In this document: positions 1 to 64,000 of the stretch, one piece after another
How positions within the stretch are numbered: the stretch's first letter is position 1
Layout of the letters: every line of letters starts with the position of its first letter
Assembly: GCA_020536535.1 (NCBI GenBank)
Contig: JAHLWZ010000605.1
Span: forward strand, 21,625 to 85,624
Direction: 5' to 3'
DNA length: 64,000 nucleotides
From: Pelomyxa schiedti
Lineage: Eukaryota > Protista > Evosea
Made by a program: the position numbers and the translations under genes
Notes under the pieces: model-generated
Database searches by the model: none
What the model was told of the DNA's origin: nothing
The model's input: only the letters and a program-made list of their open reading frames with translations

Positions 1-1956
1 CACAAGAAACTGTTGCAAACCGTTTTATTGTTTCTATCCAAAATACTGCTGCTTTTATCTTTAAATCTCGTCTCTTCTCAAACAGTTCCACATGATCCTA
101 TTGCCAACTAAATGTACAAAGGCAAATTGAGGACACTCACTCTCCAATATTTCAGGCACTTTACAAGAACTCTTTGTCTGTGGAATAGAATGGCTTTTTC
201 TGCTTGCTCGTGCTTGTGAATTTTTTCTTGGTAATATACAATCCAATTTGACAATAATGTACACTGAAATTATTAGCCGAATAATTGCTGCATAATATTA
301 CCTTCAGTTTATTTTGGTAGTGATTTACAGCAAGGTACTGCGGGGAGTTAGCCACGTTTTATTATAAGGCTCTACCCTATTGCTATTAGAAACGGCCTCA
401 CTGTGAGCTGTGGCTCGCCATACTTGGAGGTACACACCAAGAAGGGTTTGATCATAGTGCTGACTTGCCTTAAAGTGATGTAAGCAGACCACATTTTCAC
501 ACAAAAAAAAACTTGGAATTGAGCTATTCGCAGCTGGTAAGTCCGCTGCCAAACAGAAACCCACTGCTGAAACATGTAGTGGAGAATGTGTTTGTGGTGT
601 ATTTCTGAAACTTGATTGAAAATGTAACGAATCAAAACAGAACGTTCTGAGTAGGCACTCCATGATCGCATGAAGGAAGATAAGACTTTGTCACGTGCTC
701 TTATTTGGGCAACAATAATCCTCCCCTTGCTATTGTTACAGGATTTTGAAATAGAGGTACCTTTTGTATTTTATTTGATTCAGTGAAAGTTGACCAAGCA
801 TAAAAACACATTTTGAGTTGCTGCAAGTTGTGTTTCCTGACTGCTTTTCCAATTTTGGAAAGCTCACCATCAGGAAGAGTTTCTGCTGTACATTTTACCC
901 ATGCATTCCAATAAGCCTGTAAATTCTTGTATAATAACGTTACTTATCTCATACAGAAATGAACTTAGACAACATGTTTCTTCTGCCTTCCAATAAACCA
1001 TGCTACTTGTTCTTCTGTATCACTCGAAACTTGCACCATCCATCTCAGTGCAAAAAACGCTTTAGCCTAGCTATGTAAGAGAGAGGAAAAAGAATACAAC
1101 AACCATAAGGCTTTGTTCATAATGATTTTCTGCAATCAAGGACTGGGAATGTTGAGCCGTTTTTTGAATTGTATCTAACAATGTAAAGTTTAAGTGCCTT
1201 TATCCAAGGAGAGTACAATTTTTCCATTCCAGAAAAGTAGAGTTCAATAAATGTACTTTGTGCAAGAGGTGTGCTTTGCTCACTTGACTCAAGGTTTCTT
1301 TGGATTTGGACGTATATCTCATCCAAAGAACAAAATGTCCGCGCAATAACACTCTGCTTCTTTGCATAGCTTCTATCTATACAACTTAAGAAAGTGAGGT
1401 GGGCAGTGGGCTTACCTTGGACTCGGCATTAATGACAAGGCTCCACCCGCGCAAGGCAGATTGTACTGTGTGGAGATACCAAAACTGGAGAGCCATTTCC
1501 GAAAGTTGATTTGAATTCTGCTTGCTTTCGGTATACTGCCTCCAAACAGAAAAACACGTTCTCTGTATGCGAAAGGCAGCTGAAGTATGTAAGCAACAGT
1601 AACAGTAAGAACGGTAGACCAAAGCACATTCCCAGCATGTCATCCTGAGACGCCTTCTTTTTCTCTCGACACACTTTTAAAAATGCCTGCCAGCAAGAGC
1701 GAAGCAACACCATTCTTGTGTGTTGTCGGTCCGAAGTAGCCCTTGGGGAAAAAAAAAAATTACCGGTAATGCGAGACTGCCAGTCGCGAGGCTCCAGGCT
1801 CCGCTCCCATTTGGCTGGGATCTCGGCACACAGGAGGACCACACAACAGCGCGGCGGATCCAACAACCACCGGGCGCAGATCTCGCGCAACTTGAGCCTC
1901 CCCCACCGGCGATGTGGTTGCAGCGACTTGTCGGTTACGAATGCCCCGTGACGCAT
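1..1956 (-). CDS. Sfi1-like centrin-binding repeat protein (multi-exon, runs off the left edge)
   Basis: Exon fragments carry Trp-ended repeats of Sfi1 type: AFRIQRTCFSVWRQY..ALQFWYLHTVQSALRGW, AVRKHNLQQLKMCFYAWSTF, HHKHILHYMFQQW, LLRSCWQAF. ATG at 1956 is in frame with the first repeats; an alternative ATG lies at 1960. Confidence 0.6.
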
Positions 1957-2332
1957 TCATCGTCGCGAGATTGTTGTTTCTTCTTATTGTCAGATTCACC
2001 GAACTCGGTTTGTGGCCGGGCCCATAATCCTGCTTGAAGTAGTCAAGAACGAGGTATAGCCCGCCGGAGACGGCCTTATCCTGTAGGCCCTTAAAGGGAA
2101 TCACTGACTCGTTTGGTGGTTCTTCTCGTTAGGTCTGAGAGGCTTACCTTCAGTTAACAAAAAAAATGTGTACTCTCATTTATGGGGGTCCGCAAACCAG
2201 AAGGATTAAAACTTGTATTTTTTTTTTTTTTTTTTTTTTGTTGTTGTTATTTTGGGTAATGGGGTGCAAGGGGACTTTCTCCTCAGCACAGGTGCTACAG
2301 ATAAAGTGGGAACGAGTGACCTACTTCAGGGT

Positions 2333-4183
2333 TCACAGAGACAAACCAAAGGGTTTTACAACTCTGGACAAGGCAGCACGGGAGCGAAGTAGGGATAGTA
2401 CAAGCCCATAGTTGGTTATGGGAACTTTGCTCTGCTCAAGGTCATTTAATCTGGAACCCATGCCCTGCTGGTCTAGCATGCAGCCTCCACAGTGTACAAC
2501 TAGTGAATATTGCCTCAAGTCACGCTGCTGATACTCACGCCCAAAGGCGTGCTCTACCTTCACAACACCTTGCCCAAATCGCCGTGCTATTCCAGCAGGA
2601 ATTTGCTTTGTGCCAATGTCATCAAGGATGCGGTCGTGGTTGCAGGCTTCGCAAATCAGGACACGGTCCCCCTTTCCGAGTTTTTCAAAGCGTCGCAAGC
2701 CTTCCACAAATTGGGGAAGCCTGTTGAGTTTGAGTATTTGACTGCTGAGAGAAGAGACAACCTGCCCTGGCTGAGATAATTTATCATACAGATGGAAAAC
2801 GTGGTGATTGGTACTAATTCCGCACCTGTCTTTTTGTCCATGGTCCAAGGATCTACAACATCCACGGCTTGAGAATCGGTAATTAATAGCCTTGAGGTAG
2901 ATGAAAATTACTAATCAACTCTTGTATAAAATACCTACTTCAATCTATCTCCTGTCTTGAGTACATTGATGTTGTCTCTGAATCTTTTTTCTTCTGTTTC
3001 CCGAATTCTTACGTCAGTGCTTCTCGCTTTCCGCAGATCCATTCTATAAGCAAAAGTATTCACTTTTGGTGGTGTAAGTAAAATTGTTAAAGAAATACAG
3101 ACAAACCATAGTTACGAACGAGTGCCTCTTGGGTGATAGCTTGGGGGCGCAAGAAACGAGCATTGGGAGTTTCTTCATCCATAGGAATGTCTGTCCAAAA
3201 GTTATCGGCTTTAGTGGGAAACAGGCTTCACATACTTAAAAAAACAACCGAGTCATGGGGTAAGCCTACATGGGTTGGAATCAGTGGAACTGCGCTTGTG
3301 TGTTGTTTGCTTGCTGATTCCACCCACGCAATGACACGTGACCCCGCATTTGGATCTGCGAGATTAACAGCTAAGGTAGGACAGAGTAATTCTCCTGCCT
3401 CAATTCCAAACATTATTCTTAAAGAATAAGACAATGGGTGAGTATTACCTTGTTCCGAATCCCGAGTTTATCTTCTGTTGCTTCTAACAGAGTATTGAAA
3501 TCTTGCTGGCTAGTTTGGTGCCCAGAAGAGAACAAATTAAAGAGAACAAGAAGCTTGTTAGCCTTTCTATCGCCAGGTTTCCGCTGTGCTAGCATCTTAC
3601 TTATAATTGTTTGCGCAGGCAGTACGGAAGATAATTCGTATGGGTTCACAACCACGACCACAATGTCAGATTCATTGAGGTTTCCCATAGCTTTAACACG
3701 TTTCTTGTCACCAAGAAGACCTTGGGGGAGGGTGAAATTCAAATGAAGGGCCAGGTAACGGATAAGCTCAAGTCACCTTCTTCATCAATTCCTGGGGTGT
3801 CGAAAAGTTTCACAGGACCCAAGCCGTGCACCTCCATCAGTGCTACCTTGGTGTCAGCAGTAGTTCCGGGTTTAGAGTCCACAATTGAAGTCTGTGTGCC
3901 AGTAATGACATTCATAAGAGTAGACTTTCCAACGTTCATTGCACCTGTGGTTTTAAAATGGTGTTCAATACAACAGTCCCTCTGTGCACAGAGGTATAGG
4001 CTACTAACCAAAAATGCCTATGTTTGTCCTCAACAACGGAGTATCGACTATCCTGTTTGCAGCAGGGGTAGACGACTTACGAGAGGCCGAGTGGCCACGG
4101 TTGCCAACACGTGAACCCAGCAACGACCAGCCGTAACTACGACACGACACCAGTGGAAAAGACACACCAACACTCTGCAGCAT
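2333..4183 (-). CDS. hydF: [FeFe]-hydrogenase H-cluster maturation GTPase HydF with N-terminal extension
   Basis: Spliced product has P-loop RTNIGIFGAMNVGKS, PGTTAD, DTPG, a dimerisation region (IPMDEETPNARFLRPQ, LLITDSQA, TTFSI) and the cluster-binding EACNH...HCGGCM...PITNYG. All junctions are in-frame GT-AG. ATG at 4183, TGA at 2335-2333. Confidence 0.95.
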
Positions 4184-4548
4184 TTGTTTTTATTTTGTGG
4201 TTTTGAGCTACAGCGAACTGCACCAGGAAGTACCCTGATTTTTAGCAGGGGATTCCTGTCAAGGCCTTCGAGCCTGCCAATTCGATAAGGTTGAGGATCC
4301 AAAAAAAGTAGAGAAATTCCGTGGCGCCTCGCAGCTCGGCTTTGAGCACTTTTTCGTCGGCCGAACTTTTTTTGCCCTTAGGGTAACGCACGCGTGTGTG
4401 CGCCACACCACACTCGTTGGTCCCAATCCAACCCAACCATACTCCACACGACCACTCCCTCCTCACTCTCTGCCAACCGCTTTATTATTATTTTTTCCAC
4501 TGCCCCACATACATACTCACAGACCCACAATAACAACAACAACCCAAG

Positions 4549-7500
4549 ATGGCCGATGGAGGCAGTGCCCCCATACCACAGCGCCGCGGCCTGTTCATGA
4601 CCCGGGACAGGCAACAAACCAACGCGCCACTGCCTTCTTCTACCACCACTCCCGGCAGCAGCACCAGCCCCGGTCCCAGCCCCGGCACCAACGGCGGCTC
4701 AGTAAATAGCTCAAGTGGGGCCACCAAGTTAGAGCCGCCGCCGCTTTCTGTCATTGCGGCGATGTTGCCTCCTCCCACAACTGTGGCGCCGCTGCCCCCT
4801 GGCATGCAAATTAATACCGGCACGCCCACCTCTGCTGCGTCCTCTTCCTCTTCGTCTTCCTCTGCCACCTCTTCGTCGGCACTTTCGTCTTCTCCGCCAC
4901 AAATGGGGGTAATGACGTCACAGCCGAATGGCAACAGCACCGGGAGCGCAGCTGCCGTTCAGGGTGACTCTTCGGCGAAGGAGTCTGCTGATGGGGGTTC
5001 TGAACAACAGGGAGGCTCTTCCAGGCACCCACAATTTGTGAGAACACAGTCATTACTTCCAAAGGGACTCTCCCAGACGTTGATGGATGCTGCCTCTTCT
5101 TCCTCGCACCTGAGTGGCAGGATATTATCTACATCGGCAAAATCGGCTCTGCAAGGGGCAACACTCAGGGGAGTATCTGCACAATCAAGCCGTGATGCTA
5201 CACCCCTGTATGCTCCTTCCTTGTTTACTTTTTTTTTGAGAAATTAATTTTCCTCTTTTTCCACTATTACAGTGAAATTATAGAAATGGTATATCCTTCT
5301 CTTACGGTGATGGCCCATATTACTTTTTGACTTTCAATAGGCTCTCTTGGAGTTACTTGCACTTCACAAATTTTCTTTTGAAAATATTTGGGAGGTAATT
5401 GAGTTTTCAACTCCTTTTTTTAATTTAACATTGCTCTTGGAAAAAAAAATAGGGGGAGCCTGGCTTATTCCCGATATTGTACTCTCTTTAAAAAACCAAT
5501 CTATCTTATTTCTTTGAAGATATCAGTTCAAAGAGCAGTTTTTCTCCATATCGTCTTCTGATAAATCCGCAAAGCCCCTTCTTGTGCTTAATTTTCCTGA
5601 GAGTGCTACACTTCCCCAAAAAAGATTCCGTGTTCAGAGCTCTTGGACTGTCCAAAAGGTGCTAAATCTTGTTTGCCAAAAATTTCCCGCTCTTTCAGGA
5701 TCAGAGTATGTTCTTTCAACTCTGCAGCTGACTCAACATTGCCCACAGGTTAGGTCTATTTTGTATCAAAGGTTTTCGCTTGATCAATAACGAGCCATTG
5801 GCTTCTTTTGGCTTTGGCACTCTTTTTCAAAGTTGGGAGTTGCATGTTCAAGTTCTGCCACAACATGACAAACTTCCGGCCTCGTTCTCTCCACCAGTGA
5901 GATCCCTTCTAAGTCCGACCCCTTCTCTAATGGGGTCTAGCCGAATGGCTTCTCCTGGTGAAGCTACAACAACAGTAGCAACAACGACCCCAACTGCAAC
6001 AGTTTCTTCACCTACCTCCACCCAAACTCCTTCACCCCAAGAGCATGACACGCATGCCCGTCCACAAGCAGTTCAAACTATAACGTTCGATCTTCCTCCC
6101 TTATTGTTACTTGGTGGTCTGCAAAAAAAGACTGTCAGGATAACTCCAGTAAGTGTTTTCTCCCTCATTTCTAGCTTATTAAAGTATGACAGGAACAATT
6201 ACACGAACCCATACGCAACATCATAAAATCTGTTTGCTCCAAATTTGAAATACCTAATAGTGAGGATTTTTCCCTGGTTACCACAGATCCTAGTGAGGCC
6301 ATACTGTTATCATCAGACGCCACACTGGAGTCCTATGGGTCATACTTCTTCTCATCTTTTCTTTTGTTCACAATTCCTAAGACTTGGGTGGAAATTCAAC
6401 ACATGGAACTTGGTAATTGCATTTACTTCATTATGTGAAATTGGAAGTACCGTTCAAGGTGGGGCCCAAATTCAGCCTTCACTAAAGGGTGAATGGCGTT
6501 GGGTTGATGTGTCAAGAGCTAATCTTGGTATTTGTCCAGTTTTCCCTTACCCTTCTCACTTGAAATAGTAATACCTGAGGCCAAAATCTTAATTCGCTAC
6601 CTTGACACAACTGTATCCCAGCAAAGTGAAATCATCACACAACAATTAAATGACTATGCAACCCTGGAAGAAAATCTCTCCAACAGCATGGCTTCCTGTG
6701 ATTTGTTGGAGGTAGAAAAGGCACAACTCATAGATGAGCGGGACCAGCTTACTGCCGAAAAATCTCAATTTGCAGCAATGTTGGTGGAAAAGGAAGCCAC
6801 CATTGATGTTATGCAAAGCAATGTCACCTCTCTGCATGAACAACTTCAAGCTCAGCAGCGTGCTGTATGACCCTTTCTTTGTTTCATCTTGATTGAGTGA
6901 ACAAAGGCAGATGAGAAGGCAGAACAAGCTCTTGACGCCTACAATCACTTAGCTGCGGAGAAATCGGCAGAAATATCTGAAGTCAGGGCATCCCGAGATG
7001 CGTTGGAGAGTGAATTGGCCAGGGCACGAGCACAAATTGCAGAAACTAATAACAAGGTCTTTTTCACGCCTTCCTTTGCAATCGAGTGAAACCAACCCTC
7101 ACACAGTTGGCACAAATGACTACCGAGAGGGACGATTTAGAAAAAGTGTGGATCACCACAAAGCAAGAAGCAGCAGGCCTCAGAGATGAGCTCTCGAAAA
7201 CAAAGAACGAGTTTGCTGAATTCCAAATACAACACACTGAAGCAATGGAGAGCTCCAAAAAGAGAATAGAAAAGCTGAAAGTAAACTCACAGTGAAAACA
7301 GCTCAATGCTTATACAAAATGCAGGCCAAACTTGCGGAATCCCAGAAACTTGAGGAAGAAGCACAAATAGAAAAAAAGAACCTCTCTGCCCAGCTTACCC
7401 AAAACTCCAATGCACACACACACACAGTAAAACAATTTGAGGAACGTGTTGCAAGTCTCCAAAAGGAAATATCTGAACTCAATCAAAACCTTGTTGCTGC

Positions 7501-9712
7501 AAATTCCTCAGAGGCAGCTGCCAAAGAACAGGTTTCTTTGAACCTTTGTATTAATGTTTCTTACTCCCTCTGAACTCCAGATTCAAGAATTGACTGATAA
7601 TATGCAAAGACTCAGTGCACAACAGCAGCAGGAGCAGCAGGAACACAGACACCAAATCGATGTTTTGGAGCACTCTATTTCCTCTCTACAAGAGAATGCG
7701 GAGGTAATGCGCCAGAGACATGCTGAGGAGATTGACTTGCTCCGTAAAACACAAGAGGATGAAGCTGCCCAGCATCAGGCTTCCACACAAAAGCTTGTTG
7801 CGCAACTTGCACTTCTCAGTGAGCAAAGTGGTGAAATGCGACAGCAGGCGGAACAAAAACTTGTTCAACTTTCACAGATGAATGAAGAAATCGAAGTCAA
7901 AAGGAAACAAGACGAACTTGCTCTTAAACGCAATGTTACAAGTACTGTAAAAAAGAAAAAACGCAAGCTAATAGAAAATAGAACTGGAGCATGATTTGTC
8001 GGATAGCAATTCACAATATTCCAAGCTACAATTGCAGTTTTCTCAGTCGCAAGCCGAGATAAAAGCTCTGAAGGTTGTAGAATTTAGAGTCCATTCTATG
8101 TAATCATAATTAGGAAAGAATTGAAGAACAAGAGAATATGCATACAGCTACTGCAAAAAAACTACAGACAAAGATTGCTTCACTAACAACAGTATTGAAT
8201 TACACTAAAGAGTGAGTGTAGTTTAAAACGCCTTCCATAGGAAGTGGCAACTGCAAAGGAGAAATGGCGTACAACCATTTCCTTGGGCAATCAAAAAGCC
8301 AAACAGCTTCTCTCTCTTAATGCCCGACTTCTTCAACAAGTATCTTTTCCAAACTTCCATCTCGATTGAAATTAATCTCTATTTCTTAAGGCCGAACAAG
8401 AAAAAAAGCGGTTTCAAGAAGAATCTAAAGTAAGCAGTAAGCGCGCGCAACGAGTCAGGGAATTGGAAAGCCAAGTCGAGACTCTCAATAGTCAACTGGA
8501 ATCACATAAGTTGCAAGTTGAAACACTGACACAATGTGGATTACAAACGGGAAAAATGCAAGAGGCAAGATATGCACTTTTTACACAAACCTTGACCATA
8601 TTTAGACCCTTTCTGCAGAACTGGCACAAACAAAAGAAACCTTCACAAGGTAATGTTTCACGCTGCAATTCACCCTAATTTCCTTGTAGGGAGGTTGCAC
8701 TACTTCAAAAGAGCGTGCAAAGTTTAGAAGAGCAACTGAAGGTTCCTTTATAGTGACTGGTTGCAAGATTAACTTCATTTCCTTTCAGGAATCACAAAGC
8801 CACAGTAGCGAAACTCAGTCCCTATTGACTTCCAAAGATGAGCTACTCCGGTCAACACAAGCCGCCGTCGAAGAGGAACAGCGCAAGGGTGTCAAGTGTG
8901 TCCGCTCCCCCCTCCCATATTCCGCGAATCCAAAAAAAACCCCCTCTTAACCCATAACCCAAAAAAAAAAAAAAAAAAAAAAAAANNNNNNNNNNNNNNN
9001 NNNNNNNNNNNNNNNNNNNNNNNNNNNNNNNNNNNNNNNNNNNNNNNNNNNNNNNNNNNNNNNNNNNNNNNNNNNNNNNNNNNNNCAAAAAAAAAAAAAA
9101 AAAAAAAAAAGGGCACAGAACACCATATCCAAGCTCACCAACCAAATCAAGGCGCTGGAAGATCAACTGGCGGACACGACGCGTGGCCGGGCGCACACCC
9201 ACCTCGACATACTCACGCCGGCGGCCGCGGCCCTCGTTGCCAACACGTCGACGTCGCCGGAGCTCCCGCCCGCGCTCCCGACGCAGGTGTCGTCGGCGCC
9301 GCCAGCGCCGCCGCCGCCAAAGCCGGCCGCCGCGCCGCCGGTCCCGCCGCCGCCTCCCAACGCCGGCGGATTCAAGGCGGCCAAGCCGACAGCGAGCACA
9401 TCCACCAACCTGATTGCGCAGATAAACGCACAGAAGCAACAACTGATGAAAAGGCAGCCGGAGGAGAAGAAGTCAAAGGTAACACTACCTTGTCCACTGT
9501 AGTATAGGTTTATGCTAAATTATAAATACTATGGCACCTAAAACACCCGCGCACACCGTCCCACAATCTCCTTATACGTTTGGCAGACGGATCCATCACA
9601 AATTCACTCTGTTGCCGAGCTTCTGTATGTGTCCCTGCACAAAAAATTCCAGTCTGTGCACGAGAACGGTGAAGCTGAAGATCTGGACGATGTGACTGAC
9701 GATTTTGTGTAA
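4549..9712 (+). CDS. Multi-exon protein: low-complexity N-terminus, two or more ubiquitin-like (FERM-F0/RA-like) domains, long coiled coil, polyproline and WH2-like C-terminus
   Basis: Repeated beta-grasp-like units (KRFRVQSSWTVQKVLNLVCQKF...EPLASFGFGTLFQSWEL; EPIRNIIKSVCSKFEI...ATLESYGLGWKFNTWNL). E/Q/K heptad exons span 6560-8880. After the gap: PPAPPPPKPAAAPPVPPPPP then NLIAQINAQKQQLMKR. The last exon is uncertain and the model spans the N gap. Confidence 0.55.
8986..9085. other. Assembly gap (100 N) flanked by poly-A runs
   Basis: Seen directly: 25 A before the gap and C plus 24 A after it, within a probable intron. Confidence 0.99.
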
Positions 9713-9924
9713 TTTATCATAAAGAACACATTCACCCAGCAACAACAGGTTCTGTTGTTTAAACAACGCCGTGCAGCAAATTTCCCTCCCTACTTGTCTC
9801 ATTTTTCCGTATTCGGCTTCAGCAGATCGCCGAAATCACTCCCGTGATTAGGAAAAACGCAACAACCCAAGCAGGAATACCACCGTTCCCCTCGTTTCTG
9901 AGGTCAGCAACCCACCAACACAAC

Positions 9925-12900
9925 ATGTCCACACCAATTGGAACACCAGACAATACCCCACAGGCCTTACAGCCGCCATGCACAACCACCACCACGACTA
10001 CCACAACCACAACCACAACCACCACCACAACAACAACCAGGTCTACGTCCCCAAGCGGCGAGGGCAGCGGGTCCAGGGGGGGACCAAGGAGGCTTCTGTC
10101 GTGCACGCCCCCGCCGCGGCGCGCCATGTCAGCCATGCTGCCGCCTCCCTCGCACTCGCCAACCAACAGCGGCGCGGCTGCCCCTCCTCGAGGCGGCGGC
10201 ACTAGCAACAGGGCGTGGTGGGAGGACGAAGACGACGAGGACGAGGAGGCGGGGAGGGGGGGAGCCGCGCCCCAGCGCCCGTCCCCCTCCCCGTCCTCCT
10301 GCTACTCCCCCTCCCCCTCCTCCTCCTCCTCCTCCTCCTCGTCGTCGGGCAGTGAGGGTGGGACTGGGGTCGCAGAGACTGGCGGCGGCAGCAGGGGCCA
10401 GCAGCGCGGGCACGAGTGCTGCCCAAGCGACGGAGGAAGCGGCAAGGATGGCGACAGCAACGGCGGTAGCCGCGACGACGACGACGACGACGCGGCCAGC
10501 TGCTCGCCCAGGAAGAAGCACCGGGGCTGCTGCGCGGCGAGGAACCAGGACCACGTTCAGAACGCGCAAGGGGCGAATGTGTGCACGCCGTTGAAGGGCG
10601 GCGGCGGCGGCAGCCGTGGGGCCAGCGACTTCGGCGGCGTGAGCTGCTCGCAGGCGGATTCGGCTTCCAAGGGTGCTGGCGCTGTGTTCATGAGCCAGCC
10701 GGTGTTGAGCACGGGAGTGGGCACCCCAAAAAGGAATTCCTATGTGGAGAAATTCCAATCCCCGCCAAAGACACCGAAACCTCCACCGGCTTCCGCTCGC
10801 AAGGTACTTCAAAAATTCTTGCTTGTATGGTCTGACCAACATCCTATAGGCTGTGAGCTACTTTTCTTCCCCGGATGTTAATTCACCTTGGTACACTTTC
10901 ACAGTACCACTTCTAATAGAGAGCTAATTTCATACACGTCAGTAATTTTCTTTTTCCCACCAACAAAGTTCAGGATTTCATCTGGGAGGCATTTGTTGCG
11001 GTCTATGTCTACTCCTGTAGTGTGTACCAAGCAACTTTTTGGAGGAGACTTACATATATAGATAACTTCACAAGACTTGGCACACCTGGGAGGTGCTGCC
11101 AGTTCAGCTTCAGACATTTCTGAAGTATGGGGGGAAGTTGAAGAGATTGTTGTAGACAGGAAAATGCGGTTCTGTACACCAAGGAGAGTGCACATCACTG
11201 CAGAGAAAATTTCTTTTTCTCCTGTGCGTAGTCCTTTCCCCCATGAAATTGATTGAACATGGTGCATTTCATTTACATCTAACCTAGATTGCTCTTGTTC
11301 CACTTGACGCCCTTGACTTTACCAACATTGTTGACATAGCAATGACTGACAGTCCTCCTGCCATTGTTGCACTCCAGAGGTATCTATAGGAACTAAAGTT
11401 ACCATCTCACTCTCTTTTCCTCTTCAGTTTAGTAGAAACCCCCCAGCACATCCATAAAACAATATCTATCGTTTTTGAGCTCAAGAATAAAAACACTCAA
11501 GCTAAAATGGCTTCCTTCCGGCGTGCACTTGAAGCAATTCTTTTGAAAGTGACCACCACAAACAAAGATGCACAAGAACCCTCCGAGCCTGTGTTTCAGA
11601 TCGGTGAGCCCTGCACGAGTATCACAGAAGACGACCCGCCTACGTTATCTCAAACAATAGACCAACCTCCACTTCTCCTTCGTCACCTGCAAATTGTTGA
11701 AGCGTCTGAACTAAAATCAAGCCACCTCAAGTACTGGAGAATGAAAACGTTTACAACCAGCAAACTCCCAGCTGTGTTATTTCAGTATATATTGTCGCCT
11801 CTGCCGTCTTCACCTAAATCAGCCAAGGTTGTCCACCAGCAGTCACCTGCCTTGACGCCATCCTCCACCTCCTCTCCTGCTCTCAACCCTTCTGGAATCG
11901 ATTCCATCATCATTCAAGAAAATACACCAACTCCCGCCACCCCTGACATCACTGGTGCCTCAGAAACTCAAAATACATCTATAGAAATCACTGGCAGTGA
12001 TTTCACACGCTTAGATCCCGGCAACCTCCTGAATGATACTGTCATCGAATTTTTCTTGCACTATATACAACACCACATCATGCACAGTAGACAACGCAAT
12101 CGCTTCTACTTTTTCAATACATTTGCATTTGTTCATATTCACAATGGAGCCTGGGAAAGACTTTTGCATTGGATAAAAGATCAAGACCTCTTTTCCTATG
12201 ACTACCTAGTAATTCCTGTGCATCACCGGCATGAACGACAGCAACAAACAGAAGTGGAGACTGAACTACCATTGACAAATCACTGGAGTATTGTCATAGC
12301 ATGCCTTTCCCAAGATGGGTTTCGGGATTATGGTAGATGCTTCATTCATTTGGATTCTTTGGGTTCATCCCTTGAGGAACACAGTGTGGAAAACCTCAAA
12401 CTGGTTTGCCAATTATATCTTCCTCAAGACTTTCTGACATTCCACAGTTCCTCTCAAAACATTGGCAAAGCAAGTACCCATACTCCACTGATTCTTTTTC
12501 TGATATGCAAGTTGTAACGCCTTCTCTTCCTATGCAACACAATGGGAGTGACTGCGGTGTTTACTTACTGGGATACATTCTGGCCTTTGCTACAACTTTT
12601 CCTTCAAGTCTATGTGATTTCACCTTATGGAAGGGACTACTTGACGCCGTACCATACAACTTGCAGTCCTCCTGGCCCGTTCACCAGCCTTTGTCACAAC
12701 AATCCCAGTCACCGTCGCAGCTACAGCGGCGGAGCTCCGGCATAGACTTCTTGAGATATGACATCCAGGAGGTAATCGTGTCACTCATGTGCAGCTCCGA
12801 TTCCCTCGGATTCCACTCACCCGCAACGCAACAGCAGCAGTCAGCTACCCACAGACGCACACCGACACCTCAGCGGCGCTACTCCACAACAACACCATCG

Positions 12901-13281
12901 CCTCCACAGTCACCGCACACATCGCCCCAGGTCACAACCCCAACACCCTCACCACCTTCACTGCTATCTCCATTCACAGGCATTGCTTCACCATCACCCC
13001 CACTGCTGCTAAAGGAACTGGATTCCTTGAGTCTGGTGGCAAAACCCTTCAAGAAAACTGTACAAGACCAACGGGAACAGGAGGAAACAACATCAACAAC
13101 TGAAGAACAGACACAACCACAACAGCAGGCCAACAAAATAAGAAAAGAGGCTGCTTCCAACAACACCAACACTCCATCACATCACCCTGTTATGGATTCA
13201 CACAAATTGTCTCTTGTGGTTTGTGTGAGTGTGGGTGGTTTCAGTGTACCAGAACGCATAGAAAATGCCAACAATATGTAG
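9925..13281 (+). CDS. SUMO-specific cysteine protease (Ulp2/SENP6-7-like, peptidase C48) with long low-complexity N-terminus
   Basis: DFTRLDPGNLLNDTVIEFF, FYFFNTF, DLFSYDYLVIPVH, catalytic NHWS...HLDSL...QHNGSDCGVY; the last two are joined by an in-frame phase-0 intron near 12404. Linking the GC-rich first exon (poly-T/S/D/G) to the catalytic domain is less certain. Confidence 0.8.
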
Positions 13282-13335
13282 GGAACTGAATTGTAAAAAA
13301 GAATTCCACAAGAAAACAAAATTTCCCTTTGTTCT

Positions 13336-14318
13336 TCAGGGTGACCTTTTTTTTCCGGTTGTCAGTAAAAGAAACATATATGTTTGAATAAGAAACATAC
13401 CCAGGGATCACAGTAGTGATTGGTGGAAGAGTGTTATCATCAATGTTGGATGCATTTGCAGCAGAGGGTGGCATTCTTGCTGCTGCTGCTATAGCTTGTT
13501 GCAACAATTGTTGAGCCACCATTATCTGTTCTTGATGCTTTTGCATTATCTCTTCTGTTGGTGAAAGTGAGAAAAAAAAAGCACAACAAAAGAATAATAA
13601 AAATATATTCATATGACAACATAACGGGCCTTGAAACACACAAAACAAAACACCACTACACACACACACAAAAAAAGCAATAACCTGATTGAGGAGAAGG
13701 CATGAGGTTGTGTGCCATCATCCAAGTGAAAAAAGGTGTAGTGTTCATTGGGCCCCCAGGTTGTGGCTGTGATTGGTTTGCACCATGAGTGTGATACTGC
13801 TGTGATTGTTGAGACTGTGATTGCGTCTGCTGTTGCAGAGGTGGTGTGTGTTGTGTTGGAATGTGGACAGAATGTTGGTGTTGCTGTTGCTGCTGTTGCT
13901 CTTGTTTTTGTTGTTGCTGTTGCATTTGTAGCTGTATGTGCTGCTGCAGTTGCTGCAGCTGCTGCAGTTGCTGTTGCTGTTGTGCGTAGTCGCCGGAGTT
14001 GTTTGTGGGGCTGGCGTTGGGGCCGCCGACGCCGAGGACGCTGGCGAGGATTGAATTATGGGTTACATTAAGGGCGTTGTTGCCCCCGCCCCGGGGTTGC
14101 TGTTGCGGTTGCTGTTGCTGTTGTTGTGCGGAGATAATGGATGTGGTGGAAGGCGAATTGGACAGGAGGGAGGTGGATGAGGATGACCTGGGGGCCCGCT
14201 GCCGCGATTGTGGGACGGTGTTGATGGCGTCTTCCTCGCACTCGTAGTCACTTTTAATCGGGATCCCCGACGACGCCGTTGTGGAGCTTATGGGAGGGGG
14301 CGGTGTGGCGGCCGACAT
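13336..14318 (-). CDS. Glutamine-rich low-complexity protein (about 270 aa, 3 exons)
   Basis: ATG at 14318 (MSAATPPPP) opens poly-Q tracts. In-frame GT-AG junctions lead to EEIMQKHQEQIMVAQQLLQQAIAAAAR and ...IPGSP-stop. No folded domain was recognised. Confidence 0.55.
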
Positions 14319-14450
14319 CGCAGTCTCTGCGCTGATTCTCAAGCCCCTTCACCCCGAAAATGCGGTTGTTTGGTAATTTGCAATTTTGCCCGGAGACCTC
14401 GGCCATCTGTCCACGTTTGGAACCCGAAAACAATCACCACGCCAAATCTT

Positions 14451-16944
14451 ATGGCGATGAGCCTTTGGTGCCAGAGTCTGGCAGAGCACGGGAGCTGTGC
14501 ATCGAGTGCCTGTGCCAGTGGGACCGTGGGGAGCGGCCGCCATTCACACTGCGGGGTGGTGCACCGCGACACTGTGTATGTGTACGGCGGCCGCTGTGAT
14601 GACGTCACTTTGGGTATGCCATTTCGAAAGGCGCGCACGCATTGCCTGTGGTTGCTTTTGCCACACTGTATATTTAGTGGGGGGCTTATGGGAATGAATA
14701 GGGGACGTGGTCTCGGCTGACCTGGCGCGGGCTTGCAGTAAAAACACTGTAGAATGGAAAGTGGTTGTCTGTCATGACAGAGTTCTACCAAATCCAAGGC
14801 ACAGTGCTTCGGCTGTTTTGCACAAGAATAAAATGTAAGGGGGCGTGGCACCTTAGGTGCAATACCAACAGGTTTTGTACAGGTATGTCTTTGGAGGTGC
14901 AACCAATGAGGGCTCTTCAAATGAACTTTTGGTATTCAACATACCCAAGAAGTTATGGTCAGTGATGTCTCCAAGTACGGATTCACCTTGGCCGTCTGCA
15001 CGGTTTGGACACTGTTCTGTTGCATATGGTGATTTTATGATTGTATATGGTGGAAATACTGATAATGCTTCTGTGCCCACTGGCTCCGAATTGTGGAAAT
15101 TCAGCTTCAGAACTAAACAATGGTGCTGTCAAGCAATAGCCATGGAAGGCAGCAAATTATGTGAACTTCCACCTTCCCCAAACTTTCACTCTGGTGTGGT
15201 ATTCAAAAATATCTTGTACGTACTGTCTCCTCTAAGGGGTTCCTCCACCTCCAACAGGTTTTTCCCCCCCTTCAATTGTTTCACTCTTAGTTATTCCCTT
15301 TCTCAGCTGCAGCTACTGCATCAATCTCGACACGAACCAGCTTGAATTCACCAAGCACCCACCAAACTCACAGCTGGATATATTTGGCCACACTGCTCTC
15401 ACTATAACAGAGGCGGGCCTCCTTCTTGTTCTTGGTGGATTCTCCTGGAGCACCAATCACGCCATCTCTACAGCTGCGGTCTTCAACGTCAATACAAACC
15501 AATGGAATTGTATGTATAAAACCTCATTCCACCTGTAACAGTCTTCTAAAGCTGTTAATTGTACTGGAGATTTCGAACATATTTACTTTCACTTGAGTGT
15601 GTCTTGGAGAAGCAAGTCAGTATTAACCCTTCAGTCACTAGGACCAAATTCTAAGATTAAATTGAAGTATATTTGTTATTGGTGGAATTATTGACTCGCG
15701 GGAGAATTGTACCACGGGCCGATTTTGGAAGTGTTCTCTGAGTGGCCCTTCAGATCAATTGTCACTACTTCCAGGTATACAGTTACCATTGTATTGAGTT
15801 AAATCAAGCCTGAGAATATCATCAGATGATATTCTTATGAATACGATTCGATGGCTTGCATTCAAGGACCTCATTTCTATTTCAAGAGTATTCCTCTTTT
15901 CAATGGTTCTGTTGTGACAACACTCAGGTGAACAAGAGATTTTACCAATTTTGTCAAAACGAAACCACACTAGCCTGTATTGCCAGATCTCACCACTTGG
16001 AGTTACCAGAATCCCTACCTGCTGATGTTGTAGAGCGTAGTAGGCATATCCGACAACTACTTCTTGCATTGACTACGCCTGACTATTGCAAGTATGTGGT
16101 GTTGTATTAAACCAGTCCAACACTTGTAAGATGGTTACCTGTTTCAAACTTTTTCCTTCGAGAGCACCCCAAGTACAAAATGCATGATGTGAGGGTTATG
16201 GTTTTTGGCTCCAAAGAAGTCGGCAAGTCCACTCTATGTGTGAGATTCTTTCATGGGGTTGGCACTTAATATTGAAGGCACGTTCTAATATAATTCAGAT
16301 TTTTGTTGAAGTATTCCTCTTTGTTCAAAACCATACTTATACAGAATAAAAAAGAAAAAAGACCTCGATCTGTATGATGGGCTCTACAAAATGTTTCCAG
16401 TAAGCACCAAAGGGTGGGTCACCACTTAACATCACAGATTGACGAACTTTTCATTCGCTTGAATGTTATAGATATGGAAGACACGGAGCAGTATGCTGCT
16501 CTATATTCTTTGTATATGAAGGTACTCCCAGTTCCATCGATTCTATCATTTTGTTTTTTAAGTCTCGTAGTCAAGTCAGGCTTTCATATTGTGCTACAAT
16601 GCAGAAGTACCCGAGACTCTGAATTACCTCCATGACACTATCAAGAAAATTGAAGAAAATCAAGGACGCAAGTCGGTTCCAATGGTACTATGTGCATGCA
16701 GGTGTGACTCAGTGGAATCCAGAGAAGTCTCTACAGCTGCTGGTCTGCACTTTGCCTATGACCACTCAATTCCTGTGAGTTCCTGTTTTTTTCTGCCCTT
16801 TCGTGATACGAGTACTAGTTCTTGGAAACAAGCAGCAAGAACAATATAAATGTAGAGGCTGTCTTCTTGCAGGCAATAAGGTGCTACCTCAACACCCAAG
16901 TGACAGGGGAAACCCCAAACCCAAGCAAATGTTCGTTGATGTAA
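14451..16944 (+). CDS. Kelch-repeat / F-box / degenerate Ras-like GTPase fusion ending in CaaX (CSLM)
   Basis: Kelch blades (RHSHCGVVHRDTVYVYGG, YVFGG, ARFGHCSVAYGDFMIVYGG, IFVIGG). F-box-like SDDILMNTIRWLAFKDLISISRVNKRFYQFC. G-domain VMVFGSKEVGKST...LNVIDMEDTEQYAALYSLYMK...CACRCD...FLETSSKNNINVEAVF...SKCSLM-TAA. Confidence 0.8.
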
Positions 16945-16964
16945 AAACCCATTTCTCAGAAAAG

Positions 16965-18470
16965 ATGGCTCAAAGATTCATCCCACGAGAGGAGTGGTTC
17001 CGGTTTGTTACCGGTCTCAGTGAAGTTGAGTTCCGTTCGAGCCTACAACAGGCGAACCAGCCACCAGACCCTCCAATATTTTCAGTGTGTGGTGCTGCGG
17101 AACAAGCATCAGTACTTCTGCACCCTCGTAATGGCACCGAGTTGGGTGCCACACACGGAGATGGTGCCTGGAATTGTGGTCATCTCAAGGTGTTACAATT
17201 GTCTGAGTTGGAGCACACTGTAGGAACGGCCGTAAGGCCTGTGGCAGATTCTCCTACCAAGACTAGCGATCCACCGCTATTCGTAGTTGTCACTACGGCG
17301 GACAAGGTGCTTTATCTGTTTCAGTCAACTTTGTCAGTTCACTTCTTCCAAGTGCCAAGAGTCTCTAGCATATGTAGACGTTGCTGCTCTTCAAGCAAAT
17401 CCCGCCAATAGGGGAGCCCTCTTCCAGGTGGCTTCAAACTTCAATGCTGTTGAAGGTTACCTTTTTTTCCCCCCTGTCACATTTCTTATACTGTCAGGTA
17501 CTTCCGAGGATGTGAGCCCAACGTCACCCAACTTCGTGGGTATTCAGGCATCTTTCTCAATGCACTTCCTTTTGACTCGTTGGCAGAGGAGTATATCTAT
17601 GATAGAACTCAGGGTCCCGCGGCATCTATAAGTGCAGCACCAGCGGGTATTGCAAGAGTTTACGCCGCATTTGCATCGAACTCTACTCCCATAAGTGAAT
17701 GGGCCCAAACAGAGTCAAGGCAAATAAACCTGCTTGACAATCCCGACATCGCGCAGCATCTTCCAACCCAAAATGGCTATGTAGTAATTCCTCCACCTCA
17801 GCCAGATTCTCCCGCATTTCCCCAGCCACAGTCCCCAGAATTCTTGTCCCTACTATCAAAATGCAAAGTGGCCCTCCACCAGAACGTCAGGGTAGTTTTT
17901 GGGTCCTCCACCAATCCAAATGGACTTCCGGTCATCTCTGATTCAACACAGTGCGTTGACCAAGTATTCTGCGCTGCTGTCAATATTTCACAAGGTTACT
18001 CTGGAAGGATGAACGGAAGGAGCACCAATATTGAGGAAAAATGCAAGCTGGCTCTGCGCTGTGCATTTGATGGCGCGTATCTGTGCGCGATTGCCGAAGG
18101 CAAGACCCAACTCTTTCTGTGTCTAATTGGAGCTGGAGCCTTTGGAAATCCTTTAGATTGGTAAGCTGTTCTGTGCGTTACTGAAAGATACTTATTTTAC
18201 CGAATTCGTAGGGTATGGGAAGCCATGATATCTGCGCACCTGAGGTGGTCTTCACATCCTAACTCCAAGCTAAAAACCGTGTGGTTGCCTCTTTTCAGCT
18301 CTGGATCTTTTGTTCGTGGACTGATCGTCCAAGATCTGCTTGATAAACAGGTTAATGTTCTTCCCCCCATGTCAAACACCCACCATAAAACCAATCATCA
18401 TTTGAAGGTACCGTTTGAATGGAGAGTGGTAACAAACGGAACTACCGCACTGCAGGCACATTACCCATAG
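16965..18470 (+). CDS. Macrodomain-like (PARG-related) hypothetical protein
   Basis: Spliced motifs VDVAALQANPANRGALFQVASNFNAVE, YIYDRTQGPAAS, VDQVFCAA, LRCAFDGAYLCA and LFLCLIGAGAFGNP. The last resembles the GxGxFG loop of PARG/macro folds. Family assignment is from memory of similar bacterial, giant-virus and protist proteins. Confidence 0.55.
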
Positions 18471-18608
18471 AAGAAACGAGATCTGTCCAGATGTGTCGCT
18501 GTGTTGCGCGAGATCCAGATCTGAATAATCGTAATTAATATGCCAAATCCGAAGTACGGGCAACGCCAAAAAGAAACAAAATCCTTCATTCTGGCAAAAA
18601 ATTAGCAA

Positions 18609-21600
18609 ATGATGAAGAAGGCGTTCAACAAGCACATGAAGACCAAGTCGTCCTCTGGCATCACACGCAAAGGCATGCATGCAATCTATACACGTTCATT
18701 GAACTTTGTAGTCGTCGTTGTCGAGTCGTTCCTCTCTCTTTTTTTTTTTTTTTTTCTTTCTTTTAATTTTGTTTTGTGTGGCTATTGGTTTTTGGTAACT
18801 GTGTGTATCTAGCAGAGGACGATTTGGTCCCCACTGGGAGTCCTTTAAATAACAGTGCCCCTGTCGGTGCCGCACTAGGGGTTTCCACTTCGTTTGTTAT
18901 GAGTGCACCCACCCACAACAAACGAGGAACGCCGCGTTCACAATCTCTTACTGACACCGTCACAGTTCCGGCACCTACAGGTTTCTTCCTTTAATCTATG
19001 CTTTAGTATTTTTGCTCCCTGCCCTGAGACATGTTTTTCTTTTTCATTCTTACGATTACACTGTAGTGGATGTAACGTGTCCAATTTGCTACGAACAGTA
19101 CTCCAAACAAGCGCCAAAGATCCCTCGCGTGTTGTCATGCGGACATTATTTTTGTGAAGGTCTGAACAAAAACCCACCCTGTATTTTCACAAGGCAACAC
19201 CTAGTTGCACCTCCACCATAAATCTGAAAGTTAAAAGAGTGTCTGGATCTTGTGTGCACTGCAAGTAATCACGCCATATTTTGTATTACATGCAAACAGC
19301 AAACACTTATACCAACTGCTGGGCTTTCAGGTTTACCAGTATGCAATTCCATACTAGAAGCAGGTTGCATTTTTTTTTTTTTACCTTGGTACACACTAAG
19401 CCCACACCCATAGCAGCACTCCAAAAATCAAATGCCGCAAACATCCCCACCTCAGTCACGCCACCTTGCACTCCCGTGGTTTCTTCTGGGCTCAATTCTG
19501 CTTCACCTCCTCCCTCCCCGGCCATGGCCACAACCCAACCGCTTCTATCCATCGATTCCACGGATACCGTAAGCGTAGTTGGCACTGGACACAATGTTTC
19601 CGCCATTTGTGAGGAATGCAAAGTCAGGAACGCTACGGTCTATTGTTATAACTGCCCAGGCTCGCTATGCACTGATTGTTGCAACGCTTCGCATGTGTCT
19701 ACTCTACAACAGAGACACCAAAGAGTAAGCATCACCGCTACTCATACAATATGGTAACGGAATCCCATTTTAGGTTCCTGTTCAGCACGTTCCGAAAAGG
19801 AGGTTCTATTGTAAAGAACATCCCAGCCACTCTCTCGATCTATACTGCCAAAATGAGCAAACACTTGTTTGTCCAATGTGCTCGGTGGTTGGGTAGTTAC
19901 TCAATTTCAAAACTGAGGTCTCATCGAATTTAGATCACATCGTGGACATAATGTCTGTGGTATCGAGGAAGCAGCCTCAGAAATGCGGGAAAAACTTGGT
20001 GAGACATTAAAGGAATCTCAGGAAACACTGTCGTCTCTCAAAGATTCATATTCCTCACTTTGTGACCTGTGTGCTACCAGTGAGTCTGCAATTGAAAAAG
20101 CCTCACTTAAAATACAGGTAATCTCTTTTCATTGTAGTGCCAAAATCCAATAGCACCAAGGATTTCTTTGCCCAAATATGTAAAGCGGCGGCAGAGAGAG
20201 AAGCAGAACTATTAGCAGAGGTTGTGAAGCAATCAGAGATAAATACTCTTCGTGGTCAAGTCGATGCTGTTGCCTCAGATATAAGTTCTTTAAAAAGAGT
20301 TGTGGCGGAGAGTCGGACATTGCTCACAGGCACAAGTGATTTGGAGCTCTTGTGGGAGAAAGAGTCCCTTATTGAAAAACTGAAAATGGCAACCACAACA
20401 CAGTCTACTAAGCCTTGTTTAAATAGTACGCTTAATACCTTTAATCATCTTGTGAATGTAATCTAACTTGCATCAGAGGTTCCACTTGTACAGTTGACCG
20501 ACATTACACAAAGCATAAAGGGAGTTGGGGAGATTTTCATGAGACTATGTTCTCTGAACTTGGGAAGTGGGAAAGACGGCGCACTGGTGAGCGTCAAGCA
20601 CGACTCCCCCTTTTCACTCCTTTGCATCGAATGCACGTTCACGCTTCTGCAGATTGTGTCTAGCCATATCGTGCTTGACTCCGATCGGTGGTATGAGTTT
20701 TCGTCAGTGACGGTCACTAAGACCGGCATTCTCACAGCCCAGGCCTGGGATGGGACAACCAAAGGAAATTTCCAAATCAGAGTATGCTCACAGCAGAAAT
20801 CTTTTATGCAAACTCTGTCTTAGGTGTTAAACACCCTTAAAATTGAACAGGGTGGCGTTATTCATATGACTGGAAAAGGTATCTCCATTTTTCTTGAAAC
20901 GTACTCAAATAAAATGACAGGCTATCTTGGTGGTGGTTTCGTCACCGAATCAACTCAGGGAGTTGCTTTCCAGGTTTGCTTTCTCAAAAACAACCCTTGT
21001 TTATTTTATTTGTAGGGCGAGTCGACTTGGGGAGTGGGACAACAAGCTACAGAAGCAAACGGTGGCGGCGGAGGTGGAGGAACTGCCCACCCTGACCATG
21101 GAACCACCGGTGGGGGTGGTGGCGGCCATGGAGTATCTGGCTGCAATTCTGAGTTGACTTCTACCGCTGAAGATGTTATAGGAGGGTCTGGGGGACTACC
21201 TTATGGGACACCTGATCTCTCCCCGCCACACATGGGGGCTGGAGGTGGTTCAGGTCATCCATTTTGTGCAGGTTCCGAACATGCAACCTTTATCCTCCAT
21301 TCTCATTTTGCTTTCTAGACACAACATCACAGCAACAAGCAGAAAATCCTCAGGAATCTGAGAACACCCTCCGAGGAAGAGGTGGGTGTGGCGGAGGTAT
21401 TCTATGCATATGTTCTACAAGGATAGACAATTCCGGAATCATTGTCTGTGATGGTGCTCCCGGTGAGCCTGCAACACCACAGACTTTTGGTTCTGGTGGA
21501 GGTGGTGGGGCTGGTGGAAGTATATGGATTCAAACAGAGGTTGGTCTTATCCACACTCCGTGCATATATGACATCAACTAGGTTTTGCACAACGACGGGC

Positions 21601-21764
21601 TGATATCTTGCAGTGGAGGGGAAGGTGGTGCCTGTGGCAATCCCAACACCGGACTATGTGGAAATGGCGGAATGGGTGCTTGTGGCAGGATAAGACTGGA
21701 TACCCTTACTACGGAAGGGCAAGGCGCAGTCCTACCAGAGCCCCACACAAAAAAACTAGCCTAA
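18609..21764 (+). CDS. TRIM-like E3 ligase: RING, two B-boxes, coiled coil, C-terminal glycine-rich domain
   Basis: RING CPICYEQY...PRVLSCGHYFCEG; B-box CEECKVRNATVYCYNCPGSLCTDC..H..H; B-box CKEHPSHSLDLYCQNEQTLVCPMC; coiled coil; then GGGGGG/GAGGGSG/GGGGAGGSIWI/GRIRLD. Start is 18609 or 18899. Confidence 0.8.
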
Positions 21765-22328
21765 GTGTTAAATAGTTTTAGTTTTGCGGTGTACTTGATT
21801 CTTGAAGTATGGGCCAAGTTACTTTGGGTCGGTAGACTCATAAATGTCTCTGGAACTTCGCTCAGTGGCTAGGTTATCGGCGCGGCGAGCACTTCCATGT
21901 GTTGTTGGGTGCAGCAGCATAGCCATCCTCGCGCTCCTCCAAGTTGTCGTGGTCGTCGGTGGTCCTCAACAGCCATACGATGTTCATGGAAATAGAACAA
22001 TCTGTCCCATAACGCCCGAGTGGAAAGTGGGTAGCCAATAAATAAGCACAGTTAATGGCTCCAATTTTTGGGTGGTTTGCTCTCATGTGTCAGGGTGCGG
22101 GGCACAACATGACTCCTCTTTCTTTGTGCCCTATAATCGCTCAATAAAAACCTGGCTCTGGATCTGACCCTTGTTCTGCTGGCTGTTCTCTTGAACCAAC
22201 TTCTCAAAACTTCCCCTGATACACAACCAAATTCCCCTTTTTTTGGTTGGTTGGAGTACGTGGCATTTACCATGGTACTGGTGGTTTTGAGTGTTTACAA
22301 TCTTTTTTTGTTGTGTTAATAGACTCAA

Positions 22329-25300
22329 CTAGTTCCTGCTTTTGGGGGGCACCATCATCATCTGCAAGGGAATGCTACCAGGAGGGGGAGTGAAGGCGGC
22401 CATTCTCAGTGTTCTGTGCTTGGCCCTCTGGTTTGTCCTAAGTCTGAATGTGTTACCACTGCTGAGTTGTTCCATCATTTCTTGCATGGCATCACGTGTG
22501 TTGGTCGGACCGGCTGCTGGGGGCGGGGATGGGGTTCTAGCCGGCGGGGGTGTCTTGGCGTCAGGGGTTGTGGTACGCACCGGCGTGAGTCGGTTGCTTG
22601 CGCCGGAAGAAATCCCAGGCCGGCGCTGCTCTAGCTGGTGGTGGGTGAGTTTATGCGTGGCTATAAAGGTGAGGGGAACATACAGCCCTCTTTTCGGCAG
22701 CTTCTTTTTGCCTTTCGGCCATTTCTAGTTGCTTCTTTGTGGTCTAGTGGAATGGCCAGTTAGTCTAAGGTAAGGCGAAGTTGTTCCATACCTCCACAAG
22801 TGAAATAATGTCATGGACCGTCTTGAAGAATTCCTCTGGTGTTGTTGTATCAGGTTCACCAAACGAAAGGGAAAGGTCCTTGAATTCCTTCTGTGCTGCG
22901 TCAAATGTAGATTGTAGCTGGACACACTGAGCAACAGCACCAGAAATGAGAGGCTAGAACAGAACTTAGAAGATAAGGAAATGAGAAAAGAAATGAACCG
23001 GTATAGTGCTGTTGAACACATCCTCAGGGCCAAGGGTTCGTGATTTTAAACAAACATCAACATCCAGTGATGCCTGTGCTGAATCTCGCCGGAGGGTCTT
23101 AATTGACTCTTGTATTGATGTAAAACTAACTGTAAAACTAGTAGTTACAAAAGGTTTTTGGCTGAAAGTATTGCCAAACCCGACAGTGCCTGATGAACGG
23201 AACCCAGATCCGCAGTAAACTGCAGTACATCAGCTTCTGTACGACTTACATACGAAATTAAATATTGGAATAGATTTCCACTATTATCTTGGTTTTTTGT
23301 ATCTGCCATCTTGTTTGCAATTAGATTCGAATAAATTGTATGTAGAAGGCAACTTTTGATATACTCTCTAACTTGAAACCACCAGCATTGCCTTTGGGGG
23401 TGCCTTCATTCAGGAAGTTGCCCAACTGCAAGACATACTCCAAAAAGCGTAAAAACTTGGGACTTTTCATGTCTGCTATTGCAGAGTTGATTGTCTTCAG
23501 ATTCTATGAAGACAGTCACCAAAAAAGAATAACGGTGACTTCTATACATTGGAGATCTCCTTGACGATGGGGGGCACTTTTGTAGTGAATGATATGCATG
23601 ATAGACGCTCCTGGAAACAAGGAATGCTGCTGATCTACAAAGGGTTATTGGTAATCCATGAAGATAGTTTAACCTCGAGTAAGTAAAGCTCTGGTTCACC
23701 AAGAAGAGATTGGTCTCCGCCACCTGATAGGTACGCCTGAATACTTTCGACCTAGGGAATTAAGCCCAAACGAAAGAGAGACTGTAACAGTGCACTTCTT
23801 GAACTGTAGGAGCATTCTCAATAAGCCTTGCTGTACTTTCTGGTGTTAGGACATCTTTGTTGCAAGCCAGGATGGCATTCTTTATGCCTTTTCTATCTCG
23901 CACAGCAAAAGTCCTCAAGAAAACTCCTAAATAAAAGTGCCATGTTATGAGGTTCAATCCAAACAACTAGTCGCACTCACCAAGGTTCTGACTCCTCTTG
24001 GAATCTATTATACTTACAGCTTTTGGCGCTTTGGCTGCAAAGGTGGTGAATTGGGAAAAGAAAAAAAGGGGGGAAGTTTGTTACAAGCAGGCGAGCTAGG
24101 AGTGGTCGGCTTTGTTGACTTTGCCGGAGCTTTGCAGAAGAGCTTTTCTATTTCCGCAAAATTGAAAGTAGCCTCCTGTATTTGTGTTAGCACTTCGAAG
24201 GATTGGTAGGAACAAACTGGTTTCCCACTTGGAGTGGAAAAAATTGTTTTGGCTACTTGAGCATTTGGAATTTTCGTCCAATGGAAGTTCTTTACTAAAA
24301 CTGATGAGCCAAAGAATTATCTTGGAGTTAATGGTACCAGGCACAGACGGTTTCTGTTTGCGAGATCTTTTGACACCTCCTAGTAAGCCAGGAGGAGGTG
24401 GTGGCGGTGGAGCCCCTGGACCTGGAGGTGGCGGTGGAGGAGGTGGGGGAGCAGAAGAGTCTGTCGAGGAAGCATCACCCTTGGGTGTGGGTGGTGGAGT
24501 GGGACTCCGCCTTGGAGTAGTCTTATGCCCTTCAACTGCTTCCGAATCTGGAGATGATTCTGCCGAAACGCGAAGCTTAATTGCGGATGCACCCTTTCCG
24601 GGTGGAGGTGGTGGGGGAGGGGGAGCAGGAGCATTTTCCGAAGCTGGTGATCCTGCAGAATAATTTAAGGAAACAGGAAACCGTTCAGAAGAAGTACGAG
24701 AGGAGTCATTGCTTGATACTTTAGTGCCAAGTTCAGCTTGTGCCGAAGTGAGTTGAAGTTTGGTCTGTGCTAGCTCCTCCTTAGTACTGGCAAGTTGGTG
24801 TTTCAGAGATTCGAGATCACGAGTGAGGGAGCCAAGGGCCCTAGAGGGTTCTATTAGAGCGCGTAGTAACAGTAGCAAGGTACTGTTCAAGGTTCGAACA
24901 TTTCTGTCTTTCTGCAACCAGAAGAGAAGAACTCGCATCAGAGGAATTTGCCGCATCGGCTATAACTTGCTCCAATCTTTTCGAAACTTCCTCATATTTA
25001 CGTTTCATAGCATCGTAGTTCAGTTTATCATCCACTCCAGTTAGCAAATCTTCTAGATGTACAGTACTGCCTGTGGGGAAGTTTCAGTTTTCATCCGAAG
25101 TCGTGACTGAGTTCATACCATCATCTAAGGAGATGGCAGACTTCTGCATGGCTATTTGGGAAAGCATCCTAGATACAAGAACCCAGAGTCGCATCCTTTT
25201 TCAACCCGTTATATTGGAATAGAAATAGCAAGAACATACCCTGTATCAGGGTGTAGAGGAAGGGAACAAAGGCTTTGAAGAATGCTCATTAGCAACGGAT

Positions 25301-26933
25301 GCAAGTGATTTCCCAAAAGAGTGTCATTAAGGAAATGTACCATAGCCACACAATCACTGAAAAATATTATGGGTGAATAAAACAAGAAAAAGAATACTTG
25401 AGATTCACATCCGCAGCTTTATTAAGTTCAGCAAGTTCAGCTTGGTCTTCTTCGTGGTCAGCAATAAATGCTTCAACCTGAGCTTTTAATTCAGGGCTCG
25501 TTTCCCGATTCTCTCTAACAGCCTGTTGAATAATTAACTTATGAAAGCAAAAGTGTTTTAAGAATACCTCAAAAATACTAAGCACACCAAGACGCAGGAA
25601 GTCATTTCTGATCTCAACTCTCTCATCCACATCTTGAGTTGAACTAATCAACGAATTCACCAATGTAAGAGCAGTGACCTCTCAAAAGATGAGTTAAGAG
25701 AAATAGTAAAGTGCAGCAGTACTTTGACAGACAAGTCGGGATCATGTCTGATACAATCCACAAGAAGGGTGAATCGTATGCGCTCTCTCATAGTATACTT
25801 GTAATTAGAAAATGATTCTAGAACAAGTTTTGGCCCCTGAAAGTAACCATTACAAAAAAGTTCACAAACACCCTCCCATACTAGATCGTGGAACATGGTC
25901 ATTAATGAAAGAATTTCAAAAAGTAGTTTTTTCGTGGCAGAGTCTGAGTCGACAAGGCAAAGTGCGAGATGGTTAACAGAATCTTTTGTACTTGCCATTT
26001 CATCTCTCCCTGAAAATGAAGGTAGACTGACGAAAAGAAATAAATGAAATTACCTTCTGGGGTTGCTAAAAGCATTTTTAAGCACTGCACACACTCAAGC
26101 CTGAACTCAAGAAATTCTCCTCTTGGTCTCTCTCTGTGCTTTTCATGCTCGTGGAATAAGAGATTGAGCAAAACTGGCATGCCTTTCAGTTCTCGAAACG
26201 ACAGAGCCCACTCGGCAGGTTGGGTGTGAAGACAGGCTCCTATTGTTGTGAGAAAAAAAAAATGTAAGCTCTTAGGTCCACACTTAGGTCCGTGACGACG
26301 AGAACGGTTGGCTCTGCCTGTAATTTGATAATGAAATATCTTGGTGTAAGACGCTCAGATATGCCCGTGAACATGGTGTCAACATTTTCTCTATGCATTT
26401 GAATGAAGTGCCATTTAGATTCCCGGGCCATGGACTTGCTCATGTCATCAATTTGAGCTTTATCAAAGCCCAATTCTTCAAGTAAATTCGTGAACAAGAA
26501 TTGCAATTCCTTGTCATCAGGAATTCCGTTCTCCTCATTCATATCAGAGGTTGTGGAGGCAGCTCGAGATCTCATCTTTTTCCTCTCTTCCTCTCTTTCT
26601 TTCTGCAGCTGTTTAGCCAATTTCTTTTCTCTCTCGACAGCCTTCTCCAGCTAAAAGAAATGTCAAGGGGGAGTTGGAAGGTTTTTTTGTTGTTGTTGTT
26701 TTAATTTAACGAGTAAACCCTACCTCCTGCCTTTCCCTCAGCCTCACTTTTTCCCTCCGTTTTTCGTCTTCTTTGGCCATTTGTTCTTGCTTCTTTCTGG
26801 CCTTGTCAGTTAAAGGTGACCCCAATGCTGACGAAGTCAATGATGACGAGGAAGAAGACGAAGACGAAGAAAGTGGTGCGCCACTGGCAGCGGGTGACGT
26901 CACTGAAGTACTCGAAGTCGTCAGTTTGGACAT
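22329..26933 (-). CDS. Diaphanous-related formin (GBD/FH3, FH1, FH2, DAD)
   Basis: GBD-like ELQFLFTNLLEELGF...SKWHFI; FH3 CMVNSLISSTQDVDERVEIRNDFLRLG-like segment; FH1 polyproline runs at 24380-24640; FH2 fragments (AIKNAILACN..L, LGLFMSAIAELIVF); DAD-like MQEMMEQLSSGNTFR. The exact stop is uncertain (22329, or further toward 21874). Confidence 0.9.
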
Positions 26934-27215
26934 TTTGTTGTCTTTTGTCGCTAATACGGCAGCGCTACGTCGTTACGTCGGTTCGCGTACGGGTAGTTAT
27001 TTTTTTTTATTTTCTAAAGAGTCAAAAATTTGTCGTTTGATGTTGGGTTGTCACTAATTTGCGCTTTAGTATCGGATACCCAAAGCAGGCAACAACAATT
27101 TGTTGTTGTAGATTGATGGGCTCTCAGTAAGGAACAACAAGCCTCAACAATAAAAAACCCCACAGTTTTCACAGTAAAAATTACAACTTTGGTTCTCAGC
27201 AGCTCACCACACCCC

Positions 27216-30200
27216 TCATTCAGAAGTGTTTTTGCTCTTGTGCTTGTGATGGCTTTCTTCTTTGGGATTGTGTCTCTCCTTGGTAATAAGTGTTAGTGTA
27301 TCTAGAGTAGTTAAGTTGGCTTACAAGGGCTTCATGGAGTGCTTGGACAGCGGACTTGTAGTAAGAGTCAGGGATGGGTATCGTGTCAATTTCGCCTTCA
27401 CTACTGGCTGAAAGATCCTCATACAATCTGGGAGAGCTCTTAGAACTAGGGGAAAAAGCGTGGTGACCAACTTGTGCATCTTCGGAGTGTTGTCTTGTAG
27501 CCAGTCATTGAACTTCGTCATGAAAGCCTCTTTATTAGAAAAATCTACACCATTGGCCAGATTCTGCAGCATCTTCGTTATAATTACGAGTTCTCGTCGA
27601 ATCGAGTCAGGTGGTGGTGTGGGAAGTAGTCCATAACTGGCATTGCTTAGTTGGTTCAGATGTTTTATAATTCGTTAGTACCTTTCCGGTACTGCAATGG
27701 CAGTATTGATAAACCGCAGAACAAAGAATGCCCCAAGTGAAGGTCTCACATATTTTGGAGCCTTATGCTCCACCTGTAGAATGAGCTAAGCACGACCACA
27801 TTTGAGAGGGTTGACATACTTCGATTTTAATGTGGTGACATATCTTCCGTAGAGATACAGGTAATTTGCCAATAGACCGCGTTATTTGAAGGAAGAATTT
27901 GGTGGCTATAAGTCGCACGCCTATGGCGTTCAGATCCTCGTCCACCATGTCATTCATTTGACTTGGATTTACCTTAACACAGTTCAGCGTAAAAGACGGT
28001 GGTGTATGAAAACCTCATAGTTTGTAGTGACCAGAGACACAGAGCCTTCGTGGCTTTCCTAATTGTTCATTAACGAAACCCAGTAAGGAGAGACAAAAAA
28101 CTGTTTGATCAGCTGCTTCTTGTAGAATATTTTCAAATAAAACGGATAGGGTCTGGAATAAATATTGCAGTCCCACAATTTTGGAGTAGAACTAACTACA
28201 TTAAAATATGATAAGTTCAATACCAGTCTCTACCTTGAAACATTTTGTTGAGGCACTATTTGAACGGAACATTACTTCAGGATCTCTGGCATCTCCCACT
28301 TCTTTGGATATCAAGTGCATAATCTGTCCTTGTGAGCACCAGGTACTAAAATACAAAATGTCTCTACCAGTGCAGCTCCTTGTTTGTGTTGCTCAAAGAA
28401 GTACACAAGAGCTTTGCAGAGATTCTCCGATTCAGTTATGTCCATTGACTTCACGAGGTGATCAACAGTAGTCCAGTCGCTATTTCGGAAGTCTTGCACC
28501 TGATCACTAAATTAGAAGTACAAAGGTCAAATAAAATTCACCAATAAGTCTTCTATCTGGGTTTTATCAACCTCGGAAAGAGGTAACCCAATGGTACTTA
28601 CATCAGAAAATCTGTGGAACAACGATGAAGATTGGTTAAGTGGGTTTTCAGGCTTACTGGTGTTTGACCAGTTCAGAAAAATGTAACTGGAGTCTCTTTG
28701 TTCTGCGGTGCCGAACAATTGCAAGTACAATAAAAGCAAAGAAGATAGCTCCAACGAAAGGGATCACAAGTAATGCGAGAAGAGTGTAGCTCTTTTTTGA
28801 GTCTCCTACGGCGGTATCAGAAACTACTCTGATGCTTCAAGCGTGGTGGTACCTGTATCATCTGGTGTCTCACAAAAAGCTCCATGCCACTTCGCCCAAC
28901 AGTTACAGTAAGTTCCAGTGGTATTTGAAGTGCAACTGCCGTGTCCGCATTTCACAAGGTAGCAGGGACTAAAGGAAGGGATGAGTTTGGTAACATTTAT
29001 GAAAGCAAACTCATGTGCTGTCTTGAAGAAGGATACTGTACTATAGACGGTTTCCCAGCCATTTGTAATTCCCAAAAACCAGGAGTAATTGGTGTCAGAC
29101 TGGAGACGTATTTTCTGTGATGTGGACTGGCTGGTGATAGTAATATTTTCAGCAACACTCCATGAACTATTGGTCGTTGTATTGACGTTCTGGCTTTCTT
29201 TTTTCCCGCTTATTTTTTACTTGAAAAAGAGGAAGAATGTACCAGCAAGTAAAATCAGTTGGAATTGATTGTCATATGTCTTACTTGGGCACACATGACC
29301 CCAAGTAGTAACATTTCCCCATTGAAACAATACATCTTCACTGTATGTTACATTTGCAAGATCAACAGGAAATAGCAGCAAGGGTGCTTCTGGAGACCAG
29401 TCATAACAGCATAAAAATCGCAAATAATCTGTTGTGGATTGCACTTGATCCTATATTGAATGAGTGCAAGGAGCCAATAAAAGAAAGAAACCTTGTTTGT
29501 TACTCGAACACGCCAATAGTACCTAATAATAAGAAAATGCAGTGAATAAAATAAATATCGAAGCTGGGATATCGGGTACACACGTTTGATCTAACACCCA
29601 ATTGGTGGTGTTGAAAGTCAGAGTGGACGGTTCTGCAGAAGATTGCTCAATCACATCAGCTGGACTGGAGGGCCAGTCGTTGGTTTTCGTGCTCAAAAAT
29701 AATGAATACTTTCTGGCGCTTGAACTCTTGCATTCTGTTCCCCAGTCATCGAGGGAAGAAATTTGAATCTGGTCCTCTGGGCGGACTATCATTCCTTCAA
29801 TGGGATTTTTCTGGGCTGGATATCCAGGTTTGGATGGTATGCAAACTTGAAGGTGTATTAAGTAAGACTTAAGAATAAATCGTGCAAAACATACTGGTAA
29901 AGTTGAAATGCTGGGGTTCATCCGACTGAAGGTCCCCGTTGGATGAAATTACCCACCACTCATAGAATCCCTCTTCAAGAGAAAGGACAAGCTGGATAGA
30001 CGCCGTAGTGGCTGAAATAGAGAAGGTGGTACCCTTCTTAAGAAGCCGTAATGTGGAATCGTTCTTCTGTGTAGAGAAGCAACTATGGCCATAATCTGAT
30101 ATGGTCCAATTAAACACCACAGACAGTTGATCCAGTGTCGAAGCTGGCTTCGGGAATTCAAGTACAGGTATAGATGGGGATCTCATTTGGCATAAATAAA

Positions 30201-33200
30201 AGCTGCGTGCTTCAGAAAACACCTATTCAATATTGGATGTGGAAAAACCAATCACAGTTTTACGATAGATTCAGTGTTGTTCACAGAAACCTGCCAGGTC
30301 CAATTCCCAGGATAAAGTGGAAATTCAACAAGGTAACTTTGTTCATTGATTAGAGTGTTCACGAATTGAAAAGTAGTGCAACCTTGTAGTTGTAGTTGCA
30401 GTTGCAACAGAGAAGTGTGTGGTACTGTTGAAGATATACAGTATGGAAATGCAGGGCTTTACATAAGGACAACTTGTTCCACAATCTGGAGCACTCCACT
30501 TTAGGGAAAGAGCTTTATCGAAGTCACGGAGTTCATTTGCCTGCGGTTCCTGAAGAACGGGGGCTACAGGCCCCTTTCTGACACACACACTAAAAGAGCT
30601 CAGCGCGAGTGGTGTGAAGGATGCACCATTGAAATAACGTAGATGCCACTGGTAAGTAGCAACAATGGCGGGGAAAGAAGACGCTGGAACGTATGAAGAA
30701 ATAGTGGTATTATAAATCACGTCATCTATGTAGGCAAGCCCAGTGCTGTCAAACACAGTAAAGTCAATGTACGAAGGGTACACTGAATTACAGTTATCCC
30801 CTAAAGGAGGGGCAACCCATGCGAAGGATACTTCGTCATTGGTTACAACAGCTCCAATAGAAGGGACTGTGAGTGTCGGTGCAACAATCAAAGTGTCTGG
30901 AACACAATAGGTGAATGTGCTCGAGGTAACTCCAGAACATTTACTTAGAGTGCACGCTGAAACGGATACAGAGTTCGCCACCCCATCCACTACAAAGGCA
31001 TCAAAATATGACTGAGTTACTGGGAAACTATAAGGTTGACTATTGAAAACCACTGAGTATGTCTGAGTTTGATCACAGGTTGTTCTCCAAGATGAAGGTT
31101 GCTGCCATCTAACAGTTACAGTGGATGACCCTGTGACTTGTCCACTGGGAGTAACATTTTGTGGTGGATAAGGTGTCTCTACTAAGCAAATGAAGAACGA
31201 TCTTTCTGATGATGTAGAGAGTAAGGCTCCATTCCATGCCGAGACACGCCACCACCACCATCCTGGAGAGAAGTCATCTGTCAAAGATTTAGATGACGTA
31301 ACAGTTTGATTCCAGGGAGCAGTTGTGCTGTTCCGTACTTCGACGATGAATAGTCTCAAGGTAGTGCCATTACAAACTTTACCAAAGGACTTGTATGTTT
31401 TCCCCCACTCCAATGTGACAGTTGTAGAAAGGAATGTACTATTCGTGACAGGTGAAGAGAGGAGTGGTGTGTCTGGGTACGTATTGTTGCATGTTACTGG
31501 AACGGAGACAGTCGAATTCGTCGAAACGGTTTTATTTACAGTCACTGTCTGATTCACTATCACAGTGGTATTCATAGCTACTGTGGTGTTGACAGCAACT
31601 GTAGTGTTTACCAATTTGGTGGTATTTACTAACTTCGTGCTATTCACAGTGATAGTGACATTTACTGTACAATTTGCAAACATAGTTTCACCTGCTGTAC
31701 ATGAAACATAAGTAAAAGTTCCCCCAGAGCAAGCTACCGCTGTTGTGCCATTTGTTGTACAATTCACAGTTTTCGTCTCATTTACAACAGATACGGTTTT
31801 TTCTTCAGATATTGTTACATTTTCTGCAACAGTTGTGTTGATTGCCACAGTTGAATTAATAGTAATCGTGGTGTTCATAATGACAGTAGTATTGACGGGA
31901 ATAGTAGTGTTGACTGAGACTGTACTGTTCACAGGCACCACAGTTGAACTCTGTGGATGGTATTCTATACTGCCAATCCCAACACTGCCATGGTGGCCAT
32001 TACTGGCGACCACATACCACCAGGCTACACCTTCATGTAAGTAAACTGTAAGATTTCCTGATGTATTGGCTTCTCGTATAAGGATCGTTTCATTGAATAC
32101 AACAGTAATATTGCATTTCGGTGAGTCAAGGCATGATTGGCCACATGATGGAATATCCCAGGATATTGTAATGTTGCTTTGCTCTGTGACATACGGAGAC
32201 CCATTCGGAGTAAGTACTGGCTCATCTGGTGGAACCAATATGCACATTTGAACACTTTGGACGGGAGAAACAGGATTTAGCATTCCATTGTGAACCCCCA
32301 AGGCCCAATATAAAAACGAAGCTGTTTTATCCACTTCCGTAGGCATGAATTCTGTTGAATTCAGATCCAAAATGGAGTGCCAATATCGAGAGTCATTGTA
32401 CGAGGAAATATCATGTGAATACCAAAGCAATAAAGCGGGCTGATCGTATTCACAGTTAAACCCATATGATACACTATCCCAGGCAAGAGAAGTCACATCA
32501 ACAATAAACTTCTCAGATGTAAGCGGGGATAGCAGGACTGGATCAATCTCAGGGTATGACGTGCATAGTCGAAAAGTATTTAGACTCGTGTTCGTCTGCT
32601 TCGCTGTATTGTCTGCTGTCACATACCACATGTGTAACCCAACAGCCACAACAGTATTTATGGATTGACCATGGGTCGTCCCGATTTGTGAACCATCAAG
32701 ATAGACAGTATAAATGCCCTCTATTTTTAGAAGGTGAATTGACCGTATTTAAATATAATCGTGTAACCTGTGCCTGGGCAACTGGTACCCATATTGCTAG
32801 TGGGGTACCATGATAAAGATATATTCAGAAAAGAAGTGTTCAGTAAAGGGAACAAGGCTCCATTCAAAGGATATTCCAATGAAAATGGCCAAGGTGAAGT
32901 TGGTGTGCAATAGGTGAAGGTCCAAGTGTCAGATTGCGACGTGTAAATAGTATTACTGGCTACTACATACCAGTTGTATCCACCGTCCCCCAATGCAGTA
33001 TTGTGGAGATACGTGGGCACGGTAAGATTGGAAGCAATTCTACTTGGAGAATTGTTCGTCTGACCAAGAAATACATCGAACCAGTTGTCAGCAGGATAAA
33101 AGAGATTGAATCCTTGTGGTAGTTAATGCGCGAATAGTTGCCTAATACATAAAAGTCTACCTGTTTGCTTGCAGATGAACCAATGTGTAGATGTGCAAAC

Positions 33201-35157
33201 GTCAGCCAACCAGCCAGAGGCTGAAGCATATACACAATCCTTGGTTGGCGCATTTGAAGTCACTCCACCAGAGGGAACATAGCTCAGCTTTGAGCCATCT
33301 AGCCATTCAAAGGTTTCTTCTACTCTATTTTCTGAGTGAGACGATGGAATATAAATGCGGAGTTACCTAGAGTCCGAAAGGCCTATCCAAAAAGAATTTC
33401 CGTTCAGCAGGCTTGATAAGTATGTGTATTCCTCATTGGATAGAACGGATGCAAGGGAGACGTCCACTCCGGAGGACTGACAAGTCTTTAGAGCGGAGTC
33501 GAAGTCTTTTCCAGTCTGCACAAATTTATAGCAAGCAACAGGATTGGAGCTATCTGTTGGCCAAAAGATATCAAATCCAGCTGAGCAGCTGTGGCCTTGA
33601 AATTTGATGGTTATTTGATCAATGTATGAAAGTCTTGCTTACCCTTATAGAATCCCCATTGCAGGAGAGGAGGGTTCAGTGGCCTGTAGGCCCCATTACT
33701 TGGGGAGTAAGGAATGGGAGTCAATGGATATTTGGCGGATGTAACACGAAAGGAACTCTTAGTGGAGGTATTTGTGGCCTGCAACGAACCAACTTTGAGC
33801 ACTGCGGTAACGTTCTTTTTTTTTTCCCCCGTTGTTAACTGAGTAAATAAGATTTTAAGAAGAAACCCATGTGCAAGAACTATCGGAAGACAGGGAAATT
33901 TGTAGGCTGGTCGAGTTCAGATCACGTTCTATTCGGGAGAGTGTACTGTCTCCAACACAATTATACCAAACATCATATGTTATCTTGGCGCCAGTGCAGA
34001 CAGTCCCAGTAATCACAGTAGACCAAGTCAACGTAACGGATCGAGACTGTGAGAGTTAGAAAATTCGCTAACTAACTAAAGGCACTCACATAGCCTATCG
34101 AATCTGATTTGGGAGAAGTAAGAAGAGGTGTGGCTGGAGGTCTGAGGACACAAAAACTCTGTAATGGTTCTACAGCAGATATTTTTTTTTCTGAGCAGCG
34201 ATAGTTCACATAAATTGAGGCCCAGTCCAAGCGCCAACAGATTCCACTAGCAGTAAGAGGAAGCTCATATGAGCAACTAGTTAGATTCTTATTGCTTCCG
34301 CAGGCACTTTCCAGTCTTGATGTGAGATCACCGCAGTACTCTTAGGAAGTGTTAGTGTCGGATGTAGTTGTCAAAGGTATTCGTACTCGAATCCCCGGAT
34401 GGATTGGAGTAGCATGATCTCGATGAGTCCTTCCAACCAAATGCCTTTTCTACATGTACAATGTGGAGAGGAGTAGGACAAGAGATAGTTATCCAGCGCC
34501 TCCAGTCGTACCAGTATATTCCCGGATTGCTGCAGATAAACCTTAATCATGTGAGATCAAATGCATAGCTGCAAAACAAAGATACCCCAACTGCGGCAAA
34601 GGCGCTGCTCTCCAGTAGTACTGTCCAGGTTGGAAGGCCACACCTAGAATTAAAAGAATGTGAGGAAGACTGATCCAAAGATTATTTCGTGGGTAAAACA
34701 TTTCAAACACCACAATGAAAGAAACAGTAAGAGACACAAACATCGTAACAGTACTTATAACTCTGTCGTTGGTATTTATTGATGATGTTCTCCTGGTTCC
34801 CAGCACGGTAGTGAGCGGCGAGGCAGTTCCCCATTCAATAGCGAACTGCGCCAAGTCACCCAACGTGGAAGTACTCGGCTGGCAGTAAGTCGTAAAACCC
34901 GCATATGACACCTTAAATTGCACAGTAGCGCTGGCCTCCGCCGGTCCCAAAATCCATCCACTGGCAGAGGTAACCGAAGCGCTCTGTGTATAACCAGGGC
35001 ACGTACTGCAGTCAGTGCTACAAGACGAACTCTGAGATCTGCATGGCAAGGCAGCATACAAAACAACCAAAATTGCGGCCACAAACAGAGATCTCGCAAC
35101 CACGACAGGTTTCATCTCCTTCATACACCGGTGTGGTGCACCATGCACGCGTTGCAT
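27216..35157 (-). CDS. Receptor-type RasGAP: signal peptide, ten or more Cys-bracketed FN3-like repeats, EGF-like domain, one TM helix, cytosolic RasGAP domain
   Basis: Signal peptide MKPVVVARSLFVAAILVVLYAALPCRS. Repeats P-x-L-x-S-P..W..GxxC..WxVxAxNG..FxxC. EGF CYLVKCGHGSCTSNTTGTYCNCWAKWHGAFC. An in-frame 47-nt intron (28852-28806) leads to TM YTLLALLVIPFVGAIFFAFIVLAIV-RHRRTKR. Further in-frame GT-AG junctions reach RasGAP motifs MFRSNSASTK, VGLQYL, FFVLRFINTAIAVP and LVIITKMLQNLAN. Not every ectodomain junction was checked. Confidence 0.8.
31480..31935 (-). repeat. Hexapeptide N-x-T repeat insert (18-nt period) in the receptor ectodomain
   Basis: VNSTVS VNTTIP VNTTVI MNTTIT INSTVA INTTVA ENVTIS ... 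NSTKLV NTTKLV NTTVAV NTTVAM NTTVIV NQTVTV NKTVST NSTVSV; 21 N-x-S/T sequons counted in about 150 aa. Confidence 0.9.
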
Positions 35158-35555
35158 GATAGTAGTGGTGGCGGTGGGTGTGGTGCGAGGGTTTTCGCTT
35201 TCTTTATGGTGTTTTTTCTTTTGTTTCGTTTCCGGCCACTTTGTTGACATCCCCAAGACAAGACCGGAAAAGTCATAATCTTGTGTTTTACCGGTCGACA
35301 AATACGACGAATCCACTGCAACGTCGTGTACTTGCGGTTTTTAAATGGGTCCCGACTGTCTTTCGCGTTAATGATGAAACATTGAGATCTGACACACTTT
35401 CTGTTTAAAGGTTGTCACGAACCCCGGGGTTTTCGTTGGCTGTTTATGGAGAGAATTCCCCGTAGAGCTCTGAAGTTACATTGGAAAAAAGAGATGCCTT
35501 TTTTTCAACTGAGGGTGAAGTTGTCATTTTGCGAAATGATTATCACTTGATACAT

Positions 35556-36893
35556 TTAATTGGACGATGGTACCAGCGAAGGTTGGGCTGTTGGATACAC
35601 TCCAGACAAATTGTACATTGCACAAACTCTAGAGTGGATTAAAAGGTGAGTTGGGCTCACAGGTTGTAGGAAATATACGGTGCAAGTTGGGATGCAAAAG
35701 AGACCAGGAACTCAGAAGCAAGTTGTCTTGTGTCAACGGTGGCAAGCAAACTGAGTTCAACAAAATAGCCATCAAAAATAGGCTCACCGTTCTGTGGGAT
35801 TGTAGTTGGTGTCAGGGCCAGGGCAGAAGGAATCATACAATTCTCTTTATTTCAGAGACAGTGACGGTCATTCCAGTTGGGTGATAAAACTTTGTCCCTG
35901 CACGGATGAATTGCCAAGTTAATTGCATCCCCATCAGCTTCAGAAATTCGTCTACATTGGGACTTGCCTCAGTCTAGTTCATAATTAATGTGAACTACTA
36001 TAAAAATGACGTTTCTCGGTAATATCATAAAATTTAAAGAGCACCACAATCTAACCATGACGACGTTTCTTATGACAACTTTGGGGTCTCTATCAGTTAA
36101 TATGGTTCCAACGTACTTCAGGTGCCTTAAACATTGTAAAATTCCCGTAACGGAGAAAAATATCTCACCAGCAATCAGGAGTCGGAGTTATAGTGTGCAC
36201 AGTGTGAAGCTCTGTTTGGACTGAACAAAGTGAGCCGTCAAGAAACCACGGCGGGGGGAAATCACACCTATCTTGTTCTTTAACTGCTCCAGGTAATAAT
36301 TCAAGTTGTTAATCACCGGATTTGAGAGTCCCTTGTTGACAAAGTCCTCCCGCTTCAACTTATCCAGCTGGGCGCCAGTCACATTTTTCAGTACAGCAGC
36401 CTCAGGGCTCACAGATATAGCCCACTTTTCAACCTGCTCTGCCGTCCAGCTCCTGTAATCTAGCATCCCATAATCGCACCACTTTCTCCAACAAATAAAC
36501 TACACACTAGCGTCCCCAGCCACCAAAGCCGAAGCGCCAGTCAACAAACAAGCAAGAAAGCAAGCACGCACAACAACAACAACAACTGGTTGGACGGGCC
36601 GACCAACCTTTTGGCTCGTACACAGACTCCGTCAGCTCGAACCTCTCTTCCTCCGAGTCGCACAGGCACCTGAGCCTCGCAACCAGCGCCGCCACGTTGG
36701 GCCTCTCCACCGCCCCGTGGTAGCTGCACGACATGGCCCCCGCGCTGCCCCCCGCCCCCGCGCCGCCGCCGCCTCCGCCAGCTCCCCCGCCGCCCCCGCC
36801 GGGCCCCCCCAGCTCCCCGCTGCTCCGCGTGCCCGTGACTCCTCCCCCGCCACCCGTCCCGCCCCGCGGCGGTATCCCCGTCACGCTGCGCAT
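35556..36893 (-). CDS. MED18: Mediator subunit Med18 with an internal SAM domain
   Basis: Spliced product CSYHGAVERPNVAALVARLRCLCDSEEERFELTESVYEPK-[SAM]-VQTELHTVHTITPTPDCWHLKYVG...VIRNVVMTEASPNVDEFLKLMG..F..GTKF...YFVELS...FASQLAPV. It aligns along its length with human MED18 (LLQGSV..LIHRLRGLCD..WHLRYLG..VRNCV..NLTDFLMEMG..YLVELS..FAEQLKPL). Confidence 0.9.
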
Positions 36894-37052
36894 TGGCGGT
36901 AATTGTCGACCTTGAGATGACAAAGGAAATAAATGAACTCCGAGTTGGTGCCGGAAAAGTGTTGCAAGACAAGCAAGGGGGACAAAGGAGTTTTCTCTTG
37001 TGCGTTGGTTTGTGAATGCCGGAGTGATTTCTGGCTGCCAGGTAATGTCATG

Positions 37053-38809
37053 TCATGCAGGTGACAAATCCTGGGCGAACCAGAAGATACTGAGGCGGGT
37101 GACTGAAAAGAACACACCAACTAGTAGTATGACAGTGGCCAGCGTGGCGAGCAGCTTGCCTTGTGTGGTTACCTTTACTTGGAGTGCAAGGAACAGGGAG
37201 GCTGGTATGATCAATGATATCAGAATCACTGCAGTGCTGCCAGTCAAATCTGTGCGCGGCGTCAGTGGGCGGAAGGAATTTGCAAACTCATCCGCGTGTA
37301 CCTAGTAAATAGTGTATGCTTGGGAAAAGGATCCCGATACCAACGCATAGGCTGACCAACACAACCGTTTCAATGTTCTTCCTTGCTTCCGACAGCTCTG
37401 CCTTTCGAAGGGAATTGATGCAGGACCTGAGGGCAAACATCTTGGTAGGAAATGTCAGGCACACAGTGCCACACATCGCCACTCTCGCTGCAGTAATGAC
37501 AACATTGTTTCCAGTGAAATTCTCGAATATATCATCACTCCTTCATCTCCTTTACTATAGCTCAATTAGGGTCTTGAAATGGACCTACGTTGCTGCTCCG
37601 AACATAAGATAGCCAGATAGCGCAAAAAGCATATATAGTATGAGCATAATGAGCACACTGGACGCACACACAGCAGAAAATCTCTTTACAGATCTTGGCT
37701 CTAGCTCCTTATGTTGGGTGAATAATCCAAATGGAGTGCGGAATAGCATACTTGATAAACGCTTAAGACATTATAATGCGCCACAAAAGCAACAAAAATT
37801 ATGGGAACTGACTGAAATGAATTCCACCCTGCTCCTCCAAGTTTCGTTCCTGAAGCTACAGTTCCTTTTGTTTCGACTAAAAATACAAACACCACTCCAA
37901 CAGCAGCACACACAGCAGCTATCATTGCAATAAAACTGTTGATTTTTTTTAGTGCCTTCAAAATCATGCATTTTCATACCTGAAAACCTTTAAAGAGGAA
38001 AGTCGAGACTTCATAGAAAGAGGTATGAAAATACAAACAGAAATGATGATTGAAAGCAGCTGTTTGTTTCTTATAAATGTCCAGTGTTGTGGGAGGGCCA
38101 CCTGGCCAAGCAGTTCTGACAACCAATCCCCTGTTATGACTTAATGATTTCTCCTGAGGGAAGTGGGGAATACCTATGAATATTGAAAGAACTGTGCATA
38201 TGAGCAGAGTTTGCATAATAATTACCAAACTAGATGCAATAGCCTAGAAAATATGAGCAACCAGTGTGGATGAAATACAACTTAACTATAATGGCTCTGA
38301 AACACCTTCTTCCGCCACAAGAGTGGATCAAGCCTTCCACAGAAAAAGTGTGCACTTGTTCACTTGTTTGTAAAATAAATAAATAAGAAGCTGAGAGAAA
38401 AAGGCAGTGCATAATACCTACAAGACACAAGCATGACGAGTGTAATCCAATTGAGTAGGCCACAGAAGAGCATCATAACCGTAAATGGGAGAATGCCAGC
38501 AATCTTGACAGCAAAAGGCAGTGCTACCATACCAGCACCAAGCATGGTATTCACCTTAATATTTGGACAACAAACCACTCAGTCAGTAATACATTCACAT
38601 TTATTGCATTTGTTTTTTTTCCCAAAATAAACCATTGAAACGGTGGCTGTGAACGGAGTCCCGCTGTGCACCAACTTGGGGTCGACCATAATGGCACCGT
38701 GTGGGCTGTCCTCAACAACAATTGTGGGAACTACATCCTGTACTCCAGCTCCCATAATCCCGCGACAACCATCCCTGCCACCGTAAACTCCACACGACAC
38801 AAATTGCAT
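37053..38809 (-). CDS. Amino acid transporter (Aa_trans; SLC38/AVT-like)
   Basis: VNTMLGAGMVALPFAVKIAG, FQSVPIIFVAFVAHYNVLSVY, CLTFPTKMFALR, LTGSTAVILISLIIPASLF, and many hydrophobic helices. Start is 38809 or 38755. Confidence 0.9.
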
Positions 38810-38915
38810 GACTCTTTGTACTGACTCACACACGACCAGCACGGTCACGGCATTGCTAATACAAAATAAAGAGTAATTTTGGATCTGCAGAAACACTTCG
38901 CTTTTTAAATTTCAT

Positions 38916-41746
38916 TCAGGTTCTGGTGCAGGAGACGTTGAAGTACTCTTCAAACCATAACAGTATGTTGTGATTCTGAGGCCTGAGGCTCTTTTTGACG
39001 AAGAAGTTCTTGGCGTTTACAATGTCATCGGTTGTGATGCTAAATTTCTCCACCAACCACATTGCAACGTGCAAGTGTGAGTTGAAGCACGTTTTCCTGA
39101 ACACGCACCAGTCTTCTTCCGCGGCCCATATTCGGGATATGGAATACTTCTCACAAATAAACTGGGCAAGCCTAATGGTCATGGTTAGTGGTGCAGCTTG
39201 TGAATGTTATGTTAAATATTTTTGAACAGTATGATAATAGCACCAGAGCGGTTATAATAATAATTACGCGAGAGATACCTCAGGTGGCCATGCTCACAAC
39301 AAGTTCTGAAAGCACTATTCTGAGCCGGTTTTTTTGGCAGAATACCGGCACCAAATTTCTCAAAGAGCCAATGACAAGCATCAGCGCTCCCACATTGGCA
39401 ACAGGCGAGAAATGCTTTTGTTAAAGTAGCCGGCAAGGCAGCGGCCTGTTTGGAGTTCTTCTTGAGTGAATTCCAGTGCTCAATCAGCCAGGTAGCCAGC
39501 TTCAAGTTCTCCGATTTGCAGGCACAAATGAAAACAGTGGGGAAAAACTCTGGTGTTGGTGGGTATGTTGTTGCCTTCCAGTGTGTGATGTGGGGTGGCT
39601 CCTCCTCTCCTCGAGAAAGGTAAATTTCTTCTTGGGTAAACTCCACCTGTGATATCAGCCACTGCACACAGTCAAGAGCTCCTGTCTGGAGGAGTGTCCA
39701 AAGCCCCCGGCACAGAATATTGTGACTCAGTGGCATCGTTTTGACAGCATACTGCAATATGGGCAGATGTGGTAGAAGACCTATTTCCGAGTCTGGTGCC
39801 ACAGAAAAATGGTCCAGGAACCACTTGAATAACTCCACGTTGGTAATGGAGCGGCAGTATCCATAAACATAGAAATTCTGGTCCAGCTCAGTGTGTGAGC
39901 CAAGGGAAAACTTAGATGCAAGCCATTTGAGAATCGGAAGATTGCCGTGACTGTATGCCTCGTAAATACATTCCAGAACCCAATTGGAATCCGGAGGCAC
40001 AGTGAATGTTTCGCCAAGCCACACCATAACCTACGGTTTCATAGAGTTAAGGTCACTGTAATAGAAGTTGTGTATACCTCGGAGTGGTTTAATGAGCATG
40101 CATTGAACATGATTTCACTCACGTCGTCAGTGGGGGCTACAGGAACCTTTTGGCACAACCACTTTGCCATTTCCAGGTGTCCCTTTGAGCAGGCATTTTT
40201 AAAGCAGGAAGTAGTCACAGATTCATTTGAGAATGTAGCCATTAACCACTTGGCAATTTTTATATGTCCCCCAAGAGAGCATCCCAACAAAGCGGCAGTA
40301 TAACATTCAGGAGATGTGGAAAGGTGAAAAGTCTCCACTAGCCACTGAACTACATGAAAATGTCCCTCACTACAGCTATGGTACAGAGCGTAGTTTGGGG
40401 TATCCCGAGCAGTGGTAGTGGCATCATCCACAGTGAGGCTGAACTTACTCTGCAGCCATTGTGCCAATTCGAGATAGCCGCCTCGGCAGCTTTTCCGGAA
40501 GGCACTATTATCCGCACTCCTGATTTCATTTGGTGTTAGGGAAAGCTGGGTGGCCAGCCATTGAGCCGTGTGAAGGTGCCCACGGCCGCAGCATATGCGA
40601 AACGCCTTGTTATTAAGAGCACGCGCATCAGCAGAATTGAGGCCACAGGAATCAACTAACCATTCGCATACAGAAGTATCCCCACGGAAGCAGGAATGGA
40701 GAAAGAAATCTCTCCGCTCAGCAAGAACTAAAGGATGAATACCAATATGTGCCATGAGGTACTGCATCACATGAGTTTTTCCGTTTCTGTCACAACTGAG
40801 TTTTAGACGACTAACCAATCAGCGGAAACCTGATAGCTTCAGCAAGTGCCACAGCTTCAATAAAGGATTTATCCCAAGAGTCACATGGGGTGATGAGGTT
40901 AGTCGATGTCCACGACACCATCTTGAGATATCCAAGGGCTGAAAACACTGTAATAGCCATTTCTTCCCCACTTCCAAGCTGAGACATATCTCTACCTTTA
41001 AACGTGTACAGTTAGGACAGTAAAAATCGGCAATAGTTTTACCACTACTCCCCCTGCACTTCTACTCTACCACATTCATTCACTCACCTTCTCACAGCCC
41101 TATTTACTGGGGATTTTTTTTTTTGGACTTGCTCATTTAAAAAAATAGAGTGGTGAGTGTGGCGTCAAACGAGAACACATAACCTCACACCCCCTCCCAT
41201 AAAAAAGGAGATATGTATAAGTATATGCCTTACAATGCACCATCAATAAATCATACCAGAATACTTGCCGGCAGCATCACCGCTGCTCTGCTTGCCGACA
41301 GCATCGCCGCTGCTCTGGCACTGATGCTGCAAGACGTGCAGGAACACGGGCCTCCACGTGGCCAGGCACCGCGCCACGAGGCGAGAGCACAGCCCCGCCA
41401 GGGGGAACACCGCCTCGCCCGCCCGCCCCAGCACCACCACCTCCTCCCCCACGTCCTCCGCCCTGGGGGCGCCCGGGGGCGGGGGCGGCGGCCGCGGCCG
41501 CGGCAGCCCTGCCCCTCCCGCTCCCGCTCCCGCCCCGCTTCCGCCGCCCCTCGCCCCATTCGCGGGGACCCCTGTCGGCAGCGATGGAGCAGCATTGTCG
41601 TAGGCGTGGAGGAGGCGGCGGTACTCGAGGACGGTGAAACACTTGGGGCATGCGTGGGGCAGTACGATGCGCCACAGTATGTCACTGATCCATAATGCTC
41701 GTGCTGTCGTAGCTGCGCCCTTGGGGCTTGATGCTGTAGCCGACAT
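38916..41746 (-). CDS. Divergent ankyrin-like repeat protein
   Basis: About ten or more repeats of type AFRICCGRGHLHTAQWL, AFRKSCRGGYLELAQWL, ALYHSCSEGHFHVVQWL, CFKNACSKGHLEMAKWL; GC-rich first exon starting at ATG 41746. Confidence 0.75.
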
Positions 41747-41841
41747 TTTCCACTGCTACTAACACAAAAACAAAAAAAAAAAGAGACAAAAAACGGTTTT
41801 TTGATCGTGGAACGGAAAGACAGAACTTTTTCGCCCACCCG

Positions 41842-42766
41842 CTATGGTGTTATTGGAAGTCGGGCAGTGCATTGTGGAGAGAAGTGCTCTGAGGAGGATA
41901 ATGATTGTGATGAGCTGGACTCTGGGGCACTTGACCCAAAGCACAGGCAATCGGCATCATACACTCCGGCAATGGTGTCGAATGGTGTGTAGAAGCCAAG
42001 CCAGGCATCAAATGAAGCAAAATCCACCTTGTCGGCAGGAAAGTCCTCACTGGTGATATAGCTACTCACAAAAGTGACTGCAGAAAGGGGGTCGTAGCTC
42101 AGTCCCTGCCCTGGCCTGGTACTGTGTGTGAATCCAGTCCATCCACCATTTAGAACCTCCAGTGTGGATATCCTGATAAACCACATGGTTCCAATCCCAT
42201 CATAGGCATACAGGTTCCCATCAGGCTGGGCAGCAATATCACACATTTCAGCGGCATGTGTCAGCACTGTGGATGTGATTCCTGTGCCTAAGTCGATAGT
42301 TGCTAATGTGGACTGGCCAGCTGACACATACAGAATGTACATCTTATCTATTACTGTTGACCATGACATCCCTGTTACTTTGCCGGAAATGTCAGTGCTT
42401 GTAACAAAGGTTGCTACACAGCCTGCTGTTGATATTGTGTACAAGCTGTGATCAACGTCATTGACCACGTAAATTAAGTCATTCTTGCCTCTAACAAAAT
42501 CCCCTATTAGAAACAACAGCATTAAAGAAAGCCACCAACCATAAGAAGCATGAAAATTCACATCAGATACCAGCATAATAATGACCACCAGTCACTGAAC
42601 ACACAGAAGTTCCCTCTGCAGCAACTGCTTCAGTAAAGTGATGCAATGTGTTGGTGTCACTGGTAATGTAGTAACCATCAATGGCACCCAGCACCAAACT
42701 GTTTCGTCCCATAATAATGAACAACCCCAGCACTACCACACCAACAGCCACCCGCGCGGAAATCAT
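41842..42766 (-). CDS. Secreted beta-propeller-like protein (about 280 aa, 2 exons)
   Basis: Signal peptide MISARVAVGVVVLGLFIIMGRNSLVLG. Blade-like repeats YYAGDF..LIYVVN..SLYTIS, MYILY..STLATIDLGTG, DIAAQPDGNLYAYD, GLSYDP. Ser-rich tail. Confidence 0.55.
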
Positions 42767-42917
42767 CACGGAATTACGTTGATAATACAATGACGTTGAT
42801 ACGTCCAGTGGCCGTTCTGATCATTTCGTTTTTTTTAACCAAAAACTCTCTTTCTCATCATCAAACGAAATAAATGATTTTGAAGGATTCAAAAAAATTT
42901 GTACAGTACAACACACT

Positions 42918-52387
<9,470 letters not shown>

Positions 52388-52733
52388 CAAAAGAGAAAAA
52401 AAATCAAGTGCCCGGCACAACGATCGTCTTTTTGTGCTGGCGATGGACAACCCACCCCCAATTTAAAAGAAAAAAAAGGAAAAAAAGGAAAAACAGGAAA
52501 AAAATGCACGTTAGTTGAAGACTGTTTTCTAAGATCCAGCAGTTCCCCTCCCCAGAATTCCCTGTCCCTATTCACTGTGGCGTGTCTACACTTGTTCCCT
52601 CCTATTCCTTTCGTTGTGCTCCAACGACTCACCCATCTACCAATCGGACCAAAGATCAAACAAAGGCTGCAAGTTATTTTCATCGTAATCCGTTTGCACG
52701 AATACCGGAAGAAAACAATAAAACGAAAAACCA
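52388..52733. promoter_or_regulatory. Putative bidirectional promoter shared by TOR and the 7TM-INPP4 gene
   Basis: 346 nt between two divergent start codons. No specific element was identified; this is a positional inference only. Confidence 0.45.
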
Positions 52734-55700
52734 ATGGCACTGAACGCGAGCACGAGCACGGGCTCGGCGTCGTGGAGCTCGTCGTCATGGGACGGCAAGC
52801 TTATGGGAAACGGGGATATATGTAACGTAGTCACGATAGTCGTGGCCTCCATTATGGGCCTGGTTACGCTGTGGAGGCTGTTGTGGGTTCAATTAAGGGA
52901 TGGCGTGCGACCATTTGGCATCAGGAAAATTTTTCACTGTCTCCTTTTGGGCTTCTTTTTTGGTGAGGATTCTTTTCTTTTCCTCTTTCTTTTTCTTTCC
53001 TTCTGATCTTGGGCTATGACTAGCTAGAGGATCATGGGCAGCTGTAAAACTATCTCATGCACACGATGTGGTGTCCTTTTTTTTTGGAAAAGAGGCACAC
53101 TGTTTGTTCTTTGTCTCTTTTTTGACAGTTCTTCTCTTTTTGTACGGATTTTTCAAAAATCTCTTGCACAAAGTCATTTCCCCTTTTAGATTAAACAAAC
53201 TCGTGATGTTTACACCAAAATCTCGCCGAATCCTTACAGTTCTATTATGGATTTCTGGCATTGTTCCAGCTTTGTACGTCATTATTCTTGCAATAGTCTT
53301 TGCTGCATCACCTGATAACGATGCCACAGAAGGTTGGCCAATTCATTACGTCCATGAATACAAAGTTCTTGTTAATATAAATAAAGGGAATACTTTGTAT
53401 GAGAGCTCCATTTGCATTATAATGGTGAGTCCATACAGTTGTAAAACAAAAAAAATTTACTTTTCAAGGGATATGCCCTGTTATGCTCCATTGGATTTCT
53501 TGGAGTCACTGCATTCCTTCAAAGATCTCTTTTTTTACTGAAGAGGCGGGACCTCCTCTCAAGACTCAAGATAAAAAGTTTAATTGAGCTGGTTGGTTGC
53601 CAGATGTTCCTTTCTTCTCTTACAATTTCCTCCCAGTCACTTCTACTTCTATTTTGTTGTACTGGATTTCTCTTGCAGTTCTTAATGTTTTTATATCGGC
53701 CAGTGACGGGAAAATATGTCAATGAAGTCGTGTTTTATGTCTTTGCTTATTGGGTTCCAGAGGTGTGTGCAATTATAATAGAGCTTCCAGCAACAAAAAT
53801 TACAGTAGAACCAAACATTCAATAGTTCATTTCTCCAAGCCTGATGCTTCATATCATGAGGCATCCTGACCGGTACAAGAATAACCGAAGCTCTTTCTGG
53901 AGTCAAGAAGATGTGCTTAACTCTTCTGGTAGTGACCTTGAAACCGGTAGTCAGCTGAAGGAACTGCTACATATTCATAATTCTTTCCCACAGAAGGTTG
54001 TTTACCATTCACTGGAGCCTCTTCTCATTTTTATTCTCCCTTCAGGAAACTACCGTACTCCAGGGAACAATTCTTTCTGTACGGCTCCAGTTAAGTTGTG
54101 ACTGTGGTGCCATAATTGCACTAGACCAAGGAGCAGTCAGCTTGGCGACTGCCTCAAAACATGAATTAGATACTGATAACACCGAATATCAACCTGTCAC
54201 AGTAACTTTCCAAAAAAAAATAAAATAAATTCAAATCTCACTGTTTCAAGGCGAATGCCCCTGTGGAATTCTGTCGCACATTTTTAGTTTTATTCCCAAC
54301 CTTCACCATCACCGTCAAAGTTGCTCATCCTGGCTCAGAGCAAAATGAGGTATAAACTTTTTTTTTCGATCTTTTTCTTTTACCCTCAATAAGTTCAGTG
54401 CACTTTGCGAGATTCCCTGTACTTTTGACAGTATCGACAGCCAAATTAACATTTCAGAAGGAGAAACTAGTGGCTGGATTCAAATAACCAGCGGCGCATC
54501 CCTTAAGTTCAGAGGAGCTTCTGGGGATTGCTTCAAAACTTATTTGTATCGAGATACCAGTAACTCGGTAAGTTCGTGTTAATATGTACATATTAATCAC
54601 CACCAATAAGGCTGTACACATCTGGGAGGTATGCTTGCCCACTAGTATTATTCCGAACCCATATTATACAAGGAACTCAGAGAGAGCGTTCTTTCATTCA
54701 GTGTTCCCTACCAAATTATCTATGGGATTCTTCACGATCGGGAATCACAACTCAAGAAAATTCAAGTTTATAATAAGAGTGTTGATTCTGTCTTATGCAA
54801 CACTTGCAGGACAAATATCATCACCTCATTTCTGAGCAAAAGGATGTTGTCATTCCGGATGAGGATATGCTTACTGTAGCAGTTTATGGGTAACGATATC
54901 CACGCAGGCCACCTGCTCGTAATTACATTGTATAGAATGGAACAAGCAAAACAAACTGCTGATTGGGAGGCAAAAATGAAGGTTTTACTCAAAAATTTTG
55001 CAGGGCACGTAGATTCTTGTGGCCAAGCTCTTGCAATTTTCAAGCAGTACTGTCCCTGTTTCTCCCATTGATTTTATTAACTCCACACAAGAAATAAGAT
55101 TGATGAATACACCTTCAAGCCATCCTCACTCAAGTCAGATAAGAGATTCCAGTTTGTACCAATCAATTTGCACACACATCTCCTGTTAGTTACTGACATT
55201 GGGGATGCCGTCTATCCAACTGTAACCTTTGGTAGGATTTAGCATATATCCCAAAACTAAATCGCTCATAGGCGCCGCTGCGGCCCACACCTGTGGTATG
55301 AGTAAGGGATCAGGGGCACTGTCACAGAGGATTGTACAATTAACAGCCAAAACGGACCTCACACAGTCAGAAGAAATCCAATTGGATGCCTTACGCCTTG
55401 TCCTTTTACAGCGCCGAGATATTCTTCTGTGTCACATAGCATCAGCACTGGCAGAGGCAGCCTCTTCAGGTGTTGAAGCTGCATGGCGCAAAGGGAAAGA
55501 TGCCTGTTCTGACTACCTTTCTTTGCTGTGCTCATGCGGGTTACTGGTCGCGTTTGAAAGCCTTCTTAGCACTCGAGGTAGAGAAGCCTCAATGTTGTCG
55601 GATTTCGATTGTGCTGTCAACATGCTTGAAGGCTTTTTGGTAAGATTGACTTTATCACCAAAAGAAGTTGAAAATGGTTTAGTACCCTCTTGTATGCTAG

Positions 55701-56644
55701 TATTAACCTTCAACAGGAGTTGCACGAGAAGCGGTTTCAATACGTCAAGCTCATGGACACTGGATTCTTGAACTTCCATGTAATAAAACTTTACTGGATC
55801 TTGCCCCTTCAAGTCTTGATGCTTTCCCTGTTCACGGCTGTTTGTTCACCCAAGGTTTTTTTTTCTTTTTTCCCTTAAAGAGACTTTATCTCAGACACCT
55901 AAATCAGGCATTAATGAAGAGCAGTCCATGGCCAATACCATGGGTGACACCCAACTGCAAGAAACCATAAACTTATCAAGTCTTGATAAGTTGCGGTCTC
56001 ACTTTGAGCAGTATTGTAAATGGGTTACAGAAATAAGTGGAAAAGATGTTAAGAAGCTTGAAATACTTCAGGAAGACTTTCAGAGATTATCACATCGGAT
56101 TCACAATGTAGATAAGTGGGTAGTTTTAACTACTTTTTTTTTCTAGCCTAATTTTGTTCAACAGAGGTGGTAAAGACGTCATCATGTTAACTGGCGTTGC
56201 AGATTTCTGTCGTAGTATTGGAGGAGTCCGGTGTACATCATGCAAAAGCGCAAAAGACAGGTACCCACCTTGTAGTACATATTTTAGAGTTATTCTCTAA
56301 TACTCAAATAGGACGAGCATGGGGGTAACCTGGGAAAATGTACGCATTCTTACAAGATACCATGGCCTACCTCCTGACAAGGCACAATCAATGATGGATG
56401 CAATGAGGTTTAGAATTCACTCATTTTCGGTTCCACTTCTAATACTGGTATCAGAGAAGCTGGTGTTAGGCGTGTGAATGTGAAAAAGAACATTGGAGAG
56501 GACAAGTTTGCTTTCAATGCACTGCAAGCAAGGTATGCTGTGCCATTGTACAAAGAACTGCATTAACAAATAAATAGACTCCTACCAGAACAGTACAGAC
56601 CTCCCAGGTCAACACAAGCTGGCTTTGTAGGTGTAAAATCATAG
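52734..56644 (+). CDS. 7TM (THH1/TOM1/GPR137-like) domain fused to inositol polyphosphate 4-phosphatase (INPP4-type)
   Basis: Seven hydrophobic helices (RKIFHCLL, HCLFFVSFLTVLLFL, YWVPEFISPSLMLHIMR). In-frame GT-AG junctions (e.g. 53997-54045, 54202-54250) continue into ELRESVLSFSVPYQI, FKPSSLKSDKRFQFVPINLH, YPTVTFGAAAAH, catalytic CKSAKDRTSM (Cys at 56241), GVRRVNVKKNIG and LPEQYRPP; TAG ends at 56644. Confidence 0.85.
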
Positions 56645-56738
56645 CTCCATTGAACATAGGCGCTAATCTAAAGAAAATTCACCTCAATCAATCTGTTCTC
56701 TTTTTTTTTCCCCTCTGTTCAGTCAATTAATACCGCCC

Positions 56739-57741
56739 ATGGACGAGACGACGAGAACCGATGAAGGGAGCAGGGAAGTGACGTCAACAGTGACAACGAC
56801 GGCGTCTGCGAGCAGCGCGGAAGTGGTGACAACGGCGGCAGTTGAAGTGCAGGCTCCCGAGCTGAGTGAGGGCGAGGCTACGTTGGGCTCGTTTGCTGCT
56901 GTGAATGTATTGTGGGACAACGTTTCGTTGGGAGTTGGTGCTCTGCTGCTTACTTCAAAGTGAGAACATCATTTGTTTGTTTTTTTGTTTTTCATATTTT
57001 CTTTTTCATTTGGATTGGTGCAGTGGTGGCATTCATGGCCTGCGTGTCTTCTATGTTTTATATGTTTTTGTTTTGTGCTCTTTCACTGAGCCATATTTGA
57101 AAGGATTTTCTTAAAAACCTTTAAAACATCCAATGTGTAATGTTATGAAGGCAGGCATATTGGTACACTCTAGGGGCAACTAGGAATTTTGATTACCATA
57201 ACATCAGCTTGTATGCTATATCGCGGGATCCCACCACGGGCTACCAGCCCTGCATTTATGCTCATGTAGATGACCCTGATTATTCTGATGGGTACCATGA
57301 AACGCGATTCATTCCTAGTGATCCTACCTTACGTATGATAATATTCCTTTTAGTTGGGACTCACCATAACAAGTTGAGCGCATGTTCCAAGCATTTTCTG
57401 ATGGGTCCTCAATGAACCCAGACCCACCTGGTGTGTGGTCTTATTTACACACAATTTGTTTTCAACACTCTGTCCAGATGACTCTGATGATGAAGGTAAT
57501 GCTTTTTTCAATGTGGATGAAGTTATGGAAGGTGCGAGACTTGATACTATGGCCAGTCACTTTGAGGTTATCCTTTTCCTTTCACAGTTACCCATTCTAC
57601 CCCTGATACAACTCCAAGACAATGGTAGTCACTGAGGAGACACCAGCCGACGAGGCTGAGGAAGAAGAAGAGGAAGAAATAGATGATGCTGACACCAACG
57701 ATACTGAAGAACACACACATGGCCGAAGTAGCTCCTCTTGA
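56739..57741 (+). CDS. CLNS1A: pICln / methylosome subunit (Voldacs domain)
   Basis: LGVGALLLTSK, FDYHNISLYAISRD, PCIYAHV, ETRFIPSD, MFQAFSDGSSMNPDP followed by acidic tracts. Confidence 0.8.
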
Positions 57742-57754
57742 ACCAAGCCCCAAA

Positions 57755-60502
57755 CTAAAGAATATTTTTCATGAAGAAGCCTTTTTTTCCCCCGCTATTG
57801 ATTTGGAATTGGGTTGAAGGGAATGAAGAGGCGAGAGGAGCACGGGCCACCTCACGAGCTCTGGTTGCACCGTTGACCTGTTGCGGACCTCTTTCTGTTC
57901 CCACGGGTAGACAGCTGGTGCACAATCTTAAACTGTGAGGAGACTTGAGTGGCTTTTTGTAGTTCACGGCGAGTTTCGGGTGCCACGTTTGGTGGTACAT
58001 AGCACAGTGTTCCTTATTGGTTGAGGAGTGATTACCTTGGGTAGGAGAAGGAAGGTACCAGGCTCTTTATACTTTTCGTGCTTGCCTATTTGTGCATACT
58101 TCACCAGTATGACCTGACCCTTTTGGAGACCCCGAGTCTGTTCTCCAGGCTGGTGTAGAAGCAACTCTAACACTGCCGATTTGAAAAACATCTTCCTCTG
58201 TACTTTATTCTCGAAAACTACACAGTAGGTATTTCCTGAGACTTTGTCCACCACACCACAAACTAGATCTGAGAACAAAAGAAAACTTGAGAAAAACTCA
58301 AAACGTAGGAGGTAGTGGATACCAATAGTTTCAGAAGTTTGGAGATCCAAAGCGGCAGTGCTACGGGGTATGAGATCCGGTTCCGGCACGAGGTTGAGGC
58401 GTGGAACCTCTGGGAACTTTTGAGCAATGGCTGTTTCAGTTGATAGGAAGCTCCTTGGGTTTATGGAAAACGCCCCCGGTCTCAGTTCTATGCATTGAGT
58501 GATGCCCATAAGTCTGTAAAAGCCCAATAGGGAAGGTGGCTTGCCTTCATAAACCCTGAACACCCCTTCATTCCCCTGGTTTTTGTTTGGGCTAGGTTAC
58601 CAAGGGAAAAATGGAACATCATTTAGTACCTTTTGGTTGTAACAGACCACACAGTTGGGAGTGCTAAGTAAACACCGCACCACCACTTCAGGCCTGCCCT
58701 CTCTACACGCCTCAAAGGATCCCTCTACCTCCCCTTCCTCAATTTGTTTGTCATCTACGCCCTCTGCCACTGGTTCATGCCCACCATTCTGATGAGGCGA
58801 ACTTGACTGCTGGGGGAACTTGGAGGAGGTGGTGAAGGTAAGGTTAAGCTCCTTGGGTGATGTGTCTTGCCCTCCAATGTCACTGTTTGTTGCAACTAAA
58901 GGTTGTTTCTGGGGCACAAAACTTGAGCACGAGAGAACATCTGCCAGGTTTGACGGTAAAGCATCCAATCCATAGTCATCATTGGATATTGCAACAGGGC
59001 TCGTGATGGAACAGTGACGAGGTGCCAAAGAGTTTAGGCTGCCCACATTCACTTCAGTATTTGAATCGAAAGGCAGACTTATTGTTGATGAAGTCAGGGA
59101 AGGAGTGTCGGAAGAAGTTGGGTGACCTGCTTTAAGAGGAAGTGGTGGTGGAACATAACTCAATTCATATTGGGGGGTTGAATACGGTAAGGGGGACATG
59201 TGATTGGCATTAGCAGAAAGAGGTTGAAAAGAGATAGTGGAAGTAGAAGAGGAAGTTGAAACTGTAAGCTGGTCCAGCTCCAAAGAGGTAGAGGAAGTAT
59301 GTCCACTATAAACAGGACCACTATTCATTTCCACAAACAAAGAGTGCAGTGACGTAGTATTTTCTGCCTGATCACTGCCAATATTACCATTCTGGCACCC
59401 AGAAGGAGTCTTGGTAAGCTTGTTGGGCACGATTGTGAGCTTGGAATGTCGGTATTTTTTCTTTTGTTTGTATGGTATAAGCACTCAAATTGTCGAATTG
59501 CACACTGCCTCATTAGCGTTGGAGTCATCTGTTAATTACATACAAACCAAACAGAGTCATAACTAGGTTCAGACCTCCTAGTCCCTCCACCTACCACCAT
59601 CCTCACCAGGTCCAATCACGGTTTCTCTATCCGCACAAAACAAACCTATCGGCGGTACTCGAATGACCAACGCGCACGCCTATGTGCTCGCACACTCTGG
59701 GTGCTCTACGTGACTTGGTGGTGATCAACACGATTTTTCGTTGACCAAGAAAGCCATGCCAGTATGTAATTAACAGATGACTCCAACGCTAATGAGGCAG
59801 TGTGCAATTCCACAATTTGAGTGCTTATACACTCTGTACTATCAACAATAATATCAGCCACCTGTATACTTTATGTGATGTGCAAAGAAGACTAGACCTC
59901 ACCTCCGGTACTTCTACTAGAATTTTCAGTTTGTTAAGTGTATCCGTAATAGAGTCCACAGTCGAAACAAATGGCTCCTCAGGACTAACTACAGCAGAGG
60001 TATCAACTGTAGTGACCATCTTATTTGTCTCCGTGCGTGGCTTGACATCACCCCAGACAAGAACTGGATGTCGGAGCAAAACATGTGCCACGGAAGCAGG
60101 ATTTGGTTCCGAATCATTTCTCTATATCATTTTGTTAAACAAGTTTTCTTTAGTATGTCTTTTTACTTACTTAAGACTCCTCTTATTAGCGAGTCGAGGG
60201 CGTTAGCTTTACGATGTAGCTTCTGTATCCACGACCTAACAGCTGCAATATCTTTGGTGGATCCAAGGGAAGCCTAAGGATAGGGTAAGAATAAGACCCA
60301 AGAGATTGGTGCATACAACTCTAGCGATCTTTTCTCGGAGGGACACAACTATACGCGACACTGTGGCGATTACAGCACCGTGAGTCTCCCCAGTGACGCG
60401 AGCCACTGTAGGCAACAACGGCAGGTTTATCACATTGCTGGAAGGATGCGATGTAGTATCGGTTGCTGCGGAAGAGGGTGTTGTTGTACTGTACTGCGCC
60501 AT
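57755..60502 (-). CDS. Hypothetical protein with long S/T-rich region and probable tandem C-terminal OB folds; interrupted by a TIR element at 59480-59825
   Basis: In-frame exon chain from ATG 60502. The C-terminal beta-rich units VVVRCLLSTPNCVVC..GVFRVY..GFYRLMG and VCGVVDKV..YCVVF..AVLELL..GLQKGQVILVKYAQI resemble OB folds. The stop is 57964 or 57755, depending on a 23-nt candidate intron. Confidence 0.45.
59480..59825. mobile_element. MITE-like non-autonomous DNA transposon, 64-bp TIRs, TATA target-site duplication
   Basis: 59480-59543 is the reverse complement of 59762-59825 with one mismatch (59494/59811). TATA flanks both ends (59476-59479, 59826-59829). The 218-nt interior has no coding capacity. 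Removing the element plus one TATA restores the host frame (S-T-E-C-I-P-Y-K). Confidence 0.8.
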
Positions 60503-60722
60503 TGCACCGCAACTAAGTGTACAATCGAGTTCTTAAGGTTGTAGTCCAGCTGGATCTTGATGCGGGATCTCGGCACGGATTACTAAGCACCATCATACCG
60601 CCTCTTGGGTTTTTTTGTTTTATTTAATTGTCTGGTCGTTTTTTCGACTAAATGATGGAAAAAGTATTTGAAGGGCGGCAATAAGCGTACGTTTTCATTC
60701 TAGCGTGGTTCGCGAGGTTCAC

Positions 60723-61232
60723 TTAGCACTGATCGCAATTGTGGGTCGGTGGAGGCTCCCATAATTGTTGCCTGTGCCCGGGCCCGGGCCGCTCAAAAAT
60801 TTGTAGATAGTGACCACCCGGCACCCAACTGAGGACGGTGAGACTGGGGCCAGGGCCATGTGCTATATGTAGAGGGGACTGAGTGATGACACACTCGCGA
60901 TTGCACTTATTACAGGGAAACAGACGACGTGCTTCTGCCCCGATGTATGCAAATCGTTGCTTATGGGTGTGGCACACATTTTTCACTTTGACACTGGTGG
61001 AAGTGGAACCTGAAGTGAAGGGTGCCTCAGTGAAAGTTGCTGAAATGAGAAAGAAGAGGGTGTGCAGGGAACACCAGAATAGTACACAATTTGAACAAAA
61101 AAAAAAAGGAGTACAAAAACAAGTGCTGTGGGTCAAAGAAGTTGCCTGGCAAAGGAAACTCAAACTGGTTGCTGTTTGAAGTTTGATCAGAACTAGGGTA
61201 CAATATGGCCTTTCTTTTCTCTCATTACTCAT
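60723..61232 (-). CDS. Possible small Cys/His-rich (zinc-finger-like) protein
   Basis: Open frame ending VCHTHKQRFAYIGAEARRLFPCNKCNRECVITQSPLHIAH...HNCDQC-stop with an ATG at 61232. No family was recognised and it may be spurious. Confidence 0.25.
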   Translation of the reverse strand: MSNERKERPYCTLVLIKLQTATSLSFLCQATSLTHSTCFCTPFFFCSNCVLFWCSLHTLFFLISATFTEAPFTSGSTSTSVKVKNVCHTHKQRFAYIGAEARRLFPCNKCNRECVITQSPLHIAHGPGPSLTVLSWVPGGHYLQIFERPGPGHRQQLWEPPPTHNCDQC

Positions 61233-61329
61233 TTTATTGGTAGGTCCAACCCAAAACGGAAGAGAAGAGGAAAAGAGATAACAAAGAAAAACCAAGTAGA
61301 TATTCATATACATGAGCAATGTCTCATAA

Positions 61330-62940
61330 CTATTGCAGTTCTGATCTGCCAAGTTCCTTGAGGAGAACAACCAAACAGTGAGGTTTTTCCCAGCTGGAGA
61401 TAGTCCGTTTCTTTTTCATTGTGGTGGTACAGTGCACTGGTTCTAAAGGAAGCAAATCGTCAAATAGATGTTGATTTCAGAAATCTGTAATGCTTGAGTA
61501 TTGCTTTGCTCTATAAGAAAAAAATGGACCAAACTGTGGATCCACAAGCCAGTCCTGAGAGGATACGTGCTGCACATTAGCCAATTTACACCTCAAGATA
61601 TGAGGACATCCATTTGAATGGTGGGTTCTGTGTCACGCAATTTGTTTCTTACCTCCACAGAATATTGGAACATAGTGAAGCAGATCAATACAGAGGAAGC
61701 TTGGCATAGATGCCTTGTGTCAGTTGGCTCTACCACTTGCAATCAAAGTTTGTATCATTTTATGTGAAGCCTTGTTCAACTTCCCTTTTGGTGTTTTAAT
61801 TCAACTGTTCTGGAGATAGACACCTGAGAATGCAGGGAAGGTTATGACACTGGAAAAAATTGAGTATGCCAAAGAAACACAGCTTCTTGAAGGGCATGTG
61901 GACTCCTTTTTGGGCACTACAACAAAGCCCAGGCATTTATACAAGGGAATTTCCCAAGTTATTTATGGCATCATCACAGCCAAAATTGGCTCCGCAGATG
62001 CGCTGTAATTTACTGCACTGGGTTTAAGCCTTATCTTTAGCCAAGTCCTTTGCCCCAGATCTCCTGTAATATAGATCGAGTATCTGAACCAACTGTAATA
62101 TCCACAAGTCCCTTCTGACTGTAAATACTTAGCTAATAATTACGGACCACTAAAAGAAATAGTGGCAAGTGTGACCTCTCCTGCACTTCGCAATCTCTAT
62201 GCAACAACTAAGTAAGGTGCTTGTATGGTGGGTTTTTTATGCAATTAGTAACACAAATAAATAGAACAAGGAGACATTGCCAAAGCTTCATGCCTACACC
62301 TAGACACAAGATTTTGATAGTGAACAGTGTGCAATGATTTTTATCCCATAACCATTTCTATACCCAAAGGTGGGACAAGCAAGAGACAATAATCATAGGA
62401 ACTTTATGAATGTCACATGCTTATCTTCTTCCAAAGATTTAGTTCTAGTCAGTGTGAACTTGAAGTACAAACTAAATATAAGAATAGGGCGGCATTTTAC
62501 ACAGCCATTTAGGTTGTCTTCTTATGAATCCATCTTGCTCTTGTTGTACCATTGAGTACTTATAGACGGAAACTTTAATAGGTTCTTTCTCCATGACTTT
62601 GTATCATCCCTAAGTACCGCAAATATACAAGCTGTACAGTGACTTGGCACTGGTGCAACAGGTCACCAGGTTGCTTTCTCTGAAAGTATTGGCTGGAAAT
62701 CAATACCCCATAGAGTCTCTCTGGTACGAAAATTGTCATACCTTTCAGCGAACCCACTTCAGAGATCATAAAATAATGCTGGTTTGGGCCCCACATGGCA
62801 TGCAAAACGTCCCTCTCTCCCATTACCACTGTAAAGTACACAAATTCTGTCTCAATTGGTGTTTGTCATCAGCACTACAACGCAGGTCCATAAACCAATT
62901 TTTGTTGCTTTGTCTACAAGGTCGGATACACGTGCTGTAA
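61330..62940 (+). CDS. Probable multi-exon gene of unknown product
   Basis: Plus-strand GT donors and pyrimidine-AG acceptors bound short protein-like frames (YEDIHLNEYWNIVKQINTEEAWHRCL; PENAGKVMTLEKIEYAKETQLL; NYGPLKEIVASVTSPALRNLY). A complete model could not be built. Confidence 0.3.
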
Positions 62941-63187
62941 TCAACCATAGAAACCCATAAGTTTGGGGGAGAAAAAAAACGATATTTTTTAAGTGGAGAA
63001 TCGATCGGAAAAAATGGTCCAAAGGCCCCAAACTGTTACCAAATCCATTAGACGGCTTAACTGATGTAAGACCATTTCTTGGGCAATCAAAAAGTTTTCT
63101 TTTGTGTGGTCCCCTTATTTGGCAACAAAAACACAAAAAACCTAAAAGAAAGTTTTTGCTATCACAATGCTGTAACCAAAAAGAAAT

Positions 63188-63391
63188 GTTGCAGGTGCTG
63201 TTGCCGCGACACTGGGTTGTTTGTTGGCAAAGAACAAACAAAAAAAAATGAAGATTCATTGTTTCCCTCTTTCTTTTTGAAAGGGGGAAAATAATGCCCT
63301 CCACGAAAATTGACAGCGACGTTGCAGGTGCTGTAACGCGACGTTGCAGGTGCTGTTGCCGCGACACTGGGTTGTTTGTTGGCAAAGAACA
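63188..63391. repeat. 49-bp perfect direct repeat plus a 19-bp partial third copy
   Basis: GTTGCAGGTGCTGTTGCCGCGACACTGGGTTGTTTGTTGGCAAAGAACA at 63188-63236 and 63343-63391; GCGACGTTGCAGGTGCTGT at 63316-63334 and 63338-63356. Confidence 0.9.
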
Positions 63392-63819
63392 GGGTGCCAT
63401 GCACCGTGCAGCTTCACACACTCCCTGTGGGTTGACAGCTGTTACCAAGGTGCCACCTCATCCACTGGAGGTGATATAAGGGTAGATGAGATGAGAAGGA
63501 GAACTGTGGGTTAAAGGACAACTTGCCTACATCTGTGGGCAACAGCTGACTACAATGGGTAACATCTCTGGCTCTTGGCATCATCACTGTTCCAAGCTTG
63601 GTCATTCTGGGTGCTGCAGCCCTGTGGGACCAGGGAAGGCTATGGTGGGTACAAACCAAACTCCAAGTCAGTGAGGAACAGGTTCCAAAGGTGTTCACAA
63701 AAATGGTATGCAGTCCATGATAAACACACTTCCACTCCTTGTTTTGGTAAGTGGTCCAGGTTTTGCACCATCCACATTAGGGACAGATGCTCTATTTATA
63801 TAAACTCCAAGGCGATCTC

Positions 63820-64000
63820 ATGACAGCAACTCCAGTGGGCCACACCCTTTACTTGTCGGACGGGCGCCGTGTCGATTACGCCACAGGGGGTGACCCAAGC
63901 AGCACCCGCGTAGTTTTCAGCATCCACGGGGTGTTTGGCGTGGGCCGCGTGGCCCCTCACGTCTCCTCGTTCTTCTCGTCGCTGGGGTGGCGCGTGGTGG
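63820..64000 (+). CDS. Alpha/beta hydrolase, N-terminal part (runs off the right edge)
   Basis: MTATPVGHTLYLSDGRRVDYATGGDPSSTRVVFSIHGVFG...SLGWRVV matches the typical LxDGRxLxY...GDP...V+xxHG start of AB-hydrolase-1 proteins. Confidence 0.7.
   Translation, partial: MTATPVGHTLYLSDGRRVDYATGGDPSSTRVVFSIHGVFGVGRVAPHVSSFFSSLGWRVV

Follow-up and report, generated by a model that had tools for sequence, protein, structure and literature searches.

RasGAPs are described in textbooks as soluble proteins that are recruited to membranes by other receptors, and to our knowledge the plexins form the one class of receptors that contain a GAP with the RasGAP fold. Plexins turn outside contact into local GAP action on Rap, and cytosolic NF1 and C2GAP-type GAPs act likewise at the macropinocytic and phagocytic cups of Dictyostelium. 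Receptor-type protein tyrosine phosphatases are surface receptors with a cytoplasmic off-switch enzyme, which also have FN3 rods, and the plant protein 7TM-RGS1 (AtRGS1) joins a receptor to a G-protein GAP. Two studies place plexins in choanoflagellates and animals alone (PMC6374515, PMC8011033), and Ras and RasGAPs have a role in amoeboid cups (PMC4374526).

Here we describe a gene of the amoeba Pelomyxa schiedti that combines a large ectodomain, a single transmembrane (TM) helix and an intact RasGAP. A literature search on transmembrane or receptor RasGAPs, and on RasGAP in Amoebozoa, Thecamonas or single-pass proteins, found no description of such a protein.

A single gene spans ectodomain, TM helix and RasGAP

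The gene lies on the minus strand of the window, the 64,000-nucleotide stretch of DNA analysed in this study (Table 1). The modelled coding region starts at an ATG at 35157, with two further in-frame ATGs (35124 and 35115) nearer the hydrophobic core of the signal peptide, and its stop codon ends at 27216. The introns are mostly 41-50 nt long, with GT-AG borders.

Comparison of positions 27101-33100 with RNA contigs yielded a list of 15 GT-AG joints, 41-47 nt in length. These contigs derive from a single-cell transcriptome (three runs, each a library of the same sample), and contigs assembled in this way drop rare isoforms. Among them are 28852-28806, which the initial annotation had named, and next to it 28657-28612, 28541-28500 and 28367-28324. 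Furthermore, a Logan RNA contig of 1668 nt (L002, SRR23919877) is identical base for base to the spliced model from 29407 to 27191, spans 13 introns and extends 25 nt beyond the stop codon, covering the last ectodomain repeat, the EGF-like module, the TM helix and every RasGAP exon. One transcript bears the ectodomain, TM and GAP parts, and this identity bears out the original proposal that all three belong to one gene. The contig is continuous through both the TM exon and the RasGAP, neither ending before the RasGAP nor skipping the TM exon, the two outcomes that the initial annotation had set against its own reading. In addition, the database ORF of this contig (P0001, 530 aa) is identical to the last 515 aa of the gene model.

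Elsewhere the model draws on other kinds of evidence. Its 5' third (33005-35157) was built from the continuity of the ORF, from short introns with GT-AG borders and from the collinear paralogues, and the stretch 29450-29895, where RNA contig coverage is thin, was likewise modelled. Introns 30263-30223 and 29242-29198 are confirmed by RNA, the positions given for contig X1 record 2 imply intron 30382-30337, and introns 29894-29846, 29583-29523 (or 29595-29523) and 29491-29451 are predicted. Three elements are new relative to the initial annotation, namely an in-frame 42-nt intron (29010-28969) that interrupts the ORF ahead of the EGF-like module, a 70-nt juxtamembrane exon (28611-28542) and the last intron (27324-27279). 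The exon structure at 33800-35010 is provisional and includes a candidate 111-nt intron (34754-34644), and a model that lacked the probable intron in exon 1 was discarded.

Several other candidate splices were discarded. An intron at 29397-29336 was ruled out by a gapless RNA contig that covers the stretch, and a 62-nt intron at 33642-33581 was dropped in favour of a 47-nt one (33642-33596) that retains a cysteine conserved in the paralogues. Near 28340 the RNA confirmed the 44-nt intron listed above (28367-28324), and an implausible alternative of 23 nt was dropped; a 10-nt micro-exon (28611-28602) proved wrong when the RNA supported the 70-nt exon.

The model is collinear with the P. schiedti proteins P0003, P0153 and P0154 at 41-50% identity. 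The model-based 5' third and the thin coverage at 29450-29895 leave room for the view that two neighbouring genes, one for a secreted or membrane glycoprotein and one for a cytosolic RasGAP, look like one through read-through, mis-assembly or an overextended model. However, a single, correctly spliced contig runs from the last ectodomain repeat through EGF-like module, TM helix and GAP to the 3' UTR, the gene is present as a lone copy in the window and is collinear end to end with P0154, and four P. schiedti genes carry independent annotations of the same architecture, which recurs in the transcriptomes of other genera. We therefore give such an artefact next to no weight.

Table 1. Positions of the features of the receptor-type RasGAP gene in the window
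Feature	Positions	Strand	Basis and remarks
Whole receptor-type RasGAP coding region	35157-27216	minus	model2, about 28 exons, about 2,214 aa; ORF and splice modelling
Probable signal peptide	35038..35115	minus	Met at 35115, basic n-region, ~17-residue hydrophobic core, small-residue site before QSS; judged by eye
FN3-like repeats 1 and 2 with intervening ~105-aa module	33800..35010	minus	local HMM iteration
C-type lectin-like domain, two exons	33165..33593	minus	Pfam Lectin_C
FN3-like repeats 4-6	31993..32918	minus	local HMM, E 1e-17 to 1e-23; inside RNA contigs X1 record 2 and X2 record 5
Stalk or insert rich in sequons (NxT/S), repeats 6 and 7 on either side	31498..31959	minus	translation; covered by RNA contigs
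FN3-like repeats 7-13	29055..31500	minus	local HMM
EGF-like module, six Cys in EGF pattern	28869..28967	minus	weak Pfam EGF_2 (E 0.03); exon between RNA-confirmed introns
Single TM helix, aa 1838-1862	28714..28788	minus	Kyte-Doolittle 3.0 over 19 residues
Basic stop-transfer RHRRTKR	28693..28713	minus	translation
Juxtamembrane segment and N-terminal GAP-fold helices, three exons	28371..28692	minus	RNA joints; AF2
RasGAP catalytic domain, seven exons	27552..28370	minus	Pfam PF00616, PDB, AF2
C-terminal GAP-fold helices, short basic tail, stop codon	27216..27551	minus	RNA, AF2, NF1 alignment; last intron 27324-27279

Composition and topology of the ectodomain

Only two windows of the protein are hydrophobic, and the probable signal peptide holds one of them (Kyte-Doolittle 2.44); the N-terminus of the paralogues is hydrophobic at the corresponding position. 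Downstream of the signal peptide, iterated local HMM searches recovered 13-14 repeats, in keeping with the ten or more FN3-like repeats reported initially. The Pfam fn3 profile gave no match at E<=1 to 5 for several repeats. An AF2 model of repeat 11 (29902-30207; pLDDT 94.6) has seven strands, and nearly all of its top 30 Foldseek matches are FN3 domains (TM 0.55-0.69, with E only about 3e-3). As the sequence profile is silent, we call the repeats FN3 on account of their fold.

The module of ~105 aa between repeats 1 and 2 (about 34600-34160) contains eight cysteines and matches neither a Pfam family nor a PDB profile; a SUEL/rhamnose-lectin identity, considered for it, found no support in either search. 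A C-type lectin-like domain, which the initial annotation did not report, is nested within FN3-like repeat 3, whose halves lie at 33751-33555 and 33227-32946. With Lectin_C its two exon halves score 26.7 and 27.6 bits (cut-off 22.6), and the paralogues reach 54 bits. The best PDB matches of this domain are DC-SIGN and DC-SIGNR, and in the DC-SIGNR alignment the Ca2+-dependent sugar site (EPN or QPD, Glu, WND) has no counterpart, with GVT, K and WLA aligned there. Close to the membrane, the EGF domain proposed earlier stands on its cysteine pattern, though the profile match is weak, and the relatives P0003 and P0016 have EGF-type matches at the same place.

The ectodomain of ~1,800 aa is thus a rod of 13-14 disulfide-bearing FN3-fold repeats, to which are added a non-canonical C-type lectin-like domain, a stalk rich in N-glycans and, next to the membrane, an EGF module. 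It holds 58 sequons and 61 cysteines, against one and three, respectively, in the cytoplasmic part. These asymmetries, the signal peptide, the single TM helix and the positive-inside rule together predict a type I topology.

Sequence and fold of the cytoplasmic RasGAP

The exon encoding the TM helix (28805-28658) is found in RNA contigs of all three runs as well as in L002, and the helix is followed directly by the basic stop-transfer, as first described. In the AF2 model the first helices appear ~12 residues past the stop-transfer, and the GAP fold begins ~10-30 residues after the TM helix; the alignment with the NF1 GAP-related domain (GRD) starts at residue 242 of P0001. PF00616 matches at 87.2 bits (cut-off 28.3, E 1.8e-24), its full length (profile positions 1-207) falling on P0001 residues 264-449.

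The catalytic motifs named in the initial annotation are all retained. The finger arginine, which had been placed near 28265, is encoded by codon 28266-28264, within an FRSNS that aligns with FRGNS of NF1; the arginine of FFVLRF (codon 27716-27714) lies in VLRFIN, aligned with FLRFIN; and the lysine of KMLQNLAN (codon 27575-27573) lies in a motif aligned with KILQSIAN. The best PDB match is the NF1 GRD (E 2.8e-26), with catalytic motifs aligned. The AF2 model (pLDDT 88.4) has the all-helical RasGAP fold, for which Foldseek ranks the NF1 GRD first (E 3.7e-12), ahead of p120 and SynGAP. Relative to the NF1 GRD the domain is contiguous, its sole interruption being a disordered loop of 13-18 residues. 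Pfam detected no Sec14-PH, SH2, C2 or PH domain, neither Pfam nor the AF2 model revealed a recognisable regulatory insert or autoinhibitory module in the cytoplasmic part, which also shows no regulatory element comparable to the plexin RBD. As judged from sequence and predicted fold, the GAP is a classical NF1/p120-type RasGAP with its catalytic residues complete, and not of plexin type.

Distribution of transmembrane RasGAPs

A family census, which the initial annotation had recommended, found TM-RasGAPs in several Amoebozoa, in Thecamonas and in Rigifila. In a phylogeny drawn from the best 150 matches of one exon query, TM-RasGAPs of Archamoebae, Discosea, Variosea, an apusomonad (Thecamonas) and a rigifilid (Rigifila) form a clade (UFBoot 100, SH-aLRT 97; bipartition of 31 against 24 rows), with the window protein nested among its P. 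schiedti paralogues (100/99). All 31 members have their TM helix 245-340 aa ahead of the KxLQNLAN motif, a layout that P0001 fits (TM at 160-178, motif at 441), and a K/R cluster follows the helix in 31 of 31. The family consensus also contains a conserved juxtamembrane segment. A search of an index of 5.8 billion proteins with the cytoplasmic part of P0001 returned only five proteins; the same index gave zero matches, own gene included, to the 778-aa exon, probably on account of its NxT-rich stalk.

The gene has at least four paralogue-level relatives in P. schiedti. KAH3746119.1 (P0003), KAH3757384.1 (P0008), P0153 and P0154 are separate genes, collinear over their full length at 37-50% identity, that share its domain order of lectin, FN3-like repeats, EGF, TM and RasGAP; the P0154 locus has a GC content equal to that of the window. 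In databases these paralogues go under a generic name ("GTPase-activator protein for Ras family GTPase") or a wrong one ("succinate dehydrogenase"), and none is called a receptor. Across the wider clade the ectodomains vary considerably, one relative carrying an enzyme-like 5'-nucleotidase domain and some members having plexin-style PSI-IPT stalks on a cytoplasmic module shared with the window gene. Soliformovum P0129 has five PSI, five TIG and one TIG_plexin match above cut-off, Gocevia P0145 has PSI and TIG, and the N-terminal regions of both resemble beta-propellers or plexins, which we treat as a lead only.

The phylogeny and shared layout indicate that the TM-RasGAP family is monophyletic, with a conserved cytoplasmic module and swapped ectodomains, and that the window gene belongs to an old clade rather than being the lone invention of one amoeba. 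What is new is therefore not a one-off gene, but a clade of TM-RasGAPs with at least four relatives in P. schiedti. The initial description of an "independently built" receptor in an amoeba is weakened by the PSI-IPT stalks of some members. A bolder reading, to which we attach more doubt than belief, is that the family represents the ancient stock of plexin-type receptors, or at least that receptors built of a propeller, a PSI/IPT stalk, a TM helix and a GAP of the RasGAP fold predate Choanozoa. The window gene would then belong to a lectin/FN3 branch, and receptor-to-Ras "off" signalling would be ancestral in amoeboid Amorphea and CRuMs.

RasGAP-fold proteins devoid of GAP activity are known, and IQGAP1/2 are among the matches, so the tail could be conceived as a catalytically dead, IQGAP-like Ras-binding scaffold that recruits active Ras to the receptor. 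This is very unlikely, since the finger arginine, the FLR arginine and the lysine of KxLQNLAN are invariant in the 31 family members (the latter two being R232 and K264 of A2), and the active GAPs NF1, p120 and SynGAP match best, far above IQGAP. The invariance of the finger arginine across such distant lineages argues for selection on catalysis.

Discussion

Our results enable us to propose a model in which the locus probably encodes a type I single-pass plasma-membrane glycoprotein that converts outside contact into a local Ras-off zone. The TM helix would hold the arginine finger at the inner leaflet, beside lipid-anchored Ras or Rap. When the ectodomain engages a surface, a particle, matrix or a neighbouring cell, the clustering or orientation of the receptor may change, and this in turn would alter local GTP hydrolysis on Ras or Rap, giving a direct local "Ras off" zone at the site of contact. 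In this model, contact-driven inactivation, the existence of a ligand and GTPase specificity towards Ras or Rap are what we infer from the architecture, and regulation by a ligand is a guess.

It is also conceivable, if rather improbable, that the protein is a constitutive, unregulated membrane-anchored GAP whose large, glycosylated ectodomain serves adhesion, glycocalyx or sorting while the tail keeps basal Ras-GTP low. The lack of a regulatory insert or autoinhibitory module, the closeness of the GAP to the membrane, the lectin-like domain devoid of sugar-binding residues and the free exchange of ectodomains within the family, one of them 5'-nucleotidase-like, would all fit such a protein. 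Conversely, the long-term retention of elaborate, lineage-specific ectodomains on one tail is the pattern of signalling receptors, and the juxtamembrane segment is conserved as in plexins; neither point is decisive.

Under our preferred model of contact-driven inactivation, TM-RasGAPs would offer a direct and testable path by which outside contact inactivates Ras locally in cells that feed and move by Ras patches. More broadly, at least five genera of Amoebozoa, together with an apusomonad and a rigifilid, have a surface receptor with a classical NF1-type RasGAP built into it, under many different ectodomains. This adds a receptor-enzyme class to eukaryotic signalling, and the clade members with PSI-IPT stalks bear on the origin of plexins.

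Compared with described proteins, the catalytic domain is like that of NF1 and p120RasGAP in both sequence and fold, with FRxNS, FLR and KxLQNLAN aligned; the NF1 GRD matches the TM-RasGAP family profile at E 2.7e-64 and reaches a Foldseek TM of up to 0.89 on the target. Unlike the present protein, in which a TM helix and an 1,800-aa ectodomain are fused to the GAP, NF1 and p120 are cytosolic and are brought to membranes by other domains or partners. Receptor-type tyrosine phosphatases and AtRGS1 provide an analogy only, as their catalytic domains and substrates are unrelated and there is no homology.

The relationship to plexins is as the initial annotation had suggested, that of an analogue rather than a plexin. 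Pfam identified no Sema, PSI or TIG/IPT domain on any exon piece of the window gene or on its close paralogues, and no Plexin_cytopl match in the window protein. Whereas the cytoplasmic GAP of plexins is split by a Rho-binding domain, here it is contiguous, and NF1 is the best match by sequence and fold alike. The family profile retrieved no plexin at E<=10, and in Foldseek plexins rank 27th and lower, with about 10% identity to the window GAP. Nevertheless, both are type I single-pass receptors in which a large modular ectodomain is followed, right after a juxtamembrane segment, by a GAP of the RasGAP fold, and by analogy it is plausible that they share a signalling logic.

Results

Transcript and gene model

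Six-frame reading gives stop-free pieces that chain from 35157 down to 27216 on the minus strand, at a locus with a GC content of about 43%. Assembled contigs from three single-cell RNA runs (all of one sample) and one DNA run were mapped to 27101-33100 (6,000 nt). Across this interval the RNA contigs list 15 minus-strand splice joints, all of them GT-AG and each 41-47 nt long, and none of the spliced joints occurs in the DNA run over the same interval. Single RNA contigs of 1668 and 1626 nt span from ~29449 to ~27200; they join the final repeat of the ectodomain to the EGF and transmembrane (TM) exons, a juxtamembrane exon of 70 nt and all RasGAP exons. The longer of these, L002 (SRR23919877), follows 24 nt of adapter with a base-for-base match to the spliced model over 29407-27191, spanning 13 introns and ending 25 nt beyond the stop codon; its 530-aa open reading frame, P0001, corresponds to the final 515 aa of the model. 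The initial annotation had proposed a chain running from the ectodomain through a membrane helix into the RasGAP domain, and this chain is real: RNA crosses the EGF and TM exons into RasGAP, and the TM exon is used. That the joining of receptor and RasGAP parts is an artefact is unlikely.

Our gene model (Model2) encodes 2,214 aa on 28 exons. It is read-verified over 29449-27216 and most of 33005-30051, with intron 30382-30337 implied by the record positions of one RNA contig (X1 record 2). The 5' third (35157-33005) and 29895-29450 are predicted, having been modelled from the continuity of the reading frame, from short GT-AG introns and from collinear paralogues. Uncertain details comprise a candidate 111-nt intron within exon 1, the intron ending at 29523 (61 or 73 nt) and a 31-nt micro-exon (29522-29492), all of which lie outside the TM and GAP part.

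P. schiedti has been described as rich in introns, and its sequence was obtained from single cells (PMC8887013). The RNA-confirmed introns, found within 27279-32767, are highly uniform (41-47 nt), with a weak donor consensus past the GT, and several are multiples of three in length. One of 42 nt (29010-28969) is in frame and without stops, and is therefore hidden from ORF reading.

Topology and ectodomain

Only two hydrophobic windows are found in the protein, an N-terminal signal-like segment and a helix at aa 1838-1862, which is directly followed by RHRRTKR. There are 58 N-glycosylation sequons before this helix versus one after it, and 61 cysteines versus three, an asymmetry that, as judged from the sequence, is the signature of a putative type I membrane glycoprotein.

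An iterated local HMM resolves 13-14 repeats of ~95 aa each, with a conserved Cys pair, a Trp and an N-G motif, and the repeat count is identical across four paralogues. Pfam fn3 gave no match to the repeats. Modelled with AF2 on 45 repeat copies, one repeat has seven strands (pLDDT 94.6), and its Foldseek neighbours are nearly all FN3 domains (irisin, Eph, NCAM, titin, Sevenless; TM 0.55-0.69), so the earlier description of the repeats as FN3-like holds at the fold level, though Pfam fn3 is silent. A six-Cys EGF with weak Pfam support stands ahead of the membrane. The eight-Cys module near the N-terminus had no match in Pfam or PDB. In an alignment of the lectin-like domain to DC-SIGNR, the Ca/sugar ligands are replaced (EPN to GVT, Glu to Lys and WND to WLA).

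Mapped features of the ectodomain and the adjacent downstream locus
Feature	Coordinates	Strand	Remarks
8-Cys module	~34600-34160	minus	~105 aa, near N-terminus; eight Cys conserved; common to paralogues
Lectin-bearing FN3-like repeat	33751-32946	minus	N-terminal half ends at 33555, C-terminal half restarts at 33227; arrangement also present in paralogues
C-type lectin-like domain	33593-33165	minus	nested within FN3-like repeat 3
Sequon-rich stalk	31959-31498	minus	separates repeats 6 and 7; ~150 aa, NxT/S-rich, near-repetitive, VNTT-like units
Next same-strand ORFs, just downstream	26240-26933	minus	resemble formin N-terminal regulatory region: Ser-rich start, then GBD/FH3-like stretch (impression from translation only)

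Cytoplasmic RasGAP

The intact RasGAP domain of the initial annotation is borne out by profile, motifs and fold. Pfam RasGAP matches P0001 at residues 264-449 over the whole profile (E 1.8e-24), and the closest solved structures are the NF1 GRD (E 2.8e-26), followed by p120GAP, SynGAP and IQGAP. FRSNS aligns with the finger loop of NF1, VLRFIN with its FLR motif and KMLQNLAN with its KILQSIAN. The AF2 model of the cytoplasmic part is all-helical (pLDDT 88.4), its helices beginning ~12 residues past the stop-transfer and its sole disordered loop corresponding to a 45-nt exon. Foldseek places NF1, p120 and SynGAP on top for this model (E 1e-12 to 1e-9), whereas plexins appear from rank 27 onward, at ~10% identity.

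A family of transmembrane RasGAPs

When a single 54-aa GAP exon was used as query in an exhaustive HMMER search, 491 matches were returned, the best 150 of which include 52 long proteins. Most of these 52 carry one TM helix followed by a basic stop-transfer, and in most the distance from the helix to the KxLQNLAN motif further downstream is 245-340 aa. Long matches without a detected TM helix, used as cytosolic comparison rows, show the usual PH, C2, START, CRAL-TRIO or RasGAP_C contexts. Named sources of family members are P. schiedti, Mastigamoeba balamuthi, Balamuthia mandrillaris, Gocevia fonbrunei, Soliformovum irregulare, Clastostelium recurvatum, Cavostelium apophysatum, Thecamonas trahens and Rigifila ramosa; others come from metagenomes, and one from a red-alga transcriptome could be contamination.

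A tree was built of 55 RasGAP domains. One of its branches has 31 TM proteins on one side (UFBoot 100 / SH-aLRT 97), and the window protein is nested together with four proteins of P. schiedti. The TM state of all 39 TM rows in the tree may have a single origin. The finger Arg, FLR Arg and motif Lys are invariant across the 31 aligned cytoplasmic parts, and a dead scaffold, in which the GAP fold would have lost its catalytic role, is unlikely. NF1 is matched by the family profile at E 2.7e-64; plexins are absent from its matches at E<=10.

The proteins closest to the window protein all belong to P. schiedti; they share 37-50% identity with it and are collinear from end to end. The locus of one such relative has the same GC as the window and a gene span ~1.4 kb beyond the coding length. 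Another P. schiedti paralogue, P0153 (NCBI; 2,238 aa, Lectin_C plus RasGAP), carries the source name 'succinate dehydrogenase', evidently a misnomer.

The family's tail is conserved and its ectodomains vary greatly, with lectin plus FN3-like repeats in Pelomyxa, TIG plus disintegrins in Thecamonas, a 5'-nucleotidase C-terminal domain in Balamuthia, PSI plus IPT/TIG arrays in Gocevia and Soliformovum, and EGF as another type. The Balamuthia mandrillaris TM-RasGAPs with the 5'-nucleotidase C-terminal domain (P0010, P0152) could link extracellular nucleotide sensing or processing to RasGAP. Plexin-style stalks occur on amoebozoan members of the same clade: the Soliformovum protein P0129 carries five PSI and five TIG domains plus a TIG_plexin match above cut-off, with a TM helix and a classical RasGAP behind them, and the Gocevia protein P0145 is the second such case. 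ESM Atlas look-alikes of their N-terminal regions (beta-propeller for P0129; plexin-cluster for P0145, score 0.87) are leads only. Three giant single-pass proteins of metagenome/transcriptome origin, P0151 (3614 aa), P0058 (4016 aa) and P0160 (3623 aa), combine ectodomains of SibA-like Ig or cadherin-like type with two or three stretches of RasGAP past the TM helix, and fall outside the main clade of the tree.

Discussion

The window gene encodes, on one mRNA, a classical RasGAP that is intact and sits close to the membrane in a protein of type I topology. It is plausible that the helix would put the catalytic finger next to lipid-anchored Ras or Rap, and that ectodomain engagement or clustering might adjust local GTP hydrolysis. 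The main rival is an unregulated membrane anchor, in which the helix would hold the same tail at the membrane and the ectodomain would exert no control over it. The model of a regulated receptor has precedents in its parts: plexins tune GTP hydrolysis by dimerisation (PMC8011033), and Dictyostelium feeding cups are shaped by Ras and RasGAPs (PMC4374526).

A literature search turned up no paper describing RasGAPs of transmembrane or receptor type; public databases contain the proteins themselves, with names that are generic or wrong. Papers on plexin origins describe plexins as a choanozoan novelty built from pre-existing parts. The window protein is analogous to plexins in its receptor format, but the GAP domain that it carries in that format is a classical RasGAP.

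Follow-up and report, generated by a model that had tools for sequence, protein, structure and literature searches.

A symmetric 192-nt exon of the Pelomyxa schiedti Med18 gene probably encodes a very divergent SAM-like domain

Introduction

Med18 is normally a single-domain protein. It is counted among the Mediator head subunits, which rank with the best-conserved components of the machinery for eukaryotic transcription. The yeast subunit possesses a long non-conserved insertion, located in the same region as the insert that is the subject of this paper. The canonical form of the protein (Srb5; Pfam PF09637) is represented by human MED18 (7EMF chain R; 8T1I chain M). Together with Med20 and the C-terminus of Med8, Med18 makes up the movable jaw of the Mediator head (PMC6393861; PMC2475620).

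Two further described systems bear on the locus considered here. The first comprises the SAM and PNT domains (SAM_1, PF00536; SAM_2, PF07647), with structures such as those of L3MBTL3 (8Y76), PHC3 (4PZN), Shank3 (9KSQ), DGK-delta (3BQ7) and the ETS PNT domains. The second is classical phase 1-1 exon shuffling, in which one exon corresponds to one domain, the introns on both sides are phase 1, and the reading frame is kept with or without the exon.

The genome of the anaerobic amoebozoan Pelomyxa schiedti is intron-rich, with 7.4 introns per gene, of which 98.4% are GT-AG (PMC8887013). Here we describe a Med18 gene of this organism in a 64,000-nucleotide stretch of contig JAHLWZ010000605.1 (the window; all positions given below refer to it). 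Between two blocks of conserved Med18 sequence the gene contains a symmetric exon that, based on its codon usage, its borders and the predicted fold of the encoded peptide, is probably translated as part of Med18 and bears a fold of the SAM type. No paper that connects Med18 with a SAM domain came up in a full-text literature search.

Results

Organization of the Med18 gene

When exons are cut at the proposed splice sites, the gene is read as seven exons on the minus strand, the 192-nt exon counted (Table 1). An earlier note on this DNA had proposed that exon together with its borders and phase, and sequence reading reproduced all three exactly: the exon is preceded by ...gctag/ and followed by /gtgtga, giving it the form AG/.../GT, and it is phase 1 at both ends. 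Its in-frame codons (36269-36457, minus strand) specify 63 residues with 100% identity to residues 97-159 of the deposited protein KAH3760468.1, a product of 306 aa that is named mediator of RNA polymerase II transcription subunit 18. Skipping of the exon would join G to TC at the junction and form a valine codon (GTC) with the frame kept, both junctions being phase 1; the contention that skipping is frame-neutral thus holds.

Table 1. Features of the P. schiedti Med18 gene, in order of transcription (positions in the window)
Feature	Position	Strand	Description
Med18 exon 1	36608..36893	-	Ends in phase 1, CCA AAA G/gttggt; as in KAH3760468.1
Intron 1a	36460..36607	-	148 nt, GTTGGT...GCTAG; holds a (GTT)n run; purine-rich 3′ end
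192-nt SAM-like exon	36268..36459	-	Symmetric, phase 1-1; corresponds to residues 96-160 of KAH3760468.1
Intron 1b	36221..36267	-	47 nt, GTGTGA...TTCAG; TTGAC and CTCAC motifs 21 and 14 nt from the 3′ end
Med18 exon 3	36169..36220	-	VQTELHTVHTITPTPDC, then a split Trp codon; entry phase 1, exit phase 2; follows ...gttcag/
Med18 exon 4	36056..36125	-	WHLKYVGTILTDRDPKVVIRNVVM; conserved WHL(K/R)Y block, aligned to human PWHLRYLG
Med18 exon 5	35839..35973	-	45 codons; tblastn 100%; single copy in the genome
Med18 exon 6	35679..35791	-	As in the deposited model; single copy
Terminal exon, deposited model	35556..35628	-	VCAMYNLSGVYPTAQPSLVPSSN, stop TAA 35558-35556; follows a 50-nt intron, 35629-35678

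Exon 1 opens with a Gly/Ala-rich N-terminal extension (36735-36893, ~85% GC), after which the conserved N-terminal block of Med18 runs from the ATG at 36734. This block corresponds to residues 12-56 of human MED18, and tblastn with KAH3760468.1 places it at the same location. Codons 1-53 of the deposited Med18 are low-complexity sequence and lie in a GC-rich island (80-88% GC, against 46.5% for the genome as a whole). Because conserved Med18 sequence begins right at the second in-frame ATG (36734), this ATG may be the true start codon.

At the other end of the gene, the introns downstream of exon 3 are, in order, 43, 82, 47 and 50 nt long. Removal of the last of these as deposited (CC/gtatat...ctctag/A) yields a C-terminal tail of 23 residues, and its retention allows the frame to run seven codons further, to a TGA at 35657-35659; the donor site that the earlier note had chosen for this intron differs from that of the deposited model. 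Elsewhere in the window, a run of 100 N (8986-9085) presumably marks a scaffold gap left by the RNA-based scaffolding of the assembly.

Identity and copy number of Med18

The assignment of the gene to Med18, made earlier from the sequence, was borne out by profile and pairwise searches with the deposited protein. KAH3760468.1 scores against the Pfam Med18 profile (PF09637) with an E-value of 6.5e-12 and 46.3 bits, the family cut-off being 21, and the match forms one stretch spanning the insert, with residues 57-262 placed on profile positions 4-203. Human and mouse MED18 chains are matched at E-values of 8.6e-10 to 7.3e-9 in two collinear blocks, one on either side of the insert, such that residues 47-90 correspond to human residues 12-56 and residues 176-287 to human residues 82-199. 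Whole-protein searches used the deposited sequence, and the exon model was searched exon by exon; in the latter Pfam search only exon 5 matched Med18 by itself (E 0.0066, profile positions 135-172), and phmmer comparison of single exons with PDB sequences was uninformative.

The exons flanking the insert thus match the family profile above its cut-off and are collinear with human MED18, with which they share the WHL(K/R)Y and (F/L)VELS blocks. From the position of the two aligned blocks, the insert (residues 96-160) and the 16 residues that follow it replace ~25 human residues, among them KGQQAS, which is where the insert had been predicted to fall; it lies between human MED18 residues 56 and 82. 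The P. schiedti protein differs from human MED18 in having ~64 extra residues with a predicted fold of their own between the aligned blocks, where the human protein has only the ~25, and in its Gly/Ala-rich N-terminal extension.

Exon-level protein and DNA searches of the 52.4-Mb assembly found exon 5, exon 6 and the 387-nt interval that contains the 192-nt exon once each. As neither the gene nor the insert DNA occurs a second time in the assembly, a paralogue lacking the SAM-like exon is absent and the insert does not belong to a repeat; this locus is the only detectable Med18 of P. schiedti. A genome-wide scan with PF09637 is uninformative on paralogues, as it misses even this gene on account of its short exons.

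Probable use of the 192-nt exon

The deposited model splices the exon in. Augustus predictions, refined through PASA/EVM with the aid of single-cell (Smart-seq2) transcriptomes, underlie the annotation of this genome (PMC8887013); the model of this particular gene may stem from the gene predictor alone. With the exon included, the gene has introns of 148 and 47 nt at this location and of 43-82 nt elsewhere, and skipping needs an intron of 387 nt. Codon usage in the exon's frame amounts to 0.096 bits/codon, the best of the six frames, a value typical of the spread seen in coding windows (0.162 +/- 0.077 bits/codon) and higher than that of 92% of off-frame windows; in intron 1a it is negative in all sense frames.

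The predicted SAM domain begins and ends at the AG and GT borders, in the sole phase that preserves Med18. Were the segment never translated, it would be difficult to account for an intact coding sequence for a folded domain inside an intron, with strand and phase both matching those of the host gene. A splice-compatible open reading frame by itself proves little, since 7.2% of dinucleotide shuffles of the 387-nt interval contained a frame-preserving open AG...GT cassette of at least 192 nt. What is beyond chance is the encoded peptide and not the open AG/GT frame by itself.

Judged within the Med18 gene only, the acceptor of the 192-nt exon is the weakest-looking one: it is preceded by 40% pyrimidines and has no YTNAC motif 14-24 nt upstream, the nearest YTNAY in intron 1a being located at -40. 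Each of the five other introns has a YTNAC motif 14-24 nt before its AG and 50-75% pyrimidines. A CAG lies 7 nt downstream of the exon's acceptor, and its use would break the frame. The motif takes the forms TTGAC, CTCAC, TTTAC, TTCAC and CTGAC in these five of the six introns of the gene (the six lie within 35629-36607, minus strand), and YTNAC may be the branch-site consensus of P. schiedti. The donor sites of the gene are loose (GTTGGT, GTGTGA, GTGAGA, GTTAGA, GTATGA and GTATAT).

Weak acceptors are typical of cassette exons in other eukaryotes, and the weak acceptor found here fits a cassette exon equally well as it fits non-use. The earlier note had suggested that the exon is possibly alternatively spliced. 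If it were a regulated cassette, canonical Med18, with the valine at the junction, and SAM-bearing Med18 would both be made, and the SAM module would be a switchable accessory. The purine-rich end of intron 1a and the 1-1 symmetry, by virtue of which skipping does not disturb the frame, are in keeping with such regulation, but the 387-nt intron that skipping entails is far longer than the other introns of the gene (43-148 nt), and we consider a regulated cassette unlikely, albeit the most serious of the alternatives to regular inclusion.

A second alternative would place the SAM coding sequence outside the Med18 mRNA, in an independent or alternative-promoter unit that starts at the ATG at 36466, within the 387-nt intron, and was merged with Med18 by mistake during annotation. 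From this ATG, which precedes the acceptor by 7 nt, a frame stays open for 92 codons (36466-36188), but that frame would have to cross the 47-nt intron 1b into Med18 exon 3 on the same strand, thereby acquiring a 28-residue tail without fold support, and a promoter and a terminator would have to fit into ~140 and ~50 nt, respectively. Furthermore, the predicted SAM helices stop exactly at the GT donor, both borders of the exon lie in the one phase that preserves Med18, and a search of the protein collection found no fragment of 51-161 aa with a matching sequence on record. A nested unit is thus improbable.

Similarity of the insert to SAM domains

The proposal that the insert is a SAM domain gained support from its predicted five-helix fold, from structural matches and from profile-profile alignment; the curated Pfam SAM profiles miss it. 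Pfam searches with the exon and with the 92-aa open reading frame returned no family at E<=1, and neither the 56 SAM_1 nor the 52 SAM_2 matches that were obtained in the genome at E<=0.01 include the exon. When the 63 residues were compared by phmmer with 1.84 billion representative proteins, only KAH3760468.1 itself and two repeat-driven false matches were returned; the ESM Atlas gave no usable match for residues 96-160, and phmmer against PDB sequences gave hints only, to the Fli1 PNT domain (E 0.84) and the Shank2 SAM domain (E 1.1).

AlphaFold2, applied to the insert alone as a single sequence, predicted five helices (residues 6-16, 18-25, 28-33, 36-41 and 46-61) that fill the exon from end to end, with a pLDDT of 80 and a pTM of 0.56 in the best of five models and a pLDDT of 51-63 in the remaining four. 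The top Foldseek matches of this prediction were the SAM or PNT domains of Shank2/3, DGK-delta, SAMHD1, CNK, PHC3, Scm, ETS PNT, L3MBTL3 and TIR-1, with TM values of 0.6-0.69 and non-significant E-values. In a search of 48,161 chains with VIA-align, which is independent of Foldseek, ~40 of the best 50 matches listed were SAM/PNT domains (Z 8.2-5.2), the best being L3MBTL3 (Z 8.2) and PHC3 (Z 8.1), for which the alignment takes in 62-63 of the 63 residues at 2.4-2.5 A. A Z of ~8 is middling for helical models, and the support that VIA-align lends to a SAM fold comes from the uniformity of the match list and not from the height of Z. On the SAM and PNT structures named in the Introduction, the predicted bundle superposes over 59-63 residues at 1.9-2.8 A.

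A profile was also built from 22 full-length SAM domains taken from the SAM matches of the same genome. In hmmsearch with this profile the insert reached 12.4 bits, against a best value of 6.1 in 2000 shuffles, and in a six-frame translation of the whole window the insert segment ranked 1st of 1352 open segments. Alignment of the insert to the 22-SAM profile by hhalign gave a probability of 90.1%, a P-value of 1.6e-6 and a score of 30.9 over 43 columns, which cover the first 43 residues of the insert only; 150 shuffles scored no higher than 15.8 and 50 real windows of 63 aa no higher than 15.9, with probabilities of at most 6.4% in both sets. An N-terminal signature of the insert, SWT-EQV--W, and a G--L--L block align with those of the genome's own SAM domains, from which the insert differs by a helix 2-3 region that is four residues shorter.

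Taken together, these comparisons make it very probable that the insert has a SAM fold. Because the curated profiles are blind to a sequence that has diverged this far from the curated families, the term "SAM domain" needs the qualifier "very divergent", and the insert is filed here as SAM-like, though it is probably a SAM domain. The reading under which the interval is an intron open by chance, Med18 is canonical and the SAM likeness is an artefact of helix-prone composition could accommodate the frequency of equally long cassettes among shuffles, the lack of a Pfam SAM match and of relatives, and the middling Z-scores, but it is very improbable in view of the separation of the hhalign result from both shuffled and real control peptides, the first rank of the segment in the window, a list of structural matches that is almost purely SAM/PNT and full length, and codon usage that is best in the exon's own frame.

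Other SAM genes and the origin of the exon

The P. schiedti genome contains at least 56 SAM_1-type regions, yet no paralogue of the 192-nt exon was found in the 52.4-Mb assembly. The SAM domains of the genome that come nearest to it belong to two tandem-SAM genes, on contigs C563 and C351, with an E-value of only 0.013 when 3771 segments were searched, and none of the SAM genes of this genome can be identified as the donor. Word-index searches with the whole of KAH3760468.1, with residues 54-306 and with the 92-aa open reading frame returned only KAH3760468.1 or nothing, the whole-protein query being swamped by poly-Gly words, and metagenome scans with the insert and with the exon 6 frame gave no match; Med18 of another archamoeba was not retrieved by these word-index and metagenome searches. 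An exact look-up of the deposited protein gave no contig on record.

The P. schiedti case resembles classical phase 1-1 exon shuffling in that the domain occupies exactly one exon, phase 1 introns lie on both sides and the frame is kept in either form. It differs in its host, a nuclear protein of the core transcription machinery in a protist and not an extracellular metazoan protein, and in having no identifiable donor gene. Since neither a donor nor a second archamoeba Med18 was recovered, it is from the 1-1 symmetry alone that we infer that the exon may have been acquired by shuffling and may be specific to this lineage.

Tandem SAM domains occur in several genes of the genome, on contigs C530, C328, C479, C1120, C563 and C351, and one tandem-SAM family with SWDVNEVASWLESQGIPP... 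repeats has at least four near-identical copies. Another SAM domain, on contig C694 (55401-55577, plus strand), is contained in a tight open frame of 84 codons; the candidate donors just downstream of it are all phase 1, as is one candidate acceptor 37 nt upstream. This SAM domain may also reside on a symmetric 1-1 exon, although the arrangement is ambiguous.

Discussion

In all probability the single-copy Med18 gene uses the 192-nt segment as a true coding exon, joined to exon 1 on one side and to Med18 exon 3 on the other, as in the deposited model, and the sole Med18 of P. schiedti would accordingly carry a divergent SAM fold of ~63 residues. The insertion point would lie between the first conserved Med18 block, which ends in ...ESVYEPK, and the strand leading to the WHLKY motif, and mature mRNA would contain the exon either always or in its predominant form. 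The observation from which this analysis started is confirmed as real; its interpretation, that of a lineage-specific and possibly alternatively spliced Mediator subunit with an added interaction module, is partly supported.

Because the conserved blocks are intact on both sides of the insert, the core fold of Med18 should be kept, and the core would still pair with Med20 and the C-terminus of Med8 in the movable jaw. From the jaw the SAM module would project as a handle for protein-protein interaction, pairing with some other SAM protein, of which this genome encodes many, or associating with itself; it is less likely that the module would bind RNA in the manner of Smaug/Vts1. A geometric concern is the near absence of linker sequence between the SAM helices and the flanking Med18 strands; AlphaFold2 prediction of the whole protein without an alignment (pLDDT 39.6) was too poor for the geometry of the insertion to be judged.

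As a tentative and rather speculative model, we suggest that P. schiedti may have permanently wired a SAM module onto the jaw of the Mediator head that contacts the Rpb3-Rpb11 part of Pol II and the TFIIB ribbon, such that Mediator would be recruited or clustered through SAM-SAM contacts with SAM-bearing regulators or through head-to-tail self-association. Were the exon a cassette, this SAM-based recruitment or clustering could be switched by splicing. If the model were true, regulators would be linked to the core transcription machinery in a novel way, by SAM-SAM recruitment of Mediator.

The protein sequence is already public as KAH3760468.1 and the case is known from one species; Med18 with a SAM-type exon is probably a new variant of a Mediator subunit that is already known. 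A folded interaction domain inside Med18 would constitute a rare domain gain in the Mediator core, in a position where the inserted domain would adjoin the surface that touches Pol II and TFIIB. Through SAM-SAM partners and polymerization, it would offer a simple handle on the coupling of regulators to Mediator in an early-branching amoebozoan. Since a single symmetric exon neatly holds a single domain here, and the host is a protist rich in introns, it would also bear on the age of domain insertion at the level of the exon.

Follow-up and report, generated by a model that had tools for sequence, protein, structure and literature searches.

The window, i.e. the whole stretch of 64,000 nucleotides analyzed here, contains on its + strand a gene of 18 in-frame exons that extends from 52734 to 56644 and shows GT..AG at every intron according to frame translation and a splice-site check (Table 1). 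The gene begins with an ATG at 52734 and ends with a TAG at 56642-56644, its introns are 40-78 nt long, and with exon 2 counted from 53024 the coding sequence comprises 3063 nt, corresponding to a predicted protein of approximately 1020 aa. An in-frame chain of GT-AG junctions had already been traced in a first-pass annotation, and its start and stop positions were recovered here as given. The surrounding region has the appearance of eukaryotic DNA with approximately 40% G+C and very short introns. The gene is located head-to-head with a TOR gene; in the Pelomyxa contig described below, adjacency to TOR was looked for and not found.

Table 1. Features of the 7TM-INPP4 gene, in positions of the window.
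Feature	Position	Strand	Content
Exon 1	52734..52962	+	Start ATG, Ser-rich N-tail, helix 1, first half of helix 2
NAS sequon	52743-52751	+	Exon 1, N-tail
Helix 1	52818-52886	+	Exon 1
Helix 2, first half	52929-52962	+	Exon 1
Exon 2 (revised start)	53024..53424	+	Remainder of helix 2 with conserved Arg, helices 3 and 4, half of helix 5
Helix 3	53095-53154	+	Exon 2
Helix 4	53230-53307	+	Exon 2
Helix 5, first half	53395-53424	+	Exon 2
Exon 3	53469..53762	+	Remainder of helix 5, helix 6, half of helix 7
Helix 5, remainder	53469-53519	+	Exon 3
Helix 6	53619-53696	+	Exon 3
Helix 7, first half	53727-53762	+	Exon 3; ends WVPE
Exon 4	53826..53996	+	Second half of helix 7, then cytosolic linker (predicted)
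Helix 7, second half	53826-53858	+	Exon 4; FISPSLMLHIM
Exons 5-7	54046-54201, 54251-54349, 54394-54567	+	C2-like region
Exons 8-11	54646-54765, 54810-54889, 54936-55046, 55092-55231	+	Helical middle part
Conserved motif KELRESVLSFSVP	54670-54708	+	Within exons 8-11
Conserved motif FVPINLH	55153-55173	+	Within exons 8-11
Exon 12	55272..55676	+	INPP4 core (GAAAAH ... FESLLSTRG)
Exons 13-15	55717-55854, 55908-56115, 56165-56260	+	INPP4 catalytic end
Exons 16-18	56312-56407, 56455-56532, 56578-56644	+	INPP4 catalytic end and TAG
CX5R motif CKSAKDRT	56241..56315	+	Arg codon interrupted by intron

The start of exon 2, which determines the number of membrane helices, is most likely at 53024 rather than at 53129. 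When the acceptor at 53128 was used, the preceding intron became an outlier of 166 nt and helices 2 and 3 merged, leaving six helices. In contrast, the acceptor at 53023 gives an intron of 61 nt and restores helix 3 together with the conserved Arg, for a total of seven helices. The reading frame in this region is open from 53020, and residues 120-230 of the Mastigella protein P0012 (see below) align to 53020-53442 in a tblastn search. In the relatives that align at this site, the Arg of helix 2 is found 10 residues past F(H/Q); the counterpart in the window gene is FHCLLLGFFFAR, and this F-x10-R spacing is satisfied with the acceptor at 53023 alone. Helix 3 of the window gene reads EAHCLFFVSFLTVLLFLYGFF and its Mastigella counterpart LAHCLWQTSFLMVLTYIF. 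The loops of the revised seven-helix region satisfy the positive-inside rule for an orientation with the N-terminus outside and the C-terminus inside, and since the loop charges indicate this topology, the phosphatase is predicted to be cytosolic. Exon 4 has in-phase alternative donors at 53913 and 54000, either of which would keep the fusion. Two further candidate features were dropped: a mini-exon encoding AVHIWE between exons 7 and 8, which would leave an intron of 17 nt, and a donor of exon 12 at 55640, which is in the wrong phase and is disfavored relative to the donor at 55677 by a loose end in the RNA data.

Spliced contigs of the single-cell RNA run X1 contain the joints 55854/55908, 56115/56165, 56260/56312, 56407/56455 and 56532/56578 as modeled. 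The joint 56260/56312 is the one that divides the codon of the catalytic Arg, with CKSAKD encoded by 56241-56258, the Arg codon split after its first two letters (AG, then G) by the intron 56261-56311, and the Thr encoded by 56313-56315. In addition, the loose end AAAGAAGTTGAAAAT before 55716 fits a 40-nt intron (55677-55716) after exon 12, so that RNA support reaches the last six junctions of the gene (five spliced joints and the loose end). Since the X1 contigs show these joints, the gene is expressed and its catalytic end is spliced as read; the CKSAKDRT motif of the INPP4 domain noted earlier is intact. The X1 contigs cover the 3' kilobase only, with none over 52700-55700, where the joint between the 7TM and INPP4 parts is located, and runs X2-X4 yielded almost no pieces on this gene. 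Because the X1 RNA is confined to the 3' kilobase, the joints between exons 3, 4 and 5 rest on sequence logic and homology.

A full HMMER scan of the representative set with exon 12 as query identified 31 relatives, the best with 39% identity, and several of them combine an N-terminal multi-helix region with a CKSAKDR motif close to the C-terminus. The same layout as in the window gene was found in P0012 from Mastigella eilhardi, a complete ORF of 1097 aa on a single Trinity transcript, and in P0003 from Mastigamoeba balamuthi, a gene model of 955 aa. The relatives also include a Pelomyxa schiedti protein (P0005) and P0039 from Pythium oligandrum (Poli38472_012237), a protein of 1380 aa with PF06454 at 92-318 (E 3.7e-10) and CKSAKDR at 1296. 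The similarity extends to the membrane domain: residues 226-375 of P0012 align to 53472-53963 (tblastn), with a summed E of 1e-13 for the 7TM exons of the window, exon 2 scored 25 bits against the P0012 7TM region (phmmer), and exon 1 weakly matched the N-terminus of the Mastigamoeba fusion. On the Pelomyxa contig, the annotated model of 774 aa begins inside helix 6/7. Directly ahead of this model, in the same orientation, the DNA codes for helices 1-4 and 6-7 (E 4e-21 vs Mastigella), indicating that the annotated model is truncated and that the fusion is present there as well. A tree built on the INPP4 region, in which exon 12 alone represented the window, placed this exon with the Archamoebae fusions with support of 88-90; the backbone was poorly supported, and monophyly of all fusion proteins was not rejected (p-AU 0.14).

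The C-terminal half is clearly related to the animal enzymes. Xenopus INPP4B matched exons 13-16 with an E of 5.8e-16 (tblastn), P0012 matched Lingula INPP4A with an E of 1e-39, and the motifs EELxES..F..P and FVPxNLH are common to the window gene and animal INPP4. The region encoded by exons 5-7 contains a TE(V/Y)..P.F motif that is also found in the C2 domain of animal INPP4. Pfam C2 did not match these exons when scanned singly, nor did it match the relatives. The P0003 counterpart of exons 5-7, modeled from an alignment that included the window exons, is a predicted beta sandwich (pLDDT 67), for which the top 50 structural matches were nearly all C2 domains (Z 6.5-9.2), the C2 domain of VSP among them. 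Since the region past helix 7, as judged from this relative, is probably C2-like, it appears that a whole INPP4, i.e. C2 and catalytic part, is attached to the membrane domain. Pfam searches with the window exons one by one gave nothing meaningful, and exon 12 found no match among PDB sequences. The evidence for the window gene was gathered at the level of its individual exons. For the membrane domain, a model of P0012:1-350 contained seven helices (pLDDT 74), and its best 50 matches among 48,161 chains were all GPCR-type seven-helix folds, almost all of them GPCRs, with Z 14.2-16.8 over 225-260 residues. As modeled on this relative, and with moderate confidence like the C2-like model, the seven-helix domain has a GPCR-like fold.

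Taken from the sequence, the 7TM and INPP4 parts are encoded as one polypeptide with the layout of a GPCR-INPP, as the earlier annotation had proposed in joining them. The helix 7 motif W[LV]PE..P...MR, which is conserved across the fusion relatives, spans the joint of exons 3 and 4 and becomes complete only upon excision of the 63-nt intron 3, giving YWVPE followed across the joint by FISPSLMLHIMRH in the window gene. Because this motif straddles the two exons, it is impossible that exon 4 represents the start of a separate gene. An arrangement of two neighboring genes, with a 7TM-only gene ending through intron retention followed by a separate soluble INPP4 gene, would agree with the lack of X1 RNA over the upstream part and with the rule that INPP4s are soluble in animals. 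The 7TM-only gene would then end at 53823-53825 (retention of intron 3) or at 54099-54101 (retention of intron 4); that both introns lead to a stop when retained also speaks for their removal and hence for the fusion. Moreover, an in-frame ATG is absent from exons 5-8, where the conserved KELRES motif and the C2-like region are encoded, the first downstream Met being found in exon 9, while the nearest ATGs all fall within helix 7. Intergenic space is absent, and the single Mastigella transcript as well as several gene models carry the same fusion, making two genes extremely improbable. Assuming the single polypeptide, its INPP4 part might still be a catalytically silent scaffold, as an intact CX5R motif by itself is no proof of activity and P-Rex provides a precedent for an INPP4-like domain of the scaffold type. 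This appears quite unlikely, since CKSAKDRT(S)M and its flanking blocks closely match those of the active animal INPP4A/B, and the CX5R motif is retained in nearly all fusion relatives.

The membrane domain had been assigned to the TOM1/THH1/GPR137 type in the first-pass annotation. Part of this assignment stood: an amoebozoan 7TM profile matched the oomycete group that includes the PF06454-positive proteins P0039 and P0047 with an hhalign probability of 89% (score 48.5, P 2e-6, 88 columns; reversed and column-shuffled controls 8-19), and since PF06454 represents the THH1/TOM1/TOM3 domain, formerly DUF1084 (the name used in Table S3 of PMC5784254), the window 7TM probably belongs to the TOM1/THH1 type. 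The direct route failed, as PF06454 matched neither the window exons, scanned singly, nor, at E 10, the 7TM parts of nine relatives, Archamoebae included. These negative results would suit a GPCR-fold domain from a family other than THH1/TOM1/TOM3-GPR137, as would the generic GPCRs among the structural matches and the empty result of a word search that used only the Mastigella 7TM. In contrast, the hhalign score well above its controls argues for the TOM1/THH1 assignment, and a language-model search, which serves as a lead only, placed the THH1/TOM1 and GPR137_N clusters on top among the named ones (0.85-0.89; GPR137_N 0.87), so that another family is regarded as unlikely. Only three oomycete proteins were retrieved in a word search based on the Pythium THH1 domain, which is not enough to build a family profile, an Atlas shape search gave only unrelated bacterial rows, and an Atlas feature search with exon 2 gave no usable match. 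A related question is whether the seven-helix domain acts as a genuine receptor through which a ligand turns the phosphatase on or off, as considered possible in the first-pass annotation and in the hypothesis that van den Hoogen et al. put forward for the bigrams (PMC5784254). The GPCR-like fold modeled for the relative, the conserved polar residues within the membrane (the Arg of helix 2 and the WxPE of helix 7) and the precedents of the voltage-sensing phosphatase and RpkA (the latter in PMC5784254) are consistent with such a switch. However, no ligand is known for proteins of the TOM1/GPR137 type (PMC12716839), and the linker past helix 7 is poorly conserved, and we therefore rate ligand gating as possible, if rather doubtful.

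As a whole, the data are best explained by a membrane-embedded 7TM-C2-INPP4 protein of approximately 1020 aa that would function as a PI(3,4)P2 4-phosphatase, an explanation which we consider quite probable. It is in agreement with the membrane-embedded INPP4-type protein proposed earlier, as a single gene model encodes a polytopic protein with its CX5R domain on the predicted cytosolic side. Such a protein would expose a short, glycosylatable N-tail outside, followed by seven GPCR-like helices in the membrane and, on the cytosolic side and in this order, the C2-like domain, the helical middle part and the INPP4-type CX5R phosphatase. Most likely, PI(3,4)P2 would lose its 4-phosphate to yield PI3P, with the enzyme working in cis on the cytosolic leaflet of its own membrane. 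Recruitment from the cytosol would be replaced by the seven-helix part, which would set the compartment and may also have a regulatory role, while the C2-like domain might assist in docking the catalytic part to the bilayer. The compartment may, by analogy with proteins of the TOM1/GPR137 type, be endolysosomal or phagosomal. Substrate, activity, topology and compartment, like any control by a ligand, are what we infer for this protein. A more far-reaching scenario, in which the fusion arose once before the split of amoebozoans and stramenopiles and works as an endolysosomal sensor akin to GPR137, setting PI(3,4)P2/PI3P and thereby feeding into TORC1, is highly unlikely in our estimation; if true, its site of action would be the lysosome or macropinosome, and the head-to-head position of the TOR gene would reflect shared regulation.

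The GPCR-INPP bigrams were defined in 2018 by van den Hoogen et al. (PMC5784254), and the mention of such oomycete proteins in the first-pass annotation proved correct (Table S3 therein). Phytophthora infestans has seven GPCR-INPPs, annotated as inositol-3,4-bisphosphate 4-phosphatases (PMC5784254, Table S3), and in the GPCR-INPP block of Table S3a one row carries DUF1084. Outside the oomycetes, GPCR-INPPs were reported from the stramenopile alga Nannochloropsis alone, and they are uncharacterized, the function of none having been measured (PMC5784254). Entamoeba histolytica was reported to have no INPP4 (PMC6563779), and a survey of social-amoeba GPCRs does not mention phosphatase fusions. 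In the literature searched we found no described amoebozoan 7TM-INPP4 and, in line with the earlier statement, no characterized one. The window gene is therefore a GPCR-INPP in a new lineage and not a new kind of fusion, because the oomycete bigrams were catalogued in 2018 (PMC5784254). The presence of the 7TM-INPP4 layout in the window gene and in three Archamoebae genera, where it had been filed merely as 'inositol 4-phosphatase', widens the range of these proteins and again raises the question of an ancient versus a repeated origin of the fusion. Moreover, free-living amoebae offer non-pathogen systems in which direct 7TM control of a lipid phosphatase can be tested, and for phosphoinositide biology the predicted protein would represent a natural example of an INPP4 that is permanently tethered to the membrane.

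Like the window protein, the oomycete GPCR-INPPs (PITG_12266, PITG_02728, PITG_02812 and P0039) carry a 7TM domain at the N-terminus and, behind it, an INPP4-type phosphatase that contains CKSAKDR. However, they are longer (1380-1541 aa) and match PF06454 directly, in contrast to the window exons, and P0039 shares 28% identity with Mastigella P0012, the closest relative of the window protein. Within Amoebozoa, a 7TM receptor-like domain is likewise combined with a phosphoinositide enzyme in the GPCR-PIPKs, represented by Dictyostelium RpkA (PMC5784254; PMC10445921), although their 7TM is of the Dicty_CAR type and their enzyme is a kinase, whereas that of the window protein is of the phosphatase type. 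The closest relatives in both halves, with an identical layout, are the Archamoebae proteins P0012, P0003 and KAH3763058.1 (Pelomyxa schiedti); their identity to the window protein is only 30-40%, and they are annotated simply as inositol 4-phosphatases, the Pelomyxa model lacking the 7TM exons. The animal enzymes INPP4A and INPP4B contain the EELxES-type motif, FVPxNLH and CKSAKDRT(S)M, preceded by a C2 domain whose counterpart is predicted for the window protein, in the same order as the latter, but they lack a seven-helix domain at the N-terminus and reach the membrane by recruitment from the cytosol. Some animal INPP4s possess a single C-terminal hydrophobic stretch, whereas the window enzyme is predicted to be permanently embedded in the membrane. 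Ci-VSP consists of a four-helix voltage sensor and a PTEN-type CX5R lipid phosphatase with an additional C2 domain, and thus, like the window protein with its predicted C2-like domain, unites a membrane module, a CX5R lipid phosphatase and C2. TMEM55/PIP4P, a PI(4,5)P2 4-phosphatase of the CX5R type with two C-terminal helices, resembles the window protein in that a membrane-embedded module is joined to a CX5R lipid phosphatase.

At the orthologous Pelomyxa schiedti locus, the publicly available model KAH3763058.1, 774 aa in length, starts within helix 6/7 of the seven-helix (7TM) domain. Since exons encoding helices 1-4 and 6-7 are located directly upstream of it on the same strand, the deposited model is N-terminally truncated.

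Location of the features discussed
Feature	Position	Strand	Evidence
Two long ORFs with ankyrin repeats	window 39212-40818	minus	Ank_4 E 6e-16
TOR kinase gene	window 43983-44444 and 48675-49091	minus	Pfam PI3_PI4_kinase E 8e-15; mTOR_dom E 4e-8
Fusion gene	window 52734-56644	+
Next gene, start (MDETTRTDEG...)	window 56739-56963	+	Contigs from 4/4 RNA runs, depth higher
Upstream 7TM exons and start of KAH3763058.1	JAHLWZ010000417.1 9030-10100	same as model

The fusion gene and the TOR kinase gene upstream of it are head-to-head neighbours. This adjacency was not seen at the orthologous locus, because no gene called up to 10 kb away from it has a TOR-type Pfam match on record. Downstream, the next gene starts approximately 95 nt past the stop codon of the fusion gene, and the RNA contigs covering this start diverge from the genome sequence near 56960-56986 in a splice-site-like manner.

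Five proteins of 950-1085 aa from Logan/ENA metagenome assemblies (P0001, P0002 and P0032-P0034) form a group; they possess at least six N-terminal helices together with the middle part of INPP4, and the CX5R active-site motif is absent from all of them. Either these sequences are cut off at contig ends, or the fusion family has a phosphatase-dead branch to which they belong.

Unlike the fusion proteins, the INPP4 homologue of Thecamonas trahens (P0009, XP_013758572.1) carries, in place of the 7TM domain, an N-terminus with a weak FYVE-like match (E 6e-4, under the Pfam cut-off), which would offer an alternative route for anchoring INPP4 at PI3P membranes.

Follow-up and report, generated by a model that had tools for sequence, protein, structure and literature searches.

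Within the 64-kb stretch of DNA analysed here, from the anaerobic amoeba Pelomyxa schiedti (termed the window, in which all positions are given), contig C605 of the assembly carries the minus-strand gene Pelo_7723 and, on the 5' side of that gene, a 346-nt element that occupies 59480-59825 between two copies of TATA. A repeat search identified the arms 59475-59543 and 59762-59830 as an inverted repeat of 69 nt, 99% complementary and 218 nt apart, each arm being made up of a true terminal inverted repeat (TIR) of 64 nt, the palindromic TATA, and one flanking G/C pair that matches by accident. The parts of the element, to which no strand is assigned, are as follows:

59476-59479, unstranded: left copy of the target-site duplication, TATA (TA at 59476-77 if 2 bp), a direct repeat on both sides
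59480-59543, unstranded: left terminal inverted repeat, 64 nt, 63/64 complementary to 59762-59825
59544-59761, unstranded: unique core, 218 nt, GC 51%, with no ORF longer than 54 codons and no tRNA or Rfam match
59762-59825, unstranded: right terminal inverted repeat, 64 nt, from the repeat search
59826-59829, unstranded: right copy of the target-site duplication, TATA, a direct repeat on both sides

The inverted repeat is not a product of chance, and the 64-kb window contains no other inverted repeat of >=22 nt with high identity. The sole mismatch between the TIRs pairs a C at 59494 with 59811; an earlier sequence-only reading of this DNA had described just such a 346-nt element with 64-bp TIRs and one mismatch, as the repeat search and the comparison of the arms confirm. 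The longest open stretch inside the element, 54 codons, enters from the flank, and neither an Rfam scan nor a tRNA scan gave a match within the element. As RNA the element folds at -186 kcal/mol (z = -14.6). The target-site flank at 59462-59483 also resembles, in inverted orientation, the inner end of the left TIR at 59530-59551 (22 nt, 77%), a similarity that is probably due to chance. Elsewhere in the window, 100 N at 8986-9085 mark a scaffold gap.

The TATA direct repeat can be extended no further outward. Since TATA is a palindrome, a TA duplication would fit equally well, and the element would then measure 350 nt (59478-59827); the earlier description of a TATA duplication is thus borne out as to the presence of TATA on both flanks, while its length could be two or four base pairs, a choice that also changes the reading frame of the upstream sequence. 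The GTATAC proposed for the empty site is present in the reconstructed pre-insertion sequence. These features support the earlier proposal of a bounded, recent-looking insertion that has TIRs and a target-site duplication.

The element had also been called a MITE. It shares with MITEs, and with small non-autonomous TIR transposons in general, its short length (346-350 nt), non-coding content, near-perfect TIRs, and short AT-rich duplication at a palindromic site, with an ORF that returns on excision. Unlike MITEs, it stands alone in the P. schiedti assembly (52.4 Mb, 5337 scaffolds), where neither a second copy nor a related TIR nor an autonomous partner turned up, and its TIRs of 64 nt are long for a MITE and nearer to the foldback type. 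Thus TIRs, a target-site duplication, and a small non-coding body were all found, and a multi-copy family was not. A search of the assembly with the whole element returned this locus alone, as did a search with a 39-mer of the TIR allowing <=3 mismatches; the terminal 20-mer of the TIR, at <=3 mismatches, gave 5 non-self matches compared with 3 for a reversed control, a yield at chance level. The 218-nt core, searched at E values of up to 10, matched itself alone, and JGI metagenome contigs contained no exact copy of a 22-mer of the TIR. On the strength of these searches the element is an orphan in the assembly, without family or autonomous partner, and the MITE label is not supported there. 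A single-copy transposon of this kind, lacking both family and partner, is unusual. As the assembly is ~82% BUSCO-complete and derives from amplified single cells, other copies may be missing from it. By its duplication the element could be Stowaway-like (TA) or belong to a 4-bp-duplication type such as Sola; the ambiguity between TA and TATA precludes assignment to a superfamily.

With both flanks as queries, no empty-site allele was found in the assembly. The 3.1-kb contig C1821 (1-3131) was considered for this role and rejected, being a diverged duplicate without the whole gene body. It corresponds to both flanks of Pelo_7723 (window 56541-61104), with 93% identity to 56541-57960 and patchy identity of 70-95% to 59964-61104; the 2-kb gene body is absent from it, as is the element, and it carries at the junction an inverted copy of 60034-96, i.e. 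a fold-back. C1821 could represent a paralogous locus in decay, or else the contig may be chimeric.

The DNA behind the assembly came from seven single cells and was amplified with GenomiPhi (PMC8887013), and inverted chimeras are a concern in a genome amplified in this way. The inverted repeat might therefore be a chimera of whole-genome amplification (multiple displacement amplification) or an assembly artefact, an idea to which the uniqueness of the element in the assembly and the fold-back of local sequence in the related contig C1821 also lend some colour. Such a chimera would have identical arms copied from adjacent sequence and no target duplication, whereas here a single base distinguishes the two arms, neither arm repeats sequence from its surroundings, and the 218-nt core is likewise unique; the unit is bounded by a clean 4-bp direct repeat, and its excision restores an ORF. 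Random chimeras, moreover, are of low coverage and seldom survive consensus assembly. An artefactual origin is accordingly considered extremely unlikely.

Pelo_7723 (NCBI; 440 aa, hypothetical protein) is encoded by the window at 100% identity. When the NCBI protein is mapped to the window, the following exon structure results:

59328-58630, minus strand: exon 1, with start ATG at 59328-59326
58629-58576, minus strand: intron 1, 54 nt, verified, with an in-frame TAA
58575-58323, minus strand: exon 2, from protein mapping
58322-58269, minus strand: intron 2, 54 nt, from protein mapping
58268-58059, minus strand: exon 3, from protein mapping
58058-58013, minus strand: intron 3, 46 nt, from protein mapping
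58012-57855, minus strand: exon 4, from protein mapping

The apparent stop between the 295-codon ORF of the sequence-only reading and the next ORF falls within intron 1, the position of which recurs in a paralog on contig C496. The annotated ATG, at 59328, follows the element at a distance of 148 nt. The public model thus puts the element outside any coding exon, since the start of Pelo_7723 is downstream of it, and the earlier placement of the insertion inside a coding exon disagrees with that model. The gene models of P. schiedti were produced with Augustus, PASA, and EVM with transcript data (PMC8887013); among the entries of the protein database, none for Pelo_7723 derives from a transcript.

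The genome encodes at least six paralogs of the C-terminal ~200 residues of Pelo_7723. This Pelomyxa-specific C-terminal family, with a conserved intron position, is found on C496 (1239-4412), C946, C242, C414, and C1636. Protein database searches, in which the exons of Pelo_7723 were queried one by one, recovered no homolog of the C-terminal ~200 residues outside the species, and Pelo_7723 has no Pfam match. ESM Atlas returned weak OB-fold/HIN-like leads (0.82), and a single-sequence AlphaFold model, at pLDDT 36, was unusable.

P. schiedti genes carry 7.4 introns on average (PMC8887013). A search of the window for intron signals by expectation-maximisation on ORF pairs yielded none, and an HSP70-anchored set was used instead. 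The splice matrix was built from 23 verified P. schiedti introns, 20 from HSP70 paralogs and 3 from Pelo_7723, and its discrimination is weak. The HSP70 introns were anchored by exon matches to Pfam PF00012 and resolved by alignment to intron-less paralogs. The HSP70 family of this species is large, with 69 exon-level PF00012 matches, and the contigs that contributed introns include C199, C816, C650, C496, C751, C611, C819, C761, and C798, among others. Most of these 20 introns are 43-85 nt long, with YAG acceptors and, frequently, a YTAAY branch-like motif 8-18 nt before the acceptor; the set provides splice-site training material usable for this genome. Across all 23 verified introns the median length is 59 nt (43-85 nt, with outliers of 167 and 233 nt), the donors are of the GTA(A/T/C), GTGAG, and GTT types, and the acceptors are CAG in 13 cases, TAG in 7, AAG in 3, and GAG in none.

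Upstream of the annotated start, the frame of the gene is open across 59484-58600. The following features bear on what the element may have interrupted:

59475-59329, minus strand: 49 stop-free codons between element and ATG, probable former coding sequence, codon usage +0.11 bits per codon
60121-59831, minus strand: upstream 98-codon ORF, ATG 60019, codon usage +0.14 to +0.21 bits per codon
59902-59862, minus strand: candidate 41-nt intron, GTGAGG..TACAG (..VADIIVDSTEC/IPYK..), matrix score +7.2 bits

The 98-codon ORF has an ATG in good context at 60019 and ends at a TAA (59827-59825) that was created by the duplication together with the end of the TIR. Under the TA model this ORF is directly in frame with the gene (..IVQSV/PYKQKKK..). 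Under the TATA model 13 codons are open upstream, and the candidate 41-nt intron links them to the 98-codon ORF; this candidate is the top short GT-AG in 60600-59280, and none of 518 sampled random GT-AG pairs scored as high. The codon usage of both upstream stretches resembles that of real exons, and the last 14 codons favour the TATA frame; the TATA model may be preferred, modestly, over the TA model. Because a long open frame returns when the element is removed, the insertion probably struck former coding sequence, and a longer ancestral reading frame would have been interrupted. The earlier claim that the insertion lies in a reading frame therefore fares well in this form: the target was very probably a former ORF, excision linking the 49 codons to the 98-codon ORF. 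The coding status of the upstream ORF is argued from its length, its codon usage, and a single predicted intron. The ORF is not contained in any annotated protein of 53-170 aa, and its searches for homologs returned none but the decayed, DNA-level duplicate on contig C1821.

Just before the 98-codon ORF lies a further candidate intron of 49 nt (60170-60122, minus strand; GTAAGT..CTAAAG..TTTAAC..TATAG). Since it joins no upstream ORF in frame, it may be an intron in the 5' leader of Pelo_7723. Its counterpart on contig C1821 shows an internal deletion of 29 nt.

These observations can also be read in a quite different way, namely that the element sits in a non-coding 5' UTR or promoter, that ATG 59328 is the original start, and that the upstream frames are a coincidence or an untranslated leader. 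The public model, built with transcript data, does start at 59328, the N-terminal extension has neither paralog nor homolog while the C-terminal domain has its paralogs, and the candidate intron at 60170-60122 behaves, in joining no upstream ORF, as a leader intron would. Yet the joining of 49 and 98 open codons under both duplications would be expected by chance in ~1 in 1000 cases (a rough estimate), the codon usage is exon-like, and a gene predictor would pick the first ATG past a disrupting insertion regardless. A non-coding location is judged rather unlikely on this balance.

The sequence-only reading further proposed that the element is introner-like and can be spliced out of the transcript in frame. 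The features concerned are these:

59830-59484, minus strand: proposed 347-nt intron, GT at 59830-29 and GAG at 59486-84, in frame
59902-59461, minus strand: alternative in-frame route from donor 59902 to a cryptic AAG at 59463-59461, 442 nt, +2.2 bits
59708-59706, minus strand: TAG stop on read-through in the frame of the sequence-only reading, from frame translation

The read-through TAG occurs as described, in that frame. The GT at 59830 and the AG at 59485-59484 likewise both exist, and joining them gives ..S-T-E-L-L-I-P-Y.. in frame with a gain of one codon. The GTATAAG donor at 59830 is of an acceptable type (-3.6 bits); the GAG acceptor scores -8.9 bits, and the reservation voiced about it at the outset is well founded, GAG being the acceptor in 0/23 verified introns. 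The total for the pair, -12.5 bits, falls below that of all 23 verified introns, both in-sample and leave-one-out, and the 347 nt exceed the length of every verified intron (maximum 233). On paper, the route from donor 59902 to AAG 59461 would remove 17 codons, and it scores above the proposed pair.

How often insertions of this shape offer such a splice by chance was simulated by placing 4000 TIR-shaped genomic fragments of 346 nt into real ORFs and scoring each for a GT-AG pair that lies close to the two junctions, keeps the frame and meets no stop:

<=6 nt from both junctions: any pair in 12.5%, score at or above the observed in 11%
<=12 nt from both junctions: any pair in 36%, score at or above the observed in 32%
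<=20 nt from both junctions: any pair in 61%, score at or above the observed in 56%

As the splice-out geometry is this common among simulated insertions (11-56%), it provides no evidence of function.

To count as introners, by definition, introns must form a family with >=4 near-identical members in unrelated genes (different paralogy groups) and with consistent, transcript-supported splice sites (PMC12130899). The introners of Symbiodinium have TIRs and 4-bp duplications, bring their own 3' site, and take their 5' site from the duplication, and some families add or delete codons (PMC9860276); other examples come from Micromonas and Aureococcus (PMC9860276, PMC12130899). The P. schiedti element resembles introners, on paper, in drawing a GT from flank plus duplication, in having an AG inside the far TIR, and in the net change of one codon, a small in-frame change of the sort that 11-56% of the simulated insertions also allow. 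It differs from them in being present as one copy rather than a family, in having no annotated intron, in a GAG acceptor foreign to host introns, which leaves the splice sites at odds with the host consensus, and in a proposed intron ~6x the host median length. With splice sites that match the host poorly, a geometry at chance level, a single copy, and no annotated intron, the label introner-like finds no support beyond the arithmetic of the frame, and the conclusion that the element is a member of an introner family or a functioning intron is not supported.

The element could still be spliced out as a new intron, yielding a near-normal protein, by way of GT 59830/AG 59484 or of 59902/AAG 59461. 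Both routes are in frame and stop-free, the GTAT donor type is found in real P. schiedti introns, the 64-bp stem would draw the intron ends together, the genome is intron-rich (7.4 introns per gene; PMC8887013), and introners with a duplication-derived 5' splice site are documented in Symbiodinium (PMC9860276). Against this stand the acceptor and the total score reported above, a length of 347-442 nt vs the verified maximum of 233 and median of 59, the ease with which the geometry arises by chance, an annotation that shows no intron here, and the lack of a family of copies; splicing of the element as a new intron thus appears improbable. The specific scenario in which a lone, fresh TIR element is already spliced from Pelo_7723, through the duplication-derived GT and a cryptic AG or from the natural upstream donor, is regarded as very improbable.

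The explanation adopted, which is held to be probable although with real reservations, is that a recent insertion of an orphan TIR element truncates the 5' end of the lineage-specific gene Pelo_7723, the element not being established as an intron. A small, non-coding DNA element of cut-and-paste type would have inserted recently into the 5' part of the gene, presumably by the action of a transposase. Before the insertion, a frame would have run from an ATG near 60019, over the 41-nt intron, past the insertion site, and into exon 1. The insertion now puts stop codons into every route that retains the element, and for this reason the annotation of Pelo_7723 starts at the next in-frame ATG, 59328, where translation, if there is any, probably starts as well. 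The present product would have lost ~100 N-terminal residues, if the upstream sequence was indeed coding. As in an ordinary 5' truncation by a transposon, stops are introduced, the annotated coding sequence begins afresh at the following in-frame ATG, and Pelo_7723 keeps its conserved C-terminal domain; no feature so far distinguishes the locus from an ordinary gene disruption or 5' truncation of this kind.

In-frame GT-AG pairs arise by chance around a large share of exonic insertions, and comparable 'introner-like' calls in this genome carry weight only once RNA evidence backs them. If the element is truly spliced, it would offer a rare snapshot of the birth of an intron from a non-specialised transposon, without any introner family, and would do so in an intron-rich archamoeba. 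On present evidence, the locus records an ordinary transposon insertion that has probably cost a lineage-specific gene its N-terminus.
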